Assembly (NCBI GenBank): GCA_963714015.1
Contig: OY970223.1
Span: 3,168,001 to 3,232,000 of the forward strand
Direction: 5' to 3'
DNA: 64,000 nucleotides
Source: Vulcanimicrobiota bacterium
GTDB taxonomy: Bacteria; Vulcanimicrobiota; Vulcanimicrobiia; Vulcanimicrobiales; Vulcanimicrobiaceae
Part shown: positions 1 through 64,000 of the stretch, piece after piece
Layout: every line of letters starts with the position of its first letter
Numbering within the stretch: position 1 is the first letter of the stretch
Position numbers and translations under genes: made by a program
The notes under the pieces: model-generated
What the model was told of the DNA's origin: nothing
The model's database searches: none
The model's input: only the letters and a program-made list of their open reading frames with translations

Positions 1-744
1 GTTGCGCCGGGACGCACTGTTCGAGCGCAGAGTTCCGCATCGTGCCGAGCGATCAATCATGCTATCGGCCAAGGGGAAACCGCTTACCTTATTTTTCGAG
101 CGGGCCCGATAAGCGTTGCGCGCCTGACGGAGGCGTTGCACAAGACCACGGACGCTCTTCATGCTGCCGGTATCAACTTCGGCGAACCAATAGATTCGTG
201 CGACACCTACACGCGTGCGACGTACGACATGCTCGTCATTCATTTGGTCGATCTCGAAATCGCCGCAGGCGGCACTCCCAGCGATCTTCTCCCGGCGATC
301 ACCGGAATGCTGCGCGATCTGCACGGCGTGCTATCGATTTCAAACCCGTTCTTTGGGACCTACACCCGACGGGTTGTAGCGATGTATACCGGCGCAGCCG
401 GACCTCCTCCGGAGGACCTAAAATCTTGGTATGACGATCCGAACCTGGGTCCCATGACGGACTGCGTTGTCCCGTATCAGGACGCAATCATCGTTAGTCA
501 GGCACGCTTGCTCTATCCGCAGACGATTCCACTCTCAGGTCCGGTCACCGTCACCTTGACGCTGATCATTGGCGCGGACGGCAGCCTGGTCGACTCGAAG
601 GTTCTGAAAAGCAGCGGGAACGGCGCATTGGATGCAGCGGCTCTATCCAGCGCTCGTAACAGTACTTACGCGCCTAAGGTCGTTCTCTGCCAGCCGACGC
701 AAGGAAAATATCTTTTCAAATCGACGTTCGACCCGAATCGCTAG
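1..744 (+). CDS. TonB C-terminal domain protein (5'-partial)
   Basis: Frame is open from position 1 to the TAG at 744. C-terminus 'GPVTVTLTLIIGADGSLVDSKVLKSSGNGALDAAALSSARNSTYAP' is a typical TonB_C signature. Confidence 0.75.
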   Translation, partial: VAPGRTVRAQSSASCRAINHAIGQGETAYLIFRAGPISVARLTEALHKTTDALHAAGINFGEPIDSCDTYTRATYDMLVIHLVDLEIAAGGTPSDLLPAITGMLRDLHGVLSISNPFFGTYTRRVVAMYTGAAGPPPEDLKSWYDDPNLGPMTDCVVPYQDAIIVSQARLLYPQTIPLSGPVTVTLTLIIGADGSLVDSKVLKSSGNGALDAAALSSARNSTYAPKVVLCQPTQGKYLFKSTFDPNR

Positions 745-774
745 AAAGAAAGAAGCGCCGCCATTCGGCGGCGC
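745..774 (-). terminator. Intrinsic terminator of the thiolase operon
   Basis: Hairpin GCGCCGCC-ATTC-GGCGGCGC (755-774), followed on the minus strand by TTCTTTCTTT; lies between convergent genes. Confidence 0.65.
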
Positions 775-821
775 CGGCTCTCCCGATGACACAACTCTTT
801 GACTCGTCGTGGAAGCGCGGG

Positions 822-1997
822 CTACGCGACTTCGAAGAGACCTGCGGCGCCCATGCCGCCACCGATGCACATCGTCACGACGACGTGCTTTGCGTTGCGC
901 TTCTTGCCTTCGATCAGCGCGTGCATGACCATACGAGTGCCGGAAAGGCCGTACGGATGGCCGATGGAAATGGCGCCCCCGTTCACGTTGAATCGCTCGT
1001 TCGGAATGCCGAGCGCGTCGCGAACGTAAACGGTCTGCACGGCGAACGCTTCGTTCAATTCCCACAAGCCGATGTCGTCGACCGTCAGATTGTTCTGCTT
1101 GAGCAATTTTGGAATTGCGTAGACGGGCGCGATGCCCATTTCGCCCGGCGCGTTACCGACGACGACCATGCCGCGATAAAACCCGAGCGGCTGTAAGCCG
1201 CGCTGCTCGGCGAGCTTGGAATCCATGACGACGACCGCCCCTGCTCCATCCGAAAGCTGCGAAGAATTTCCCGCGGTAATCGGCGACTTGGGATCGAGGA
1301 CGCCCTTGAGCTTCAACAAACCTTCAAGCGTCGTGTCCGGCCGATTGCCCTCGTCCTTGCGCAGGGTGAACAGCTCTTCGGCATACTCGCCGGTCTCTTT
1401 GTTTTCCGTGTATTTCCAAGCAGCGAGCGGAACGATCTCCTCGTCGAAAGCGCCTCGCGCCTGCGCATCGGCGGTACGCTGCTGGCTCTGCAGCGCGTAT
1501 TCATCTTGACGCTCGCGCGAGACGTTGTACTTTTTCGCGACGAAATCGGCCGTCTGCAGCATCGGCATGTAGACGTCGGGCTCGTGCCGCAGCATCCAAT
1601 CTTCGGTGAAAAACTCGACGTTCATCGAGTTTTGCACCAGGCTGATTGACTCGGCGCCACCCGCGACGACGACATTCGCGCCGTCGACGATAACGCGCTG
1701 CGCCGCTACCGAAATCGCTTGCAATCCGGACGCACAGTACCGGTTAATCGTCGTACCGGGAACGGTTTCGGGCAAGTCCCGCGCGCAGCGCGGCGACGCG
1801 GCCCAAATTGTTTCCAGTCGCGCCCTCCGGAAGCCCGACGCCGATCACGACGTCTTCGACTTCGTCCGGATCGATCTTCGCGCGATCCACAGCCGCCTTG
1901 ATCGACGTGCCCGGCAAGCGTTGCGCCGTGCGTTTGATTGAATGCGCCGCGAAACGCTTTACCGATCGGCGTCCGCGCCGCTGAAACAATTGCCGCC

Positions 1998-2005
<8 letters not shown>
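822..2005 (-). CDS. Acetyl-CoA C-acyltransferase (thiolase); two apparent 1-nt frameshifts (about 1903 and 1776)
   Basis: Three consecutive frames give [16 protein letters not shown] / [21 protein letters not shown] / NRYCASGLQ...NEAFA...GHPYG...CIGGGMG, the thiolase motifs. Confidence 0.9.
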
Positions 2006-4044
<2,039 letters not shown>

Positions 4045-4045
4045 G

Positions 4046-5888
4046 CTATGCCACCACGGGCGATTTGCGGTCGAGATCGTACTGCGTCTCTTGCAGCGTC
4101 ATGACGTCGCCCGATCCTTGCGTAATCTGGAGTTTGAGCCACGCGCTTTGACTGAGCACGTGCGTTGCATAAAATTTCGCCGTGGCGATTTTCGCCTTAT
4201 AGAACTCGCTCTCGGCATCGCCCGCGGCGATCTTCTCCGCCGCTAGCTGTGCGGCGCGCGCCATTTGCCAGCCGCCCGCGGTAATGCCCCACAGCTTCAA
4301 ATACGGCACGCTGCACGCGACCGCTTTTCGCAGGTCTCCCATCGCCGTCATCCCGATCCACTGCGAGGTCTCGGCGAGCGCATTGATGCCTTTTGCCAGC
4401 GCCTGGCCTATGTCTTTGAGAGATTCTCCTGAGCCGCTCGAAGCGTCCTCGCTTTCGCCCCCTTCCAACTCCTTGGCGGCCTTCTGCATCATTCCGATGA
4501 TGCGGGTTGCAGTCGCGCCCATGTCCTGCGCGAGCTTGCGCCCGACCAAGTCCAGGGCTTGAATGCCGGTCGTACCTTCGTAGATCGTCGTGATACGAAC
4601 GTCGCGGCAGCTGCTGGGCGATTCCGGTTTCTTCGACGTAACCAATACCGCCGAACACTTGTAGCGCGGTCGAGCAGATTTCGACTGCCGTCTCAGTGCA
4701 CCAGCCTTTGACGACGGGAATCATCAGCTCGACGAAAGCCTTCTGCTCCTTACGAACTTTCTCGTCGGGATGCTTGTGCGAGAAGTCCAAGGAGGCAGCC
4801 GTGACGTACGAGAGTGCGCGCATCGCTTCGATCTGCGATTTCATCGTCATCAACATGCGGCGCACGTCCGGATGTTCGATGATGCGCTTGGGCTCGGGTG
4901 ACCGGGACGCGACATCGCGGAACTGCACGCGTTCCTTGGCGTACTGCAGCGCTGCTTGGTACGCGCGGTCCGCCAGCGCCAACCCTTGAACGCCCACGGA
5001 GAAGCGCGCGGCGTTCATCATGACGAACATGTACTTGAGACCTTCGTTCGGCCGGCCGACCAAATATCCGATTGCGCCTTGCTTCTCGCCCAGATTCATG
5101 GTGCACGTCGGATTGCCGTTGATGCCCATCTTGTGCTCGATGCCGGCACAGACGATGTCGTTGCGCTCACCCAGCGAGCCGTCAGCGTTCGGAATGAATT
5201 TCGGCACGATGAACATGGAGATGCCTTTGGTGCCCTCGGGCGCGTCCGGCAGTCGCGCAAGCACCAAGTGCACGATGTTATCGGCCATGTCATGCTCGCC
5301 GAAGGTTATAAAAATCTTCTGGCCCGTAATGCGATAGCGATCGCCTTCAGGAACCGCCTTGGTGCGAACTTGAGCGAGATCGGATCCCGCTTGCGGCTCG
5401 GTCAGGCACATCGTGCCGGTCCAGGTTCCGTCTACCAGCTTCGGAATGTAGAGCTTCTTCTGCTCGTCCGATCCGATCAATTCAATTGCTTCGATCGCCC
5501 CTTGATTCAGGAGCGGACCGTTGGCAAAGCCGATGTTCGACGCGTTCCACATCTCGAGCGTCGGACCGAGCATCAGCGAGGGAAGACCTTGCCCGCCGTA
5601 TTCCGCGGGAACAGGCAAACCGATCCAGCCGGCCTTTGCGAACTGGTGATACGCCTCTTTAAAACCTTTCGGCGTCGTGACGTCGCCGTCGCTCCACGTG
5701 CAGCCTTCTTTGTCACCCGAATGATTAATCGGATCCAGCACTTCGCTCGCGAAGGTGGCGGCTTCTTCGAGAATTGCGTCCGCAACGTCCGTCGTGTCTT
5801 CAAAGCCGGGAAGCTTGGCGACTTCCTCGAGTCCGGCAAGCTCGTGAAGCACGAACTGCATGTCGCGCAAAGGCGCTTGATAACTCAT
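4046..5888 (-). CDS. Acyl-CoA dehydrogenase; one apparent frameshift (about 4607)
   Basis: MCLTEPQAGSDL, KIFITFGEHD, EHKMGI, LQVFGGIGYVEE, then in the shifted frame RDVRITTIYEGTTGIQALDLVGRK. Confidence 0.9.
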
Positions 5889-5905
5889 CGTTTCAATCTT
5901 TCCGT

Positions 5906-6307
5906 TTAGCTCGCGATCGAAGGCTCTTCGTACAGTTCACGGCGCAGCCGCAACACTGAATCGGAGAGCATTTGAAGATAGGGAAGCATGTTGGCCTTGA
6001 TGCGGGAGAGGCGTTCGCGTCCGGCCGGCGTGATGTGATAGAGCCGGCGCGAGCGTTTGGTAGGGTGCTCCCATTCGCCGGTCACGAATCCGCGCTCTTC
6101 AAGGCGGCGAAGCAGCGGATACACGGTGTTCGTGTTCACTGCCAGCAGGCCGCCGCACAGCGCTTCGATTCGCTGCATCAGCGCAAGGCCATGGTCCGGC
6201 CGCTCCTCCAGAAGATGAAGCAGCAGTACCGGCATGACGGTTTTGCTCTTGACCGGCCCTTTGAGGACTTCCTCAGCGGCTCGAGCAAGGCTGTTAGATG
6301 CCCGCAT
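5906..6307 (-). CDS. PadR-family transcriptional regulator
   Basis: 'NTVYPLLRRLEERGFVTGEW...RRLYHITPAGRERL' winged-HTH PadR signature; heads the beta-oxidation operon. Confidence 0.85.
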   Translation of the reverse strand: MRASNSLARAAEEVLKGPVKSKTVMPVLLLHLLEERPDHGLALMQRIEALCGGLLAVNTNTVYPLLRRLEERGFVTGEWEHPTKRSRRLYHITPAGRERLSRIKANMLPYLQMLSDSVLRLRRELYEEPSIAS

Positions 6308-6368
6308 TGATACTTTTAATATAGCATAAACCTAACAATGCGCAAGAGCCGATAAGGTCATCCAGGAG

Positions 6369-7729
6369 TCAGGACGGCGGGTAAAGGTCCCGCCGCGTGG
6401 CCGGTACAGCGACCTGGCCTCCGGGTGCCGGCTTGGCGAGCAGGGATTGAAAAATGGACAACCGTCCGCGCCGAAAACCTTGGGCGCTGCCGGCCATGTA
6501 GAGCCGCCAAGCCCGATACGATTGCTCTCCGGCCGCCGCCGCCGCTCGTTCTTTGTTTGCCTCGAGATTCCGCACCCACTCCCGCAGCGTGCGCGCGTAA
6601 TGCTCGCGCAGGCTCTCCACGTCGCGCACTTCGAAACCGGCGGCCTCGGCAATCCCTAATGACTCCGAAATCGGCACGAGTTCGCCGTCCGGAAAAATGA
6701 AGCGGCCGATGAATCCGCCCGAGCGACCGTCCCAGCCGGAGCCGCCGAGTGCGATGCCGTGGTTGAGAAACAGTCCGCCGGGCTTCAACAACTTGTACGC
6801 GTTGGCGAAATACCCGGGGAGCTTGCGGCGGCCGACGTGTTCGACCATGCCGATGCTGACAATCTTGTCGAACGTCGTGGCCGGCAATTCGCGATAATCC
6901 CAGCGTTCTACGCGCGCACGATCGCCCAAGCCCAATTGCTCGATGCGGCCGCGCGCTTCTTCGTACTGCCGCTCGCTGAGCGTAACTCCCAGAACATACG
7001 CGCCATGTTCCTTGGCCGCGCGAACGATCAGCGCACCCCAGCCGCAGCCGATGTCCAGCAGACGTTCGCCGCTGCGCAAACGCAACTTGCGCAGCGAGTA
7101 ATCGATCTTGGCGCGCTGGGCATCCTGCAGCGTTTCGATTCCGTCGTCGAAGTACGCGCATGAATATACGAGGTCGGGATCGAGGAACGCGCGATAAAAT
7201 TCCACCGGCTGATCGTAGTGGAATCCGATGGCGGCGCGATCGCGTTCGATCGAGTGCCGGCGCCCGCGCAGCCGCGCCTCGCGGAGTGGGGAAGCTGCGA
7301 AGCGGGCATGCGGTGAAGCAGCATCGCCAGGCGAACCACTGAGGGGCGCGGCAGGCGCTCCATCGCTTGGAAAAGCTCGTCAACCGCAGCCTCGAGATCG
7401 CCTTCTACGTCGATCAGTCCGGCGGCGATTGCTCGACCGGCATTCAGATCGAACGGTGGTTTGAATGCGACGCGCAATGCGCTCGAATGGTTAACGCAGA
7501 GCGTGAAACGCCGCACGCCTTGCGCGGGGACCTCCGTCCCTTCCCAGAGCCGGATCGCAAATCCGCGACAGTACGCGTCCTCGAAAATAAGCCGCAAAAC
7601 CGCTACCGCCATTCGGGCGTAGGGATCCGCCGAGACGAATCGCTCGAGTTCCACGCCTACTGCCTCGCTCGTTTCGATTGAATCGCTGTCAGTGCTCCGT
7701 TTAAGCAGCAGGTTGCTTCCTTGCTCCAC
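6369..7729 (-). CDS. cfa: Cyclopropane-fatty-acyl-phospholipid synthase family methyltransferase; apparent frameshifts (about 7290 and 7210); start uncertain
   Basis: DPDLVYSCAYF, LLDIGCGWG, FDKIVSIGMVEHVG, IFPDGEL, EHYARTL..W; N-terminal part (DRAAIGFHYD) lies in neighbouring frames. Confidence 0.85.
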
Positions 7730-7814
7730 GATAGGCGCAAAGGCTTATATAAAGTTGACCAAAGCTGGCTTATGATCAATGAACGACACCGTGTCATTTG
7801 AATGGAGACCCAAA

Positions 7815-8018
7815 ATGAGTGATACACCCGTAACTGTCCGGTTACCTCGGGGCAATTTCAACATCGATCAAGCGCACAGCATCGTTGCCGACATCCTGAA
7901 TCGTATCGGCTGCGGCGGATGCTTCTCCGGGCGCGACATCAACTTCGTCAACGAGGTTGAGTTCTTCGTCACGCCCGAAGCTAACATTGCCGAGTTGAGC
8001 TTGCTCGAAGCGCGTTAG
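7815..8018 (+). CDS. Small CxxC protein, putative MNIO RiPP precursor/substrate (67 aa)
   Basis: GGAGA SD before the ATG at 7815; contains 'ILNRIGCGGCFSGRDINF'; ends 13 nt before the DUF692 gene. Confidence 0.7.
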   Translation: MSDTPVTVRLPRGNFNIDQAHSIVADILNRIGCGGCFSGRDINFVNEVEFFVTPEANIAELSLLEAR

Positions 8019-8031
8019 AAAACGCCGCTTC

Positions 8032-9438
8032 ATGGACGACGTCCGGGAAGCCGGGGTGGGCGTAGTATTCTTCTCAGATTTTCTCGGCTTCCACGACATC
8101 TTCGAAGGCATCGCGCTGGAGATCGAACCGCAAACGTATTGGCGCGATCCGGCGTCCGATTTGCATCCGGCTTTCAACGAGGGCCTTCTCCGTACGATAG
8201 CGGATCGCCCGAATCACAAGCTGATCCATAGCGTCGGTCTTCCGGTCGGCGGCTCGCTGCCGCCGCCGGAAGAGCATGTGGCTATTCTGGCTGCAAATGT
8301 CGAAATGCTCGATCCGCCGTACGTGAGCGAGCATCTGAGTTTCAACACACGCATGCGAAACGGCATCCGGGAGTGGGCCGGTTTCTTGCTGCCGCCGCTC
8401 CAAACGCCGGCCGGCGTAGCCGTCGCGGTCGAGCGCATTCGGAATTTGCGCGCTTCCTTGAACCGCCCGCTGGCATTCGAGACCGGCGTCAATTATTTCG
8501 CGCCATCACGATCGGAAATGAGGGACGGCGAATTTTTTGCAGCAATCGCGCACGAAGCGGACTGCGGCATTCTGCTGGATCTGCATAACGTCTACACAAA
8601 CGAGCGGAACGGGCGCAGCACCGTTCAAAGCGTTCTCGACGATCTGCCGCTCGACCGTGTGTGGGAGATTCACGTGGCCGGCGGGCACGTTTTTCGGGAC
8701 TTCTATTTGGATGCCCATTGCGGTCTTGTCTCGGAAGAGCTGCGCCGCCTGACCGAACGGGTCGTTCCGTTGCTTCCCAATCTTCGCGCGCTGGTGTTCG
8801 AAGCAAATCCCGACTCCCTGCGATCGGTCGGCGTCGACGCGCTGCGCGAACAGTTCGACTGGATGCACTCCGTATGGAGCCGGCGCGGATCCTGCGCTAT
8901 CGCCGCTGCTGGTCGTCCGGCCCGGCCCGCTCTTCCCGCGCTTGAAGAAGCGCTCGTGCAAACCGCGCAGTGGGAGGATGCGGTCTGGAAGCGGATCAAA
9001 CGCCCCGCGGCGGACGACGAATCGGGTTCGCTGCTCGGCGAACTCATTTACGAGGCCCGCGGAGGATCTGTCTTGAAGGGGGCGCGGCTTACGGCTCGCC
9101 TGCTTCTAGCGACGCTTGGATCGCGGGGCTTTCGCGAGCTTTTTGAAACGTTTTGCGCACAACATCGGGCGCAGATGTTTCCGGCATCGGAAAGCGCTCA
9201 ATTCCTTACTTTTGCGGCCGAGCACGGCGGCGACGTCGAGCACCTGAACGAAATCGTGTCCTTCGAACAGTCACTCCACCGCGTCATCGCAACGCAATCG
9301 CCCCAAGAAGCGCACTTCTCTTGCGATCCCGCGGAGCTTTTCGAAGCACTCCTGCGGCGCGAAAGGCCTCGCGTTTCCGGCGGCGGCGCGTACACCGTCC
9401 GCATCCATCCCGATCGGGTCGAAGTGGTGAGCGGCTAA
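8032..9438 (+). CDS. DUF692-family multinuclear non-heme iron oxidative enzyme (MNIO) with C-terminal extension
   Basis: HSVGL, SEHLSF, LLDLHNVYTN, EIHVAGG, LDAH and LVFE metal-ligand motifs of MbnB/TglH/ChrH-type enzymes. Confidence 0.9.
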   Translation: MDDVREAGVGVVFFSDFLGFHDIFEGIALEIEPQTYWRDPASDLHPAFNEGLLRTIADRPNHKLIHSVGLPVGGSLPPPEEHVAILAANVEMLDPPYVSEHLSFNTRMRNGIREWAGFLLPPLQTPAGVAVAVERIRNLRASLNRPLAFETGVNYFAPSRSEMRDGEFFAAIAHEADCGILLDLHNVYTNERNGRSTVQSVLDDLPLDRVWEIHVAGGHVFRDFYLDAHCGLVSEELRRLTERVVPLLPNLRALVFEANPDSLRSVGVDALREQFDWMHSVWSRRGSCAIAAAGRPARPALPALEEALVQTAQWEDAVWKRIKRPAADDESGSLLGELIYEARGGSVLKGARLTARLLLATLGSRGFRELFETFCAQHRAQMFPASESAQFLTFAAEHGGDVEHLNEIVSFEQSLHRVIATQSPQEAHFSCDPAELFEALLRRERPRVSGGGAYTVRIHPDRVEVVSG

Positions 9439-9527
9439 GAAGGCATAAGAAGGTTCCAAAAGGCCCATTCCGACTTACCGCGCCGCCGCTGCGAACGTGA
9501 GTTTGGCGGCGCTATACTAACGGCGCT

Positions 9528-11078
9528 ATGCGGAAACTGCGCCTGCCGTTCTTGATTCTTTTCGTCCTCGGGTTTGCAGCATGCGGCGGTGGCGGCGGCT
9601 CTACGCCTCCGGCTCCCGGAAGCGGCGGCGGTCCGCCTCCCGGCGGCGGTAGTCCATCCGCGTCCCCTTCCGTGCATCCAAGCACGTCGCCGGGCGCTAC
9701 CTCCACACCGTTTGTCACGCCAACCCCCGTGCACACTTCAGGTCCGACTCCAACGCCGATGCCGACAGGCGGCGGCCCGACGTTCTTGCCCAACACGAAC
9801 GGACGTTTCGGGCTCACGCAGATCTTAGACTGGAACGGGCTGAACGGAAGCGGCGACCAGCAGCTCACGCAGCAGCAAATTGAAATTGAAGCGCCGCACT
9901 ACGACAGCGTTTGGGGCGCCTTTTCGCCCCAAATTTGGAATCAGTATCACGCCGGCATGATTTTGTCGCGGTACTTCCTGCCGAACGAAGATTCGTATCT
10001 GCTTTCCCAGCACAACTTGGCGTGGTGGCAAGCGAACCATCCAAGCTGGGTCCTGTACGGCTGCGATAACAACAACAATCCCACGCAAGACGTTGCTTGG
10101 TACGGAACGCGCTTTGGCGACGTTCCACTGGACATTCACAACCCCGACGTCGTCAGTTATCAAGTACATCTGGTAGGCAACTACATGATCGCCAACGGCC
10201 TTAACACGCTCGCCGTCGACAACATCGTCTTCGAAAACTACGGCGCCTCGCCGAATCCGGATCTCGGCGAAGGCAATCCGAATCCGGGCTGGTACGGCTG
10301 CGGCGTGTACACGCAGCCCAACTTCCAAGGATTCCAGCAGATTTACAGCGGCGGCTTGGACGCTCCCGACCCAACGTGGATCTCGGACGTGGAGAACTGG
10401 ATGGCGACGGCGCGTAATATCTTCAATACCGACCCGACGCTAGCGCCGTATCATCTGCACATCATGATGAACCATCCCGTCTTCGACAGCAGTCCCGATC
10501 CGCAGGAGCAGGCGGTGCTCTCAAATGTGGACGGCATGGTCGACGAAAACGGATTTACGCACTACGACAACTACGAGAATCCTCAGTACAACACGTCCGT
10601 GCTCTTCCAGCAGACGCTGAGCTGGATGGAATGGGCGCAGACCAACGGCAAGGGCATATTGCTCACGGACTACTTCTGCGAAGACGGGAAGAACGCACAT
10701 GGGCAGCAATGCTCGACCGATCCGTCGACGCTGACTGCTCCGGAAGTGGATTGGGCTCTCTCGACGTACGCGCTTGGCGACAACGGCGGAGCCGACGTTT
10801 ACATCTCGCCGGACGGCGGCGCCGACTATTCCTATCGGGGAGAGTACGCAACGACGCTGGGGTCGCCGTGCGGCTCGTACGTTCAAAGCAACGGCGTCTA
10901 TTACCGGAAGTTCGCCGGAGCGCTAGTGGTCGTCAATCCGAATCAAAACACTTCGGTTCAGTTCGCGCTGCCTTCGAATCACAGCTATACGGACATCGAG
11001 CATCAGGCGATCGGCAATCCGCTGACGTTGAACGGCCCCGCCGGGTACGTTTTGCTCACTTCGAACGGCTGCTCGTAA
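9528..11078 (+). CDS. Lipoprotein with Pro/Thr linker and putative glycoside hydrolase (GHL15-like) domain
   Basis: Lipobox FAAC, Gly/Pro/Thr-rich linker, and a C-terminal 'VYYRKFAGALVVVNP' typical of hypothetical GH family 15-like proteins. Confidence 0.6.
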   Translation: MRKLRLPFLILFVLGFAACGGGGGSTPPAPGSGGGPPPGGGSPSASPSVHPSTSPGATSTPFVTPTPVHTSGPTPTPMPTGGGPTFLPNTNGRFGLTQILDWNGLNGSGDQQLTQQQIEIEAPHYDSVWGAFSPQIWNQYHAGMILSRYFLPNEDSYLLSQHNLAWWQANHPSWVLYGCDNNNNPTQDVAWYGTRFGDVPLDIHNPDVVSYQVHLVGNYMIANGLNTLAVDNIVFENYGASPNPDLGEGNPNPGWYGCGVYTQPNFQGFQQIYSGGLDAPDPTWISDVENWMATARNIFNTDPTLAPYHLHIMMNHPVFDSSPDPQEQAVLSNVDGMVDENGFTHYDNYENPQYNTSVLFQQTLSWMEWAQTNGKGILLTDYFCEDGKNAHGQQCSTDPSTLTAPEVDWALSTYALGDNGGADVYISPDGGADYSYRGEYATTLGSPCGSYVQSNGVYYRKFAGALVVVNPNQNTSVQFALPSNHSYTDIEHQAIGNPLTLNGPAGYVLLTSNGCS

Positions 11079-11315
11079 CAAGCTCCACTGGCAGGCCGCG
11101 CGCGTAAATCGGCCGCGGCCGCAAGCCGGTAATCGACGGACCACGGCGGCAACAGTAAAGCCGCGCTCATTCAGCGGGCAGGAGGTCGATTTGCGCGCGA
11201 ATCAGGAGCTCGTGCGGCATACCGGCAGTTTAGCACGCCGGTATGCCGGCCGCTGTCAGTTATTGAAAATGTCTCGGCAACGCGTCGCTCATGCGCGTTT
11301 GAGACCGTTCGCCGG

Positions 11316-11894
11316 ATGGACGACTGCGCGGCGGATGCGGCCGCGGCGTTGCTGGACGGCAGCGCCGACGATCATTCCTCGATAATTCATACGCTGCGCA
11401 AATTCGGGACGCAAGCGCTGCAGTTCGCGGCAAAGCATTGCATCCGCATCGTTCCGCTGCGCCGCAGAGAGCGTTACGACCACCGATCGCCGGCGCTCAA
11501 GCGCCTTGCCGTAGACGTCGACGCTTGGCCGGCGCCGCCGGCCGGTTTGTTCGTCGTCGAAGAGCGGACCGTGTATCTGCGCTCCCGAAGCCCGATGACT
11601 GTCGCGCATGAGTTCGGCCACGCCCTGGACTGCGCGCTCGGCGGCGGGGTGTATCTATCCGGTTCGGACGAAGCGCTGCATCGTTTGTTTGCCGGCGCAA
11701 AGTCATTCGTCACTCCCTATGCGGCGACGGGCCTGGACGAATATTTTGCCGAGTCGCTTCGCGCATACGTTGAAGTGAACGATCCTCAGTCGTTCTGGCC
11801 GCGCGCGACCAAGACGCGGCTAAAGCGCGTCGATCCCGCGATGTTTTCGTATATCGAAGATATCTTCAGAACGGAGTTTTCTCGTATCGCCTGA
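11316..11894 (+). CDS. Zinc metallopeptidase, anthrax lethal factor (ATLF)/MtfA-like
   Basis: HEFGHALD (HExxH) plus downstream 'YAATGLDEYFAE'. Confidence 0.7.
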   Translation: MDDCAADAAAALLDGSADDHSSIIHTLRKFGTQALQFAAKHCIRIVPLRRRERYDHRSPALKRLAVDVDAWPAPPAGLFVVEERTVYLRSRSPMTVAHEFGHALDCALGGGVYLSGSDEALHRLFAGAKSFVTPYAATGLDEYFAESLRAYVEVNDPQSFWPRATKTRLKRVDPAMFSYIEDIFRTEFSRIA

Positions 11895-11901
11895 CAGCGC
11901 T

Positions 11902-14900
11902 TTAGGCTGTCAGCACGGCGCTTGCCTCGCGCGGCAGCACGACGCCGGCGAGTTGCAGCGGATCGTACGTTCCGATACGAATCTCTTGGCCGTCTTCACC
12001 GGCGCGGCGTGATGCGCGCAGCGCATCGATCGCCTCCGGAAGAGCGAACTGTTCGCCGACGAAGCCGGTAACGAATCTCCCGCCGCGAATCTCTCCGCGT
12101 GCTTCCATCCGGCGCAGCGCGCGCAGTAACTCACGCCACGGCGGCGCAAGACTTTCGCGCGCGATGACGTCGCGAAATACGACGCCCCAGCGCGCCAGCA
12201 ATCGCCGCGCAAATTTTTCGACGTCCAACGTTTGCGCGGCCGAGGTCAGCAGCGTCCAGCGTCCCGACGAGGAGCGCGGGCGCGCTCTCAAACCCTTCTC
12301 TCCCAAACGCCGCTTAGCGTCGATAAGCGATCGCAAGGCGTCGAATCCATCCGCGGTAACCAGACCGGCTGCGACCAGCTGCCACAAGGCCTCTTCGACT
12401 TCAGCGGGAAGGCGTTTCGTCGCTCGAACGACGTCGATGAAAAACGGCGCGCCGCGACGCCGGATCTCTTGCAGAACTTCACACGAGGCGTGTGAGAGGC
12501 CCGTAGTTCCCGCTTCGCCGCGAACGATCAGTTCTTCGGCGTTCTCGCGCATGAAGAGCGAGATCGGAGCGAGTTTGGTCGGGCGAATGCGGCGCGTCTG
12601 CTCTTCCTGTTCTTCCGAGAGTGCCGGATGAGGCGCGAGGCGGCCCCACATGACTTCGCCCGAATAGCACAGCTTGTCCAAGTACTCGCTGCGATAGTTC
12701 GCAACGCGCGAGGGCAGAATTTGCGCTTCCCAAGCCGCCGCCGGGATCTCGTATCCTTCCAGCTGCTTGACGATTTGCAGCGTGCCGTCGACGCCGTGGA
12801 GTTTAGAGAGCGGCGCAACGTGCTGCCAGCGGTGCAAAAACCTGACGTACTGCGCCGCGGTAACCGGTTCGATCTCACGGCGCAGCTGTCCGATCGTGCG
12901 GCGGTGAATACGCGCCAGCACGCGGCGATTGCACCACTCCTCCTCAGCGCCGCGGAAACGGCCGCGCAGAAGCTGTCCTTCCGTTTCGATGCGAATCAGC
13001 CCGCTCTCGATCGTGAGGGCATCGGTGCGGAAGCGCTGAGCGAGTTCGCGCGTCGTAAGCGGACCGCTGCACTCCATCCAGCCGCGCAGAATCTCGGCGA
13101 ACGCTTCCTCCCGCGACTCCGGGACGCCGGCCATCGTCAAAGCCGGAATCTCGGGCTGCGCAACGGCGGCGGGATACGCAGCCCGAGCTAATTCGAGCCG
13201 CTCGGCGCTGGTCCAAAACTCCGCGCCGTCAATGTGGAGCACAGTCGCGCGGCTCTGCGCGCGCAGTTCATCGAACCATTGCGACCACGCGGCATCCGGC
13301 GGTACGACGACCAGCGTGAGCAGCGCATCGTGCAGCTCGTCCGCGTCGCGCACGACGGGCCACGATTCCTCGGTCACTTCGGCAATGACCGCGGAGTCGA
13401 GTATCCCCGCGCCGTCCAAGTCGTCCCGGATCGTCCGGCGCAGTTGAACCGCACGTGCGCGCCGTTCCTCGAGCGGCGCATCGTCCAAATATGCGTACGG
13501 GTTAGCGTTCAAGATCTCGTGACAAAACGGCGAAGGCTCGGGAGTATCGACCGCCACCGTTCGAATCCGGCCGTCTTCGACTTGATGCAAAATCGCCATG
13601 AGGCCGTCGATATCCATGGCCTCGTGCAGACAATTGCCGATGGTCTCACGCACGAGAACGTGATCGGGAATGCGTATCGGACCGGTCAAATTTTCGGCGC
13701 AGGCCGCCTGATCGGGGAAAACCGATGCGAGCAGATCGTCGGCACGCATGCGCTGAAGCTGCGGAGGCACTTTACGTCCGCCGCGCATCCGCAGAATCGC
13801 TAGGGCACGCGTCGCGTTCCAACGCCAGCGGGCGCCGAACATCGGCGCAGCCAGCAGCGCCTGCGTGAGCGTGTACTCTACGCTAGCCGTCCTGACGTAC
13901 TCGAAAACCACGTCGAGCGGGAACGCGTGCTGATCGGTCAGCGAAAGGACGATGCCGTTGTCGGTTGCCGCCGCCTGCAATTCCAAATTGAACGACCGGC
14001 AGAATTTCTTGCGCAGCGCCAGTCCCCACGCGCGGTTTATTCGCGCGCCGAACGGCGTGTGCAGAATCAGCTGCATGCCGCCGCCCTCGTCAAAGAAGCG
14101 TTCGGCCACAATGGTGCGATCCGTCGGGACAACGCCCAGCACTTTTTTGCCCGCTCGGACGTAAGCTACGGCCTGGTCCGCGCCGCCCCGATCCAATCCG
14201 CACTGTGCAATCAGCAACTCGATCGCGCATTCGTCGTCGCGTTCGTCGATATCCGTCCGCAGGGCCCCAACTTCACGCGAGAGCTCGATCGTTCGGCCCG
14301 GCCCTTCGCCGTTCCAAAACGGCACCGTGGGAGCGGCGCCGTGCGCGTCTTCGACACGAACGGTTCCCGGCTCGATTCTCCGGACTCTCCAGGAATTCGT
14401 GCCGAGCAGAAAGACGTCGCCCGCTAAACTCTCTACGGCGAAATCTTCGTCGAGCGTACCGACGATATGACCCTCGGGTTCGGCGACGACGTTGTAGTTG
14501 GCGGTCTCCGGAATCGCGCCGCCCGACGTAATGGCCGCCATGCGCGCGCCCCGCCGGCCGCGGATTCGGCCGTTGACGCGATCGTAATGCAAAAATGCGC
14601 CGCTGCGACCGCGCGAGTGCGCGACACCGTCGGCCAGCATGGTCAGTACTTCGTCGTAGTCCTTGCGTTCAAGATTGCGGTACGGATAAGCGCAGCGCGC
14701 AAGCTCGTAAAGATCGTCGACTTCCCAATCCTGCGCGCCGGCGGCGGCAACGATCTGCTGCGCCAAAATGTCGAGCGGCGCCACCGGAATCTTCAAGGCG
14801 TCCATAGCGCCGCCTCGGATCGACCGAATCAATGCCGCGCATTCGATCAGCTCGTCGCGGGTGGTCGCGAATAGGCGTCCCTCCGGTTTCGAACCGATCC

Positions 14901-15990
14901 AGTGGCCGGATCGGCCGATTCGCTGCAGAGCGACTGCAATCGATCGCGGCGACCCCAGTTGCACGACCAGATCGATCGTGCCGATGTCGATGCCCAGTTC
15001 CAGCGATGCCGTGGCGACGACGGCGCGCAGTTCACCGTTCTTGAGCTTGTTTTCGGCTTCGAACCGCGCTTCTTTGGAGAGGCTGCCGTGATGCGGCATG
15101 ACGATGCCTTCGCCCAAACGTTCCGTCAACGCAAAGGCGGCGCGCTCGCTCATCCGGCGCGTGCTTACGAAGACGAGCGTCGTCCGGTGGGCCATGACGT
15201 GAGCGGCAACGCGGTCGTAGATTTCACTCCACATCTCCGTGCTCGCAACGGGCCCCAATTCGTCATTCGGAATTTCGACCGAGATCGACATTTCTCGCCG
15301 GCTGCCCACGTCCACGATTGCGGCGGATGGACTGAGAAACTCCGCGACATCTTCGATCGGACGAACCGTGGCCGAAAGCCCGATGCGTTGCGGCTTTTTT
15401 CCGCCGTTTTCGGAAACGATCCGGTCAAGGCGGGCCAGGGTCAGCGACAGATGCGAACCGCGCTTATCTGCTGCAAGCGCGTGAATTTCATCGACGATGA
15501 CCGTCGAGACGTTTTTGAAGAGCGCGCGCGATTTTTCTGCCGTCACGAGAATGAACAGCGATTCCGGCGTAGTGACCAGAATATGGGGAGGCTTGCGCAG
15601 CATCCGCGCTCGCTCCGATGAGGTCGTGTCTCCCGTCCGCACGGCGGTGCGGATAGGAGCAAGCGGCAGTTCGCGCTGCCCCGCGAGCAGCAGCATCTCG
15701 CCGAGCGGCGTCTCGAGATTCTTGTGAATGTCGTTGGTCAGCGCCTTGAGCGGCGAGACGTAGACGACGAGCGTTTCGTCGGGCAACCCTTCGGGTGAAG
15801 CGGCACGGCGTATCAGGTCGTCCAGACAAATCGAGAATGCGGCCAGGGTCTTTCCGGAACCGGTCGGCGCGCTGATAAGCACGTCGCGGCCGGCCCGGAC
15901 GATCGGCCAGCCTTGGACCTGCGGTTCCGTCGGCGCCCAGTCGCGAGAAGTGAACCAATCCCTCAGGAGCGGATGGAAGTCGTCGAGCAC
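11902..15990 (-). CDS. lhr: Lhr-family DEAD/DEAH-box helicase
   Basis: APTGSGKT, SPLKAL, TTPESL, DEIH, GLSAT, HHGSLS, LELGIDIG, QRIGRSGH, C-terminal GEIRGGRFV; start placed at GTG 15990 (FHPLLRDWF). Confidence 0.9.
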   Translation of the reverse strand: MLDDFHPLLRDWFTSRDWAPTEPQVQGWPIVRAGRDVLISAPTGSGKTLAAFSICLDDLIRRAASPEGLPDETLVVYVSPLKALTNDIHKNLETPLGEMLLLAGQRELPLAPIRTAVRTGDTTSSERARMLRKPPHILVTTPESLFILVTAEKSRALFKNVSTVIVDEIHALAADKRGSHLSLTLARLDRIVSENGGKKPQRIGLSATVRPIEDVAEFLSPSAAIVDVGSRREMSISVEIPNDELGPVASTEMWSEIYDRVAAHVMAHRTTLVFVSTRRMSERAAFALTERLGEGIVMPHHGSLSKEARFEAENKLKNGELRAVVATASLELGIDIGTIDLVVQLGSPRSIAVALQRIGRSGHWIGSKPEGRLFATTRDELIECAALIRSIRGGAMDALKIPVAPLDILAQQIVAAAGAQDWEVDDLYELARCAYPYRNLERKDYDEVLTMLADGVAHSRGRSGAFLHYDRVNGRIRGRRGARMAAITSGGAIPETANYNVVAEPEGHIVGTLDEDFAVESLAGDVFLLGTNSWRVRRIEPGTVRVEDAHGAAPTVPFWNGEGPGRTIELSREVGALRTDIDERDDECAIELLIAQCGLDRGGADQAVAYVRAGKKVLGVVPTDRTIVAERFFDEGGGMQLILHTPFGARINRAWGLALRKKFCRSFNLELQAAATDNGIVLSLTDQHAFPLDVVFEYVRTASVEYTLTQALLAAPMFGARWRWNATRALAILRMRGGRKVPPQLQRMRADDLLASVFPDQAACAENLTGPIRIPDHVLVRETIGNCLHEAMDIDGLMAILHQVEDGRIRTVAVDTPEPSPFCHEILNANPYAYLDDAPLEERRARAVQLRRTIRDDLDGAGILDSAVIAEVTEESWPVVRDADELHDALLTLVVVPPDAAWSQWFDELRAQSRATVLHIDGAEFWTSAERLELARAAYPAAVAQPEIPALTMAGVPESREEAFAEILRGWMECSGPLTTRELAQRFRTDALTIESGLIRIETEGQLLRGRFRGAEEEWCNRRVLARIHRRTIGQLRREIEPVTAAQYVRFLHRWQHVAPLSKLHGVDGTLQIVKQLEGYEIPAAAWEAQILPSRVANYRSEYLDKLCYSGEVMWGRLAPHPALSEEQEEQTRRIRPTKLAPISLFMRENAEELIVRGEAGTTGLSHASCEVLQEIRRRGAPFFIDVVRATKRLPAEVEEALWQLVAAGLVTADGFDALRSLIDAKRRLGEKGLRARPRSSSGRWTLLTSAAQTLDVEKFARRLLARWGVVFRDVIARESLAPPWRELLRALRRMEARGEIRGGRFVTGFVGEQFALPEAIDALRASRRAGEDGQEIRIGTYDPLQLAGVVLPREASAVLTA

Positions 15991-17303
15991 GTCGCTGTGT
16001 TCGACACAAGAACGGCTCTTACGTTTGCGCTGGTGACGAAGGCGCCCACAAGGTACAGAAAGGCCCCCACGTTGACCGCTGAGAGCGCGTGCGCCCACGG
16101 GCCCCACAGGTCGTACCGGTTTACGCCGGCGCCTGCGCCGTTGTCCAAAACGGCGAGATACGCCAGTGAGTACAGCAAGTTGAGGAGCAGCGTTCCGCTG
16201 AAAACGGCGCATGCCCAGCGGTAACGCAAGGCGAGCGGAATCAAGGCGATCGTAAATATCAAGCCGACGAACAAGTAGCGCTCGTGCATGCGTGTGGCGA
16301 GCATGAATTGCGCGAGCAACAGCAGCGCCGCCGATTGCAGAAATGCCGGCGCAGTTCGCAAACGCAAATAGCGAACGACGATGGCCGCTATTGTACCGAG
16401 CAGGAGCACGATGCCCCATGCATATTGGGTCATGCCGAGCAGGCCGGTTTGGTAATCCGCCAGTCGGACGCCTGCGGGATCGGCTCCCCAGAAATCGTAC
16501 CGCAAGGACCACAAGTTGAACGCGTTGTCGGAGTTGAAGGGATACATCGCACTGCCGATGCGATAGCGATTATAGAGAAAATGCAGGACGCTTTCCGGAT
16601 TGTGGGATGGATAGAACGGCCAGGTCAGCACAAAAGCGAGCAATATTCCGCAGGCCATGCCGGCCGCCGTCGATCGCAAGCGCATGGTGCGCTGCTCCCG
16701 TGATGCCGTCGCGACCGCAAATGCGACAAAGAGCACGACGAGTATTGCCGCTTGCGGTTTGACCAGGATCGAATACGCGAGCGCAACCCACGCCCAAACG
16801 ATGTGCCGTGAGATCGTCCTTGCGCTCTCCTCGTTGCATCGAAGTAAGAGATACACCGCCAATAGTGCAAACGCGGCGCAAACGGAATCCATCTGCCCCC
16901 ACCATGCCGAAATGAATATCGCCGCCGGGTTGAAAACGAACAGCGCAGCGGCTCCCAGCGCCCACCGCCGATCGGCAAAGCGCTGTACGATCGCATAAAG
17001 CAATATGCCGCCGGCCAGATCCGCAGAAATCGCCGGCGCCTTCACCAAGTACCGCAGCAGCCAGTGCGCCGAGCCGGGAAACGACGCCGCAGCATGACCC
17101 GCTGCGGCCAGCACATAGAGATAACCGGGCGGATAGTCGATCAGCGGTAGGCGGTAAAACTGATCGAGCGGATGGGACGCCAGTGCCCTGGCCCACAGCT
17201 CGAACGTATGCGTGTCGAATCCGGCAGCAGGCAAAAAAGGCAGCCGCACGAGCAGCCCTAGCGCCAGAATGAGGCCAAGTTTAGCAGCGGCGGAAATGCG
17301 CAC
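15963..17303 (-). CDS. GT-C-fold integral membrane glycosyltransferase (mannosyltransferase-like)
   Basis: DYPPGY, FNPAAIFISAWWGQMDS, KPQ, NAFNLW, MHERY motifs; many TM helices; start estimated. Confidence 0.8.
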   Translation of the reverse strand: MRISAAAKLGLILALGLLVRLPFLPAAGFDTHTFELWARALASHPLDQFYRLPLIDYPPGYLYVLAAAGHAAASFPGSAHWLLRYLVKAPAISADLAGGILLYAIVQRFADRRWALGAAALFVFNPAAIFISAWWGQMDSVCAAFALLAVYLLLRCNEESARTISRHIVWAWVALAYSILVKPQAAILVVLFVAFAVATASREQRTMRLRSTAAGMACGILLAFVLTWPFYPSHNPESVLHFLYNRYRIGSAMYPFNSDNAFNLWSLRYDFWGADPAGVRLADYQTGLLGMTQYAWGIVLLLGTIAAIVVRYLRLRTAPAFLQSAALLLLAQFMLATRMHERYLFVGLIFTIALIPLALRYRWACAVFSGTLLLNLLYSLAYLAVLDNGAGAGVNRYDLWGPWAHALSAVNVGAFLYLVGAFVTSANVRAVLVSNTATCSTTSIRS

Positions 17304-17400
17304 GCCCCGAGCATAAAGCGGCGGCACGGTAACGGACAGATGCAGGCCACTCATGCGCACATGAGACGAACTGCCCGAGGAGTGCAGGGTTACGCTGCCG

Positions 17401-18343
17401 CTACGGCTTGAACAGCACCTTGCCGGAACGCCCCGGCGTTTCAGCTGCCTTGACGGCGGCGCGCGCTTCCCCGAGCGGGTATATGCCCTCGACCGGAAGC
17501 AGAAGCTCCTCCGCCCGAGGCAAGTTCGAAAACGCGGCGCAGCGAGGACGCAAGGCGATCCGCGTTCTGCGGTCGCCGCATCCATGCCGTCATCCAAAAA
17601 CCCCGTACGATCAGCTCGTGTGAAATCAGCCGCCCGGGATCCAAGCGCATCGCCGACCCGGACAAACCGCCGAAAACAATCAGCTCTCCGCTTTGCGCCA
17701 GCAGGCGCTGCATGTTCGCTGAGTCGGGACCTCCGACGGAGTCGATTGCACGTACGATGGGCGCACCGCCCGCTTCTTCGAGCACACGATCGACCCAGTC
17801 GTTCTCGGTCACGACGACGCGCTGCGCACCGGCCTTCCGTAGTTCGTCCGCACCGGATTCCCGCCGAACGAGATTGATCACGTTCACGCCGCGCCGCTGC
17901 GCTTCGCGCATCAAGATCTTTCCGACCGCGCCGTTTGCAGCATTCTGAACGATCCAATCGCCGCCGTTGACCCGCAGCTCGTCGAGCAGCACGATCGCGG
18001 AGAGCGGCATCGCGAGCAATTGGCAGGCGACCTCGTCCGGAATGCCGTCCGGGATCGGTGCAAGCAGTGCTTCCGGTGCGAGGGTGTACTGCGCCCACGC
18101 GCCCTGCGTTATACAAGCGACGCGTTTGCCTCCCACGACCCCCACAAGTTCGGAACCCCCGACTGCGGGCAGTTTCGGTTTAACGCCGTAGATGCCGCGA
18201 ATCGTAGCCAAATCGTGATTGTGAATAGGCGAGCACAAGACTTGAATCAGTGTTTGCCCGGGCCCGGGCTCGGGAATCGGGACTTCTGCAGGTGCGAGGA
18301 CGTCCGGCGGTTCGCCGAACCGCGAATACAGAAGTCCCAGCAT
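17401..18343 (-). CDS. MDR-family NADPH-dependent enoyl/quinone reductase; apparent frameshift (about 17515)
   Basis: SPIHNHDL...GSE, QNAANGAVG, DSVGG; the natural C-terminus 'LPVEGIYPLGEARAAVKAAETPGRSGKVLFKP*' is in a shifted frame ending at 17401. Confidence 0.8.
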
Positions 18344-18868
18344 TTACTTAGTGGCGGTCACCTGCGCCGCCGTCACCGCGCCGGCATGGTTGCCCCAGGC
18401 GGAGCGAATATAGCTCACGACTGCCGCGATATCCGAATCCTTCAGCACGCCTTTCCATGGCGGCATCTGTCCGTTGTAGGTCGATCCTTTGACGCTGATC
18501 TTTCCGTTCAGGCCGTTTTTGACGATGTGGATGACGGCCGTCGGAGCGCCGGTAACGACGGTATTGCCGGCAAGCGGCGGAAAAACGCCGGGCTGACCTT
18601 GGCCGTTGGCCTGGTGACAGCTGGCGCAGTTTGTGCTAAAGACCTTCGCGCCCGCGGAAGCCGGACCGGAAGCGGCGCTCTTCATTGCGCCGTTCATCGA
18701 ACTTGCCGAAGCTGCGGGCGATGCCGCCGCAGCGCTGGGCGACGCCGCAGGCGATGCGTTGGTAGTGGTAGTCGTCGACGAGGACGAGCTGCTTTTCCCG
18801 CCGCTGCACGCTGCTAGCATGGCAACGGCCATTCCGGCGGCAGCAACGATGCCCAAGACTCTTTGCAT
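18344..18868 (-). CDS. Monoheme cytochrome c lipoprotein
   Basis: Lipobox LAAC, Ser/Thr/Ala linker, CASCH, FPPLAG, axial Met in MPPW, YIRSAWGN. Confidence 0.9.
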   Translation of the reverse strand: MQRVLGIVAAAGMAVAMLAACSGGKSSSSSSTTTTTNASPAASPSAAAASPAASASSMNGAMKSAASGPASAGAKVFSTNCASCHQANGQGQPGVFPPLAGNTVVTGAPTAVIHIVKNGLNGKISVKGSTYNGQMPPWKGVLKDSDIAAVVSYIRSAWGNHAGAVTAAQVTATK

Positions 18869-18893
18869 ATCGACAATCCTTTCCGCAAACGGA

Positions 18894-20546
18894 TTATGCG
18901 GGGGTAGTACTCCCTCGCTCTTCCGGCGCCTGCGGCCGCGCTTGCTTAGCGGCGTACATTGCGTGATCCGCCGCCTCGATCAAATGATCCGCACCGGCGC
19001 CGTCGCGCGGATATAACGCGCCGCCGACGCTTATCCCCACGCGAACCGTGTTGCCTTCGATAGTCATCGGCGTGTCGGCTAGGTGCATGACGTCAGCTCG
19101 TACAGTCTCCAAAACCTCCGGAGAATTGACCGCCGTCACCAAAACCGCGAACTCGTCGCCGCCCAGGCGTGCGATGGTGTCGGATTCTCGAACCGCCATC
19201 CGAAGCCGGCGCGAAACGATCTGCAGCAGCAGATCTCCCGTCCGGTGCCCGTAACGATCGTTGATCGACTTGAAGCCGTCGAGGTCGACGTACAGCACGC
19301 CCAGGCCCAGATTGTTCTTGCGCGCCTCGACGATCGCCCAATCGAAACGTTGGAAGAATGCGCTTCTATTGAACAATCCGGTCAGCGAGTCACGCTCGGC
19401 CACTTCACGCAATTTCACGTTCGCCGCGTCGAGCGTTCGAATCCGATCCAGCACGCTGAACGAAAAGATGATCGACTCGAACATCGCCCCGAACTCGACG
19501 CCGTTGCTGGCAAAGAACCACCGCCCGGGCGGCAGATAGACGTCGTACGCAAGATCGGCCATGTATCCCGCAATCGCGGGCGCGAAAGCGACGACGAAAA
19601 ACCGCGCCGAACCGAAGCCTTGCCGCATCCGCACGACACCGGCACCGACCGTGATGATCATGCCGCAGAGTTGGACCGCCAGCAATAACGGCGCCAGGGC
19701 AATGCCGTTGGGGAGCGCATGCCGCAAAGTGTCGACGAATGCTTCGGCGATGAACCAGGAGATCAGCAATCGATCCCACTTGGGCGCGGCAGTGCGCGTC
19801 TGCAAAAACGATCGCGTAAAGAGCAGCCCGGCGAGAAACGCAAACGTATTCGTAAGCAGCGTCAACTGGCGCAAATCCGGTGCCGCGTTCGGCCACAGAT
19901 ACTGCGATCCCATGCCGGTGGTTACGAGCTCGTTGATTGCGAAGGCGGCGATATACAGTACGAACAGCGCCGCCGCTTTTTCCCGTACCACAATCGCGAC
20001 GTACAAGTTGCATAAGCCGATTGCAAACAGGACTCCGAAGAACAGCCCTTGCACGAGCCGCGTTTCGAAGCCCATCACGATAGCATTCGCTTGCGGCGCT
20101 ACGCGCAGGTAAAACGGCGTATCCGCAAAGTAATGGAGATGCAGGTAAATCGGCGGCCCGCGCAGCGCATAAGCGTCCAGATCGAGCGCGGGACGAAGAT
20201 ACGGCTGCGGATGCTTGGACCATGGAATACCGGTCCCGATCGACATGGTGCGATAGCCGTGCGCAGACGGAACGTATGCAATACCGCGATCGACTGACGA
20301 AGGCATGAACAATACCCATCGGCGCTCGAAATCGCTCGGCGCCGCCGTCAGGTTCAGCCGGATCCAACAAAATTCCGGAACGCGCGTGTTTCCGATGGGG
20401 AGAAAGTGCACGCGTCCCGCAAGCACGGCTCGGGCCTGCGCCGTCCCCGGTGCAACTTGCGCCGAAGGCAGCACCTCGAGCGTGGAACTCCCAGGTCTGA
20501 GGAAGACCAAGAGCAGGACGACGAGCGCCTCGCGCATCTTCCGCAA
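18894..20546 (-). CDS. 7TM-DISM sensor diguanylate cyclase
   Basis: Extracytoplasmic domain, about 7 TM helices, DSLTGLFNR, DLDGFKSINDRYGH, RLGGDEF. Confidence 0.85.
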   Translation of the reverse strand: MRKMREALVVLLLVFLRPGSSTLEVLPSAQVAPGTAQARAVLAGRVHFLPIGNTRVPEFCWIRLNLTAAPSDFERRWVLFMPSSVDRGIAYVPSAHGYRTMSIGTGIPWSKHPQPYLRPALDLDAYALRGPPIYLHLHYFADTPFYLRVAPQANAIVMGFETRLVQGLFFGVLFAIGLCNLYVAIVVREKAAALFVLYIAAFAINELVTTGMGSQYLWPNAAPDLRQLTLLTNTFAFLAGLLFTRSFLQTRTAAPKWDRLLISWFIAEAFVDTLRHALPNGIALAPLLLAVQLCGMIITVGAGVVRMRQGFGSARFFVVAFAPAIAGYMADLAYDVYLPPGRWFFASNGVEFGAMFESIIFSFSVLDRIRTLDAANVKLREVAERDSLTGLFNRSAFFQRFDWAIVEARKNNLGLGVLYVDLDGFKSINDRYGHRTGDLLLQIVSRRLRMAVRESDTIARLGGDEFAVLVTAVNSPEVLETVRADVMHLADTPMTIEGNTVRVGISVGGALYPRDGAGADHLIEAADHAMYAAKQARPQAPEERGSTTPA

Positions 20547-20583
20547 TCCTGCGCAGAATTGACTGAAGCCTGCCTGCGCGCAG

Positions 20584-21837
20584 TTACCTTTTGGTTTGAG
20601 CAGGCCGAGGACGGGCGCTCATTGCCCAAACCAGCGCCACCAGCAGGAAATTCGCCACGAGCGAACTGCCGCCGTAAGAGATGAACGGCAGCGTGATCCC
20701 TGTGAGCGGAAAGAGTCCGATGACGCCGCCGACGATAATGAAGACTTGGAAGCCAATCGTCGCGCTCAGTCCGATGGCCAGCAGCCTCGTGTACAAATCG
20801 GGCTGCGTGGCCGCGACGTCCAGAACCCGGCGGATCAGCAGCAGAAACAACGCCAGTAAGACCAGCGCGCCGATGAAACCGAATTCCTCGCTGAACGCGG
20901 CGTAGATGTAGTCCGTCCCCACATCGGGGATAAAGTCGGGATGTCCCAGGCGATAGCCGGTTCCGAAGACTCCGCCCGCGGCGAGCGAGTAGAATCCTTG
21001 CGCCGCTTGATATCCCGCGCCAAGGGGATCCCCGAAGGGGTTCAGCCAGACCGAAACGCGCGTTCCCGCATAGTGGTAGTGACGCACGGCCCAAGCCGCG
21101 ACGCCGCCGAAGAAGACGAAACTGCCGATCAGCAGATCGAACCGCCGTGTCGCCGCATACAGCAGCACTGCAAAGGTGCAGAACAGTAATCCCGCCATGC
21201 CGATATCGCGCTGAAGCAGCAGCACCGCCATGCAGACGCCCCATCCCAAGAAAAGCGGGCCGAGGTACTTGAGGTTTGCGCGAAGAGACCACGGCTTTGC
21301 GCGGGCGATGACGTCGGCCGTCTCAGCCAAGTACGCGGCCAGAAAAAAAACGATGAAAAGCTTGATCAGTTCCACCGGCTCGTACTGCACCGGACCCAAT
21401 CGGATCCAGAGTTTTGCGCCGTTGACTTCTTGACCGAAGAGGATGAGCAACACGAATAAGACCAAGCACAGCAGCACCCACACATATTTGATTCCCGCAA
21501 ATTTTCGGAAGAGCGTGAAGGCCGGACCGACCACGATCGACAGACCGAGCGAAACGAGGAGCCAGTACTGTTGTTTGTGCGCCTGCACCGGTGATATACG
21601 GGCAACGAGCAGCAGGCCGAGCGACGCCAAGAGCACCGCCAGGGCGGGAAGCACGTCGTCGCGGACGGTTGAAAACGGCTGCACGGCAGTCCATGCCACG
21701 CACAGCACCGCAAGGAGCGCGAGAAGCCACGGAGGGCCTATCGTTTTGGCCGGCGCGAAGGAGAGCGCAAAAGCCGCCACGGCTAGCGCCATGGCGGTGG
21801 GGAGTATTCGTCTAAGGGTGGTCGTTACTTCAAACAA
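20584..21837 (-). CDS. rodA: FtsW/RodA/SpoVE SEDS family protein
   Basis: NGAKLWI, EPVELIK, DIGMA, TDYIYAAFSEEFG, PLTGITLPFISYGGSS. Confidence 0.85.
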   Translation of the reverse strand: MFEVTTTLRRILPTAMALAVAAFALSFAPAKTIGPPWLLALLAVLCVAWTAVQPFSTVRDDVLPALAVLLASLGLLLVARISPVQAHKQQYWLLVSLGLSIVVGPAFTLFRKFAGIKYVWVLLCLVLFVLLILFGQEVNGAKLWIRLGPVQYEPVELIKLFIVFFLAAYLAETADVIARAKPWSLRANLKYLGPLFLGWGVCMAVLLLQRDIGMAGLLFCTFAVLLYAATRRFDLLIGSFVFFGGVAAWAVRHYHYAGTRVSVWLNPFGDPLGAGYQAAQGFYSLAAGGVFGTGYRLGHPDFIPDVGTDYIYAAFSEEFGFIGALVLLALFLLLIRRVLDVAATQPDLYTRLLAIGLSATIGFQVFIIVGGVIGLFPLTGITLPFISYGGSSLVANFLLVALVWAMSARPRPAQTKR

Positions 21838-22487
21838 AGCAGCGCGTAAAAGAACGCCGTTGCGATCGCACCGGTGACCGCCGCTCTCAGGGGGCGCATC
21901 CGGCCGCCGCGCACGGGCGGCGGCGGGTCCGGAAAGTATTTGACCACCAGTACTTGCTCGCCGCCGGCGCCCGCGGCGATTTCCTGGGCGTTCAGGCGGC
22001 GGCCGGCCAGCACCAGCGAGTCGCCCATGCTTAACGAGAACGTGCAGACGGCAGCCTCGACGACGGAGTCCACGCCGAGCGCTCGCGTCAAAACGGGGCG
22101 CGTGCCGTCGAACGCGTCGTGTTTGGTGAGCGAGACCACGTAGCCGTCGCGCGAAAGGTACGCGGCGGTGGAACCAACGTGGCAGAGATAGGCCCGGTCT
22201 GCGATCAGCAGGGCGGCGGTCAACGAACAGCCGGCCGTGACGTAGTCGTCGTGCGAGGCGCTGCGCGCATGGACGTACTCGTTCGTCCGGCTCAGCGCCG
22301 CGGTCATCAGCGTGCTGATGCCTTTAGGGCGGGACTGCGCCCGCCGAAGCGCCCGTCCGCGGGTGCGGCGCTCGAATTCCGCGCGCAACCGGGTAAGGAC
22401 CGCAGGCGCCACCGGCTCGCCGTCGATACGGCCGAAACCGTGCGCAACGGCAAACACGTAAGCGCCGGATTGCAATTCGAGCGACAA
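21825..22487 (-). CDS. PP2C-like protein with degenerate catalytic motifs
   Basis: PP2C-fold remnants FAVAHGFG, GCSLTAALL, CHVGSTAAYL, LTKHD, LTRALG; occupies the pstP position between FHA genes and rodA. Confidence 0.65.
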   Translation of the reverse strand: MSLELQSGAYVFAVAHGFGRIDGEPVAPAVLTRLRAEFERRTRGRALRRAQSRPKGISTLMTAALSRTNEYVHARSASHDDYVTAGCSLTAALLIADRAYLCHVGSTAAYLSRDGYVVSLTKHDAFDGTRPVLTRALGVDSVVEAAVCTFSLSMGDSLVLAGRRLNAQEIAAGAGGEQVLVVKYFPDPPPPVRGGRMRPLRAAVTGAIATAFFYALLCLK

Positions 22488-22515
22488 GCAAGAGCTTCGG
22501 TCGCCGCTGATAGCG

Positions 22516-22971
22516 CTACGTCCATGATGCAGGCTCCGTTTTCGTTATCGTAATACGCGTATTGCCTACGTCAATATCATCCCCGACTCGGACCTCGATC
22601 CCCTCGTCCCCAACCCTTTTTCCGTTCAAGAACGTCCCGTTGCTGCTGCCGCAGTCGCTCAGATAGAGAACGCCGCCGTCCAGATCGAACCGCGCATGCC
22701 GGCGGCTCACCTCCGGGTCCAGAACGCCGATCTCGGCCTTGCTGGAACGGCCCAGGACGGCCGGCGCACCCTGCTCCAGCTGAACGGCAACGCTGCGCCT
22801 GGAGTCCCCCGGCACGGCCGCGTCCCGCACGGTGAGCGCCAAGTCGATCGCCTTGGCTTTGCGAGCCGGCACGGCTGAAGACGGTTGGAGTCTCGCAGCC
22901 GCGAAGCCGAAAATTGCGAGCGCGGCAACGATCTCCAAGGACCCTATCCGCATGAGCGCTGCAAAATTCAT
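22516..22971 (-). CDS. Membrane-anchored FHA domain protein (FhaB-like)
   Basis: N-terminal TM, LGR...VSRRHA...SSNGTFLNG. Confidence 0.85.
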   Translation of the reverse strand: MNFAALMRIGSLEIVAALAIFGFAAARLQPSSAVPARKAKAIDLALTVRDAAVPGDSRRSVAVQLEQGAPAVLGRSSKAEIGVLDPEVSRRHARFDLDGGVLYLSDCGSSNGTFLNGKRVGDEGIEVRVGDDIDVGNTRITITKTEPASWT

Positions 22972-23633
22972 CGATCGGGCCGCACCACGAATTGCGCCTT
23001 TCCAAATGCGACGACGTCGCCATCCTGAAGCGTCCGCAGCTGCACGCGTTCGCCGTTGACAAAGGTGCCGTTAGTCGAACCGGCATCGCGTACGACGAGT
23101 TTTCCGCCGCGCACGTCGAGCACGGCATGGTTGCGAGAAACGCTCGGATCGACGACGAAGATGTCGTTCTCTTTACTGCGGCCGACGCGCGCCGTTCCGC
23201 GAATCGTAAATTCCGCCTGCTGCATTTTTCCCTCGAGCGCTCGCAGGATGTACGTCGCTGAAGGCTCGGGCATCTCGATCTCGATGGCGCCCGCGACGAC
23301 GTTTTGATCCGAGATCATTTCCACCGCCGGCGCTCCGGACGCCGTACCGAAACCGATCCCGACGCGAGCGGCCACGTCGCCCAGAAGCGCCGCCCATTCC
23401 TGTTCCAGATAACCGCGGTGCGGCAGCAAACGAGTGTAGTCCGCAGGATTGACGCGCACGGTGTACCGGCTCGGCGCGACGAGCGTGCTTTCATTTTGCT
23501 GCGTGCGCGACTCCATGACGGAGACGAGTTTGCGCGCAATCTGCGCCGGTTCCAGATCGCTGGGAAACATGTTCGCGAAGGCTCGTTCGATGAACGCAGC
23601 GCAAGTTTCTTCGATTCGTGAAAACCAGCTCAT
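22968..23633 (-). CDS. DUF3662 + FHA domain protein (FhaA-like)
   Basis: N-terminal 'LEPAQIARKL...LVAPSRYTV', C-terminal VGR..VSRNHA..STNGTFVNG. Confidence 0.85.
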   Translation of the reverse strand: MSWFSRIEETCAAFIERAFANMFPSDLEPAQIARKLVSVMESRTQQNESTLVAPSRYTVRVNPADYTRLLPHRGYLEQEWAALLGDVAARVGIGFGTASGAPAVEMISDQNVVAGAIEIEMPEPSATYILRALEGKMQQAEFTIRGTARVGRSKENDIFVVDPSVSRNHAVLDVRGGKLVVRDAGSTNGTFVNGERVQLRTLQDGDVVAFGKAQFVVRPDR

Positions 23634-23643
23634 AGCGCGTGAT

Positions 23644-24972
23644 TTAGAGTCGTCGTTCCAGCCGCGCGATGAAGAAACCGTCGCGGCCGGCCAGTCCCGG
23701 CGGAATCAACAAATCGCCGGCCGCAGTCTCGAAGTCCGAAAAACGCGCCGGCAATAGCCCGCGCTGCACGTTATGCGTACGTACGAACCACTCGACGACC
23801 TCGGTCGTTTCGCGCGGATCCACGGTGCACACCGCGTAGACGATCGCGCCTCCTTCAAAGACGTGCGGGGCAAGCGCCTCGAGCAGCGCACGCTGCGTGA
23901 GAGCCAACCGTTCGCCGTCGCCCGGTTCCTTCCGCCAGCGGGCCTCCGGATGGCGTCCTACCACTCCGGTTCCGGAGCATGGCGCGTCTATCAGGATACG
24001 ATCGAAACGGCCCTGAAGAATCGGTGCGGCAGCATCGCCGGTTACTACGGCGAGCTGTAAGCCGTATTCGGCGGCGCGCGCTTCGAGAGTACGCGCTTTG
24101 CGGGCGTCCTTTTCGATGCATATCAAGCTTCCGCCGTCTTCCAGCCGCGCCGCGCTTTGCAGCGCCTTGCTGCCGCGGCCGCTGCAGGCGTCAAGGATCG
24201 ACTCACCCGGCTGCGGATTGAGCACGTCGACCACGATTGCCGAAGACTCGCTCTGCGTCCACCACGCTCCGGCTGCTCCGCCCTCTTCCGAACGCGCGAT
24301 CGCGGCATCGGAGATCAGCACGGCATCGCCGGCGAGTTCGGAGAGTTTCGCCTGCGCGCCGCGCTCTACGAACCATCCCGCAATCCGTTCGCGCGTCGTC
24401 TTTGCGCGGTTAACGACGACGCAGGGCTGCGCAGGAGCGTTACACGCCTCGAGAATCACTTCGACCTTATCGCTGCCGAATAGATTTCGCCACTGACGCA
24501 CCAGCCACGTCGGGTACGAATATGCAGTGCCTAGGTAGTCGTCGTCGTCGACGAAAGCGGCCCGATCCGGCGGCGCCGGCCGATCGCGCAGAAAGCCGCG
24601 CAATACGGCGTTCACCAACCCGGCTGTGCCGCGATGACCGTAACGCTTCGCGAGCCCCACCCATTGGCTGACGGTCGCGTGCTCCTGCGCGGCAGTAAAG
24701 ACGATCTCGTAGATCGCCAACCGCAGAATCTCCGCAATCGAATCCGGCAGCGGCTTACTGCGCTCGGCCAAGTATGGACGCAGATACCAGTCCGCGGTCC
24801 GGCGCATCTTGATCGCGCCGAAGGCGAGCAGCGTCGCGAACGCTCTATCGCGCGGCTCGAGCTGCGCTTTTCGCAGCTGATAGTCCAGCGCTTCCTGTGC
24901 AGTGCGCTGAGTGGCCGGCGGCGGTGCGAAGACGTCGCGCGCGACGTGCAATGCGACTTCGCGGGCGGTCAC
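23644..24972 (-). CDS. rsmB: 16S rRNA m5C967 methyltransferase RsmB
   Basis: NusB-like N-terminus (AREVAL, GLVNAVLR), LDACSGRG, DAPCSGTG; GTG start overlaps the fmt stop; follows def-fmt. Confidence 0.9.
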   Translation of the reverse strand: MTAREVALHVARDVFAPPPATQRTAQEALDYQLRKAQLEPRDRAFATLLAFGAIKMRRTADWYLRPYLAERSKPLPDSIAEILRLAIYEIVFTAAQEHATVSQWVGLAKRYGHRGTAGLVNAVLRGFLRDRPAPPDRAAFVDDDDYLGTAYSYPTWLVRQWRNLFGSDKVEVILEACNAPAQPCVVVNRAKTTRERIAGWFVERGAQAKLSELAGDAVLISDAAIARSEEGGAAGAWWTQSESSAIVVDVLNPQPGESILDACSGRGSKALQSAARLEDGGSLICIEKDARKARTLEARAAEYGLQLAVVTGDAAAPILQGRFDRILIDAPCSGTGVVGRHPEARWRKEPGDGERLALTQRALLEALAPHVFEGGAIVYAVCTVDPRETTEVVEWFVRTHNVQRGLLPARFSDFETAAGDLLIPPGLAGRDGFFIARLERRL

Positions 24973-25883
24973 GTCGACTGCTTCTCCCCCGCGATGCGGG
25001 CGTATGCGGACCCCGGCATTACGCCACGATTCGGAGAAATCAATTCCAGTACGTCGACGGCACCGTCGCCGCACCGTATCCTCAACGCTCCGCCGTGAAC
25101 GCCCGCAATATCTCCGGGACGCAGGCCGCTGCGATCGGCAAGTGCGACCTGCGCGCGCCGCACCTTAACCGGTACGCCGTCTATCGTTGCACGCGCCGCC
25201 GGAGCCGGGGCGAATGCCCGCACGGCGTTTACGATGCGCTCCGCGCTCCAGTTCCAGTCGACGGCAAGATCCTCTTTGCGCAGCGGACGCGTAATGCTGG
25301 GCTTTCCGGACTGAGGAACGCGCGGAATGTGTCCGCTTTTCGCCAAATCTATGGCGTGTAAGAGCACCTGGCCGCCGAAACGAGCCAAACGATCGTGAAG
25401 CTCGCCGTAGTTTTCACCGGAAGCAATCGGCGTGCGCTCTTGCAGAACCACGTCGCCGGTATCCATTCCCGCGTCCATGAGCATGATCGTTACACCCGTC
25501 TCGCGCTCGCCCTCGAGCAGCACCGTTTGAATTGGCGTTGCGCCACGGTACTTCGGCAGCAGACTTGGATGAACGTTGAGTGCACCGAGTCTAGGAATGT
25601 CGAGAAGCGCCTGCGGCAATATTTTGCCGTACGAGGCCAGCACGAAAAGATCGTACGGCTCGCTTTGCAGCTCCGCTGCAAATGCGCGAAGTGACGACGG
25701 TTCCCGCACGGGTAGACCAAGTTCCATGGCTGCCGCTTTCACGGGTGTCGGGCGAAGTTTGTGACCGCGGCCGGCCGGTCGATCGGGCTGGGTGACCACT
25801 TGCACGAGCTGCGCGCGTTCGGCTGTTACCTGCAGGCTTGGAACGGCGAATTCGCTGCTGCCGAAGAACACCGTTTTCAGCAT
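24969..25883 (-). CDS. fmt: Methionyl-tRNA formyltransferase
   Basis: FFGSSEFA, VTQPDRPAGRG, NVHPSLLPKYRGATPI, GMDTGD. Confidence 0.95.
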   Translation of the reverse strand: MLKTVFFGSSEFAVPSLQVTAERAQLVQVVTQPDRPAGRGHKLRPTPVKAAAMELGLPVREPSSLRAFAAELQSEPYDLFVLASYGKILPQALLDIPRLGALNVHPSLLPKYRGATPIQTVLLEGERETGVTIMLMDAGMDTGDVVLQERTPIASGENYGELHDRLARFGGQVLLHAIDLAKSGHIPRVPQSGKPSITRPLRKEDLAVDWNWSAERIVNAVRAFAPAPAARATIDGVPVKVRRAQVALADRSGLRPGDIAGVHGGALRIRCGDGAVDVLELISPNRGVMPGSAYARIAGEKQST

Positions 25884-25898
25884 CGCGCGCCGTTGTCG

Positions 25899-26426
25899 TT
25901 ACGCCTCGGCGTGTTCGGCAATCTCCTGCTCTTCTTTCGTCTGCGGCTTGCGGACGTTCTTGGCTTTGTCGACGTACAAGACGCCGTCCAGGTGATCGAT
26001 TTCGTGCTGCAGTGCCTGCGCGAAAAGACCTTTGCCTTCCAGCCGCACCTTTTCCCCGTTACGATCCAATCCGCTTACGGCGACGTGATTGTAGCGAACG
26101 ATCTCGCCCACGAATCCCGGGACCGAAAGACAGCCTTCCGTCATCTCGACTTCTTCCTCGCGAAGTTCGAACTTCGGATTGATTACGACATAGCGCCCGC
26201 CTTCCGGGTGCTCCTCGTCTTCGCCGACGTCCATGACGAAGAACCGCTTCGAAACATTGACCTGCGGCGCCGCAAGACCCACTCCGGGCGCCGCGTACAT
26301 CGTCTCGAACATGTCGTCGATCAGCTGCTGAAAAAGCGGATCCGCGATTTCCTTAGGATTGACCCGTTTGGCGAGCTTGCGCAGCGTCGGATGGCCGTCG
26401 GTAACGATCTTCCGGATATAGGGCAT
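25899..26426 (-). CDS. def: Peptide deformylase
   Basis: GVGLAAPQV, EGCLSVPG, QHEIDHLDG. Confidence 0.97.
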   Translation of the reverse strand: MPYIRKIVTDGHPTLRKLAKRVNPKEIADPLFQQLIDDMFETMYAAPGVGLAAPQVNVSKRFFVMDVGEDEEHPEGGRYVVINPKFELREEEVEMTEGCLSVPGFVGEIVRYNHVAVSGLDRNGEKVRLEGKGLFAQALQHEIDHLDGVLYVDKAKNVRKPQTKEEQEIAEHAEA

Positions 26427-26529
26427 GTCGGCGGGAAGGTTATCCGCGCCGCCGCCCTTGTCTTGCCGAATCGTAATGGGCGCTCACTAGGCCTAGTCGG
26501 GCCTTCGTCGAAGTACGATCATTCGTGAA

Positions 26530-26880
26530 TGCCCCGCGTGGCATTGGACATGACCGCCGACGAGCGCTTAGCGCAGCCGTGGGCGATGACCTTGCACCTT
26601 TGAGCACTGACCGGTGTCGACTATAGTCAACAGCGATTACAGCGATCTGTTGTCCGCATTCAACGACGCCGACGTTGAATACTTAGTCGTCGGGGCGCAC
26701 GCCCTGTCGCTCTACGGATATTTCCGCTATACGGACCATTTTTACGTGTGGGTTCGGCCGGAGGCTGATAACTCCAAGCGCGTTTTCAAAGCGCTCGCAA
26801 ATTTGGCGATCTAATCCGCAATAAGAAAGCTGTCGGCCGTCGAAAAGATTGGGACGATGTGGCTGCTTTGGAAAAACTAT
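26530..26880 (+). pseudogene. Decayed minimal nucleotidyltransferase gene with remnant of a small upstream partner
   Basis: 26614-26814 'DLLSAFNDADVEYLVVGAHALSLYGYFRYTD' stops early. The family C-terminal motif 'NKKAVGRRKDWDDVAALE' follows directly at about 26820-26875. An upstream fragment reads 'MTADERLAQPWAMT'. Confidence 0.6.
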
Positions 26881-27857
26881 GCGAGATCGGAGACTGAAAG
26901 GGCGCTAAGAAGCTCTGCTTCACGCTGCGGCGTCAGTCCGGCCACGAGATTGCCCCGGCGCTTGCCGCCGCTAGTCGCCCATTCCAGCGTGTCCTGCACG
27001 GTTTGACGGAGCGGGCGGATCTTCAAGCCACGCGCGAGTGCCGCGGCAGTATCGGCGTTGACGACGCTGCGCGCCCCTCCGTGCTGCGCGACCCACAGCG
27101 GCAAGTCCGTCCACTGCTGAACGCCGTTCTTGGTTATGAATTCTTCGCCGGCCCATACGAACGCAGCGCCGGAGGTCGTGACCTGAGCACAGGTTTGTAA
27201 AACGTCACCCATCGTGAACATTCCGCGTGGACTGGTTGCGTTATACGTTCCCGAGCCGGTGCGTTCCAGCAAATCCACGATAAACCGCGCAAGATCGCGC
27301 GCGTCGATGAATTGTGTGGGCTCGGATGGAGCAACGGGAGCCAGGACTTCGCCGCCCGCAGCGACGCGAACCGGCCAGTACGTGAAACGATCGGTGGGAT
27401 CGTACGGACCGACAATCAATCCCGGGCGGACGACGGTTGCGCGATGCCGGAACGTGCTGCGTACGATCGCCTCGCACCGAGCCTTTGCGGGTCCGTACTC
27501 GTCGCGCGGCTCGGTCGGAATCGGCGTGTCTTCGGTGATGACGTCGCCGGCAGTCAGATCGTAAACCGAAATCGTCGAGACGAACAGATAACGCGCCGTG
27601 CGCTCTGCGAAATATCGTGCGGAAATTTCAGCGGTCGGCGGTTTGAAGCAGCTCGTGTCGACCACGGCATCCCAGCGCCGATCCCCGAGCCTTCCCAGAT
27701 CGGTCTCACGATTGCCATGGATTTGCTCCGCGGCCACTTGGAAATTCGGTTCGCTGATTCCGCGATTGAACAAGGTTACCGAATGCCCGCGTTCCAGCAG
27801 CGCATCGACGACATGCCGCCCGAGAAAGACCGTCCCTCCAAGAACGAGGACGTTCAC
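26877..27857 (-). CDS. NAD-dependent epimerase/dehydratase family (isoflavone-reductase-like)
   Basis: VLGGTVFLG, FNRG, YGPAKARCE, RPGLIVGPYDPTDRFTYW. Confidence 0.85.
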   Translation of the reverse strand: MNVLVLGGTVFLGRHVVDALLERGHSVTLFNRGISEPNFQVAAEQIHGNRETDLGRLGDRRWDAVVDTSCFKPPTAEISARYFAERTARYLFVSTISVYDLTAGDVITEDTPIPTEPRDEYGPAKARCEAIVRSTFRHRATVVRPGLIVGPYDPTDRFTYWPVRVAAGGEVLAPVAPSEPTQFIDARDLARFIVDLLERTGSGTYNATSPRGMFTMGDVLQTCAQVTTSGAAFVWAGEEFITKNGVQQWTDLPLWVAQHGGARSVVNADTAAALARGLKIRPLRQTVQDTLEWATSGGKRRGNLVAGLTPQREAELLSALSVSDLA

Positions 27858-27936
27858 TTTTTCCGCTTCACACTGAGGATCTCATGATGACCGGAATACG
27901 GTCCCTGCCGGAGACATATCCAATCATAGGAGCTCC

Positions 27937-29349
27937 TTAAAGAATATAACTGCTCAGATCGGCGTTGGTGACGACGTCCTGGAGTTTTTCCTTCACATAG
28001 TTCGCGTCGACGACGACTGTTCCGCCTTGCTCGGGCGCGGCATAACTGACGTCGTCGAGGAGCTTTTCCAGCACGGTATGGAGCCGGCGGGCGCCGATGT
28101 TTTCGCTCTGTTCGTTCACCTGCATTGCGAATTGCGCAAGCTGCTCGATGCCGTCCGGCTGAAAGTCCAGCGTTACGTTCTCCGTGGCCAGCAATGCCTT
28201 GTACTGCTCGGTGAGCGCGTTCTTCGGCTGAGTGAGGATCGTTTTGAAATCGTCGGCGGTTAACGAGTCCAGCTCGACTCGGATGGGGAACCGCCCTTGC
28301 AGCTCCGGAATGAGATCCGACGGCTTACTCATATGGAAGGCGCCCGCGGCGATGAACAAGATGTGGTCCGTCTTGACCGTGCCATATTTCGTATTGACGG
28401 TGCTTCCCTCGACGATAGGGAGAATGTCCCGCTGCACGCCTTCACGAGAAACATCGGGGCCGCGTGAACCCTCACGTCCGGCCACCTTGTCGATTTCGTC
28501 GATGAAAATGATGCCGTTTTCACCCGCGCTTCGGAGCGCCTCGCGTTTGACCGCATCCATGTCGATGAGCTTGGCGGCCTCTTCTTGTTCGAAGATGCGA
28601 CGCGCTTCTTGGACCGTTACGCGTTTCTTGGTGCGCTTCTTCGGCAGAAGGCCGCCGAGCATCTCGCCGATGTCGCCGCCTCCTCCTTGATCGAAACCAC
28701 CTCCGATCACCCCGATCGGTATGCTGGGTGCTTCTTCCGTTTCAACTTCGACCAAACGCACGTCGTAGAAACCGCGTTCGACGTCGGAACGGGCTTGCTC
28801 GCGCACGCGCTGCGCATCGCTGCTGGGCGGCGGAGAGGGCGGCGGAGTTTGCTGCTGCGCGTATTGCCCGCCGAAGATCGAGCCGAGCGTTGCAGCGAGC
28901 GGATTTGGTTGACCCGGCGGCTGCGGCGCTCGCGTTTCCGGATGCAGCAAATCGATGACGCGGTCGACCGCGAGTTTTTCCGCGAGCTCTTTGACTTCCG
29001 CGCGCCGCTCGTCGGTCACCATCCGCACCGCCTGCTCGACCAAATCGCGGACCATCGACTCGACATCGCGGCCGACGTAACCGACCTCCGTGTACTTGGT
29101 CGCCTCGACTTTGATGAACGGTGCTCCGGCGAGTGCCGCGAGCCGCCGCGCAATCTCGGTCTTTCCCACGCCGGTCGGCCCGATCATCAAAATGTTTTTC
29201 GGAATGATCTCCGAGCGCAGGTCATCGCGCACGCGTTCCCGGCGATAGCGATTACGCATGGCGATCGCAACGGCGCGTTTGGCATTGGCTTGGCCGACGA
29301 TGTACTTGTCGAGCTCGGCGACGATAGCCCGCGGCGTCAGCTCCGTCAT
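27937..29349 (-). CDS. hslU: ATP-dependent protease ATPase subunit HslU
   Basis: [46 protein letters not shown]. Confidence 0.97.
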
Positions 29350-29870
29350 AACGCTTCCACGACGATTTCATCGTTCGTATAGATGCAGATCTCTCCGGCG
29401 ATCTCCAGGCCTTTGCGCGCGATCTCTTCCGCGCTCATGCTCGTGTTGCGCAGCAGCGCCGCTGCTGCTGCTTGCGCGTAAGGGCCGCCGCTGCCGATTG
29501 CTGCGATACCTTCGTCCGGCTCGATCACGTCGCCGTTTCCGCTCAGCACGAGCAAGTGCTCGGAATTGCCGACGATAAGCAGCGCTTCAAGGCGCCGCAG
29601 CGCGCGGTCTTGCCGCCAATCCTTCGCCAGCTCCACCGCAGCGCGCGTGATGTCTTTGTATTCGTTGAATTTGCCTTCGAACTTCTCGAGCAGCGAGATG
29701 CCGTCGGCGGCCGATCCGGCAAATCCGGCGATCACCTTGCCACCCGCTATCCGGCGCACCTTGCGTGCCCCGTGCTTCATGATCGTCTTGTCGAACGTCA
29801 CTTGGCCGTCGCCGGCAACCGCAAGCTTTCCGTCCCGCCGAACCGCCAAAATCGTCGTCGATCGAATCAT
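29346..29870 (-). CDS. hslV: ATP-dependent protease peptidase subunit HslV
   Basis: [34 protein letters not shown]. Confidence 0.97.
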
Positions 29871-29910
29871 CATCACAGCCTGTGTACCCAGCGAAAATCC
29901 CCCAGGTTGC

Positions 29911-29950
29911 AAAAGAAAACGGGGACGGTTTTCCGCCCCCGTTTCTTATT
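29911..29950 (-). terminator. Intrinsic terminator after the TBDR-lipoprotein operon
   Basis: AAGAAAACGGGG-ACGGTTTTCCG-CCCCCGTTTCTT inverted repeat with A/T flanks. Confidence 0.6.
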
Positions 29951-29967
29951 TGCTCTTACGTCGAGCG

Positions 29968-31308
29968 TTAGGTTGAGGTTGCCAGCCCGCTAGGAGCCGA
30001 TATCGTGATATCATCCTGGTCGTTCGCACCCATGATTGCCGGCGTCTGCTGAGTATTCATCGGGTAGGACGCCTCGTACAGAGGATAGTCCGTGGCAATC
30101 CACACGACTTGGTAGGTGTCGCCGGTTGAACTCGCACCGAGCGCCTTCGAGTTCTGGGCTGCCGTGCAAATCGTTGGACTTGGTGTAAGCGCTGTCGGAC
30201 CAGCGATGGTGAGGTTTGGACCGTTCGTATCAGTCAACGTGACGGTCTGAGGTGCACCCCCATGGAATGCCACCGTGTAGTAATCCGGAAAACCGGATGC
30301 CGGCCCCAAGGTGCCCTGGCAGTTCGGCGTAGCAGCGCCGGGCGCGCCGCCCGGACCGTAGTCGATTACCAGAACATAGCCTTCGGTAACGCCGGCGGGT
30401 GGAGCGATGGCAAACGATCCGCCCCCCGAACCATCCGGAACGAACGTGGGAGCGGTAATCGTTCCCAGCGGCGCGGACCCGGCCTTGATGCTTTGGCTCG
30501 CCGTGTACGTTGCAAAGCCGGACTGACCGGATTGGTTCTGACCCGTCGGGACGGAGACGCCCATAGTGTACGTACCGGCCGGCGGAGTGCTCTTGAGCGC
30601 AACTGCGGTTATTCCCATGTTCCAACCGAGTTCATGCGCGCCGAGGTTGTGCAGACCGTCACGTGTCCCCATGCCGTCCTTGTCTTTAGGATCGTCGAAG
30701 GCCGGCGGACCGCCCCAATCGGTGAACGCATCGGCTGCCGGTCCGAAGATAGGCTGGGTGTAAGGCACGATCGTGTAAGGCGTGGAGCTTGTCGTGTAAT
30801 TGGCCGGTTGAATCCCCATACCGAACACGCCGCCGCTCTGTCCAAACGTCGTCGTATTTGGAGTAGACCCCGGGCACTGTGCTGCTGTATCGCAAATGGG
30901 AGCACCCAGATGAACGGTCTGAGGAGTGCCGCTTAGCACGCCTGTTCCGTAATCTTGCATGCTTGGACCGCCGTCCTGGATCGTCGCATACGGATCGATT
31001 CCGTCGCCACCATCGGGTACCGCCGGCGGAAGCACAGAGGCGAATGAAACCGGCGGACCGCTGGGACCACCGATGGTCGGCGTGTCTACGAGGACCGCGC
31101 TAAGTCCGTTGGCTTGACGGAATGTCGAGACGATGTTGAGACCGTGCGCGTTTCCGGCGAACGTCGCGTATCCGACTGCGAATTGCAGTTTACCGATCGT
31201 CGCTGGATTGACTTGCGTCACCACCGGTGGTGCCGACTGCCCTTGGCTGCAGGCGGCGAGCAGAGAGCTCGCCGCCGACAGCGCAAGGAGCGATTTGAGT
31301 TTATTCAA
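29968..31308 (-). CDS. Uncharacterised lipoprotein co-transcribed with a TonB-dependent receptor
   Basis: Lipobox LLAAC, AGGAGG SD, Gly/Pro/Thr-rich composition. Confidence 0.75.
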   Translation of the reverse strand: MNKLKSLLALSAASSLLAACSQGQSAPPVVTQVNPATIGKLQFAVGYATFAGNAHGLNIVSTFRQANGLSAVLVDTPTIGGPSGPPVSFASVLPPAVPDGGDGIDPYATIQDGGPSMQDYGTGVLSGTPQTVHLGAPICDTAAQCPGSTPNTTTFGQSGGVFGMGIQPANYTTSSTPYTIVPYTQPIFGPAADAFTDWGGPPAFDDPKDKDGMGTRDGLHNLGAHELGWNMGITAVALKSTPPAGTYTMGVSVPTGQNQSGQSGFATYTASQSIKAGSAPLGTITAPTFVPDGSGGGSFAIAPPAGVTEGYVLVIDYGPGGAPGAATPNCQGTLGPASGFPDYYTVAFHGGAPQTVTLTDTNGPNLTIAGPTALTPSPTICTAAQNSKALGASSTGDTYQVVWIATDYPLYEASYPMNTQQTPAIMGANDQDDITISAPSGLATST

Positions 31309-31324
31309 TTGCTCCTCCTAAGAC

Positions 31325-34300
31325 CTAGAGCCGGCGCTGCAGGTAGAACTGAATGTTCGTACCAGCGTTGTACGGCACTTGGAAGGGACCGTTTGCATAT
31401 CCGCCCAGGAAGTTGTCACGCACGCCGGCCACGTACAACGGATTGTTCGGGCTCGGGTATGCGCTTGCGTACGTGCCTGTTTGCGGACCGGAGACACCGG
31501 TTGCAACTGGCTGATACTGCTGGTTCGGGAACCACAGGCCGTAGTGGTTGTTGAAGACGTTCGCGATGTACGCGCCCATCGTCCACGGCGAGCCTTGCGG
31601 CGAGTACTCCAGATCGAGATCCAGATTACCGTGCGCCTTCGTCAACGAGTTACCCGGCAGAGCTGGTTCGTTGTAGCCGCGTGTCGCGTCGATGTTCGGC
31701 GAGAGGTAGTTGCCGGGATTGGCCGGGTCGATGAAAGCCGACGCGTTGTACGGATTGCCCGGGCCGTTGGGTCCGCCCAGCGGCGTTGCAGCGCCGAAGT
31801 TGGTCGCGGGAACCCAGGCATATTGCCCGTTCACGGCGCCGTACGTCTCCGAGCCGACGCCAACCGGGAAGCCCCCGTCGAACGCAAAGATCGGATTGAT
31901 ACGCCAGCCGCTGGCGGTTTTCCAGGTTAGGCCAAGACGGCCTTGGAACGGCGGCAGGAAGTTGCTGCGATAGAGCTGTCCCGCTTGGAATTCGTACGAG
32001 AACAGAATCGGCAGCGAGTCGTTGCCGTAGTTACCATTGTCGACCGGCGGCGAGCTGGAGAATTCCGAGATGTAGTTCATCGTAAGGAATCCGCTAAGGC
32101 CCGTCGGGCGGTCCGGTGAGGTGAGCTGGAACTCGATGCCCGACGTCTTCTCGACGCCGTTTGCACGCGTGGTGAAAACGGATGCCGAGGTTTGGCCCGT
32201 AATCGGGTTCGGCGGACCATTCGCGAGCAGCGTGTTCTCTTCAACGTTGTAGCCGCGGCGGTCGAAGCCGGTGAGCTTCATGCCGAAGCCGCTGAGAGCG
32301 CCGTTCGTGAATTGGTGCGACCACTGGATATCCCAGTTGTTGTAGATTGGAGGACCGAATCCGCCGAGGTCGGGCGCATCAAAGAACTGATCGCCGAGCC
32401 AGTACAGCGAGTCGGTGTAATTCGGGCACTTGAACAAGTAGCCCGGACCTCCGTTCGGAGGCGTCGGTGAAACCGGATACGTCGCGTTCCATCCGCTGCC
32501 GCATCCGGGGTTCGCCGCCGTGTCCTTCGCCGGCATGGTGTTGAAGAACGACGGATAGTTCGACAAGTTGAACGGCGTACCGGCCGTCTGAGCAAAGAAG
32601 AACTCTACCGAACGTCCATACGAGAAACGCAGCGCATCGTTCGCACCGAGTTGGTACGAAGCGGCGAAGCGCGGTTGGAAGATCCGCGGACGCAGGAAGG
32701 CGTTGCCCAACGATGATGGTGGGACATCGGAGGGGTTTGCCAATGCCTGCGGCGAGGAGTTGAACGGGTTTTCGCCCCAGTCCAGATTGTCGAGGTCCAT
32801 GCGGACGCCGTAGTCCAGATGCAGACGCGAACTTACCGTCCACTGATCGCGTAACCCTACGCCGGACTCATGGAAGATCGCGTGGTGATAGTCGAGTCCT
32901 TGGGTCGGGATACGCGGCAGCGAGCTGATGCCGTTCCACAGGCCGTTCGCCTGCATGTAGCTGTAGATGTAACATCCACCGCTCACCGGACACGGGTTGC
33001 CCGCACTAACAGGCACGGTCGTGTTCGACGGCAGATACCAGTCACTGATGTTTGGTTCGTTCGGGAGACCGATCCCAAGCGTTTCGAGCGAGAAATACGG
33101 CGACTGCTGATCCCAGCGCGGAAGATCGTCTTCCAGGCGGAAAGCGAGCGTGGTCGTATGGTTGGCTCCGAACTGGTGCGTGAGGTCGGCTTCGCCGAAG
33201 ATGCGCTGACCGCCAAGGGCGACATACGACGGCTCGAAGTTGCCGCTCGTAAAGTTCGTGTTGATGGTTTGGTTGTAGAAATTCGCCCACTGCAAGTTCA
33301 GGAACGTCGTGGAGTTGATGTTCCACGTATAGCCGAGCTTATTGAAGGTGAGCGGTGTCGCGGCGATCTCTTCCGCCTGGGTCGGGGATAGACTGGTAGA
33401 TGGAATGCCCGGGAAGAGCCACACAGTACTCTGGTACTCTTGCAGCGGCGTTTGTATGACGTTGCCGCTGGGACCGGTGACTCCGGGGAATTCACCTTCC
33501 CAAGCAACGTACGAGAGCGGGTTGTAGGGATAGTAACCCGCTTGCGCGAGTCCGCCGTAGTTGCCGTACTGCCGCTGATCTTCTTCGCGAAGCAGCCATT
33601 GCAGCGACATGTTGTTGTTGTGGCCGAAGCGCAGGACCAGGTTGTTCTGGACGTCATCGTGGTCCACGCGGCTCGCCCCGTAGTACTGTCCTATCGTGGC
33701 GGCGTCGACGCCGTACGGTGCATATTGCGGAACCGTCCGGGATCCGTCGTACGAGAAGTAGTCCGAGATCCGGTTGTTGGGCGTCGCCCAAGCATAGTCG
33801 AAGTCGAACTTATGGTCGTACCACGGCTCGCCGACTTCGGCATTCAGCAGGCCGGAAGCCGGGTAGGTGCCGCGCGGCGGAACGATGTTGATCACACCGG
33901 CGCCGATGTTGCCTTGCGTCGCATCGCCGGAACCGGAAACGACCTGCAGCGAACCGCCGGAGCCGCCCGCGATGTTGTTCAGGTAGCCGCCGGTGCCGAA
34001 CGCGCCGCCGGCGCCGTTACCATCGAAGAACGGAATCGTGAAATTCACGCCGTCGTACTGGTAGCCCAGCTCGACGGAGTTCGAACCGCGAACCGTAATG
34101 TTGCCCTGCGAATCCTGCATTGCGCCCGGGGCAGCCAAGATCAGGTTCTGTTCGTTCGTCGATGCGGCATTACCCAGAGCCTGGGTGATACGTTGTCCGC
34201 TGATGGTCGTCACGTCTTGCGTTTGCGTCGGCTGGAATGCGCCGTTTCGCGCCCGCGCGTTGACGTGGACGATGGTCTTGAGCGATTTGTTCAGCCGGAC

Positions 34301-34657
34301 CGTGCCGGTGCTGTCGGTTTCATCACCGAACACCGCCACGCCGGGCTGGGAGATTGAGTCGTAGCCGGCCTTCGTGAACGACACGGTATACGTGTCGGCC
34401 GGAAGACCGAGCATGGTAAAGTGCCCGCCGGCATCCGTACTGGCCGAGAAGTTGCCCGAAGGCGATTCGGCCGTCACATGGACGTCTGCAAGGGGCGCTT
34501 GCGTACTCGCGTCGATTACCGTTCCGGTGAGATTTCCTTGAACGCCGCCCGCCGCAAATGACGGGGCCGCCACGGATAATACCATGGAAAGGGCAACAGC
34601 GACGCAGAGAATCGCGCGCGCGAACCTGGTTCGCGCAACCGCGAGTGAAAACCGCAT
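31325..34657 (-). CDS. TonB-dependent receptor with N-terminal carboxypeptidase-regulatory-like domain
   Basis: Signal peptide, GNLTGTVID...GHFTMLGLPADTYTV, plug 'TVRGS...YQYDG...GVINIV', barrel strands, C-terminal 'QFYLQRRL'; GGAGG SD before the ATG at 34657. Confidence 0.85.
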   Translation of the reverse strand: MRFSLAVARTRFARAILCVAVALSMVLSVAAPSFAAGGVQGNLTGTVIDASTQAPLADVHVTAESPSGNFSASTDAGGHFTMLGLPADTYTVSFTKAGYDSISQPGVAVFGDETDSTGTVRLNKSLKTIVHVNARARNGAFQPTQTQDVTTISGQRITQALGNAASTNEQNLILAAPGAMQDSQGNITVRGSNSVELGYQYDGVNFTIPFFDGNGAGGAFGTGGYLNNIAGGSGGSLQVVSGSGDATQGNIGAGVINIVPPRGTYPASGLLNAEVGEPWYDHKFDFDYAWATPNNRISDYFSYDGSRTVPQYAPYGVDAATIGQYYGASRVDHDDVQNNLVLRFGHNNNMSLQWLLREEDQRQYGNYGGLAQAGYYPYNPLSYVAWEGEFPGVTGPSGNVIQTPLQEYQSTVWLFPGIPSTSLSPTQAEEIAATPLTFNKLGYTWNINSTTFLNLQWANFYNQTINTNFTSGNFEPSYVALGGQRIFGEADLTHQFGANHTTTLAFRLEDDLPRWDQQSPYFSLETLGIGLPNEPNISDWYLPSNTTVPVSAGNPCPVSGGCYIYSYMQANGLWNGISSLPRIPTQGLDYHHAIFHESGVGLRDQWTVSSRLHLDYGVRMDLDNLDWGENPFNSSPQALANPSDVPPSSLGNAFLRPRIFQPRFAASYQLGANDALRFSYGRSVEFFFAQTAGTPFNLSNYPSFFNTMPAKDTAANPGCGSGWNATYPVSPTPPNGGPGYLFKCPNYTDSLYWLGDQFFDAPDLGGFGPPIYNNWDIQWSHQFTNGALSGFGMKLTGFDRRGYNVEENTLLANGPPNPITGQTSASVFTTRANGVEKTSGIEFQLTSPDRPTGLSGFLTMNYISEFSSSPPVDNGNYGNDSLPILFSYEFQAGQLYRSNFLPPFQGRLGLTWKTASGWRINPIFAFDGGFPVGVGSETYGAVNGQYAWVPATNFGAATPLGGPNGPGNPYNASAFIDPANPGNYLSPNIDATRGYNEPALPGNSLTKAHGNLDLDLEYSPQGSPWTMGAYIANVFNNHYGLWFPNQQYQPVATGVSGPQTGTYASAYPSPNNPLYVAGVRDNFLGGYANGPFQVPYNAGTNIQFYLQRRL

Positions 34658-34816
34658 AGCTTTCCTCCACATGTTGTGTGAATGGGTTTCCGGCCTCGCC
34701 CAGCGGTTTCCGCACGCCCTGTTCCTTGTTTCGAACATGCCGAAGCCATGGGAGCAGCCGCACCCGAAGTACGATTTATGTGGAGAAAGCTAAGTCCCTT
34801 CTTAGTCCAATTTTAA

Positions 34817-34843
34817 TGAAAGAGGCCGCCCGAAGGCAGCCTC
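34817..34843 (-). terminator. Terminator-like hairpin after the TonB_C-TPR gene
   Basis: Minus strand GAGGCTGCC-TTCG-GGCGGCCTC-TTTCATT. Confidence 0.6.
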
Positions 34844-34877
34844 AACCGGGGACTATTGAGGAAGACCGGCGCGGCCG

Positions 34878-36188
34878 CTAGCAGTACTGCCCGTTACAGC
34901 CGGGATGCATGGCGGCCGGGTTGACGCTGAGCTGCGTCGACCAAAACGCCAGGTTGGTGTCAAGTTGGTGGTTTTTGGCAAAGTAGGCTGCTGAGGTAGC
35001 GAGCTTCGGATTGCCCTGCTTTTGTGCCAGGCCTGCGGCCTTGTAAGCATACTCGGTAGCGCGCTGGAGCTCGTCCATGTTGCCGGAGGCCGGGGCGTCC
35101 TCACCCATGGCGACGGCCGCCACGAAGTAGGCCATGGCGTAGTTGGGGTTTTGGGCAATGGCCTTTTCGGCTTCAAGGCGCGCTCCCTGAAGATTGGGAA
35201 TCGGCTCCGTCGCTTCGACGATCGCGGCCTTCGTGTACTCAGGACCCGCAGCCCACTGCGGGTCGGCCTGCGCGGCCTTCTCGTAGAGCGCAATCGCGTT
35301 GCCGGAGTCGTGCCGGTTCTGTGCCGCCGTGGCTTGCATGTCGAGCGTATACGCCATCATCTTGCCGGCGAACGTGGGATCCATTTTATTCACTTCCGCG
35401 GTAATGCGCTGAACGGTCGCAGTATCGCCCGTAGCCTGCGCCGCAGCGAGCAGTTCCTCGTCGATGTTTGCCAGCGTTTGCTGATCCGCTGCCGGGTTGG
35501 AACTTTGAGCCAGCGACTGCGCTTTCTGCAGGGATGCCAGCGCGGCGCTGTTGTCTTTGTTGTCGAATTGCGCAACGCCGAGCGCGTAGTACGCCGAGTA
35601 ATCGCCATGCAGCGAAACGGCTTTCTGTGCTTCTTGCAGCGCGGCTTGGGGCTGCGTTTCGGCTATGGAAACGGCATTGAGAGCATAAGCTTGCATCGCT
35701 ACGTTTTGATAAAGGTCCGGAACCGTTCCGGCTTTGTCGAAGGCCGCGACCGCTCCCGGAATATCGTGCATGAATGCGTCCGCGACCCCGAGTTGCGCCT
35801 GAACGAGCTTGTTGCCGGGATTTTGCGCAAGCGCCTGCGTCGCGGCTGCCTTGGCGCCGTTGAAATCGTTTTGGTGCAGCATCGCAGCGATCTGCGCGCC
35901 TACGCCGCTGACTGCTTCTTGACCAAAGACGACTTCAAAGTCGAACAGCGAGCGGGCCGGCTGACCGTTGCGCATTGCCGGCGCGTATTTTGAATGTTTG
36001 GCGATGTCGAGTGCTGCAGCGTTGTCTCCCGGATTCGTCGAGTGAATTACGCGCAAGACCTTGAACGAGCCGTCGGGATTGACCTGAACCTGTACCAGAA
36101 CGTGGCCGGACCCGGCGGGTTCGACGACGCTGTTGGCGCGGCTAACGAGCCTTGGCGGTGTGTAGGACTGGGGCGGTGCTGCGAGCAT
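34878..36188 (-). CDS. TonB C-terminal domain + TPR repeat protein
   Basis: N-terminal 'GHVLVQVQVNPDGS...DNAAALDIAKHSKYAPAMRNGQP', followed by Ala-rich TPR-like helices (AYYALGVA, AIALYEKA). Confidence 0.75.
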   Translation of the reverse strand: MLAAPPQSYTPPRLVSRANSVVEPAGSGHVLVQVQVNPDGSFKVLRVIHSTNPGDNAAALDIAKHSKYAPAMRNGQPARSLFDFEVVFGQEAVSGVGAQIAAMLHQNDFNGAKAAATQALAQNPGNKLVQAQLGVADAFMHDIPGAVAAFDKAGTVPDLYQNVAMQAYALNAVSIAETQPQAALQEAQKAVSLHGDYSAYYALGVAQFDNKDNSAALASLQKAQSLAQSSNPAADQQTLANIDEELLAAAQATGDTATVQRITAEVNKMDPTFAGKMMAYTLDMQATAAQNRHDSGNAIALYEKAAQADPQWAAGPEYTKAAIVEATEPIPNLQGARLEAEKAIAQNPNYAMAYFVAAVAMGEDAPASGNMDELQRATEYAYKAAGLAQKQGNPKLATSAAYFAKNHQLDTNLAFWSTQLSVNPAAMHPGCNGQYC

Positions 36189-37494
36189 CTTCTCTCCTTA
36201 TAACGTGGGCAAACGCGCGAACGGCGGCAATCGAGCGTTCCGCAAGCATGCGGCGCCGCTCCTTTTTGTCCCGTACGTTCGACGCGAGCGCCGGAAAAGG
36301 CGCCCACGTGACATTGGCCGGCTGGAAGTCGGCGGTTTGCGAATTCTGCAGATGCGCCACGACGGCACCGAACGCCGACTCGCGCGGAAAATCGACCGGC
36401 GGCAACCCAAGCATCGCGCGCGCGGCGTGGATTCCGGTCATCGCTCCGCAAGCCGACGCTTCGACGTAGCCTTCGGCGCCGGTAATTTGACCGGCAAAAT
36501 AGAGCTCGTCCTGACCGCGGAGCCGCAAATGCGAATCGAGCAGGCGCGGAGAGTCGATGAACGTGTTGCGGTGCATCACTCCAAGACGCAGCCATTCGGC
36601 GCGGTCGAGCCCGGGAAGCTTGCCGAACGCCTCCTTCTGCGCCGGCCAACTCAACCGGGTTTGAAAACCCACCAAATTGAACGCGGTGCCTTCCACGTTC
36701 TCCTTGCGCAGTTGAACGACGGCGTACGGCGTCTTCCCTGTGCGCGGGTCGCGCAGTCCCACCGGCTTGAGGGGACCGAACCGCAGCACGTCGTCACCGC
36801 GATCGGCCATCGCTTCAATCGGGAGACATCCCTCGAAATAGCGCGCTTCCTCAAACGCTTTCGTTTCATGCCTGGGCAGCGTACGCAAATCACTCAGTAG
36901 TTCGAGATACTGCTCTTTGGTGAGCGGAATGTTCAGATAGTCGTCGCCGTCGCCTTTTTCATACCGTGATTTGCGGTACATGTGCGTTTCGTCGATCGAA
37001 TCGGCGGATACGATGGGTGACGCTGCATCGTAATAGTGGAGTCGCGGACGAACTAGGGAGTCGATTGCTGCGAGCAGATCGTCGCTGGGTAAAGGACCGC
37101 AGGCGACGATCAGCGGTCGATCTGCGGGGATGTCGCGCACTTCTTCGCGGTGCACGCGGATCCGTGGATGCGAGGTTATGCGAGCTTCTATCGCGCTCGA
37201 AAAACGCGTGCGATCGACTGCCAGCGCGCCGCCCGCTGGAACCGCCGATTCGCGCGCTGCGGCGATGACGACCGAATCGAGAATCTCGAGTTCCGCCTTG
37301 AGCAACCCGACCGCGTTCTCGAGCGCAGCCCCACGGAATGAATTGCTGCAAACCAGTTCCGCGAGATCGCCGGTTTTGTGCGCGGGGCCGCTTTTGCTCG
37401 GACGCATCTCGTACAGAACGACGTCGACGCCGCACAACGCGGCCTGCCAAGCTGCTTCGCAGCCCGCAAGCCCGCCGCCAATGATCGTTAAGAT
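36142..37494 (-). CDS. trmFO: Methylenetetrahydrofolate-tRNA-(uracil-54) methyltransferase TrmFO (start codon unclear)
   Basis: IIGGGLAGCEAAWQ, AELVCSNS, FEGCLPIE, GPLKPVGL, GVMHRNTFI, AGQITGAEGYVE. Confidence 0.93.
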   Translation of the reverse strand: MLTIIGGGLAGCEAAWQAALCGVDVVLYEMRPSKSGPAHKTGDLAELVCSNSFRGAALENAVGLLKAELEILDSVVIAAARESAVPAGGALAVDRTRFSSAIEARITSHPRIRVHREEVRDIPADRPLIVACGPLPSDDLLAAIDSLVRPRLHYYDAASPIVSADSIDETHMYRKSRYEKGDGDDYLNIPLTKEQYLELLSDLRTLPRHETKAFEEARYFEGCLPIEAMADRGDDVLRFGPLKPVGLRDPRTGKTPYAVVQLRKENVEGTAFNLVGFQTRLSWPAQKEAFGKLPGLDRAEWLRLGVMHRNTFIDSPRLLDSHLRLRGQDELYFAGQITGAEGYVEASACGAMTGIHAARAMLGLPPVDFPRESAFGAVVAHLQNSQTADFQPANVTWAPFPALASNVRDKKERRRMLAERSIAAVRAFAHVIRREDARSTAPVLHTAKAR

Positions 37495-39611
37495 GACACG
37501 AGTTCCGGTTCTTCGGATGGAGCTTGCAGAGCGGCGATGCTGCTGACGTCGTGTTCCTTGTCGGCGCTGCACTCGAGCGACACGACGCCGCCGCGGCGAT
37601 TCTTCGCAACCACATAGGAGCCGCACACCGGGCAGGGCTGCGGAACAACGCGATCCCACGAAACGAAGTCGCACTTGGGATAGTTCGCGCAGCCGTAAAA
37701 GACTCGGCCTTTGCGGGACTTGCGCTCGACGATCATGCCGCCGTCCTTGGGGCACTTCGCGCCGGTGTCTTTGAGAATCGGGCGCGTCGTCTTGCACTCC
37801 GGATACCCGGTGCACGAGATGAAGCGTCCGAAACGCCCCGTCTTGATCACCATCGGCCGTGCGCAATTGGGACAGATTTCGTCAGTCGGCTCGTCTTTGA
37901 TCTCCAGCCGCGGAAGCTTCTTTTCGGCCTCGTCCAGCTCTTTGACGAACGGGCCGTAAAAATTCCGCAACAGCCCGACCCAGTCTTCCCCGCCCACGGC
38001 GACTTTGTCGAGGCCGCCCTCCATTTGCGCCGTGAATTTCAAGTCGACGATATCCGGAAAGTGCTCGGCGAGCAGATCGTTGACCGCGATGCCGATCTCG
38101 GTCGGCGTGAAACGCCGGTCTACTTGCGTGACGTAGCCGCGCGCCTGAATCGTTTCGACGATCGTGCTGTAGGTCGACGGGCGCCCGATGCGGTTCTCCT
38201 CGAGGGCTCGCACCAGCGTTGCTTCGGTAAAGCGCGGCGGCGGCTCGGTGAAATGCTGCTTGGGATCGAGCTTTTGCAGGTCGAGGTTTTGGCCTTGCTC
38301 CAGTTTGGGCAGGCGGCGTTTTCCCTCGCTGTCGGCAGCCTCGTCGTCCCGCCCCTCTTCATAGATTTTGGTAAAGCCCGCGAACTTCATCACGCTGCCG
38401 GTGGCGCGGAACGTGTACTGCTTAGCCGAGATGTCCACCGTGGTCTGGTCGAACACCGCGGCCGACATCTGCGAGGCCACGAAACGGTTCCAAATCAGCG
38501 TATATAAACGAAGCTCGTCGCGCTTGAGCAGCGCCGCCATGTGCTCGGGCGTGCGATGAATCGAGGTCGGACGAATCGCCTCGTGCGCATCCTGCGCTCC
38601 CTCGCGGACCCGGTACGCGCGCCCCCCGTAAAAGTTCTCGCCGTAGGTCTGGACGATGTAGTCCCGAGCCGAATCGCGCGCCTGATCCGAAATGCGCGTG
38701 GAATCCGTGCGCATGTAAGTGATGAGGCCGACGGTGCCTTCGGCGCCGAGGTCGACGCCCTCGTACAAAGCCTGCGCGATCTGCATGGTGCGCCGGACGC
38801 GCAGTTTCAATTTGCGCGATGCTTCCTGCTGGAGCGTGGAGGTCGTAAACGGCGGGGCCGCATTCCGCCGGACCTCCCGCTGCTTTATCGAAGCAATGTG
38901 GTAATCGGCGCCGTTCAAATCGCTAAGCACCGCGTCGGCCTGCTCTTTGTTCTCCGGAACGAATTTCTCGCCGGAGCGCAGTAACAGGTCCGCGGGGAAG
39001 ATCAGCGCCGGCTCCTGCGATGCGGTCAGGTGCGCCGTAATCGTCCAATATTCGCGTGGAACGAACGCTTGGATTTCGCGCTCCCGATCGACGATGAGCC
39101 GAACCGCGACCGATTGCACGCGTCCGGCGGACAAGCCGCCGCGCACCTTAGCCCACAGCAAGGGTGAAATCTTATAGCCCACCAGGCGGTCGAGAATCCG
39201 GCGAGCCTGCTGCGCGTTCACGCGATCGATGTCGATCCGATGCGGCTGCTTGATCGCGGCGAGAGCCGCCTCTTTGGTGATCTCGTGCAGTTCGATCCGC
39301 TTCGGATCCTCCAGTTTCAGGAGCTCCGCCAAGTGCCAGGCAATGGCCTCGCCTTCGCGATCCGGGTCGGTCGCAAGGTACACGTCGCTCGCACCCTTGA
39401 CGGCCGCTTTGAGCTCCTTGATGACGTCGCCCTTACCCTTGATCGTAAGATATTTCGGCGCAAAACCGTTCTCTACGTCGACGCCGAGCGTGCTCTTCGG
39501 AAGATCTCGAACGTGCCCGACCGACGCTTTCACGACGTAGCGCGCCGGCAAAAACTTCTTGATCGTGCGCGCCTTGGTCGGCGACTCCACGATGATGACG
39601 GGCTTTTTCAC
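37488..39611 (-). CDS. topA: DNA topoisomerase I
   Basis: IVESPTKARTI, ATDPDREGEAI, SAGRVQS, ITYMRTDS, GRPSTY, C-terminal zinc ribbons; GTG start at 39611. Confidence 0.97.
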   Translation of the reverse strand: MKKPVIIVESPTKARTIKKFLPARYVVKASVGHVRDLPKSTLGVDVENGFAPKYLTIKGKGDVIKELKAAVKGASDVYLATDPDREGEAIAWHLAELLKLEDPKRIELHEITKEAALAAIKQPHRIDIDRVNAQQARRILDRLVGYKISPLLWAKVRGGLSAGRVQSVAVRLIVDREREIQAFVPREYWTITAHLTASQEPALIFPADLLLRSGEKFVPENKEQADAVLSDLNGADYHIASIKQREVRRNAAPPFTTSTLQQEASRKLKLRVRRTMQIAQALYEGVDLGAEGTVGLITYMRTDSTRISDQARDSARDYIVQTYGENFYGGRAYRVREGAQDAHEAIRPTSIHRTPEHMAALLKRDELRLYTLIWNRFVASQMSAAVFDQTTVDISAKQYTFRATGSVMKFAGFTKIYEEGRDDEAADSEGKRRLPKLEQGQNLDLQKLDPKQHFTEPPPRFTEATLVRALEENRIGRPSTYSTIVETIQARGYVTQVDRRFTPTEIGIAVNDLLAEHFPDIVDLKFTAQMEGGLDKVAVGGEDWVGLLRNFYGPFVKELDEAEKKLPRLEIKDEPTDEICPNCARPMVIKTGRFGRFISCTGYPECKTTRPILKDTGAKCPKDGGMIVERKSRKGRVFYGCANYPKCDFVSWDRVVPQPCPVCGSYVVAKNRRGGVVSLECSADKEHDVSSIAALQAPSEEPELVSS

Positions 39612-39817
39612 GGGCCCTAGTATACCCCCGCGGTCAAGGCCTGGGCAAATATGGTAGGCCGCGCGCACGCGCGTGATACCGGATCTCCACCGGCTCGTCA
39701 ACATCATTTCAAGGCTAGATTTGCAATTATTTCAAAAATTAACTATGATGCGCACAAAGCGCTAAATTGCGCTGTCCACCACTTCGAGTTCGTCCCCCGA
39801 GGACGATGGGAGGAAGA

Positions 39818-40293
39818 ATGGATTCCGATATGATGTCAAACGGCATGACGATGGGTGAAGAATCTTCGTCACGCCGCGGCGGACGCCGCAAAGGCGGTCG
39901 CAAGAAAGGCACCGGCGGTCGCAAAAAAGCTACGGGCGGCCGTAAATCTGCGGACGGCCGCAAGAGCGCGGGGCGCAAAGGCGGACGTAAAAAAGCTGCG
40001 GGCGGACGTAAGAAGCTGCCGGCGGACGCAAGAAGTCCTCAGGTCGCAAGAAAGCTACGGGCGGACGCAAAAAGGGCGGCCGCAAGAAAGGCACCGGCGG
40101 ACGCAAAAAAGCTACGGGCGGACGTAAAAAAGCTACGGGCGGACGCAAGAAGGCCGGTCGCAAGAAAGCCACCGGCGGACGCAAAAAAGCTGCGGGCGGA
40201 CGTAAAAAAACTACAGGCGGACGCAAGAAGGCCGGTCGCAAGAAAGGCACCGGCGGACGCAAAAAGGGCGGACGCAGAAAGAAAGCAGCGTAG
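39818..40293 (+). CDS. Highly basic GGRKK-repeat histone H1/protamine-like protein (about 158 aa; one apparent 1-nt deletion near 40013)
   Basis: GGGAGGA SD before the ATG at 39818. The GRKK repeats continue in a shifted frame to KKGGRRKKAA-TAG (40291-40293). Synonymous codon variation between repeats supports coding. Confidence 0.75.
39877..40285 (+). repeat. Degenerate 15-21-nt tandem coding repeat (consensus about GGCGGACGCAAAAAAGCTACG)
   Basis: About 17 GRKK-coding units counted by eye. Confidence 0.85.
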
Positions 40294-40308
40294 CAGCAGA
40301 TGAAATTG

Positions 40309-40337
40309 AAGAGCGGCGTAATCGCCGCTCTTTTTTT
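40309..40337 (+). terminator. Intrinsic terminator
   Basis: AAGAGCGGCG-TAAT-CGCCGCTCTT followed by a T run. Confidence 0.85.
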
Positions 40338-40548
40338 ACGTTTGCGGAAGACCGTTCTTGTGCCGTGCGCAATCTCCGGGGTCCCATTCCCACAGTTGAT
40401 CGTCGAGTACCTTGGATGCTCCGCATCCGCAATTCCAACGCAGCACGCTCATTGGTTTCCCGGGTTCGGCTGACGTCGGCGGGACGTTTTCCTCGGCCGG
40501 TTCACCCAATTTTGCGATGAGATCTTCCTTCGAATAATGCACGTTCAC
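40336..40548 (-). CDS. Small hypothetical protein with WxCGC and CxxH motifs
   Basis: 70-aa ORF 'RWNCGCGA...WDPGDCARH' with plausible protein composition. Confidence 0.6.
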   Translation of the reverse strand: MNVHYSKEDLIAKLGEPAEENVPPTSAEPGKPMSVLRWNCGCGASKVLDDQLWEWDPGDCARHKNGLPQT

Positions 40549-40750
40549 GTCGGAATCCGTGTTCCCGGTGCTGGGACCATCCTAACCGCCCGGCCCCCCA
40601 TTTACTACTAGTCCTCAAGCACCTTGTGACGCTTACAAGGTCCGCCTACACTAAGTAAGGACTGCCGGGCCGGATGCCGGATCTTGGCTCGGCACTCTGC
40701 TTTTGATCGGCGCCGGTCCTTCGGCGCCGATTGCGTTTTCGGGACATTTC

Positions 40751-41038
40751 GTGAGCGAGCATCACATTGAAATCGCCGTAGGACGAACGCACACGGTACG
40801 TCTGGCCGGCCTCGGATCGGCCGGATATTCGTGGAGCTGCAGTGCGGATGGCGAACCGTCCATCGTCGAGTTCTCGCGGGAGCCCGTTGCGGTGGAATCC
40901 GGAAGCGCCGACGAGCTGCTGCACATTCGCGGCGTTCGTCCCGGCCGGGTGCGCATCCGCTGCGTTCAAGGCCGCATCTGGGAAACCGCGCGCTCTCCGT
41001 TTAGCGAAGAGATCTTCGACGTTGTGGTTTCGGGTTGA
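40751..41038 (+). CDS. Chagasin/inhibitor I42-like protein
   Basis: 'TVRL...SAGYSW...G..RIRCVQGRIWE' resembles the I42 NPTTGYxW and RPWE loops. Confidence 0.55.
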   Translation: MSEHHIEIAVGRTHTVRLAGLGSAGYSWSCSADGEPSIVEFSREPVAVESGSADELLHIRGVRPGRVRIRCVQGRIWETARSPFSEEIFDVVVSG

Positions 41039-41049
41039 AGATCGCTTCG

Positions 41050-42140
41050 CTATTTTACGATCGCGTGTTTGATCGAGCACCCGCCTTGCTTGTTGTTTGC
41101 CAGGTTCGACCATATGCCCTGAACGGCAAATGTTCCGGTCGTGAGCTGAATATTTTGAACGTGTCCGGGACCCGAGGGGTCCCATATACAGAGATCGCCC
41201 ACTTCCTCGCCGTTGTCCGCCGTCCAACCGCCCGCCGGAAACTGGTCGGTGATCGTCTCGGCCCATTCGTGTCCGTTGACAATCGAAACGCCGTCGAGCC
41301 TGTTTCCGGGATTCACGAATCCGGCGCCGCAATCGGCCCCGGCGTTCGGAACGTACGGCATGTTCGTAAAGGCGATGAAGGGGCCGCCGACTGCGCCGCC
41401 GCCGTCTAGACTACTGTCGCCGCTATAGTCGTGCCAGGCACAAAAACCGTTGCTTTTATAGCCGTCCGGGTCCGCTCCCGTAGGAGATATCACGTCGTAT
41501 TGCACGCTGCGGTTGGACCGCTGCGTGGTATTGCCGAAATGCGTCGCGGCGTTTTCAGACTTCTTGTGCGAGCTGATGCGCAGTGGCTTTCTGCGGTGCC
41601 GGACCCGACGCGTCTTCCCAAACGCCCGCGAGGGCACCGCCCGCCGGATAACCGACGTGCGTAACGTTGGAGGAACAGAACGTGGCGCCGGCCTTTACAC
41701 CCTGGCAATATTGCGTCATCACCCCGCTCCAGAGCCTCGTTGCCCGTGCCCAAGCCTGCGAAGAACGCCTGCACGTAAGGAGCCAGATTGTCGGGATCGT
41801 TGGAGAAGGTTGTATAGCCTTGGCCATTCTTGCCTTTTTTGCCCCATTGATTGCCCCAGAATACGAGGTAGATCTTGGGGGTGCCGGTGGTCACGCCTAC
41901 GCCGTCGATACCGCCGCGGAAACGGACGTCATACGAAGAGATCGCCTGCAGCGGCTCTCGCCTTCCTAGCATCGGTAGCAAACCGTGCCGATAGGAGCCG
42001 CTGAACTGTCCTTGCAGCTGCAATTGCGCGTCATGCTGTTCCGGGAGTACGCCGGCTGCCGACCCCCCGATTTTTCCGGAGCAGGCAGTAAGTGCCAGCG
42101 CCGCAATCAAAGCAGCGCCGGCGAAACGATTCAAAGTCAT
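41050..42140 (-). CDS. Secreted lipoprotein with Phi-1/EXORDIUM-like (HExxE) domain; two apparent frameshifts (about 41735 and 41560)
   Basis: Lipobox LTAC, PKIYLVFWG, WSGVMTQY, FCAWH, HEWAETITD, EVGDLC, FAVQGIWSN across three frames. Confidence 0.65.
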
Positions 42141-42276
42141 CCGTTTCTCCTCGTTCCGCCATCGTAGCATCGGACGGCGTCCGCCGTTCTGGGCCGAATC
42201 TACCATTTCGCAATTTGCAGCCGGGCGAACGCCGCACGAGTTTGGCAACGGAATGCCTGCGGGTACTCCAGGCTCC

Positions 42277-43465
42277 ATGAAAGCTTTCGCAAGCATTGCC
42301 GCCGCTTGTTGCATCGCGGCGGCCTTCATGGGAAGCGGGCTCATCACGCCGCTGTACGAGCTGTACCGCAAGGCATTCGGCTTCGATGAGATTACGCTGA
42401 CGCTCGTCTACGCCGCGTACGCCGTCGGCAACGTTGCCGCGTTGTTGTACTTCGGGAGACTTTCCGACGCCGCCGGACGGCGGTTCGTCGCGCTCTCGAG
42501 CGTCGCCGTCGGCTGCGTCAGCATGCTGTTCTTTGTTTTTGCGACAGGTACGGTGTGGCTATTTGCCGGGCGAGTGCTGAGCGGGGTTGCCGTCGGGCTC
42601 GCATCCGGAACGGGTACTGCGTGGCTGTCCGATCTGAATGAGGACAAGAATGCGGCAACGGTGCTCGCGGTCGCGGCAAACTCGTTCGGATTTGCGCTGG
42701 GTCCACTCGCTGCCGGTTTTGCGGCGCAATATGCGGTCCCGCCCCTCGCGATTCCGTTTTACGTCTACATTCCGCTGCTGCTCGCGACCGGTGCGCTCAT
42801 AGCAGTCGCGTGCGAAACGGTCGATGTTCGTGAAAGACGCATCACTCTGGAAACCTTACGTCCGCGCGTCGGCGTTCCGGAAAGTATTCGAGGGCAGTTC
42901 GTCGCGCCGGCAGTGACGGCTTTCGGCGTCTTCGCACTGGTAGGCTTCTACGCCGCACTCGCACCGGAGGTACTGCGAAACGACTTACACGAAACAAACC
43001 TCGCCGTCGGCGGTCTCATTGTTTTCGAGCTTGCGTTCCTAGCCGGTTGCGCGACGATACTTTCACGCAAAATCGATTCGCGAACCTTGATGCTCGCGGC
43101 CCTGGTGCTGCTGTTGCCGGCCATCGCTCTTCTGCTGTTGGCAAGCGCCGAGCACTCGATGATAATGCTGATCGGCGCGTCGGCAATTAGCGCTCTCTGC
43201 TGGGGCTTTCGGTATCCGCGGATCGCTGCAGGTTATCAACGAGATCGCCCCGGCTGACCGCCGCGCCGAAGTGGCGTCCGGCTATTACATCGCGGGGTTC
43301 ATCGGCAACTCGATTCCGGTAATCGGGATCGGCGTCATCTCGGCAGCAAGCAGCGCCCAGATCGCAAGTTTGACTTTCGGCTGCACGATTGCGGCCTTTG
43401 CGGTGGCGGCGCTGCTGGCAGACTTCAAGTTCGGCGGAAGGCGACAGGCCCGGGCCGGAACCTAG
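42277..43465 (+). CDS. MFS transporter; apparent frameshift (about 43212)
   Basis: TPLYELY, GRLSDAAGRR (MFS motif A), many TM helices; C-terminal helices are in a shifted frame. Confidence 0.85.
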
Positions 43466-43542
43466 GCGGGCAGGCCACAGCCCGGCCGGAGCCCGCGCCG
43501 GGGCCTCAATCATCGAGCCCGACGGCCGATGTTCTGTAAAGA

Positions 43543-45045
43543 ATGAATCGGCTGTCGACGGCGCTCATCGTTGGGCTGGTCTTAACCTTGGGCGGCTTTG
43601 GGTTTTACTCGTGGGAGCTTAGCATCCTCAGCCTCACGCTTTTGGTGACGCTGCTCTACACCTCACGCGTCTACAGGCGCCGCGGGGAGCGGGCTCTGCG
43701 CGATCAGATGAAGCGGCTGGAACGCGCCGCATTAACGGACAGCCTCACTGCTCTAGGCAACCACCGCGCTTTCTACGATCAATTCGAACGTGAGGTTTCG
43801 CGGGCGCGCCGGCACGAGTTGCCGCTGACGCTGGCTTTGCTCGACGTTGACGATTTCAAGTCGCTCAACGACACGCAAGGTCACAAGCACGGCGATGAGC
43901 TGCTGCTGGCTCTGGCCGAATCCATTTCGAGAAACCGCACCGAAGACATCGCCTACCGGATCGGCGGCGACGAATTCGCCCTTTTGCTGGTGGAGACGGA
44001 CGCTGCGGGCGCACGCATCGTATGCGAGCGGCTGCGCGCGGAGCTCGAGCAAGTCATCGCACCGAGCACCGTTTCGATCGGCGTTTCGACGGTGAACGTC
44101 GAGCACGATCAGCATGACCTGTACGAGTTCGCGGACGCCGCGCTTTATTCTGCAAAAGCGCGCGGCCGCAACTTGACGGTCTACTTCGACGAAATGGGCA
44201 AGGACGCCGTCGTATTCTCGAACCGCAAGGCGTCCGCGCTTCGCACGCTGCTGGAAGCGGACCGCATCGAGATTGCGTTTCAGCCGATTTGGAGTCTCGC
44301 CCAATCGCACATCTTCGGTCTCGAAGCGCTGGCGCGACCGCCGGCGGGATCGGGCTTGTCCGGACCGCAAGAAGCATTCGACGTGTCGGAGCGCATTCGC
44401 CGAACCGCGGAGCTGGACGTGCTATGCGTTCGCAGCGTCTTCAACGCGGCTCGTGCATTACCGGACGACGTCTTTCTTTTCGTGAACGTTTCGCCGGACT
44501 CGCTGAGCCATCCGCTGCTCTCACCGGAGTGCTGGCTCCAAATGCTGACCGGCGCGAATCTTCGTCCCTCGCAGGTCGTCATCGAGCTGACGGAGCGCCG
44601 CATTACGCATCCCGACCACGTGATGAGAATGCTCGCCGCGTTACGCGAGAGCGGCATCGGCATCGCGCTTGACGATACCGGATCCGGCTATGCCGGCCTG
44701 AATTTGCTCACCCAAACCGCTTTTGATTTCGTGAAGGTCGATCGCTCGATCGTCGTCGGCGCCGAAACGAGCCAGCGAACCCGAGCGGTGCTGGCCGGCA
44801 TCATTGCCATCGCGCGCGAGTCCGGGAGCTTCGTGATTGCCGAAGGCATCGAGAATCCGCAACAGCTCGAGTTTTTGCGGCGTCTGCAGGAAGAGCGTCA
44901 AGACCGCTCGCTGGCCGTTCACGGAGCGCAAGGTTTCTTACTGGGACGTCCAACGATCGGCGATCCGCGGCCGGAAACGTTCTCGGAGTTCGCAGCTTTC
45001 CTAGACGCGCAACCTGCAGCACCACGGCAACTCAAAGCGGGATAG
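43543..45045 (+). CDS. Membrane GGDEF-EAL protein
   Basis: Two TM helices, RIGGDEF, FQPI..EALAR, IELTE, LDDTGSGY, VKVDRS, AEGIE, QGFLLGRP. Confidence 0.9.
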   Translation: MNRLSTALIVGLVLTLGGFGFYSWELSILSLTLLVTLLYTSRVYRRRGERALRDQMKRLERAALTDSLTALGNHRAFYDQFEREVSRARRHELPLTLALLDVDDFKSLNDTQGHKHGDELLLALAESISRNRTEDIAYRIGGDEFALLLVETDAAGARIVCERLRAELEQVIAPSTVSIGVSTVNVEHDQHDLYEFADAALYSAKARGRNLTVYFDEMGKDAVVFSNRKASALRTLLEADRIEIAFQPIWSLAQSHIFGLEALARPPAGSGLSGPQEAFDVSERIRRTAELDVLCVRSVFNAARALPDDVFLFVNVSPDSLSHPLLSPECWLQMLTGANLRPSQVVIELTERRITHPDHVMRMLAALRESGIGIALDDTGSGYAGLNLLTQTAFDFVKVDRSIVVGAETSQRTRAVLAGIIAIARESGSFVIAEGIENPQQLEFLRRLQEERQDRSLAVHGAQGFLLGRPTIGDPRPETFSEFAAFLDAQPAAPRQLKAG

Positions 45046-45051
45046 AGTCTT

Positions 45052-45465
45052 TCAGCTTTGCTGGATGCGATAACCGATCATCCACGTGACGCCGTATTTG
45101 TCATCGAGCATTCCGAATTTCTCGGCGAAGAACGTCTTGTCCATAGGCAGCGTGATTTCACCGCCTTCGGATAATTTGGAAAATGCGGCTTCGGCCTGGC
45201 TCTGGTCGTCCGTTTGCACCGATATCGAGAAGTTGTTTCCGGGATTCCCGGCGCGTCCCGGCGGCGCATCCATGCACGCAACCGTTCCCAACGGGGAGTT
45301 GAGCGACCCGTACATCACCTTACGGTTCATACTTTCATCAATCGGTTGACCGGGCGGGGCGTCTCCGTAGCGTGCGATTTGAATTTCGCCGCCGAGAGCG
45401 CTGCGGTAGTGTGCGAGCGCCTCTTCGGCGTTTCCGGTAAAGTAGAGACAGGGATGGAGCGGCAT
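45052..45465 (-). CDS. VOC/PhnB family protein
   Basis: LHPCLYFTGNAEEALAHY, FSKLSEGGEI, FGMLDDKYGVTWMI; AAGGAG SD. Confidence 0.85.
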   Translation of the reverse strand: MPLHPCLYFTGNAEEALAHYRSALGGEIQIARYGDAPPGQPIDESMNRKVMYGSLNSPLGTVACMDAPPGRAGNPGNNFSISVQTDDQSQAEAAFSKLSEGGEITLPMDKTFFAEKFGMLDDKYGVTWMIGYRIQQS

Positions 45466-45709
45466 TGTTTCTCCTTGTGCACGATTATTTGGTAAAAAGG
45501 ACGTGGTTTGGCTCTCCATCGAGAACGGCCGCCCATTGCGGCCCCATGCGAACACTCTAACATGCGTAGTTGCTTTTTGCAAGTATGCTGTTTAATAGGA
45601 AGTCAACTTCCGCACGGGAACGGTTCGGCGGCCCTGGCTGAACGCGACTGTTCGATGCATCCTCCCTCTGTGGCGGCGGATTTTTAGTAAGGCGCCTGCC
45701 GGGGAACGA

Positions 45710-47857
45710 GTGCACGGGACGATGGACTCCGTAGATACGCCATCCGCTATCGGCGATCGAACTGATTCCGGGGATCGCCTTGCGCGATTTCTCTTCGACG
45801 TTTCGGCGTTGCTCTCCATGTCGCTCACCAGCAGCGCCTTGGCCGAGCGCGTGGCGCGAGCGGCCTTGCGAACATTCAGCGATCTTTGCGCCGTCTACGT
45901 GCTGGGCGATGGCGGTTTGCTCAACGTGGCAGCAGTTGCGGCGCGGGATGACAAAACGCGTTCCAAGGCGGTCAGACCGTTAGAGTCCCTGGCTTCCTCG
46001 GGACAAGGCTTCGTTTACGAAGCGATGCGTTCGGGGCAGAATCTGACTTTTTCGAGCGACGGAGCCTCGGGTGACTTTATCAACGAAAGTGCCGCGCAAG
46101 CATTGCATGCCACCGGTATGCATGCGGCGATCGTCCTTCCCATACTCATCGGATCCTCCGCCGCCGGTGTGGTGTGTTTTTTTCGCGTCGCCGTTAGCTT
46201 CGAGCGGCGTGACGTTCGTTGTGCGCATGCCGTTGCGCGACAATTCAGCCTGGCCCTCGAGAACGCGTCGCTGCGCGAACGGCAGCAGCGCATAGAATCC
46301 CGGACCGCTTTGTTGCGGGACGCAACGGATCGGCTTTTTTCGACGCCCGAGGAGCATGAAATGCTCGAACAGCTGCTCGAGGTGCTCGTGCAGCAATTCG
46401 CCGAGCGCGCCGTAGCGGTAGAACTGCACGAGAATCAATTGCAGCCTATTGCCTCAGCCGGTGCCTGCGACGACGAACGGCTTTGCCCCGAAGGCGACGA
46501 GCGTGTCTTAATCGATGCGATTCGCCGGCAGCGGCCTTTCTTGGCAAACCCGATGTACTCCCAATCGTGGATGATGTCGCCCCTTTTCGTGACGGGCCGC
46601 CCGCGTGGGGCGCTGCTCTGTTATTCTAACGCGCGCCGATACGATAGCGAGGATATGGAGACTCTGCGCGAGCTTTGCCAGCGAACTTCGCTGGCGCTCG
46701 AATACGCGGACAGCTTTGCCCGCGAGCGGCGGCTCGCGCAAACGTTGCAGCGCGCGACGCTTCCGCCGAATTTAGCGAGGCTTCCGGGAGCGATTACCAG
46801 TGTGGTTTATCGCCCGGCCTCACAGGAAGAGCAGGTCGGCGGCGATTGGTACGACGTCTTTTCGCTCGACGAAGATCGCGTATTGGTGACAATCGGCGAC
46901 GTCACCGGGCATGGAGTACCGTCGTGGTCGATCATGTCGAAATTACGCCACACGATCAACGCGGTCGCGAAATATGAAGAAAATCCGGCACGGCTGCTGG
47001 ACGCCGTCGAGCCGATCGTGCAACAGCGGTACCCGGATGCAATAGCGACCGCATTCGTTGCGATCGTCAACCGGCGCCGCCGCTCCATAACCTATGCTAA
47101 TGCGGGACATCCGTCACCCGTGCTGCGCCGTAGCGGAAACACGATCGAACAACTGCGCGCCGAAGGACTACCCATCGGCTTGCGTCAGTTTTGTAAGCTC
47201 GAGCCCAGATCGGAAAGAACGAATCTGGACGGTATCGACTTGCTCGTATTCTACACCGACGGGCTGACGGAATCTACGCGCAATATCATCGATGGGGAAC
47301 GCCGGCTCGTGCATGCGCTCGAGCGCGAGGCTGCCGTGGTGACTTCCGATTCTGCTGAATTCATCAAGAGCGCGTGCCTGCGCGGGCCGTTACCGGACGA
47401 CGTCGCTATACTGGCCCTCAACTTCGTGCCGATGGACCGCTGGAAATTTGAGTCGAACGACCAGAGTGCGGCGCAGCAGGCTCGCCGCGAATTTTGCGAT
47501 CTTCTGCACCAAAAGGAGTACTGCGCGGAAGACTCCGCTGCAGGCGAACTCATTTTCGGCGAGGTCGTGAGCAACGTTGCGCGCCATGCTCCGGGAACCG
47601 TCGAAGCGGCGCTGGAATGGTCGGGCCGCCGGGCCGTATTGCACGTACTCGACCGCGGACCCGGCTATCATGCCGAAACGCCGACGCGAGCCGACGTTCT
47701 TTCGGAAAGCGGCCGCGGGCTTTGGCTCGTCAATCGCATCGGCGGGCAGATCGAAATCGAGCCGCTTCCCGGCTTCGGCATGCACACCCGCGTTGTTCTA
47801 CCCTTCAGCGATTCCTTAGTCTCGCACGTAGCACTTTCGTCCGAGATTCGAGCATGA
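45710..47857 (+). CDS. GAF-GAF-SpoIIE (PP2C) phosphatase with C-terminal HATPase_c (RsbW-like) domain
   Basis: LQRATLP, VGGDWYD, GDVTGHG, NAGHP, YTDGLTE, DDVAIL, then EVVSNVARHA...DRGPG...SGRGLWL. Confidence 0.85.
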   Translation: MHGTMDSVDTPSAIGDRTDSGDRLARFLFDVSALLSMSLTSSALAERVARAALRTFSDLCAVYVLGDGGLLNVAAVAARDDKTRSKAVRPLESLASSGQGFVYEAMRSGQNLTFSSDGASGDFINESAAQALHATGMHAAIVLPILIGSSAAGVVCFFRVAVSFERRDVRCAHAVARQFSLALENASLRERQQRIESRTALLRDATDRLFSTPEEHEMLEQLLEVLVQQFAERAVAVELHENQLQPIASAGACDDERLCPEGDERVLIDAIRRQRPFLANPMYSQSWMMSPLFVTGRPRGALLCYSNARRYDSEDMETLRELCQRTSLALEYADSFARERRLAQTLQRATLPPNLARLPGAITSVVYRPASQEEQVGGDWYDVFSLDEDRVLVTIGDVTGHGVPSWSIMSKLRHTINAVAKYEENPARLLDAVEPIVQQRYPDAIATAFVAIVNRRRRSITYANAGHPSPVLRRSGNTIEQLRAEGLPIGLRQFCKLEPRSERTNLDGIDLLVFYTDGLTESTRNIIDGERRLVHALEREAAVVTSDSAEFIKSACLRGPLPDDVAILALNFVPMDRWKFESNDQSAAQQARREFCDLLHQKEYCAEDSAAGELIFGEVVSNVARHAPGTVEAALEWSGRRAVLHVLDRGPGYHAETPTRADVLSESGRGLWLVNRIGGQIEIEPLPGFGMHTRVVLPFSDSLVSHVALSSEIRA

Positions 47858-48026
47858 AGATCGCCGCGCGCGCCGACATTGCCCCAACGCCGCACGAAGC
47901 CAGAATAAGCGTTTTGCATTCTTTAATGCTTCATATTTGGTGCTCACGCCGGACGACGACCTCAGACGCTGCACTTCCCGCCGCTTACGTGCCGGTGGAC
48001 GTTGAAAGCCGCCGCAAACAGCCATA

Positions 48027-48063
48027 GAAAAGTCGAAGCCCCCGTTTTCACGAGGGCTTCGGC
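48027..48063 (-). terminator. Terminator downstream of tRNA-Asn
   Basis: GTCGAAGCCC...GGGCTTCGGC stem followed on the minus strand by TTTTCT. Confidence 0.6.
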
Positions 48064-48071
48064 GGTTGAAA

Positions 48072-48147
48072 TGGCTCCGGATGTTGGACTCGAACCAACG
48101 ACCCGCTGATTAACAGTCAGCTGCTCTACCAACTGAGCTAATCCGGA
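48072..48147 (-). tRNA. tRNA-Asn (GTT)
   Basis: Reverse complement TCCGGATTAGCTCAGTTGGTAGAGCAGCTGACTGTTAATCAGCGGGTCGTTGGTTCGAGTCCAACATCCGGAGCCA: 76 nt, cloverleaf, anticodon GTT, encoded CCA. Confidence 0.97.
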
Positions 48148-48204
48148 CCGCGCCTTTGGGCCGCCGACCCTGGTTCTGCGCCCGGGGTAGCGCCCCTCTT
48201 TTGC

Positions 48205-49039
48205 TCAGAGGAAGCGTACGGCAAGTACCGCCATGTCGTCGCGGACGTTTCCTTTACTGAATTGTAAAGCGTCTTGCAGCACCTCATCGGCAAGGCGCGA
48301 CATCGAATGTAGACGACCTCCATCTACTAGATTCAACAACCTTTCCTCGCCGTAGAATGCACCGGCCGGATCGCGCGCTTCGGTGATGCCGTCGGTTGCC
48401 AAAACCAGCACGCTGCCGGACGGCAGTTCCATAGAATCGCTGGTGGAACAGGTGCGACTGGTCTTCAAAAACGCCGATGATGGGCGCCGTAACCGGTAGT
48501 TGACGCGGACGCTCTGCGGGGCGTGCAAGGATTGCGAGATCGTGCCCCGCTGCCGAATAGCCGAGCGTGGCCCGCTCGGAATCGATCATCGCAAAGAATA
48601 CCGATGCGAACGATTCGCGTTTTTCGAATGCGCTGTTTTCCAGGTAGAGGCGATCGAGATTTCTCAAGACGATCTCCGGCGACATACCCGATGACGCGTA
48701 CGCACGAATCGAATACTTGATGAGCGCGGCGTTGGCGGCGGCCGCTGCTCCATGGCCGGAAACGTCCGCCGCCATGAAGCTCACGCTGCCGTTATCGTAG
48801 ACATAGACGTCGAGGACGTCGCCTCCCAAATGTGTGTCCGGAAGCTCGTATACGATCGCGTACTCGACCTTATCGACGATCTCGGCTTTTGGCGCGAAGA
48901 TGTCGCGAAGCACCGCGTTGGACTCGGCCGGATCCTTCGCATAGCCTCGCCGGCCGCGTACGTCGGCGCTTCCATCTTTTTGAAGAGCAGCTTCTTCAAT
49001 TGGCGCGGGGACTGTCTGCGGACGCCATTCGGAACTCAT
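48205..49039 (-). CDS. Stand-alone SpoIIE/RsbU-type PP2C phosphatase; apparent frameshift (about 48435)
   Basis: LGGDVLD, ADVSGHG, AAGH, then in the shifted frame LATDGITEAR...RDDMAVL. Confidence 0.85.
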
Positions 49040-49116
49040 TGCGTGCGTTTTACCCTGGAAAACACGTGGCCGGCATCCGCTTGGAAGCCGGCCACTGCGC
49101 GCTAGGAGTGTGCTGT

Positions 49117-49710
49117 TTAGTACGGGCGAGAGGCCTGACGGCGAACCATGAGCGGACGCGTTAGCGTGAGCTGAACCTGGTCGCCGGAGCTGACCTGAAT
49201 ATTGGACTTCTTGTTGTAGCCGGTCAGGAAGCCGCCGACCGCACCGATAGCGCCGCCGGCGCCCGTATGGAAGATCGTCTTGCCGATGATGTTGCCGGCA
49301 ATCATACCGCCGATCGTGGTGAGCGCCACGTGGCCGCCGTTACGGGTTTGCGCTTTCGGTCCGCCGGTCGTCATCTCGGCGTTGAGCGGATAGCTCGCGC
49401 CGTTTTGCAACGTGACGGAATCCCACGATAGATGAAGCTCCGGATTGCGGCCCTGTCCCGCGGAAACCACTTTGATGACGGTCCCGTTGACGATCGCATT
49501 CGCAAACGTCGGATCGTCATTGGGATAGGGCGAGACGACTCGCGCCGTAAAGTGCTGACCGGCATAGGCGCTGCCCGAGTTCAGCGTGTTTTGAAACTGC
49601 ACGTTCAGCGTCTGGCCTTGCGACAGCGTCACCGTCTGCGCCAGAGCCGCGACCGGCACGATGAACGCGAGGAGCATCGCCAGCGCCGGGATTCTGCTTC
49701 GAAGGGTCAT
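49117..49710 (-). CDS. Secreted hypothetical protein with glycine-zipper segment
   Basis: Signal peptide (..AALA), 'LNSGSAYAGQHFTA', GGMIAGNIIG..GAGGAIGAVGG; AAGGAG SD. Confidence 0.7.
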   Translation of the reverse strand: MTLRSRIPALAMLLAFIVPVAALAQTVTLSQGQTLNVQFQNTLNSGSAYAGQHFTARVVSPYPNDDPTFANAIVNGTVIKVVSAGQGRNPELHLSWDSVTLQNGASYPLNAEMTTGGPKAQTRNGGHVALTTIGGMIAGNIIGKTIFHTGAGGAIGAVGGFLTGYNKKSNIQVSSGDQVQLTLTRPLMVRRQASRPY

Positions 49711-49877
49711 ACGTTCTCCTTAATCTTTCTGTAAGAACCGTGGAGTCGGTCCCATGTTACCCACGTTTGTTAGGCTGCTGAAGTGATAACGCAAAGGGGC
49801 CTCCATGTGTTGCATGGGACCCCTTGCTTCATCCTTCGATCGCGAGCGCCGGGTTTTTAGCGGCGTGCCGCGCCGCG

Positions 49878-51101
<1,224 letters not shown>

Positions 51102-51102
51102 G

Positions 51103-52453
<1,351 letters not shown>

Positions 52454-52492
52454 CTACAAGAGTTGCCGAGGCCGGGCCCTAATGCTTGCCCG

Positions 52493-53077
52493 GTGTTGAA
52501 TCTGGAGGGGTACCTGGACGCGCTGGCCTCGGAAGCGCCGGCTCCCGGCGGCGGAAGCGCCGCTATGGTGGTCGCCGCGGCAGGCTGCGCCTTGGTCGCT
52601 ATGGTGGCTCGAATCTGCGCATCCAGCAATAAATTTGCGGAGGTGCGAGCCCGCACCGTAGACTTGGCTGAACGGTCGGACCTTCTGCGTGCCCGCATGA
52701 TGCAACTCCGCGAAGCGGACGAGCACGCGTTCGACGCCGTCGTGGCGGCCCGCGGAAAACCCGAAGAGATGCAGCGAGCGCTGGCAACGGCTGCGGAGAC
52801 TCCGCTGCAAGGTGCGCAGGCCGCACTCGAAGCGCTGCTCTATGCCGGCGAAGCTCTCGAGCTGCACAACTCCAATTTGATCAGTGACGTCGGCTGCGCG
52901 GCCGAGTTCGCCTATGCGGCGCTTGCATCGTGCGCATTCAACGTGCGCATCAACCACAAGTTTATGAAGGATGCCGAGCTGGTTCGAATGCAGAGCCGCA
53001 AACTCGAAAAGATTGAGGTGGAAGGCAAGAATCGGCTCGAAGCGATCCGCGCGGCCGTAAGCGCCGCCTTGTCATGA
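52493..53077 (+). CDS. Formiminotransferase-cyclodeaminase family (methenyl-THF cyclohydrolase-like)
   Basis: YLDALASEAPAPGGGS, NLISDVG, NVRIN. Confidence 0.88.
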   Translation: MLNLEGYLDALASEAPAPGGGSAAMVVAAAGCALVAMVARICASSNKFAEVRARTVDLAERSDLLRARMMQLREADEHAFDAVVAARGKPEEMQRALATAAETPLQGAQAALEALLYAGEALELHNSNLISDVGCAAEFAYAALASCAFNVRINHKFMKDAELVRMQSRKLEKIEVEGKNRLEAIRAAVSAALS

Positions 53078-53084
53078 TCCCGGC

Positions 53085-53888
53085 TTACGCCACCAAATCC
53101 AAAAAGGGGCGGAGGTCCTCCTCTTCTATCTCCACACCGACGCCGCGCGTATGATACCGGATGTCGTGAAAATCCGATCCGCCGGTCATCACCAATCCTA
53201 ATCGCGACGCTTGATCGCGAAAGTACTGCGTCTGGTTCCGGTCGTGCGAGGGATAGAATACCTCAAGACCGCGCAGGCCATTTTCCGCGAGCTCGTCGAC
53301 GATGGCGTAGTCTTTCAAGCGACCCGGATGAGCAAGCACCGGAACGCCGCCGGCCTGGGCGATTATGGTAATTGCGTCGTGCGGACCCATATGCGTGGAC
53401 GGCACGTACCCTGGTGCTCCGCGGCGCAAGAACCGGCGAAAGGCCGTTTCGATGTCGGGAGCGATGCCTCGCCGGATCAGCGCCTTGCCTACGTGCGGCC
53501 GCCCCAGCGAAGCGCGCTCGGCCGCTTCGGCTTGGACGTGTTCCATGCTGATGTCGTGCCCTGCCTCGCGAAGTTGCGAAACGATTCGGCTCACGCGGAT
53601 TCGGCGAGCTGCGCGATTGCGTTCCAAGACGGCGCCGAGTGCCGCATGCGCCGTCGGCAAACGATACCCCAAAATGTGGACTTCGCTGTCCTTATACGTG
53701 GTGTTGATTTCGATGCCGGTGACGACACGTACACCGGCGGGCGCCTCGAACCGGCCGTAGGCGCCCAATGTATCGTGATCGGTAATGGAAAAAACGCGCA
53801 CGCCCCGCCGCCCCATGAATTCGCAGAGAGCCTGCGGCGAGAGCGTTCCGTCACTCTCGGACGTGTGAGAGTGAAAATCAACGATCAC
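53085..53888 (-). CDS. PHP domain phosphoesterase
   Basis: DFHSHTSESDG, ITDHD, GIEI, HILGY, GRPH, LAHP, GGSDFH. Confidence 0.9.
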   Translation of the reverse strand: MIVDFHSHTSESDGTLSPQALCEFMGRRGVRVFSITDHDTLGAYGRFEAPAGVRVVTGIEINTTYKDSEVHILGYRLPTAHAALGAVLERNRAARRIRVSRIVSQLREAGHDISMEHVQAEAAERASLGRPHVGKALIRRGIAPDIETAFRRFLRRGAPGYVPSTHMGPHDAITIIAQAGGVPVLAHPGRLKDYAIVDELAENGLRGLEVFYPSHDRNQTQYFRDQASRLGLVMTGGSDFHDIRYHTRGVGVEIEEEDLRPFLDLVA

Positions 53889-53903
53889 CTATGCGCCGAT
53901 CAC

Positions 53904-54200
53904 CTAGGGACTTCGGCGCTCGATGGCGAGCGAAATCCCGGTCCGCTCGTTGCCGTTGATCTCCACGTCTATAAAGGAAGGAACGCAGGTCAGATCGATT
54001 TGACTGGTTTTTAGATAACTGCGTGCGATCGCCACCGCCTTAATCGCTTGATTGATGGCGCCGGCGCCGACGGCTTGAAGTTCCGCCTCGTCGCGTTCCC
54101 GTAACACTGCCGCAAGTGCGCCCGCCACGGAATTGGGACTGCTCTTCGCCGAGACCTTAAGGACGTTCGCGGTGATGTGCTTTTCCGGATCCTGTATCAT
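53904..54200 (-). CDS. spoVS: Stage V sporulation protein S family
   Basis: VLKVSAKSSPNSVAGALA...QAVGAGAINQAIKAVAIAR. Confidence 0.93.
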   Translation of the reverse strand: MIQDPEKHITANVLKVSAKSSPNSVAGALAAVLRERDEAELQAVGAGAINQAIKAVAIARSYLKTSQIDLTCVPSFIDVEINGNERTGISLAIERRSP

Positions 54201-54994
54201 GCTATGCCTCGCTGGAAGATGCGCTTGATTTCCGTAGCGCGGCCGGACTCCACATCGATGGTAACAACAGCGGCGCAGAACTGTTTGGTTCCGGCCTTCT
54301 GTACGCTGAAACGTTCGGAGAAACCGGTCGTAAACCGATCCAGGACCGGGCCCGCCTCCATTCCGATCACCCCGTCGGTCGGACCGGTCATGCCAACGTC
54401 AGTCAAGTATGCAGTGCCTCCAGGCAGAATCTGTTCGTCTGCCGTTTGAACGTGCGTGTGAGTACCGTAGATTACCGAGACGCGCCCGTCAAGGTAGCGG
54501 CCCAAGGCAACTTTCTCGCTGGTGGCCTCCGCGTGAACGTCCAGCACGATGACCTTTGAGCGGCCGGCGAGGTCTTCTAGGGCCTGATCCACTGCCCGGA
54601 ACGGGTCGTCGATGGGCGGCATGAAGGTGCGCCCCATCACGTTCATTACCCCCACGCTGGTGCCGTTTGCGGCAACGACGCCGGTCCCGCGCCCCGGAAC
54701 GCCGGGGGGGTAATTCGCGGGGCGGATAACGCGGTCGGTGGCGTCCAGATACGTCCGGAACTCGCGCTTGTCGAAGATGTGATTTCCGCTGGTGATGAAA
54801 TCGACGCCGGTCCCGAACATCTCCTCGGCGGTCTGGGCGGTCAAACCGAAACCGCCGGCGGCGTTCTCGCCGTTGGCAATGCAGAGATCGACGTTATATT
54901 GATCGCGCGCGAGCGGAACGCAGCGCTTGAGCGTATCCCTGCCCGGCGATCCGATAACGTCGCCGATGAGCAGCAGAGTGATTGAACGTGCTAT
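54197..54994 (-). CDS. ymdB: YmdB/TIGR00282-family metallophosphoesterase (start codon unclear)
   Basis: IGDVIG.PGR, NGENAAGG, TSGNH, RPANYP, DVHAEATSEK, GTHTHVQTAD. Confidence 0.9.
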   Translation of the reverse strand: MARSITLLLIGDVIGSPGRDTLKRCVPLARDQYNVDLCIANGENAAGGFGLTAQTAEEMFGTGVDFITSGNHIFDKREFRTYLDATDRVIRPANYPPGVPGRGTGVVAANGTSVGVMNVMGRTFMPPIDDPFRAVDQALEDLAGRSKVIVLDVHAEATSEKVALGRYLDGRVSVIYGTHTHVQTADEQILPGGTAYLTDVGMTGPTDGVIGMEAGPVLDRFTTGFSERFSVQKAGTKQFCAAVVTIDVESGRATEIKRIFQRGIA

Positions 54995-55539
54995 CGGCGC
55001 GCCGAAGCCTTCGCTTTCTTTTGAGATTTGAGGAAGTAGACCAGAACGCGCTTCTCCTCGCGAAAGCCGACGAGGCTCTTGGATTGTGCCGGGTCGCGCA
55101 ACGCCTCGATTGCCGATTCGACCAGTTCGTCCTGCCACGCCGGGTCTTCGTCGGGCTGATCTTCAGCGACGGGATTGCGCACAAGCGCGCTTCCGAAACG
55201 GTCGGCGAAAAGTTCGACGAGCATCGTCAGCTCGTCTTTGCTGAACGTCTCCAAATCGCGAGTGACGTGTACGAAGCTCATCACCCGATCGGACTCGCAT
55301 TCGACGCGAACTTCCCCACCGTCGCCGCAGAGCGTGAGAAAGCCCTGGACGTGGGATTCGATGTCGTCGATAAGCGCGCGCTGCCTCGCGCGGTCGAGCC
55401 GGCTTTGAACGGCGAACGAAAAACGAAGGGTCCCCTCACCGGGAGCGCTGCGCATGGAAGCGATCTCCGGATAGCGCACGAGCAATGCGCACACCAGACT
55501 CACTGTATCGCTGTTTTCGACAGGCAACCGGGCACTCAT
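54991..55539 (-). CDS. Hypothetical protein upstream of ymdB
   Basis: 182-aa ORF 'VSLVCALLVRYPEI...LVGFREEKRVLVYF', overlapping the ymdB start region. Confidence 0.75.
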   Translation of the reverse strand: MSARLPVENSDTVSLVCALLVRYPEIASMRSAPGEGTLRFSFAVQSRLDRARQRALIDDIESHVQGFLTLCGDGGEVRVECESDRVMSFVHVTRDLETFSKDELTMLVELFADRFGSALVRNPVAEDQPDEDPAWQDELVESAIEALRDPAQSKSLVGFREEKRVLVYFLKSQKKAKASARR

Positions 55540-55575
55540 GACATTCTCTACTTTCGAGGGTGGGCGCCCCTTATT

Positions 55576-55712
55576 AGACGTGGCCTGAAGAGCACCCCTT
55601 GTCTTTCACGACTCCCAACCCCATAGCAAGGCTGCCGGTTCCGGCGGTTGGGTCTAACGGCTCCCACGCCCTCCTTCATTCGGGGAGGTGAGGGGTGGAC
55701 TCGCGCACCTCT
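55576..55712 (-). ncRNA. Structured non-coding RNA candidate (6S-like or cis-leader; family not identified)
   Basis: Intergenic nested helices: AGAGGTG/CACGTCT, CACCCCT/AGGGGTG, CCCAACC/GGTTGGG, GCCGG/CCGGC, GTC-GTGAAA-GAC. Confidence 0.45.
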
Positions 55713-55747
55713 GCTCCTCCGTTCTGGGGGGCTAGGATGATGGCAAT

Positions 55748-56755
55748 ATGCGTCCTTTTCGGCTTCTTGGGGCTCTCGGTGCCCTCGTCGCTCTCTCAGC
55801 CGTCATTGCCTGCGGAGGCGGCGGCGGCACGTCGACACCTCCTGTCGGAGCTCCCTCGTCTAACCCGGGGGGGAGCCCCGGACCGGGCGGAAGCTCCAGT
55901 CCGCCCTCGTCCGGCTCGCCTTCGCCGACCTCCACACCGCGCGATACTCCGGTGCCGACGCGAACACCGATCTCGACGGCGACCCCAAGTCCCGTACCGA
56001 CCAGCACGGCGCCCCCTACACCCTATCCCTCGCCCTCGGGCACGCCCAACCCAACTCTCACCGTGACCACCGGTCATGGCGAAATCAATGGGACGGACGA
56101 TCAATTCACCGGCGGTATCGGTAAGGAAATCGGCGACGGCGACTATCCGGACGGCGGTCAAGGACCGGTCAACACCACATTCGGACCGGACAACGTGCCG
56201 TGTCTGGCGCAGATGTACGACGGACCGGTTCCACCCGGTTACCACGTTCACGCGTTCTTGGGCATCTATTACAACGGCACCGAAATTGCGATGCCGGACG
56301 GCGTCGGCATTGCCGACCCGGAAGGCGACATCACGTATCAGGGCATTCCGAATTGGACGCAGTACTCGTACGATCCCAATAACCCCGGAAAATCCGGCTG
56401 CTTCTATCAAATTCACACGCACGATCCGAGCGGTACGATTCACATTGAATCGTCGAATCCCAACAGCGTTCCGTTGACCGGCACGATATACACGCTGGGA
56501 GACGTGCTCGCGCTGTGGGGTATTCCGATTTCTTCCACGCAGTTTGGACCGTTCAGCGGCCAGATTCAAGTCTTCACCTCCGGCCAAATCCCCCGTTTCA
56601 AGCAAGGGGAGGTCGGATCCAACACGTACACGCTGTACAACGGCGACATGAGAAACATCGCGCTGTACACGCACGAAGTAATCTGGGTTCTGATTGGCAC
56701 GGGCAACCCGACGTACGCAGCGCTTCCCAACGTCGGTTTCTGGGATGAGTACTGA
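55748..56755 (+). CDS. Lipoprotein with Pro/Thr linker and His-motif domain
   Basis: Lipobox VIAC, PT-rich linker, YHVHAFL, CFYQIHTHD..GTIHIE. Confidence 0.75.
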   Translation: MRPFRLLGALGALVALSAVIACGGGGGTSTPPVGAPSSNPGGSPGPGGSSSPPSSGSPSPTSTPRDTPVPTRTPISTATPSPVPTSTAPPTPYPSPSGTPNPTLTVTTGHGEINGTDDQFTGGIGKEIGDGDYPDGGQGPVNTTFGPDNVPCLAQMYDGPVPPGYHVHAFLGIYYNGTEIAMPDGVGIADPEGDITYQGIPNWTQYSYDPNNPGKSGCFYQIHTHDPSGTIHIESSNPNSVPLTGTIYTLGDVLALWGIPISSTQFGPFSGQIQVFTSGQIPRFKQGEVGSNTYTLYNGDMRNIALYTHEVIWVLIGTGNPTYAALPNVGFWDEY

Positions 56756-56776
56756 GCCGGCAGCAATCTGACACTT

Positions 56777-56809
56777 AAAGGTTCGCTCGAAAGAGCGGGC
56801 CTTTTCTTT
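56777..56809 (+). terminator. Intrinsic terminator
   Basis: AAGGTTCGCTC-GAAA-GAGCGGGCCTT-TTCTTT. Confidence 0.75.
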
Positions 56810-56826
56810 AACGAATACTGGAGAGG

Positions 56827-57373
56827 ATGAGACGAGCGCTCCCGCTGTGGATCGCCGCGGTGGTGCCGGCAACATTGGCTGGGCACAGCCTGGCGTATGC
56901 GCTCAACCGCCAGTCCGCTTCGGGCTCGCAGCACATGTGGATGCAACCCACGTGGGAGGCGTCGCTTTCGGTGTTGTCGGCAATCTGCGCTGTCTGCATC
57001 GGCGGCGCGCTGATTCGGGCCGGAATTCTGAGGCACAGCGCCGTGGAAGGGCGTTTCAATCTGCTGTGGCCCCGAATGGCCTTCGCCCAGGTCGTGCTTT
57101 TCGCACTAGCGGAGCATGCAGAAGGTGCGCGAGTCGGGCTATCCGCTCTCGCCGTACAAGTGCTCGTCGCCGCTTTCGCCGCCGCGCTCGTTGCTTTGTT
57201 CGCGCGTCTGCTGCGGCGCTGCATCGATGCGGCCGAAGAAGCGAGCCGGTATCTGGAACGCTTGCTGAAGTTCGGCTCTACCTTTGTGCCGCGCCGCCGC
57301 GTGCGGCCTTCATTCGCTTTGGAGATAAGCGCGGGAACCGCGCGCTTTCAACGACCGCCTCCGTCCGAATCAG
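56827..57373 (+). CDS. Multi-TM leader protein ending RFQRPPP (putative arrest peptide); stop probably obscured by a 1-nt insertion at 57371
   Basis: GGAGAGG SD; about 4 hydrophobic helices with His (GHSLAY, QHMW, AEHAE); basic linker then RPPP; resembles 60611-61120. Confidence 0.6.
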
Positions 57374-57414
57374 CTCGTTTCCGCCTTTTAGTCATCACCC
57401 AAGCTATTCGGAGG
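57361..57414 (+). promoter_or_regulatory. Stem sequestering the SD of the cytochrome-porin gene
   Basis: TCCGAAT(C)AGCT (57364-57375) pairs with AGCTATTCGGA (57402-57412), overlapping the GGAGG SD before GTG 57421. Confidence 0.65.
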
Positions 57415-57420
57415 TTTTCC

Positions 57421-59193
57421 GTGTATCGCATGACGACAATGTTCGCGCGCGTGTTCGCAGGCGCAGCCCTTACCGTGATGCTGTGTACTGCGCGCGCATA
57501 CGCCGTGCCCGTCTTTGCAAACGGTCAGGGAATATCGTGTGAGACCTGCCACACGACCTTTCCCGGCATGACGCGCTACGGAATGATGGTCATGATGACG
57601 AATTTTCAGATATTGAACCGCCATCTCCAGGATCAGGCGCTTCCGATTTCGGCGCGCATATACATTCAGTCGCTTCTGGCAAACAAAGACCACCCGGGCA
57701 ATACCATGGTTTCCGATCTGTCGCTCCTGGGCGGCGGCTTTTTGGGACGCAACTTCACCTGGTACACGGAGCAGCACGTCATCGATTCCGGGGTTATCGG
57801 TCAGACGGAGCAGGTTTGGCTTTCGTGGAACGGCCTGCTGCACGGAACCAATTCGATCCAGGTCGGAAAGTTTCACACGCCGTTCCCATTCATGCCGGCG
57901 CACGCGTGGACGATCAGCCCGTATCTGCTTGCAGCGCAAACGACCGGCCAGAATGATTTCAATCCGAATGACGCGCGGTGGGGCGTTGCGTTCAACGGAA
58001 TGTCCAACGAGTTCATGTACAATCTCTCGTGGCTCACCGGAAGCGGATCGACCGGCGACGCGCTGGACTACAACCAAACGCGCAATCCACGAACAATCGA
58101 CGCAAACGTCTCCTACGGCGGCATGTCCATCCCCTGGAGCGTAGGGCTGGTCGGGATACGCGGCTGGGCGCCGCTAAGCGATACCGCAACCGGAGATTTT
58201 CTGGGCACCGATCCGTTCAGTCGCGAAGGCGTGTACTTCGGCTATCAGACCAACGCATGGCACTATCAAAGCATGTATTACCATGGATTCGACGCCAATC
58301 CGGACGTGGGCCTCGCCGACGTTCCGATGAACGGGTTTTTCTTCGAAGCCGAACGAGATTTGGGGTGGCAAAACCACATTCTGCTGCGCTATGACGTCGC
58401 ATCGAGCGATACGCTGAATCGCCAAATCGTCTTCGATCTCTCGCACAACGTGTTGCCGAACCTCGCGCTGATAGGCGAACTCGCGGGTTATCCCAACGCG
58501 CGTCCGCAGATTGCGTTTCAAATCGCATACGCAGGACCGTACCAATTCGGAAAGCGGTATCTCTCCAATCTGCACGTCGCGCCGGTGGGCGGAGAAGGCA
58601 CTTCAAACAGCGCCTCGGCAACAGCCGCACCCGCCGCAAGTTCAGCGCCCGCGGCGGAGAACTCCGCAGCACCGGGCAATGCGTCCGCCGGGGCCGCCTT
58701 GGTTCAGGCCAACGGCTGCGAAGGCTGCCATGGCGCGGCACTGAAGGGCGGCGGTGTTGGTCCGGCGCTCTACGGCGTCGAGCACAAACTTACGGCGGAT
58801 CAGATCGCGAACGCCATTCGGAACCCGAAAGCGCCGATGCCGAACTTCGGTTTCAGTCAGGCGCAGATCGCCGATCTGGTCGCGTATCTTTCGAATCTCG
58901 ACGGCGGTCAGACCGGACAGCAACCAGTAGTCACGTTCAATCCGGCGAAGCCGACGGATATCGCCACGATCTCAATTCGCTTCCCGGGAACTCCGCCGAA
59001 GTCGGTTCGCGTTCTGCCGATCATGCAGATGGGAAAAAGCACGATGCAGACGCGCGAGATAACGCTTCAGCCGTCATCGGGCGATCCGAACGTATTCACG
59101 GGACAAATCGTCTTTTCGATGGGCGGCCCGTGGACGGTGCACGTCGAGTACGACGGCAACACGATGGACGTTCCGTTGAACGTGGGACAGTGA
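57421..59193 (+). CDS. Cyc2-like cytochrome-porin fusion with an extra cytochrome c and a YtkA/FixH-like C-terminal domain
   Basis: Signal peptide ..ARAYA, 'VPVFANGQGISCETCHTTFPGMTRYG', aromatic beta-strand region, Ala/Pro linker, CEGCH...MPNF, C-terminal 'MQMG...FSMGGPWTVHV'. Confidence 0.65.
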   Translation: MYRMTTMFARVFAGAALTVMLCTARAYAVPVFANGQGISCETCHTTFPGMTRYGMMVMMTNFQILNRHLQDQALPISARIYIQSLLANKDHPGNTMVSDLSLLGGGFLGRNFTWYTEQHVIDSGVIGQTEQVWLSWNGLLHGTNSIQVGKFHTPFPFMPAHAWTISPYLLAAQTTGQNDFNPNDARWGVAFNGMSNEFMYNLSWLTGSGSTGDALDYNQTRNPRTIDANVSYGGMSIPWSVGLVGIRGWAPLSDTATGDFLGTDPFSREGVYFGYQTNAWHYQSMYYHGFDANPDVGLADVPMNGFFFEAERDLGWQNHILLRYDVASSDTLNRQIVFDLSHNVLPNLALIGELAGYPNARPQIAFQIAYAGPYQFGKRYLSNLHVAPVGGEGTSNSASATAAPAASSAPAAENSAAPGNASAGAALVQANGCEGCHGAALKGGGVGPALYGVEHKLTADQIANAIRNPKAPMPNFGFSQAQIADLVAYLSNLDGGQTGQQPVVTFNPAKPTDIATISIRFPGTPPKSVRVLPIMQMGKSTMQTREITLQPSSGDPNVFTGQIVFSMGGPWTVHVEYDGNTMDVPLNVGQ

Positions 59194-60614
59194 TGCGCCG
59201 ATCCGCCTTTTTGCGGATCGGTACGGGGACGATGGTTGCCGCGGCTCTTCCATCGATGTCGCGCCGCGCACTGGCGGCGGACGTTGTCGACTACAAGCTC
59301 ACCGCGTCGCCTCTGGCATTTGCGCCTGCGCCGAACATGCAGTTTCCGGGGCTGGCGTTCAATGGAACGATTCCAGGCCCCCTACTGCGCATCGTGCATG
59401 GTCAGCGCCTGCGGGCGCTCTTCATAAACAACTGCGGACAGCCGGCGACGATCCATTGGCACGGTATGATTCTTCCGAACAATATGGACGGCGTCGAAGG
59501 CGTGACGCAGGCCGCAGTTCCCGATCGGGAGACGTTTCTTTACGAATTCACGCCCGGTCCGCCCGGAACGCGCTGGTATCACGACCACGTCAGCGACGGA
59601 GTCGCCCGGGGGTTGTTCGGGCTGATCGTCGTCGAAGATCCAAAAGACGAGCCGGCCGACGCCGAATTCGCACTGGTCTTTCACGACGTGCCGAGGCTTG
59701 CCACGATTCAAGCGGCCATGATGGGCGTGAGCGCTGCACCAATGGTGGACCCCATCGGATCCCCCGAAATGACGTCGATGCAGCCCAACGACAAGATGGG
59801 CGACGAAGTGGCATACAGCGCGCACTGCATCAACGGGCAGACATATCCGAATACGCAAAAGCTTGCCGTAAAAGTCGGCCAGCGCGTGCGTCTGAGAATA
59901 TTGAACGCAAATCCGACGCAGACGCGCTATGTTCGGCTCGCCGGACATTCACTGACCGTGACGCACTGCGACGGCAACCTGATGGATCAGCCGGTTACGG
60001 TAGACGCGCTGCGCGTCGGAGTTGCAGAACGGTACGACGCGTGGTTTACCGTCACGGAACCGGGTGCGTGGCTGTTGCAAGGACTCTCCAGCGAGCCGCT
60101 CGCCTATCAGCAGGCGGCTGTCGTGCACACTCCGGGAATGGAAAACGCCCCTCCGCTTTCTTCGCCTGAGACACTCGAGGGCGTCCGGTATTTCACGTAC
60201 GAGATCGCCGGGGCCGCGCTCGGTCCGGGCACCGGTGACATGCTAGCGGCACATTCATTCGTTCTGGGCGGCGGCAAGTATGCCAGCAACAAGTGGACCA
60301 TAAACGGAAAGACCTACCCGAACACACCGAAAATTTACGTTCATCGCGGCGACCGGGTCACCGTGCACTTCAAAAACACTACCGATATGGACCATCCCAT
60401 GCATCTGCACGGTCACGTTTTTCGTTTAACCAGCGTAGATGGTAAGAGGCTGACCCGCCCGCTGCCCAAAGACACCTCGCTGGTCCGTTCCAACGGCGGA
60501 ACGGCGGAATGGGAGTTCGTGGCGGATTCACCCAAGGGACGTTGGCTGTTGCATTGCCATAACGAGATTCATATGATGGACGGGATGATGACGGAGGTAG
60601 TCTACCGCTCGTGA
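59193..60614 (+). CDS. Multicopper oxidase with Tat signal
   Basis: MRRSAFL Tat motif, IHWHG, WYHDH, HPMHLHGH, HCHNEIHMMDGM. Confidence 0.93.
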   Translation: MRRSAFLRIGTGTMVAAALPSMSRRALAADVVDYKLTASPLAFAPAPNMQFPGLAFNGTIPGPLLRIVHGQRLRALFINNCGQPATIHWHGMILPNNMDGVEGVTQAAVPDRETFLYEFTPGPPGTRWYHDHVSDGVARGLFGLIVVEDPKDEPADAEFALVFHDVPRLATIQAAMMGVSAAPMVDPIGSPEMTSMQPNDKMGDEVAYSAHCINGQTYPNTQKLAVKVGQRVRLRILNANPTQTRYVRLAGHSLTVTHCDGNLMDQPVTVDALRVGVAERYDAWFTVTEPGAWLLQGLSSEPLAYQQAAVVHTPGMENAPPLSSPETLEGVRYFTYEIAGAALGPGTGDMLAAHSFVLGGGKYASNKWTINGKTYPNTPKIYVHRGDRVTVHFKNTTDMDHPMHLHGHVFRLTSVDGKRLTRPLPKDTSLVRSNGGTAEWEFVADSPKGRWLLHCHNEIHMMDGMMTEVVYRS

Positions 60615-61120
60615 GGAGCCGCCTCGGCCGGAAAATCTGGACCGCAGCGCTGCTGGGATTGCCCGCAGCGTTGTTTGCGCACGTCATCGTATTCGGCGGC
60701 GAGCATACGCTCGGCGGCTCCGCACATTCGTGGCTGCTCGAGTTCGGCGGGGTCTTCGCATTCCTCGGCACGCTCGTTGCGGCGATCGGCGCCGTGCGAC
60801 GGTCGACGGCAGTCGTCCCGAAATTCGCGCCGATTCTCACAGGCGCCGCAGGCTGGTTCGGCATTATCGAGCTCTGCGAGAGCGCGCACGGTATCCCCAT
60901 TGCGGCGGTCATCGCTGCTCTCGTCTTCGCCGCGTGGATCGTCCGCGCCGTGCTTTCGGCATTCGCGCACACCGTCGCCGCTATCGCGGCAATTCTTCAA
61001 CTATACCTTAGAGCCGCCAAGCCTCCGGCACCGGCTCTAATAAAACGGGCCGTGCCGCGCGCGCATTCATGCGTGCACCGGCTGCGCTTGTTCTCTCGGC
61101 CGCCGCCTCTCTTCGCTTAA
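60611..61120 (+). CDS. Multi-TM His-containing leader protein ending LFSRPPPLFA (putative arrest peptide)
   Basis: GTGA overlap with the MCO stop; about 4 TM helices with FAHV, GEH, SAH, SAHG; basic linker then RPPP three residues before the stop. Confidence 0.7.
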   Translation: MRSRLGRKIWTAALLGLPAALFAHVIVFGGEHTLGGSAHSWLLEFGGVFAFLGTLVAAIGAVRRSTAVVPKFAPILTGAAGWFGIIELCESAHGIPIAAVIAALVFAAWIVRAVLSAFAHTVAAIAAILQLYLRAAKPPAPALIKRAVPRAHSCVHRLRLFSRPPPLFA

Positions 61121-61192
61121 ACGCCGCGTCCACTGGGACGCCCGCGCGCAAGCTCTTGCGCGTTTCTTTCACATACAACTGCGTTTAAGGAA
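61112..61192 (+). promoter_or_regulatory. Multi-branched structure sequestering the TBDR SD
   Basis: CTTAAACGC (61116-61124) is the exact reverse complement of GCGTTTAAG (61181-61189, overlapping the AAGGA SD); inner hairpins GCGTCC/GGACGC and CGCGCAA/TTGCGCG plus TTTCTTTC. Confidence 0.65.
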
Positions 61193-61199
61193 AAATTTC

Positions 61200-63632
61200 A
61201 TGTCTAGAATTCTCGCGGCGCTGCTTGCCGCGTTTATCACAATCACGGCGCTGCCGGCGATGGCGGATACGATCGGTATCGTTCGCGGAACGGTCGAAGT
61301 CAACGGCAAGCCGGCGGCCGGCGTTAAAGTCACGCTCAGCGGCGAAGGCACCGTCGACCAGCGCAAGACCGACGAGGGCGGTACTTATATTTTCTCCGGC
61401 GTACAGTTCGGCAGCTATACGCTCACAGCCGACTATCCGGGCGTCGCGCCCCGTACGGTTCAACTGTCGGTTTCCTCCGATCAAGTTCTCACCGTCAACA
61501 TGGCGCTCGGCGAGCTCAAAACGATCGGAAGCGCAACCGTTACGGCTCACGCAGGCGTGAGCGGCACACCGGTCTCGGTAAACGACGTCACCAAGCAGCA
61601 GATCGCCGCTCTCCCCATCAACAACAGCCTGAATCAGCTCGTTCAGACTGTGCCCGGCGTCGTACGGTTCTCCTATAACGAGCCGGTCGCGCACGGGTTC
61701 CATGGCGTGACGTACGAAATGGACGGCGCGCCGATGCCGCTTGCGACCAGTTCGAACTTCGCCGAGATCATCGATCCCAAGAACATCGACTCTTTGGAAA
61801 TCTTCACCGGCGCGATTCCCGCCGAGTACGGCGGAAACCGCGAAGGTGCGGTCGTGAATATCATCAGCAACCGCGCGAGCGATCTGACGGCACCTTACGA
61901 GGGTTACTTCACGACCGGCGGCGGGAGCTTTGGTCAGGTGGTGAACAGCTTCGACAACGCATTCAAAACTGGCAAGACCGAGATCTTCCTGAACGCGAAC
62001 ACGCAGGTGGGCAGTCGCGGCCTGGACACGCCGACTGTCACCCCGATTCATGACGAGAACTCGCAGTCGGACGAGTTTCTGCGAACGATTACCACGTTCA
62101 ACGATCGGCAGTCGCTGGCGTTCGACGTCTCCAATCAGCTGGCGCAGTTCCAGATCCCGATGAACACGAACCCCAACGATCCGACCGACCCGCAATTCAA
62201 CGTTCCGGCTACGGACGACGTTCAGCGCGAATACGACCGCTATGCGAGTCTGAATTTCACGAGCTCGTCGAAAGACGGGAACGGCATCTTCCAGCTCATT
62301 CCTTGGGTCCGCTCCACACGCATTGCCTACGACGGCGACTTACAGAACGACGTTCTGGGCTTGACTAATCTGGGACCGTGCTCCGGTCAGAGCCCGGCGC
62401 CGTCGTTCTGCACGAGCGCCAATCCCGATGCTCCGGTTTACCAAAGCGCGATCGGGCTCAAGCAGGACCGCAAAGCCAACTACGTCGGCCTTCGCGTGTC
62501 GGACTTCCGGGCCACTTCGCACCACGCGTTCAAGGTTGGATTGGACGCGAACCGTGAAATCCTGACCGCGGACGAAACGTTCGCGTGCTACGACCCCACT
62601 TGCAATACGGTGGTACCCGGGTACCCCTTACCGCCGGCGGCTTCGTTCACGACGAACACCACGAACCAGGATCAGGCCGGGACGCAAGTGGGTCTCTATG
62701 CGCAAGACAAGTGGACGCCCTCGCAGCAGTTGTCCGTGGACTACGGACTTCGCTACGATCGCTCGACCGGTTACGTCGGCGGCGATCAATTGAGCCCACG
62801 CATCGGCGTAAACTATGCTCCCGACAGCACGAACGTCATCCATGCGTACTACGGCCGCTTCTACGCCGCACCGCAGCTCGAGGACGTCCGTCAAGCGTGC
62901 GTCGTTCTGCAAGGCTGCTCGGGAACCCCGACGTATGACCTCAAGCCGGAGACCGACTCGTATGCGGAGATCGGATTGTCGCACACGTTCTCACCGAGGC
63001 TGAGCGTCTACGTCAACCAGTGGGAACGCTACGTGAGCAACGTTTTGGATACCACGCAGCTCCTGAATACACCGCTGTTCGCCGTGTACAACAACGCGAT
63101 CGGCCGCGCGCGCGGAACCGAGGTCAGGATGCAGGCCAAGCTCCATAAGGCGGACACGTGGTTCATTTCGGGAACGTGGTCCAATTCGCTCGCGGCCGGC
63201 ATCTCGGGATCGACGTTCCTCTTCCCGCCCTCGCAGCAGACTGTTCCAGGGGTTCCGCTGATCGACCAGCTCTCGCCGGAAGATCACAGCGAAGCAGTCG
63301 CGGTGAATTCCGCCTACACGCATCGCTTCGGTTTGAATGAGGCGTATTACGCAACGATCGAGGGCGAGTACGGAACGGGGTTCCCCGTGAGCTTCGAGGG
63401 TCTCGTAAACGGCCAGCCCGTCGGATTCAGCGGCACGCTCCCGACGCACTTGACCGCAGACCTGGCTCTTGGGCGCGATCCGGGCCGCAACGGCGATCGC
63501 TCATTGGGCTACGATCTAAGCATCCAGAACCTGTTCAACGATCGGTACATCATCAAAATCGCCAACGGGTTCAACACGACGCAGTACTCGCAAGGGTTCA
63601 ACGCGCTCTTCCGCGTGACCGCGCCGCTGTAG
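61200..63632 (+). CDS. TonB-dependent receptor with N-terminal carboxypeptidase-regulatory-like domain
   Basis: Signal peptide ..PAMA, plug 'IDSLEIFTGAIPAEYG..GAVVNI', YAQDKW, GLRYD, LSPRIG, LKPE, QNLFN. Confidence 0.9.
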   Translation: MSRILAALLAAFITITALPAMADTIGIVRGTVEVNGKPAAGVKVTLSGEGTVDQRKTDEGGTYIFSGVQFGSYTLTADYPGVAPRTVQLSVSSDQVLTVNMALGELKTIGSATVTAHAGVSGTPVSVNDVTKQQIAALPINNSLNQLVQTVPGVVRFSYNEPVAHGFHGVTYEMDGAPMPLATSSNFAEIIDPKNIDSLEIFTGAIPAEYGGNREGAVVNIISNRASDLTAPYEGYFTTGGGSFGQVVNSFDNAFKTGKTEIFLNANTQVGSRGLDTPTVTPIHDENSQSDEFLRTITTFNDRQSLAFDVSNQLAQFQIPMNTNPNDPTDPQFNVPATDDVQREYDRYASLNFTSSSKDGNGIFQLIPWVRSTRIAYDGDLQNDVLGLTNLGPCSGQSPAPSFCTSANPDAPVYQSAIGLKQDRKANYVGLRVSDFRATSHHAFKVGLDANREILTADETFACYDPTCNTVVPGYPLPPAASFTTNTTNQDQAGTQVGLYAQDKWTPSQQLSVDYGLRYDRSTGYVGGDQLSPRIGVNYAPDSTNVIHAYYGRFYAAPQLEDVRQACVVLQGCSGTPTYDLKPETDSYAEIGLSHTFSPRLSVYVNQWERYVSNVLDTTQLLNTPLFAVYNNAIGRARGTEVRMQAKLHKADTWFISGTWSNSLAAGISGSTFLFPPSQQTVPGVPLIDQLSPEDHSEAVAVNSAYTHRFGLNEAYYATIEGEYGTGFPVSFEGLVNGQPVGFSGTLPTHLTADLALGRDPGRNGDRSLGYDLSIQNLFNDRYIIKIANGFNTTQYSQGFNALFRVTAPL

Positions 63633-63708
63633 GAAGCCCTAAACCTGCGGGAGCCGCGGCGAGGAAGGAATGTCCAGCCGCGGCTCCTGAACGTAGCGCC
63701 CCGATACA

Positions 63709-64000
63709 ATGCACGATCTCAATCGCGGCCGCATCGTCGTAACCGGTGGGGCGGGCCTCATCGGCAGCGCTCTCATTTGGGCCTTGAATCTCCGAGGGGT
63801 GGACGACATCTTGGTCGTCGACCGCCTCGACGCATCGGAAAAATGGAAGAACCTCGTTCCGCTCCGCTATCGCGATTATATGGACGCGGACACTTTCGAA
63901 CGCCTGGCGCTCGAGCGGTCGCCCGAACTTGCCGGCGTTCGGGCGCTCTTCCATTTGGGTGCGTGTTCGAGCACTACTGAGACCGACGCGGCCTACCTGA
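63709..64000 (+). CDS. rfaD: ADP-L-glycero-D-manno-heptose 6-epimerase (3'-partial)
   Basis: IVVTGGAGLIGSALIWALN..G..DILVVD..EKWKNL...FHLGACSSTTETD. Confidence 0.9.
   Translation, partial: MHDLNRGRIVVTGGAGLIGSALIWALNLRGVDDILVVDRLDASEKWKNLVPLRYRDYMDADTFERLALERSPELAGVRALFHLGACSSTTETDAAYL

Follow-up and report, generated by a model that had tools for sequence, protein, structure and literature searches.

The window analysed here, 64,000 nt of DNA from a Vulcanimicrobiota bacterium, encodes two small membrane proteins that are likely to belong to a new family of polytopic leaders of the RAPP-like arrest-peptide type, acting in the manner of CutF and CruR. Each of them carries an R-P-P-P motif near its C-terminus and precedes genes for envelope proteins. 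Among relatives, the motif, its nearness to the stop codon, and the predicted pairing of the downstream Shine-Dalgarno (SD) sequence recur beyond chance. Leader 1, a Cyc2-like cytochrome gene, a multicopper oxidase gene, leader 2, and a TonB-dependent receptor gene form a single operon (Table 1). The leader ORFs are real genes, and they probably regulate copper- or iron-related envelope proteins.

Table 1. Features of the two-leader operon, in window positions
Feature	Position	Strand	Remarks
Leader 1: four-helix membrane protein, RFQRPPPSE end	56827..57372	+	ATG start; stopless in window sequence; TAG, as usual in its family, if base 57371 is absent
Leader 1 RPPP codons, CGA CCG CCT CCG	57352..57363	+	CCTCC 57358-57362 complementary to SD
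Stem 1, 5' arm: tail codons and expected stop position, including extra base 57371	57364..57375	+	
Stem 1, 3' arm, including SD GGAGG 57410-57414	57402..57414	+	
Cyc2-like gene, encoding a signal peptide, a CxxCH near the N-terminus, about 370 residues that match no family, a cytochrome c domain, and a weakly YtkA-like end	57421..59193	+	
Multicopper oxidase gene (CopA-like)	59193..60614	+	ATG overlaps Cyc2-like stop (TGATG)
Leader 2: 169 aa, four-helix membrane protein, RLFSRPPPLFA-TAA end	60611..61120	+	GTG start overlaps oxidase stop
Leader 2 RPPP codons, CGG CCG CCG CCT	61097..61108	+	
Stem 2, 5' arm: final two codons, TAA stop, 4 nt more	61112..61124	+	
GC-rich hairpin then TTCTTTC, inside stem 2 loop	61144..61163	+	Terminator-like by consensus scan only
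Stem 2, 3' arm, including SD AAGGAA 61187-61192, ATG 7 nt on	61181..61192	+	
TonB-dependent receptor gene: CarboxypepD_reg, Plug, and barrel domains	61200..63632	+	

Gene structure and predicted fold of the two leaders

A previous interpretation of this DNA from its letters alone (here, the sequence-only reading) placed one RPPP-tailed leader before the Cyc2-like and oxidase genes and another before the receptor gene, and we found the motifs, spacers, and downstream domains at both copies. The RFQRPPP of leader 1 (57352-57363) lies 57 nt ahead of GGAGG (57410-57414) and the GTG start (57421) of the Cyc2-like gene; the spacer between leader 2 and the receptor gene is 79 nt. The same reading described both copies as ORFs of 170 to 180 aa, which stands for leader 2, a clean 169-aa ORF, but not for leader 1, which has no stop past RPPP in the window sequence and continues in frame into the Cyc2-like gene as a 788-aa ORF (56827-59193). 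Base 57371 is absent from one otherwise identical 252-nt contig (depth 4.7) of a public sequencing run; the contigs from this run cover 57189-57441 only and come from a single DNA run with a small share of this genome, and the public runs listed included none of RNA. Minus this base, leader 1 becomes a 181-aa protein ending in RPPPSE-TAG, and the stem at its 3' end becomes perfect, with a duplex energy of -19.9 versus -16.1 kcal/mol. In 19 of 19 leader-1 homologues the stop falls 0 to 8 codons past the motif, and in 16 it falls exactly 2 codons past it. What looks like a 788-aa fusion protein probably reflects a one-base artefact, or else a recent mutation.

Cyc2 proteins combine a single CxxCH haem motif at the N-terminus with an outer-membrane beta-barrel after it. 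The Cyc2-like protein of the window has a CxxCH (SCETCH) after its signal peptide, and its residues 1-410 match no Pfam or NCBIfam family. Its nearest clusters in the Atlas are unnamed, and one of them (score 0.97) has Porin_O_P on 20% of its members.

The AlphaFold2 model of leader 2 (pLDDT 90) consists of four helices (residues 2-28, 36-62, 72-88, and 97-136), and four helices were also predicted for leader 1. The high-confidence fold suggests a stable protein, which may have a function of its own. Conservation together with the confident structure model led us to reject the possibility that the leaders are spurious ORFs of a GC-rich genome. The N-terminus and loop 2 are basic, and the conserved His and Glu residues lie at Lys/Arg-free loops, where helices 1-3 are predicted to end on the periplasmic side. 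The leader 2 tail is cytoplasmic and exposed in the model, and its last 30 residues have a pLDDT of 65-76. Foldseek found no PDB structure that matches the leader 2 model at E ≤ 0.001.

In the leader 2 family, H24, H32, H39, E87, E90, and H93 are conserved at 83-100%, in favour of the sequence-only reading, which had named conservation of the His residues as a check. The profile-profile alignment of the two leaders matches H20/H24, H36/H39, E96/E87, and E99/E90 (leader 1/leader 2), which, with the AlphaFold2 models, bears out the description of both leaders as four-helix proteins with His at matching places. By their conservation, these residues make up a putative metal site, and as ligands they give no clear pointer to copper. 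Among leader-2-family proteins, no Cys reaches ≥80% conservation. C132 is invariant in the leader 1 family; it lies within the long fourth helix and, from the predicted topology, on the cytoplasmic side. The stretch between the last hydrophobic segment and the final Pro of the motif had a median length of 35 residues for leader-2-family proteins and 48 for those of the leader 1 family, values to be taken as a hint because the hydropathy measure is crude, bimodal, and threshold-dependent.

The shared BLASTP match between leaders 1 and 2 is limited to F(Q/S)RPPP. Profile-profile alignment (hhalign) gave a single match with a probability of 57% (E 1e-4), on which we base a remote homology of the two. 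Pfam and NCBIfam contain no family that matches the leaders, and no Rfam family matches across 56500-61400 at E ≤ 1. The leaders lie outside DUF2946, as had been expected: neither leader matches PF11162 at E ≤ 0.1, nor does any of 149 family members at E ≤ 0.01, and the top DUF2946 match in the whole genome (15.1 bits, under the 23.7-bit cutoff) is elsewhere.

Conservation of the tail and identity of the downstream genes

We detected the leader family in 179 of the 401 genomes searched, including 177 of 296 within the window's own family, and in this search both leader families were almost wholly confined to one Vulcanimicrobiota/Eremiobacterota family. The leader family is thus common in a poorly studied soil phylum. 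When 1.84 billion representatives were searched with the profile, 172 clusters matched, to which no taxonomy is attached. Roughly 280 junctions were located overall. Most relatives are 157-206 aa long. The spacer between a relative and the long same-strand ORF after it measures 24-130 nt.

The R-x-P-P tail, whose conservation the sequence-only reading had made a test of its proposal, is kept among relatives. Of 169 leader-2 relatives, 156 have RPPP and eight have RAPP; the remaining five are fragments or matches to the N-terminal part only. All 19 leader-1 homologues carry the motif (RPPP in 18, RAPP in one), and within an RPPP subclade there is a switch to RAPP at two further loci. The motif lies 0-17 residues from the C-terminus in leader-2 relatives, most commonly three, and the tail consensus is (R/h)(L/F)(F/Y)(S/A)-R-(P/A)-P-P, a few codons ahead of the stop. 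R163 and P165-166 are invariant among 149 leader-2-family sequences, the linker upstream of the tail is variable, and the motif is encoded by five Arg codons and all four Pro codons. This combination of varied codons, a variable linker, and invariant residues argues for selection on the peptide.

Downstream of leader-2 relatives at 68 loci (a count that excludes the window's own locus and one unpublished locus), we found 51 receptors, two Cyc2-like proteins, four CopC proteins, four AhpC/TSA-redoxins, and, at seven loci, one secreted family without a Pfam match. Leader-1 relatives precede a Cyc2-like gene with a cytochrome c domain in 18 of 19 cases, and the 19th is cut short. The complete two-module locus also occurs in two other genera. 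The check on downstream genes thus returned receptors, Cyc2-like cytochromes with the multicopper oxidase, CopC proteins, and redoxins.

Predicted pairing of the downstream Shine-Dalgarno sequence

Both stems were recovered by prediction, with different sequences in each copy, in agreement with the observation that nucleotides just past RPPP pair with the downstream SD. Stem 1 pairs 57358-57375 with 57402-57414 (SD GGAGG), and stem 2 pairs 61112-61124 with 61181-61192 (SD AAGGAA). For comparison across relatives, we defined the footprint as the 28 nt under a ribosome with its P site on the third motif residue. Over 88 junctions, the mean SD pairing probability was 0.87, of which the footprint had a share of 0.65, versus 0.01 for a stretch of equal length immediately upstream. 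The footprint took the greater part of the SD pairing at 65 of the 88 junctions but not at the other 23. For leader 2 of the window, the footprint accounts for 0.87 of an SD pairing probability of 0.92; for leader 1 as given, it accounts for 0.32 of 0.76. In silico, then, the downstream SD is predicted to be paired in free mRNA with the segment that a motif-stalled ribosome would cover.

The SD effect is modest on average. The SD was unpaired with a probability of 0.13, versus 0.26 when the 5' part was shuffled, and the value went up to 0.27 when the footprint was blocked; p-values for SD accessibility are overstated because related genomes are not independent. Cognate 5' and 3' arms had a duplex energy of -14.2 kcal/mol, versus -10.1 for non-cognate arms, and the cognate arm ranked in the top tenth at 41 of 88 junctions. 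Predicted pairing of the leader 3' end with the SD is thus found again and again in differing sequences, and it is stronger between cognate than between non-cognate arms. In the long-tail subgroup, the SD often stays paired with other segments when the footprint is blocked, and at loci L006, L007, and L009 the stem stops just 5' of the SD.

Alignment covariation was weak, with a double change in three of 10 pairs among 12 close relatives. RNAalifold on MAFFT junction alignments returned helices that were short and mostly invariant, as loops vary in length. The covariance model that we derived from the 12 close junctions recovered few divergent loci; several of its 29 matches at E ≤ 1 lay on the wrong strand. 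We therefore used the anchored duplex and pairing-probability tests given above, which are fitted to our own footprint model.

The motif codons themselves would take part in this pairing. CCTCC occurs in them at 45 of 53 junctions with GGAG in the SD versus 16 of 35 others, and of the 261 motif Pro codons 92 are CCT, versus 11 of 168 in four window genes. Such CCT enrichment, a sign of RNA-level selection on the Pro codons, speaks for constitutive translational coupling, in which the leaders are ordinary membrane proteins, a ribosome at the leader's end melts the stem, and the proline run slows it or supplies CCUCC without any sensing. The stop codon lies within the stem, so a terminating ribosome would open it too; genes along the operon overlap at start and stop codons; and a confident model (pLDDT 90) is what a stable protein should give. 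We nevertheless judge this explanation unlikely, because RPPP is retained in 19 leader-2-type junctions with neither CCTCC in the motif nor GGAG in the SD, the invariant Arg uses five codons and is unneeded for pairing, and alternation between RPPP and RAPP breaks the CCNCC run yet keeps a known arrest motif. Coupling also gives no reason why the His/Glu cluster on the periplasmic side is conserved or why the downstream genes are metal-related. Retention of PPP solely as an RNA anti-SD we rejected on the grounds of RPPP in CCTCC-less junctions, the invariant Arg, and the RAPP exchange.

The same features bear on whether the R-P-P-P tail instead serves the completed membrane protein as a signal at the protein level, for instance as a docking site for a partner or protease, independently of the ribosome. 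Proline-rich tails often bind partners, and the tail is exposed to the cytoplasm in the model, but we consider this role very improbable: it does not explain the anti-SD position in or beside the motif codons, the codon bias linked to SD type, or the constant closeness to the stop together with the RAPP exchange.

The main output might instead be transcriptional, with a motif-held ribosome blocking Rho or a nested terminator before the receptor gene and SD occlusion being secondary. The spacer between leader 2 and the receptor gene contains an 8-pair hairpin followed by TTCTTTC (61144-61163), similar GC hairpins occur in the longer spacers of close relatives, and Bordetella CruR is reported to work via Rho-dependent termination (bioRxiv 10.1101/2025.02.05.636593). 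Against this, the hairpin is absent from relatives with spacers of 24-40 nt, the U-tracts are poor, and the region holds 15 terminator-like sites versus 8.3 expected, so that single matches mean little. The feature conserved family-wide is the anti-SD within the footprint, and we hold the transcriptional output to be quite unlikely.

Known arrest peptides and a proposed mechanism

RAPP and RGPP are demonstrated arrest motifs, and in the CruR stall the third and fourth motif codons occupy the P and A sites (PMC12992588). RPPP is the strongest XPPP staller in Escherichia coli without EF-P (PMC4176338). RPPP in the leaders may act as RAPP does. The leaders share with DUF2946 leaders a C-terminal Pro-rich or RAPP motif near the stop, ahead of a metal-homeostasis gene, and with RAPP-like arrest peptides their small size, transmembrane segments, and close same-strand downstream gene.

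In Rhodobacter capsulatus, CutF (cutFOG) is likewise a PPP-tailed leader ahead of a multicopper oxidase gene, with the SD of cutO masked by a stem-loop; periplasmic copper is proposed to cause stalling that opens the stem, with EF-P involved (bioRxiv 10.1101/2025.02.05.636593). CutF belongs to DUF2946, is secreted by means of a Sec signal peptide, and contains a CxxxC site, whereas the leaders described here have four helices and His/Glu residues with no conserved periplasmic Cys, and a Cyc2-like gene separates leader 1 from the oxidase gene. CruR of Bordetella pertussis, which lies before BfrG, resembles leader 2 in being a C-terminal R-x-P-P leader directly before a TonB-dependent receptor gene; its metal-dependent control is post-transcriptional, and arrest was shown in vitro (PMC12992588). 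CruR differs in having RAPP, DUF2946, and reported Rho-dependent termination, whereas leader 2 ends in an RPPP tail, folds differently, and is followed by a stem predicted to pair with the SD. In SecM, MifM, VemP, ApdA, and ApdP, as proposed for the leaders, an N-terminal localisation element is combined with a C-terminal arrest sequence and an SD-occluding structure. For SecM-type substrates, the stalled ribosome opens the SD structure and pulling force releases the stall (PMC10987492; bioRxiv 10.1101/2025.02.05.636593). These peptides control Sec/YidC genes and monitor export, whereas the leaders precede metal/redox envelope genes and have a putative ligand site.

Fujiwara et al. (2025) described leaders with RAPP or RGPP close to the C-terminus, small proteins of the membrane or secreted, which precede genes for TonB receptors, copper proteins, and thioredoxin-like proteins (PMC12992588). 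One of these peptides, Streptomyces lividans SLIV_18480, spans the membrane with four segments, contains conserved His, and stalled in vitro (PMC12992588); by its description, it is like our leaders in being four-helix and His-bearing with a C-terminal motif. Their survey covers RAPP and RGPP only, and its text does not contain "RPPP"; of their leaders that precede TonB receptors, nearly all carry a signal peptide instead of four helices (PMC12992588). All the computational checks that the sequence-only reading had named turned out in its favour. The proposal that our leaders form an analogous but distinct family is upheld in that they lack DUF2946, end in RPPP, and have their own fold; it must be narrowed in that four-helix His-bearing arrest peptides are already published (PMC12992588). 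Because the concept is in print, the leaders extend a known principle and do not establish a new one.

Under the arrest-peptide reading that we prefer, each leader would be a small four-helix inner-membrane protein with a variable cytoplasmic linker and a conserved tail. In idle mRNA, the SD of the next gene would be paired with the motif codons (CCUCC), with the tail and stop codons, or with both. A ribosome translating the leader would pause or arrest, as shown for RAPP peptides, when the third residue of the motif occupies the P site and its final Pro codon the A site; held there by the motif, it would cover the anti-SD and free the SD, and the downstream gene would be translated. The pause may be brief, since the genome encodes EF-P (an efp gene was found), the normal reliever of PPP pauses. 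Conservation, geometry, and predicted pairing were computed; the pause, the signal, and the sign of the signal we infer, and the word "gate," as applied to the leaders by the sequence-only reading, is to be taken in that sense because stalling, signal, and downstream effect rest on prediction.

The length of the pause may be set by the membrane part of the leader. Helix 4 ends about 30-50 residues ahead of the arrest point, so its insertion could pull on the nascent chain, and a metal at the His/Glu site could alter that pull; the likeliest metal would be copper, with iron as the alternative. A lineage-wide set of polytopic "force-sensor" arrest peptides, in which metal at the His/Glu residues of helices 1-3 tunes the helix-4 pull, the arrest codons double as the anti-SD, and an operon holds two paralogues, is a tentative reading that we regard as possible but rather doubtful. 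If it is true, the two paralogues would separately, and possibly oppositely, control metal oxidation and metal uptake from one transcript.

If the leaders are arrest peptides, extracytoplasmic metal sensing by such peptides, which is known for CutF and CruR and has been predicted for leaders with RAPP or RGPP, extends to another fold and to the RPPP motif. Searches for RAPP/RGPP motifs would miss this leader family. The 172 clusters and the five classes of downstream gene provide material on communication between a folded membrane domain and the ribosome tunnel. Unnamed ESM Atlas clusters in Actinomycetota (score 0.92) and Planctomycetota (score 0.91) are further leads.

Operon layout and the stop codon of leader 1

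Searches of Pfam and NCBIfam found no family for either of the two membrane-protein ORFs, leader 1 and leader 2. The Cyc2-like protein encoded between them has an N-terminal CxxCH, approximately 370 residues that match no family, a cytochrome c domain (PF13442, E 2.8e-13) and, at its C-terminal end, a weak YtkA-like match. Neighbouring genes share stop and start bases at two junctions, TGATG between the Cyc2-like and oxidase genes and GTGA between the oxidase gene and leader 2, which suggests that translation is coupled in a chain along the operon. Immediately 5' of leader 1, and set apart from it by a weak terminator-like hairpin, is an ORF of 335 aa whose start resembles a signal peptide and which contains a long linker rich in Pro, Ser and Thr; Pfam and NCBIfam returned no family for this ORF.

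Features of the locus (window positions)
Feature	Position	Strand	Details
335-aa ORF	55748-56755		
Terminator-like hairpin	56785-56800		Weak
Leader 1 ORF	ATG 56827	+	RFQRPPP at 57352-57363
Cyc2-like secreted protein gene	GTG 57421 or ATG 57430	+	GGAGG 57410-57414 upstream
TGATG overlap	59191-59195		Cyc2-like/oxidase
Multicopper oxidase	ATG 59193	+	Overlaps preceding stop; three Cu-oxidase domains; TIGR01480, 3.8e-57
GTGA overlap	60611-60614		Oxidase/leader 2
Leader 2, 169 aa	60611-61120	+	GTG overlaps oxidase stop; C-terminus RLFSRPPPLFA-TAA
Terminator-like hairpin	61144-61163		GC-rich, then TTCTTTC
TonB-dependent receptor	79 nt past leader 2	+	CarboxypepD_reg, Plug and barrel domains

The sequence-only reading treated leader 1 as a separate ORF of 170 to 180 aa. 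This does not hold in the window as given, where the frame is open from 56827 to 59193 as a single 788-aa ORF. A 252-nt contig from a public soil-metagenome run (depth 4.7, n = 1) is identical to 57189-57441 apart from lacking base 57371, although this evidence is thin, being one low-depth contig from a run that may be the source sample of the genome. Compared to that contig, the extra C at 57371 abolishes the TAG typical of the family and fuses leader 1 in frame to the Cyc2-like gene. When we deleted this base by script, leader 1 became a 181-aa protein ending RPPPSE-TAG, and the bulged stem at this junction (stem 1) became a perfect helix, with a duplex energy of -19.9 versus -16.1 kcal/mol as given. 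All 19 leader-1 homologues have a stop codon 0 to 8 codons past the motif, and in 16 the distance is exactly two codons. Given the contig, the restored stem and the stops in homologues, the extra C is therefore probably an assembly error or indel, or else a (very) recent mutation; indel errors scattered through the genome would agree with its completeness of 89.6% in a single contig. Most of the leader-1 homologues (L033-L051) start with GTG, without an obvious Shine-Dalgarno (SD) in the 14 nt upstream, and the window's leader 1 differs from them in that GGAGAGG precedes its ATG.

Two leader families with a shared tail

Searching 5.8 billion proteins by word index detected 27 leader-2 relatives of 157 to 184 aa, and a profile search of 1.84 billion representatives detected 172 clusters at E <= 0.001. 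Among 401 genomes of the phylum, 179 contain matches to the leader-2 profile: 177 are among the 296 from the window's own family, 1 is among the 30 from a second family, and the 19 other families sampled have none. Leader-1 relatives, found with their own profile, occur in 55 of the 301 genomes searched from this family; each tally takes in five unpublished genomes. Named relatives are MAGs labelled Candidatus Baltobacteraceae, Eremiobacteraeota or Vulcanimicrobiota, and the nearest Atlas cluster is for the most part Vulcanimicrobiota. One leader-2 homologue (L022, G195:C62) is split across two frames, giving two profile pieces, the first frame without RPPP, ahead of an intact receptor; the split is a frameshift or sequencing error.

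The leader-2 profile does not pick up leader 1, and by BLASTP the motif is the sole similarity between the two leaders. A profile-profile alignment of the two families covers helices 1-3 (probability 57%, E 1e-4) and, in keeping with the earlier claim of His at matching positions, places H20/H24 and H36/H39 (leader 1/leader 2) in register, along with E96/E87 and E99/E90.

Conservation of the R-x-P-P tail was borne out in both families. RPPP is present in 156 of 169 leader-2 proteins and RAPP at the same place in 8, the remaining 5 being fragments or N-terminal-only matches. The motif lies 0 to 17 residues from the C-terminus, most commonly 3 (75/156). In an alignment of 149 full-length members, R163, P165 and P166 never vary and P164 is kept in 95%, with hardly any conserved column in the 30-residue linker ahead of the tail. 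The consensus end among the 19 leader-1 homologues is (S/A)RF(Q/K/V)RPPP-xx-stop, with one RFGRAPP; among 40 further leader-2 loci, RFGRAPP and RSGRAPP occur in two that are closely related to RFARPPP forms. Because the motif uses five different Arg codons and all four Pro codons, the peptide is under selection, not the RNA alone. Arrest by RAPP and RGPP has been demonstrated experimentally (PMC12992588; PMC10987492), and among the XPPP contexts tested in E. coli lacking EF-P, stalling was strongest at RPPP (PMC4176338). The window's genome encodes EF-P (254 bits).

We scanned this genome for hydrophobic ORFs of 50 to 320 aa with R(P/A/G)PP no more than 25 residues from the stop and a long ORF downstream. 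Only leader 2 and one other ORF were recovered; leader 1 escaped the scan for want of a stop codon in the assembly. The other ORF is a third candidate leader, outside the window (L093:181-744; G000:C1:996680-997243), a hydrophobic protein of 187 aa ending ...HGSKRGPPL-stop, 48 nt ahead of a 902-aa CarboxypepD_reg/Plug TonB receptor. Pfam returned no family for this candidate, and neither leader profile hits it.

The AlphaFold2 model of leader 2 (149-sequence alignment; pLDDT 90, pTM 0.78, tail less confident) predicts helices at 2-28, 36-62, 72-88 and 97-136, and that of leader 1 (19 sequences, pLDDT 74) has the same layout. Foldseek found no match in the PDB at E <= 0.001 for the leader 2 model. 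H24, H32, H39 and H93, as well as E87 and E90, are conserved at 83 to 100% in the leader-2 alignment, upholding the proposed conservation of His. The N-terminus and loop 63-71 are rich in Arg/Lys, and loops 29-35 and 89-96 have none; because of this distribution (positive-inside rule), the six conserved residues would be periplasmic and the tail cytoplasmic, as an arrest peptide requires. From the end of the last hydrophobic stretch to the last Pro, a crude measure, the median is 35 residues in the leader 2 family and 48 in the leader 1 family; a helix emerging from the tunnel can pull on the chain at roughly this length, 35 to 48 residues.

Predicted pairing of the downstream Shine-Dalgarno

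Spacers between the leader stop and the next start are 24 to 130 nt long, and predicted folding gave two modes of hiding the SD. Both window leaders belong to a short-tail group, in which a segment running from the final leader codons through the stop to a few bases past it pairs with the SD and the sequence just 5' of the SD (for example, CTTTCCTAAAC with GTTTAGGAAAG). Where the tail is 5 to 9 residues long and the SD is of the GGAGG type, CGGAGGA pairs with the Pro codons themselves (CCTCCTCCG) and with the first tail codons. In line with the sequence-only reading, folding predicts that nucleotides after RPPP pair with the SD in both window leaders through different sequences, and other short-tail subgroups also use sequences of their own.

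We analyzed 88 junctions (28 first-batch leader-2 loci, 19 leader-1 loci, 40 further loci and the window's leader 1), for which the figures describe a pattern rather than a test because related genomes are not independent. Mean SD pairing probability was 0.87. The 28-nt footprint of a ribosome with the third motif residue in its P site accounted for 0.65 of this, and a window of the same size immediately 5' of it for 0.01; in 65/88 junctions most of the SD pairing fell within the footprint. The SD was unpaired at 0.13, versus 0.26 with the 5' part shuffled, and in 37/88 loci it was at least as paired as in 19 of 20 shuffles. Blocking the footprint raised SD accessibility to 0.27; short-tail junctions responded strongly and long-tail ones weakly. 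Cognate arms paired better than non-cognate arms (-14.2 versus -10.1 kcal/mol), and the cognate arm was within the top tenth in 41/88 junctions (31/50 short-tail, 10/38 long-tail). CCTCC occurs in the motif codons of 45/53 junctions with GGAG in the SD versus 16/35 others, and CCT makes up 35% of motif Pro codons versus 6.5% in four window genes. RNAalifold and a covariance model of the junctions gained little, and an Rfam search of the leader region found nothing. In a consensus scan, a terminator-like hairpin is nested in the loop of stem 2, the leader-2 tail paired with the receptor SD (61112-61124/61181-61192); similar hairpins occur in relatives with long spacers only, and short-spacer relatives have none.

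Judged from sequence, the most likely working is that a ribosome would pause on R-x-P-P with the anti-SD held in its mRNA channel, which would expose the SD of the next gene, and that the leader's membrane domain, by its insertion force and perhaps by binding metal, would set how long the pause lasts. The data establish the conserved motif and its swap with RAPP, where the anti-SD lies, the bias in codons, the conserved ligand residues and what kinds of gene follow; the pause, the signal and, for each leader, the signal's sign are what we infer. CutF-CutO was shown to follow this logic, which has also been proposed for SecM-like monitors (bioRxiv 10.1101/2025.02.05.636593).

Known systems and downstream genes

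A RAPP or PPP tail was already tied to a TonB receptor and a multicopper oxidase in the DUF2946 proteins CruR and CutF (PMC12992588; bioRxiv 10.1101/2025.02.05.636593). Fujiwara et al. 2025 (PMC12992588) reported RAPP/RGPP leaders ahead of TonB receptors, copper proteins and thioredoxin genes, as well as Streptomyces four-helix arrest peptides with conserved His that stall in vitro. Unlike CruR and CutF, the present family is polytopic and distinct from DUF2946, as the sequence-only reading proposed: neither the leaders nor their relatives match DUF2946. It also uses RPPP, which lies outside the search of Fujiwara et al. as the survey describes it (PMC12992588), and our literature search found no paper on an RPPP-tailed four-helix leader family.

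The identity of downstream genes in homologues agreed with the earlier claim of metal/redox targets. The first leader-2 set consisted of the best 30 loci of the profile search, leaving out that of the window and a locus of one unpublished genome; in the remaining 28 loci the downstream gene encodes a CarboxypepD_reg/Plug receptor (25/28), a Cyc2-like protein (2/28) or a protein without a Pfam family (1/28). The second set, 40 more loci taken in list order with gaps from the remaining matches (total n = 68), has 26 such receptors (local HMM), 4 CopC-domain proteins (L060, L062, L068, L074), 4 AhpC/TSA-redoxin (thioredoxin-like) proteins (L066, L069, L071, L087) and 6 without a Pfam family. The CopC and redoxin genes belong to the classes reported for RAPP/RGPP leaders in other phyla. 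For leader-1 relatives, a Cyc2-like gene follows in 18/19, and the 19th ORF is cut ahead of the cytochrome domain. The order leader 1, Cyc2-like gene, multicopper oxidase, leader 2, receptor is kept in two other genera. CopC, the oxidase and the redoxins point to copper as the metal; iron would also be compatible with the Cyc2-like gene and the His/Glu ligands. The seven family-less downstream genes (L072, L077, L081, L083, L086, L090, L023) encode one conserved, secreted, beta-rich family without a Pfam match, with the mature N-terminus AHVVCGDRVFPTTLTMDDPGV..., which may be an outer-membrane protein.

Follow-up and report, generated by a model that had tools for sequence, protein, structure and literature searches.

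The locus lies in a window of 64,000 nt (contig OY970223.1, positions 3,168,001–3,232,000) from an uncultured soil bacterium; all coordinates are window positions and all features are on the forward strand. Four adjacent genes encode a small multi-pass membrane protein (up198, 56827..57372), a fused protein of 590 amino acids (57421..59193, the barrel gene), a multicopper oxidase (MCO, 59193..60614) and a second small membrane protein (mem169, 60611..61120). Two terminator-like hairpins were detected, by consensus scan only: the first, with a T-run (GCTCGAAAGAGCGGGC then CTTTTCTTTA; 56785..56810), is likely the 5′ boundary of the operon, and the second (61144..61173), after mem169, is likely the 3′ boundary of the four-gene unit. 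The first hairpin sits 3′ of the upstream lipoprotein gene, and a promoter-like site (61168–61196) comes after the second. The next gene (61200..63632) encodes a TonB-dependent receptor with an N-terminal CarboxypepD_reg domain (Pfam), whose best PDB match is the colicin I receptor (E 8e-6); such a receptor adjoins the cluster in 19 of 53 related loci (tblastn) and is a frequent, not a constant, neighbour. None of the RNA runs checked for the locus sequence contained it.

Up198 is the first gene of the conserved cluster and matched no Pfam family. Its homologues lie directly upstream of the barrel gene in 31 of the 53 related loci, in none of the 53 in one open frame with it, and end in RF(Q/K)RPPPxxx followed by the stop. 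In the window this stop codon is absent and the frame is open from the barrel ORF upstream to the ATG at 56827; a short-read contig has one base fewer at 57371, which gives GAA TAG and restores the stop. Judged from these comparisons, the stretch beginning at 56827 is a separate conserved membrane-protein gene and not a part of the fused ORF. Mem169, the GTG start of which overlaps the MCO stop, aligns with the up198 homologues as a paralogue, with invariant His20, Glu96 and Glu99 and the RFxRPPP tail in common. It adjoins the cluster in 15/53 loci (tblastn), 11 times after the MCO and four times upstream of the barrel gene. The two small His/Glu-bearing flanking membrane proteins belong to the same unit as the barrel and MCO genes.

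The fused ORF starts with GTG at 57421, stops at 59191–59193 and is preceded by GGAGG at 57410–57414. From the ORF, Pfam and AlphaFold2 (AF2), its product combines a Cyc2-like haem-porin, a cytochrome c and an Ig-like domain with Met motifs. Residues 1–28 (57421..57504) read as a signal peptide ending in AYA, and AF2 places a helix at residues 2–22; the sequence that follows this cleavage-type site (residues 26–28) reads VPVFANGQGISCETCHTTFPGMTRYG. A putative haem-binding N-terminal segment (57505..57615), recognized by motif and alignment, is made of AVPVFANGQGIS-CETCH-TTF-PGM followed by TRYGMMVMM, with the CxxCH (CETCH) at 57538–57552, residues 40–44. Across the 44 aligned homologues, A28, P30, A33, N34, G35, Q36, G37, S39, C40, C43, H44, P48, Y53, G54, M55, M58 and M59 are invariant.

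Residues 76–372 (57646..58536) are predicted to fold into an outer-membrane β-barrel. The AF2 model of the fused protein, built on 44 sequences (mean pLDDT 71, pTM 0.54), shows 16 strands at residues 76–372, a helical cytochrome c at 421–491 and a β-sandwich at 503–588, in agreement with the barrel that a preliminary description of this DNA had placed in the middle region. The haem segment has a pLDDT below 50, and the predicted barrel model says nothing on the position of the haem. The best Foldseek matches of the barrel are 16-strand general porins, OmpU (PDB code 6ehc, E 5.7e-11, TM by target 0.63) and Omp32 (2fgq, TM by target 0.64) among them; the matches to OmpU, Omp32, PorB and OmpF range from E 6e-11 to 1e-8, and TM by target for 16-strand porins from 0.57 to 0.67. 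Conservation of the barrel is unusually high, with a mean column identity of 58% among 44 full-length homologues. The Ala/Ser/Pro-rich linker that follows (residues 373–416, 58537..58668) is probably flexible, with pLDDT below 50 at residues 374–416, and in split forms of the protein the barrel gene ends at the linker position.

The class-I cytochrome c domain (58669..58899) is recognized by conserved residues and by Pfam (PF13442, Cytochrome_CBB3, E 2.8e-13 at residues 420–490; PF00034, E 1.4e-8). It contains the second CXXCH of the chain, CEGCH (58717–58731, residues 433–437). C433, C436, H437 and M473 are kept in at least 90% of the 44 homologues, and Met473, in a PMP motif, is likely the axial haem ligand. 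The Ig-like β-sandwich (58918..59190), defined by AF2 and a weak likeness to YtkA and CrdA, bears invariant MxMG and FxMxGPW...Y motifs, and probably binds metal at a copper site. The two domains are tightly packed in the AF2 model of the module (pLDDT 92, pTM 0.80), an arrangement that was not found among the PDB hits.

The YtkA/FixH-like character of this domain, claimed in the preliminary description, is retained in part: YtkA (PF13115) matches 32 of 40 homologous modules at E <= 0.05, all weakly (best 1.1e-4), but on the window protein it reaches only E 0.011 and 16.8–19.2 bits, under the gathering threshold of 25.9. Apart from cytochromes, the module's sole sequence match in the PDB, also weak, is the CopC-family protein CrdA (9ll2), below significance in both comparisons (Foldseek rank 34, E 2e-3, TM 0.46; profile E 0.54), in which an SM-G-W strand and a Met-bearing loop align with the Ig domain. 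CrdA and the YtkA-like and FixH C-terminal domains are likewise small Ig-like sandwiches; unlike YtkA and CrdA, the domain described here is packed against a cytochrome c. All three parts are in one frame in 41/53 related loci. Four others (L026, L037, L040 and L043) encode the cytochrome-Ig module in a gene of its own, placed after the barrel gene and before the MCO. Because these split forms carry a signal peptide of their own (in L026 and L043, the two that were read), the C-terminal module is periplasmic. At the same position, proteins related to the barrel have other periplasmic electron carriers, either one cytochrome c (P0146, P0155, P0192, P0140), two cytochromes c (P0124, P0131) or a cupredoxin (P0138).

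The MCO begins at an ATG that overlaps the stop of the fused ORF by one base (cagTGATGcgc), the overlap already pointed out in the preliminary description; every part of the anatomy given there, from the Cyc2-like N-terminus through barrel, linker and class I cytochrome c to this junction, was borne out by AF2, Pfam and the sequence. The enzyme has a Tat signal, three domains and a Met-rich insert. Pfam finds Cu-oxidase_3 (E 7.5e-38), Cu-oxidase (E 5.8e-22) and Cu-oxidase_2 (E 3.3e-33), all above cut-off, and together with the HxH, HxH, HxxHxH and HCHxxxHxxxxM sets these are the marks of a three-domain MCO. In 26 sequences the copper ligands HWH, HDH, HPMHLHGH and HCHNEIHMM do not vary, nor do M184, M196 and M202 of the insert. 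The nearest solved structures are 6vow/6vox (E 8e-40), and metallo-oxidases of the Thermus/CueO type are closest to this 473-residue protein.

A profile of the N-domain, searched against 1.84 billion representatives, gave 350 matches at E <= 1e-3. The haem contexts of these matches form a gradient between AIPVFANGQGVSC and the published AIPAFAR[Q/K]Y...CxxCH..P.L, and this reach to proteins with the published motif upholds the earlier placement among Cyc2-related porins. The N-domain aligns with a canonical-motif group in hhalign (97.8% probability, E 8.5e-13, 160 columns) and the Eremiobacterota sequences stand apart from the canonical-motif proteins at SH-aLRT 100 in a quick tree, the comparison being with proteins that bear the published motif, not with named, biochemically tested Cyc2.

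With the Cyc2 reference set (A. ferrooxidans Cyc2, Mariprofundus Cyc2PV-1, Ghiorsea Cyc2TAG1 and Leptospirillum Cyt572; Keffer et al. 2021, PMC8406198) the protein shares a signal peptide, a CxxCH a few residues into the mature chain, A-x-P-x-F-A with the three-residue spacing to the Cys, a Pro four residues past the His and a 16-strand barrel, with a core of ~400 residues (AF2, Foldseek) where Cyc2 has at least 365. Cyc2 has a single CXXCH near the N-terminus; here the fused domain adds a second. The lead-in AVPVFANGQ keeps A, P, F, A and the spacing of AXPXFAR[Q/K][T/Y], but has NGQ, invariant in 44 homologues, in place of R[Q/K][T/Y], and PGM has the Pro of PXL, four residues after CXXCH, in place, with Met for Leu. 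The haem-motif resemblance noted earlier thus holds for lead-in and spacing, while the strict consensus is half matched. Further differences are the Met cluster YGMMVMM after the haem, the fused C-terminal cytochrome c and Met-motif Ig domain, and the partner, which is an MCO, known here from sequence, and not rusticyanin, Cyc1 or aa3. As R[Q/K][T/Y] is missing, motif and profile place the protein on a divergent branch of the Cyc2 superfamily in Eremiobacterota and outside canonical Cyc2. Sequences without PXFAR[Q/K][T/Y] were dropped from the Cyc2 reference tree of Keffer et al. (PMC8406198), a filter that would have excluded this one; it is therefore called Cyc2-like, not Cyc2.

MCO linkage is strict and confined to the lineage with the Met cluster beside the barrel haem. 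The MCO lies directly downstream in all 47 related loci that reach far enough (six of the 53 are too short), the 47 orthologous loci having been collected by a pattern that includes the Met cluster, and it starts mostly –6 to +12 nt from the upstream stop. A sister group with the cluster FPGMTxYGMMVMM has the MCO in 3/3 loci and groups with the first set at SH-aLRT 92 (quick tree), whereas two other Eremiobacterota Cyc2-like groups have it in 0/11 and 0/20 loci (0/31 together). Since the adjacency amounts to about one phylogenetic event, in one clade, this 50-versus-0 contrast does not represent 50 independent observations. No paper describing a fused haem-porin, cytochrome and Ig-like protein with an MCO was found in literature searches.

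The preliminary description had suggested an electron conduit, copper handling or Fe/Mn oxidation, functions that sequence cannot separate. Our leading reading, put forward tentatively, is that a metal ion in reduced form, Fe(II) or Cu(I), would be oxidized at the barrel haem and its electron passed through the tethered cytochrome and the MCO to O2. The C-terminus of barrels of this kind lies in the periplasm. The N-terminal haem segment would sit in or at the 16-strand outer-membrane barrel, and the periplasmic C-terminus would carry a tether of ~40 residues, the class-I cytochrome c and the Ig-like domain, tightly packed, with its motif of three Met. The metal ion, dissolved and reduced, would enter the barrel and be oxidized at its haem; by homology the ion would be Fe(II), but the Met clusters point instead to Cu(I), and the Met-rich elements at three sites fit copper binding better than iron, which counts against the Fe(II) side. 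From the barrel haem the electron would then hop to the cytochrome c on its tether, and the cytochrome/Ig module would dock on the co-translated, Tat-exported MCO, whose type-1 copper would take four such electrons while O2 is converted to water in the periplasm.

For the docking, the predicted complex of MCO residues 31–473 with the module scores 0.59 (runs 0.59, 0.61, 0.55), a grade of weak support that, unless the prior is strong, is wrong more often than right. The contacts agree between runs by at least 89%, the partner pLDDT is at least 80 and the best of three controls scores 0.00. The score mark is reached by 116 of 157 solved complexes and by 2 of 215 mismatched pairs, but the band up to 0.60 holds only 18 of the 157 solved complexes and both mismatches.

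The whole would be a self-contained outer-membrane-to-periplasm metal oxidase, serving detoxification, consumption of O2 or protons, or redox balancing, with no requirement for energy conservation. Because no energy is conserved when a periplasmic MCO reduces O2, the benefit under selection is speculative. Partial precedents, each taken from the accessible part of its source, are the electron transfer from Cyc2 to the copper protein rusticyanin in Acidithiobacillus (PMC10654088), the MCO proposed as an electron carrier in the Fox pathway of Metallosphaera (PMC13741234) and the porin plus periplasmic MCO system hypothesized for Fe(II) oxidation by He et al. 2017 (PMC5566968). The latter two likewise place an MCO in an extracellular-to-periplasm route of metal oxidation; as described in those parts they are without a haem-porin or tethered cytochrome, and both are hypotheses themselves.

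The main alternative, a possible but somewhat doubtful one argued by analogy, is copper handling or resistance similar to that of PcoA/PcoB/PcoC (CopABC). The barrel would be a copper channel and the Ig domain a Cu(I) chaperone feeding the Met-rich MCO as a cuprous oxidase, while the haems would be accessory, for example oxidizing Cu(I) bound in the channel to let Cu(II) out. Both systems combine an outer-membrane barrel gene, a gene for a periplasmic Tat-exported MCO with a Met-rich region and a small Met-motif β-sandwich as (here putative) copper carrier, and the barrel beside the MCO recalls the pcoAB gene order (PMC5566968, accessible part). The Met clusters recur at three sites (M55/M58/M59 by the haem; MxMG and FxMxGPW in the Ig domain; M184/M196/M202 in the MCO), and the sister group replaces the Ig domain with Met-rich linkers such as MSGMNMSGMNMKGMQMSM and retains the MCO; however, Met-rich repeats are also present in paralogues without an MCO. 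The weak likeness of the module to CrdA, a copper-resistance protein of H. pylori and a relative of CopC/PcoC (PMC9182242), points the same way, but like the YtkA similarity it is below significance. Among NCBIfam models the MCO matches copper_res_A (TIGR01480) best, yet its 194 bits stand against a curated cut-off of 479. Residues 1–410 match no Pfam family, CopB/PcoB included, at E <= 0.1, the barrel is of the 16-strand Cyc2/porin type, and the system has an inserted cytochrome c. Among 149 ORFs in the flanks of 17 loci there is no copper regulator, P-type ATPase or Cus gene, and genes of the pcoRS/pcoD/pcoE type are absent. Known Pco/Cop systems offer no role for the two covalent haems, which all homologues conserve.

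Classical Cyc2-type lithotrophy, with energy conserved from Fe(II) oxidation, is unlikely. The fused cytochrome would here replace soluble Cyc1 and feed an inner-membrane terminal oxidase, leaving the MCO an accessory, such as a ferroxidase safety valve. Homology to the Cyc2 superfamily favours it, and the cytochrome c fusion looks as a Cyc2-to-Cyc1 relay would. FeGenie has called Baltobacteraceae MAGs from Cu/Ni tailings iron oxidizers (PMC13594681), and a BLAST-level Cyc2 match is reported for an Eremiobacterota MAG from acid mine drainage (PMC8357290), but the accessible parts of these papers do not state which protein gave the call. The outer-membrane tether of ~40 residues limits the reach of the cytochrome, respiratory, oxidase, bc1 and carbon-fixation genes are absent from the same 17 flanks, and only 50 of the 401 sampled genomes of the phylum carry the orthologue. 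Nor would this reading explain the Met motifs or the strict linkage and translational coupling of the MCO.

Reductive copper acquisition is very unlikely. Electrons would run outward from the cytochrome c to the barrel haem to reduce Cu(II), and Cu(I) would move inward along the Met clusters to the Ig chaperone, which would supply the MCO or other cuproenzymes with it; the two membrane proteins and the TonB receptor would also take part in uptake. A Met cluster directly adjoins the barrel haem, YtkA-type domains are linked to copper delivery in Bacillus, and the 19 of 53 loci with an adjoining TonB receptor would fit as well. Two SCO1/SenC genes follow downstream in one locus (L008), but this is SCO1 adjacency in only 1/17 loci. 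To devote an import route to a single MCO seems excessive, sequence does not reveal which way the electrons flow, and we know of no earlier case of a haem-porin acting as a cupric reductase. A further reading has the MCO oxidize Mn(II), in the manner of MCO-type manganese oxidases, with accessory electron transport by the cytochromes. In its favour, the classical Mn oxidases of bacteria are MCOs. A role in Mn(II) oxidation has also been proposed for Cyc2 in ‘Ca. Manganitrophaceae’ (PMC9040806, accessible part), but this reading is highly improbable for a small MCO nearest the Thermus/CueO type and not the large MnxG/MofA types, with a Met-rich insert typical of cuprous oxidases and no Mn-related context in its flanks.

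The preferred path, from metal ion through haem-porin and cytochrome to MCO, may be carried further, as a possible but rather speculative extension, to a metal-to-oxygen respiratory short circuit that would bypass the inner membrane, made of an outer-membrane haem-porin that would take electrons from external Fe(II) or Cu(I), a tethered cytochrome with a copper-bridging Met site as relay and a periplasmic MCO as terminal oxidase. Cyc2 is the main marker for calling iron oxidizers in metagenomes, and to our knowledge the proteins that it works with in the periplasm have been identified only in a few Proteobacteria. In this locus the gene itself spells out such partners: a cytochrome c and a probable copper site are fused to the porin, and a translationally coupled MCO comes next, an architecture that makes the electron path directly testable in a four-gene unit compact enough for heterologous expression. 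Peat, tundra and mine tailings harbour abundant Eremiobacterota. Should the path end at the MCO, Cyc2-like matches in this phylum would not imply lithotrophic energy gain, and FeGenie-style calls in these habitats would need to be re-read. If the substrate is Cu(I), the system would detoxify copper in a haem-dependent way for which we know of no description. In acid peat and soil rich in metals the short circuit, if true, would act in the periplasm as a sink for protons, O2 and toxic metal, and Cyc2-type porins would have been rewired to cytochrome c, cupredoxin and MCO acceptors within one phylum.

The protein of 590 amino acids encoded at 57421–59193 (+) combines, in this order, a haem motif, a β-barrel, a linker and a periplasmic module with a second haem motif, and its gene is strictly followed by a translationally coupled multicopper oxidase (MCO) gene. 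The open reading frame has a GTG start, with GGAGG 6 bases earlier, and a signal-peptide-like stretch that ends in AYA is followed by AVPVFANGQGIS-CETCH-TTF-PGM-TRYGMMVMM. Residues 1–410 match no family in Pfam or NCBIfam; Pfam places a class-I cytochrome c at residues 420–493 (PF13442, E 2.8e-13). The AlphaFold2 model (44 homologues, mean pLDDT 71, pTM 0.54), in which the haem segment (residues 25–65) has low confidence, contains 16 strands spanning residues 76–372, a disordered Ala/Ser/Pro linker (residues 374–416), the helical cytochrome and a C-terminal β-sandwich. The middle region, described preliminarily as aromatic β-strand sequence, is thereby modelled as a barrel, which in Foldseek groups with the 16-strand general porins, OmpU (6ehc, E 5.7e-11) being followed by Omp32, PorB and OmpF.

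The reading frame is open in the window from the ATG at 56827 to 59193, as the small membrane protein up198 (56827–57372) has no stop codon and runs into the haem-porin gene. A single protein of 788 residues starting at this ATG was rejected, because related loci and a short-read contig indicate that the first 180 residues are a separate upstream membrane protein. The contig (252 nt, soil metagenome, depth 4.7) is otherwise identical and has one base fewer at 57371, which creates GAA-TAG, and up198 then ends in ...RPPPSE like its homologues. The junction at 57369–57372 probably reflects either one base wrongly inserted in the assembly or variation between strains. The correction is based on one contig of low depth, which may stem from the same sample and indicates it without proving it; the short-read coverage as a whole (5 short contigs from a single DNA run, 13/30 bins) is informative only for the difference at 57371. 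A search for expression gave no RNA run containing the sequence.

The start codon of the MCO gene (59193–60614) has one base, at 59193, in common with the stop codon of the barrel gene (cagTGATGcgc). The MCO has a twin-arginine leader (RRSAFL) and all three multicopper-oxidase domains in Pfam, and its closest solved relatives are 6vow/6vox (E 8e-40) and a Thermus MCO, CueO being farther off. Related loci number 53, of which 52 are titled Eremiobacterota/Vulcanimicrobiota or unclassified bacterium and 1 Dormibacterota. The barrel, cytochrome and sandwich lie in a single frame in 41 of these, 5 run off the contig, 3 are broken through frame changes and 4 (L026, L037, L040 and L043) are split. 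The MCO is found directly 3' in all 47 loci that reach far enough, and among 26 sequences its copper ligands do not vary, nor do three Met residues within an insert.

A search with the N-domain retrieved 194 proteins; among the 120 listed, identity was 54–87%, and the named matches were "cytochrome c" of Baltobacteraceae, Vulcanimicrobiaceae, Tyrphobacter and Rubrimentiphilum, all Eremiobacterota. The N-domain profile gave 350 matches at E <= 1e-3, and 75 at E <= 1e-10, against 1.84 billion representatives. The haem contexts of these matches are graded, from AIPVFANGQGVSC to AMPPFAQAYGxxC and AIPVFAHRYGLSC, and to AIPAFAR[Q/K]YxxSCxxCH..P.LN.FG, which is the consensus diagnostic of Cyc2 according to Keffer et al. 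(PMC8406198). Alignment of the N-domain with a canonical-motif group (hhalign, 97.8% probability, E 8.5e-13) extends from the haem segment into the first strands. A cluster look-up of 10 distant matches returned uninformative names except for one Baltobacteraceae "cupredoxin domain-containing protein". A search with a 4-sequence alignment of the canonical motif gave 568 loci, of which the best 80 belong without exception to FCB-group/Gemmatimonadota MAGs and include no known iron oxidiser.

The window protein has in common with Cyc2 the A-x-P-x-F-A element, the spacing and the Pro past the haem, but it reads NGQ where Cyc2 has R[Q/K][T/Y], and Met where Cyc2 has Leu. With these substitutions it would have been removed by the filter of Keffer et al. 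It is therefore assigned here to the Cyc2 superfamily as a branch that has diverged, and not to canonical Cyc2. In a quick IQ-TREE search with 66 N-domains, midpoint-rooted for drawing only, the 47 Eremiobacterota-type sequences separate from the 19 outside sequences on a branch with SH-aLRT 100.

Among 401 sampled genomes of the phylum, a Cyc2-like match at E <= 1e-20 occurs in 214 and an orthologue (best E <= 1e-130) in 50; these tallies take in the unpublished genomes G178 (orthologue) and G237, G128, G328, G245 and G359 (any match). A class-level sister group has the haem context AIPMFAKRTGASC...FPGMTxYGMMVMM, two cytochrome c domains with Met-rich linkers between them, and a smaller MCO directly 3' in 3/3 loci. 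The second paralogue group (ANGQGG...PxLNxYGRYVL) bears other cytochromes, some with MGS/GMP Met repeats, and the third (AMPPFAQAYG) is mostly without a fused domain; an MCO lies within ~4–5 kb in 0/11 and 0/20 cases, respectively. The two MCO-linked sets group together (SH-aLRT 92, quick IQ-TREE), and therefore the MCO linkage and the Met cluster at the barrel haem mark one lineage; the linkage counts as roughly a single event in evolution rather than as many separate ones.

Several further Cyc2-like genes were seen. The paralogous Eremiobacterota reading frames of L137, L145, L139, L142 and L146 have a different C-terminal cytochrome domain (last 200 residues), which Met-rich low-complexity repeats break up (MGSMGSMGS..., GMPGMAGMPGM), and no MCO nearby. 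The genome of the window itself carries a second Cyc2-like gene ~17 kb before the window (G000:C1:3150489-3151531, minus strand; loci L055/L056), with AIPLFAQRYRLSCETCH, nearer the canonical motif, broken into three frames, preceded by a cupredoxin-like reading frame and followed by an OmpR-type response regulator and a histidine kinase. The distant representative P0202 (1035 residues), which may be genuinely fused or an artefact of gene calling, contains a methyl-accepting chemotaxis signalling domain (residues 405–586) and a Cyc2-like haem-porin part (residues 669–851). The Baltobacteraceae protein of the P0138 cluster (L159, 513 residues) joins a Cyc2-like barrel to a cupredoxin domain at its C-terminus and is labelled "cytochrome c oxidase subunit 2" in one source.

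The cytochrome/sandwich module is a periplasmic partner of the barrel, as follows from its natural separation: in the four split loci the barrel reading frame stops just past the barrel, and in L026 and L043 a separate cytochrome/sandwich protein of 202–214 residues has its own signal peptide. Modelled by itself with 40 homologues, the module is predicted confidently (pLDDT 92, pTM 0.80), and therefore its two domains hold a fixed mutual arrangement. A prediction of its complex with MCO residues 31–473 scored 0.59, the best of three controls scoring 0.00, with at least 89% contact agreement between runs and partner pLDDT of at least 80. The mark for such predictions is reached by 116/157 solved complexes and 2/215 mismatches, and with scores of at most 0.60 by only 18 of the 157 and by both mismatches. 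The result weakly supports docking.

The C-terminal sandwich, which the preliminary description likened to YtkA/FixH, has a generic Ig-like fold with Foldseek matches to PD-1, CTLA-4 and arrestin-like proteins. YtkA is matched below threshold at residues 529–575 (Pfam, E 0.011, 16.8 bits versus 25.9) and in 32/40 homologous modules at E <= 0.05, none of them strongly. MxMG, FxMxGP and one Tyr are invariant, and the Trp of GPW is kept in at least 90%. The main rival to an electron-transfer role is a copper system of the PcoABC kind, with the haems in an accessory part. Among copper-related proteins only CrdA of H. pylori, which is related to CopC/PcoC, matches the sandwich, with Foldseek rank 34 (E 2e-3) and a profile E of 0.54; in that profile alignment the FsMgGPW strand lies opposite LSMNGTW of CrdA and the MQMG loop opposite its Met-rich loop.

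The MCO stop overlaps the start of mem169, a membrane protein of 169 residues (60611–61120, +), which is followed by a terminator-like hairpin, a promoter-like site and a TonB-dependent receptor with no PDB relative informative of its substrate. A small membrane protein of the up198 type precedes the barrel gene in 31/53 loci. up198 is a paralogue of mem169, and both have an RFxRPPP tail, an invariant His and two invariant Glu residues in a predicted helix; they may form a metal-binding membrane pair. No known family fits either of them; for up198 the Pfam/NCBIfam matches (FtsX, MerT, TadE) are all sub-threshold, and the ESM Atlas gives unnamed clusters and structural rows with TM < 0.5 only. 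Farther upstream, a lipoprotein-like reading frame of 335 residues (55748–56755, +) has a Pro/Ser/Thr-rich N-terminal region and HxH-type motifs, and no Pfam/NCBIfam match; about a dozen loci among the 53 have a tblastn match just 5' of the cluster.

The flanks of 17 loci (149 reading frames) hold housekeeping genes, with the TonB receptor in 5; they lack genes for a copper regulator, an ATPase, a terminal oxidase or carbon fixation and show no consistent copper/iron regulon. Genes related to metals occur only here and there: L008 has two SCO1 genes, L019 has Fur and a peroxidase-family gene, L032 has an iron permease and L048 has Nramp. Energy-conserving Fe(II) lithotrophy and reductive copper uptake are less likely readings, as is Mn(II) oxidation.

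In the preferred electron-transfer reading, the barrel haem would take an electron from a reduced metal ion, as happens in Cyc2, and hand it to the tethered cytochrome c, and the module would dock on the MCO, which would reduce O2. Homology speaks for Fe(II) as the substrate; the Met clusters, which lie beside the barrel haem, in the MCO and in the sandwich or linker, speak for Cu(I). Precedents in the literature are the Cyc2 to rusticyanin step (PMC10654088), the proposal that an MCO acts as carrier in the fox route of Metallosphaera (PMC13741234) and a hypothetical porin-MCO pair (He et al., PMC5566968). A literature search, with most subscription journals outside its scope, found no published description of the fused architecture or of the MCO coupling, no account of Cyc2 together with YtkA, and nothing related on an Eremiobacterota multicopper oxidase; Cyc2-like genes of Eremiobacterota appear in two reports solely as BLAST or FeGenie calls, which may be of this gene or of others (PMC8357290, PMC13594681). 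In distant Cyc2-like representatives the C-terminal part is one cytochrome c, two cytochromes c or a cupredoxin, which indicates that such barrels generally use their C-terminal end for attaching periplasmic electron carriers.
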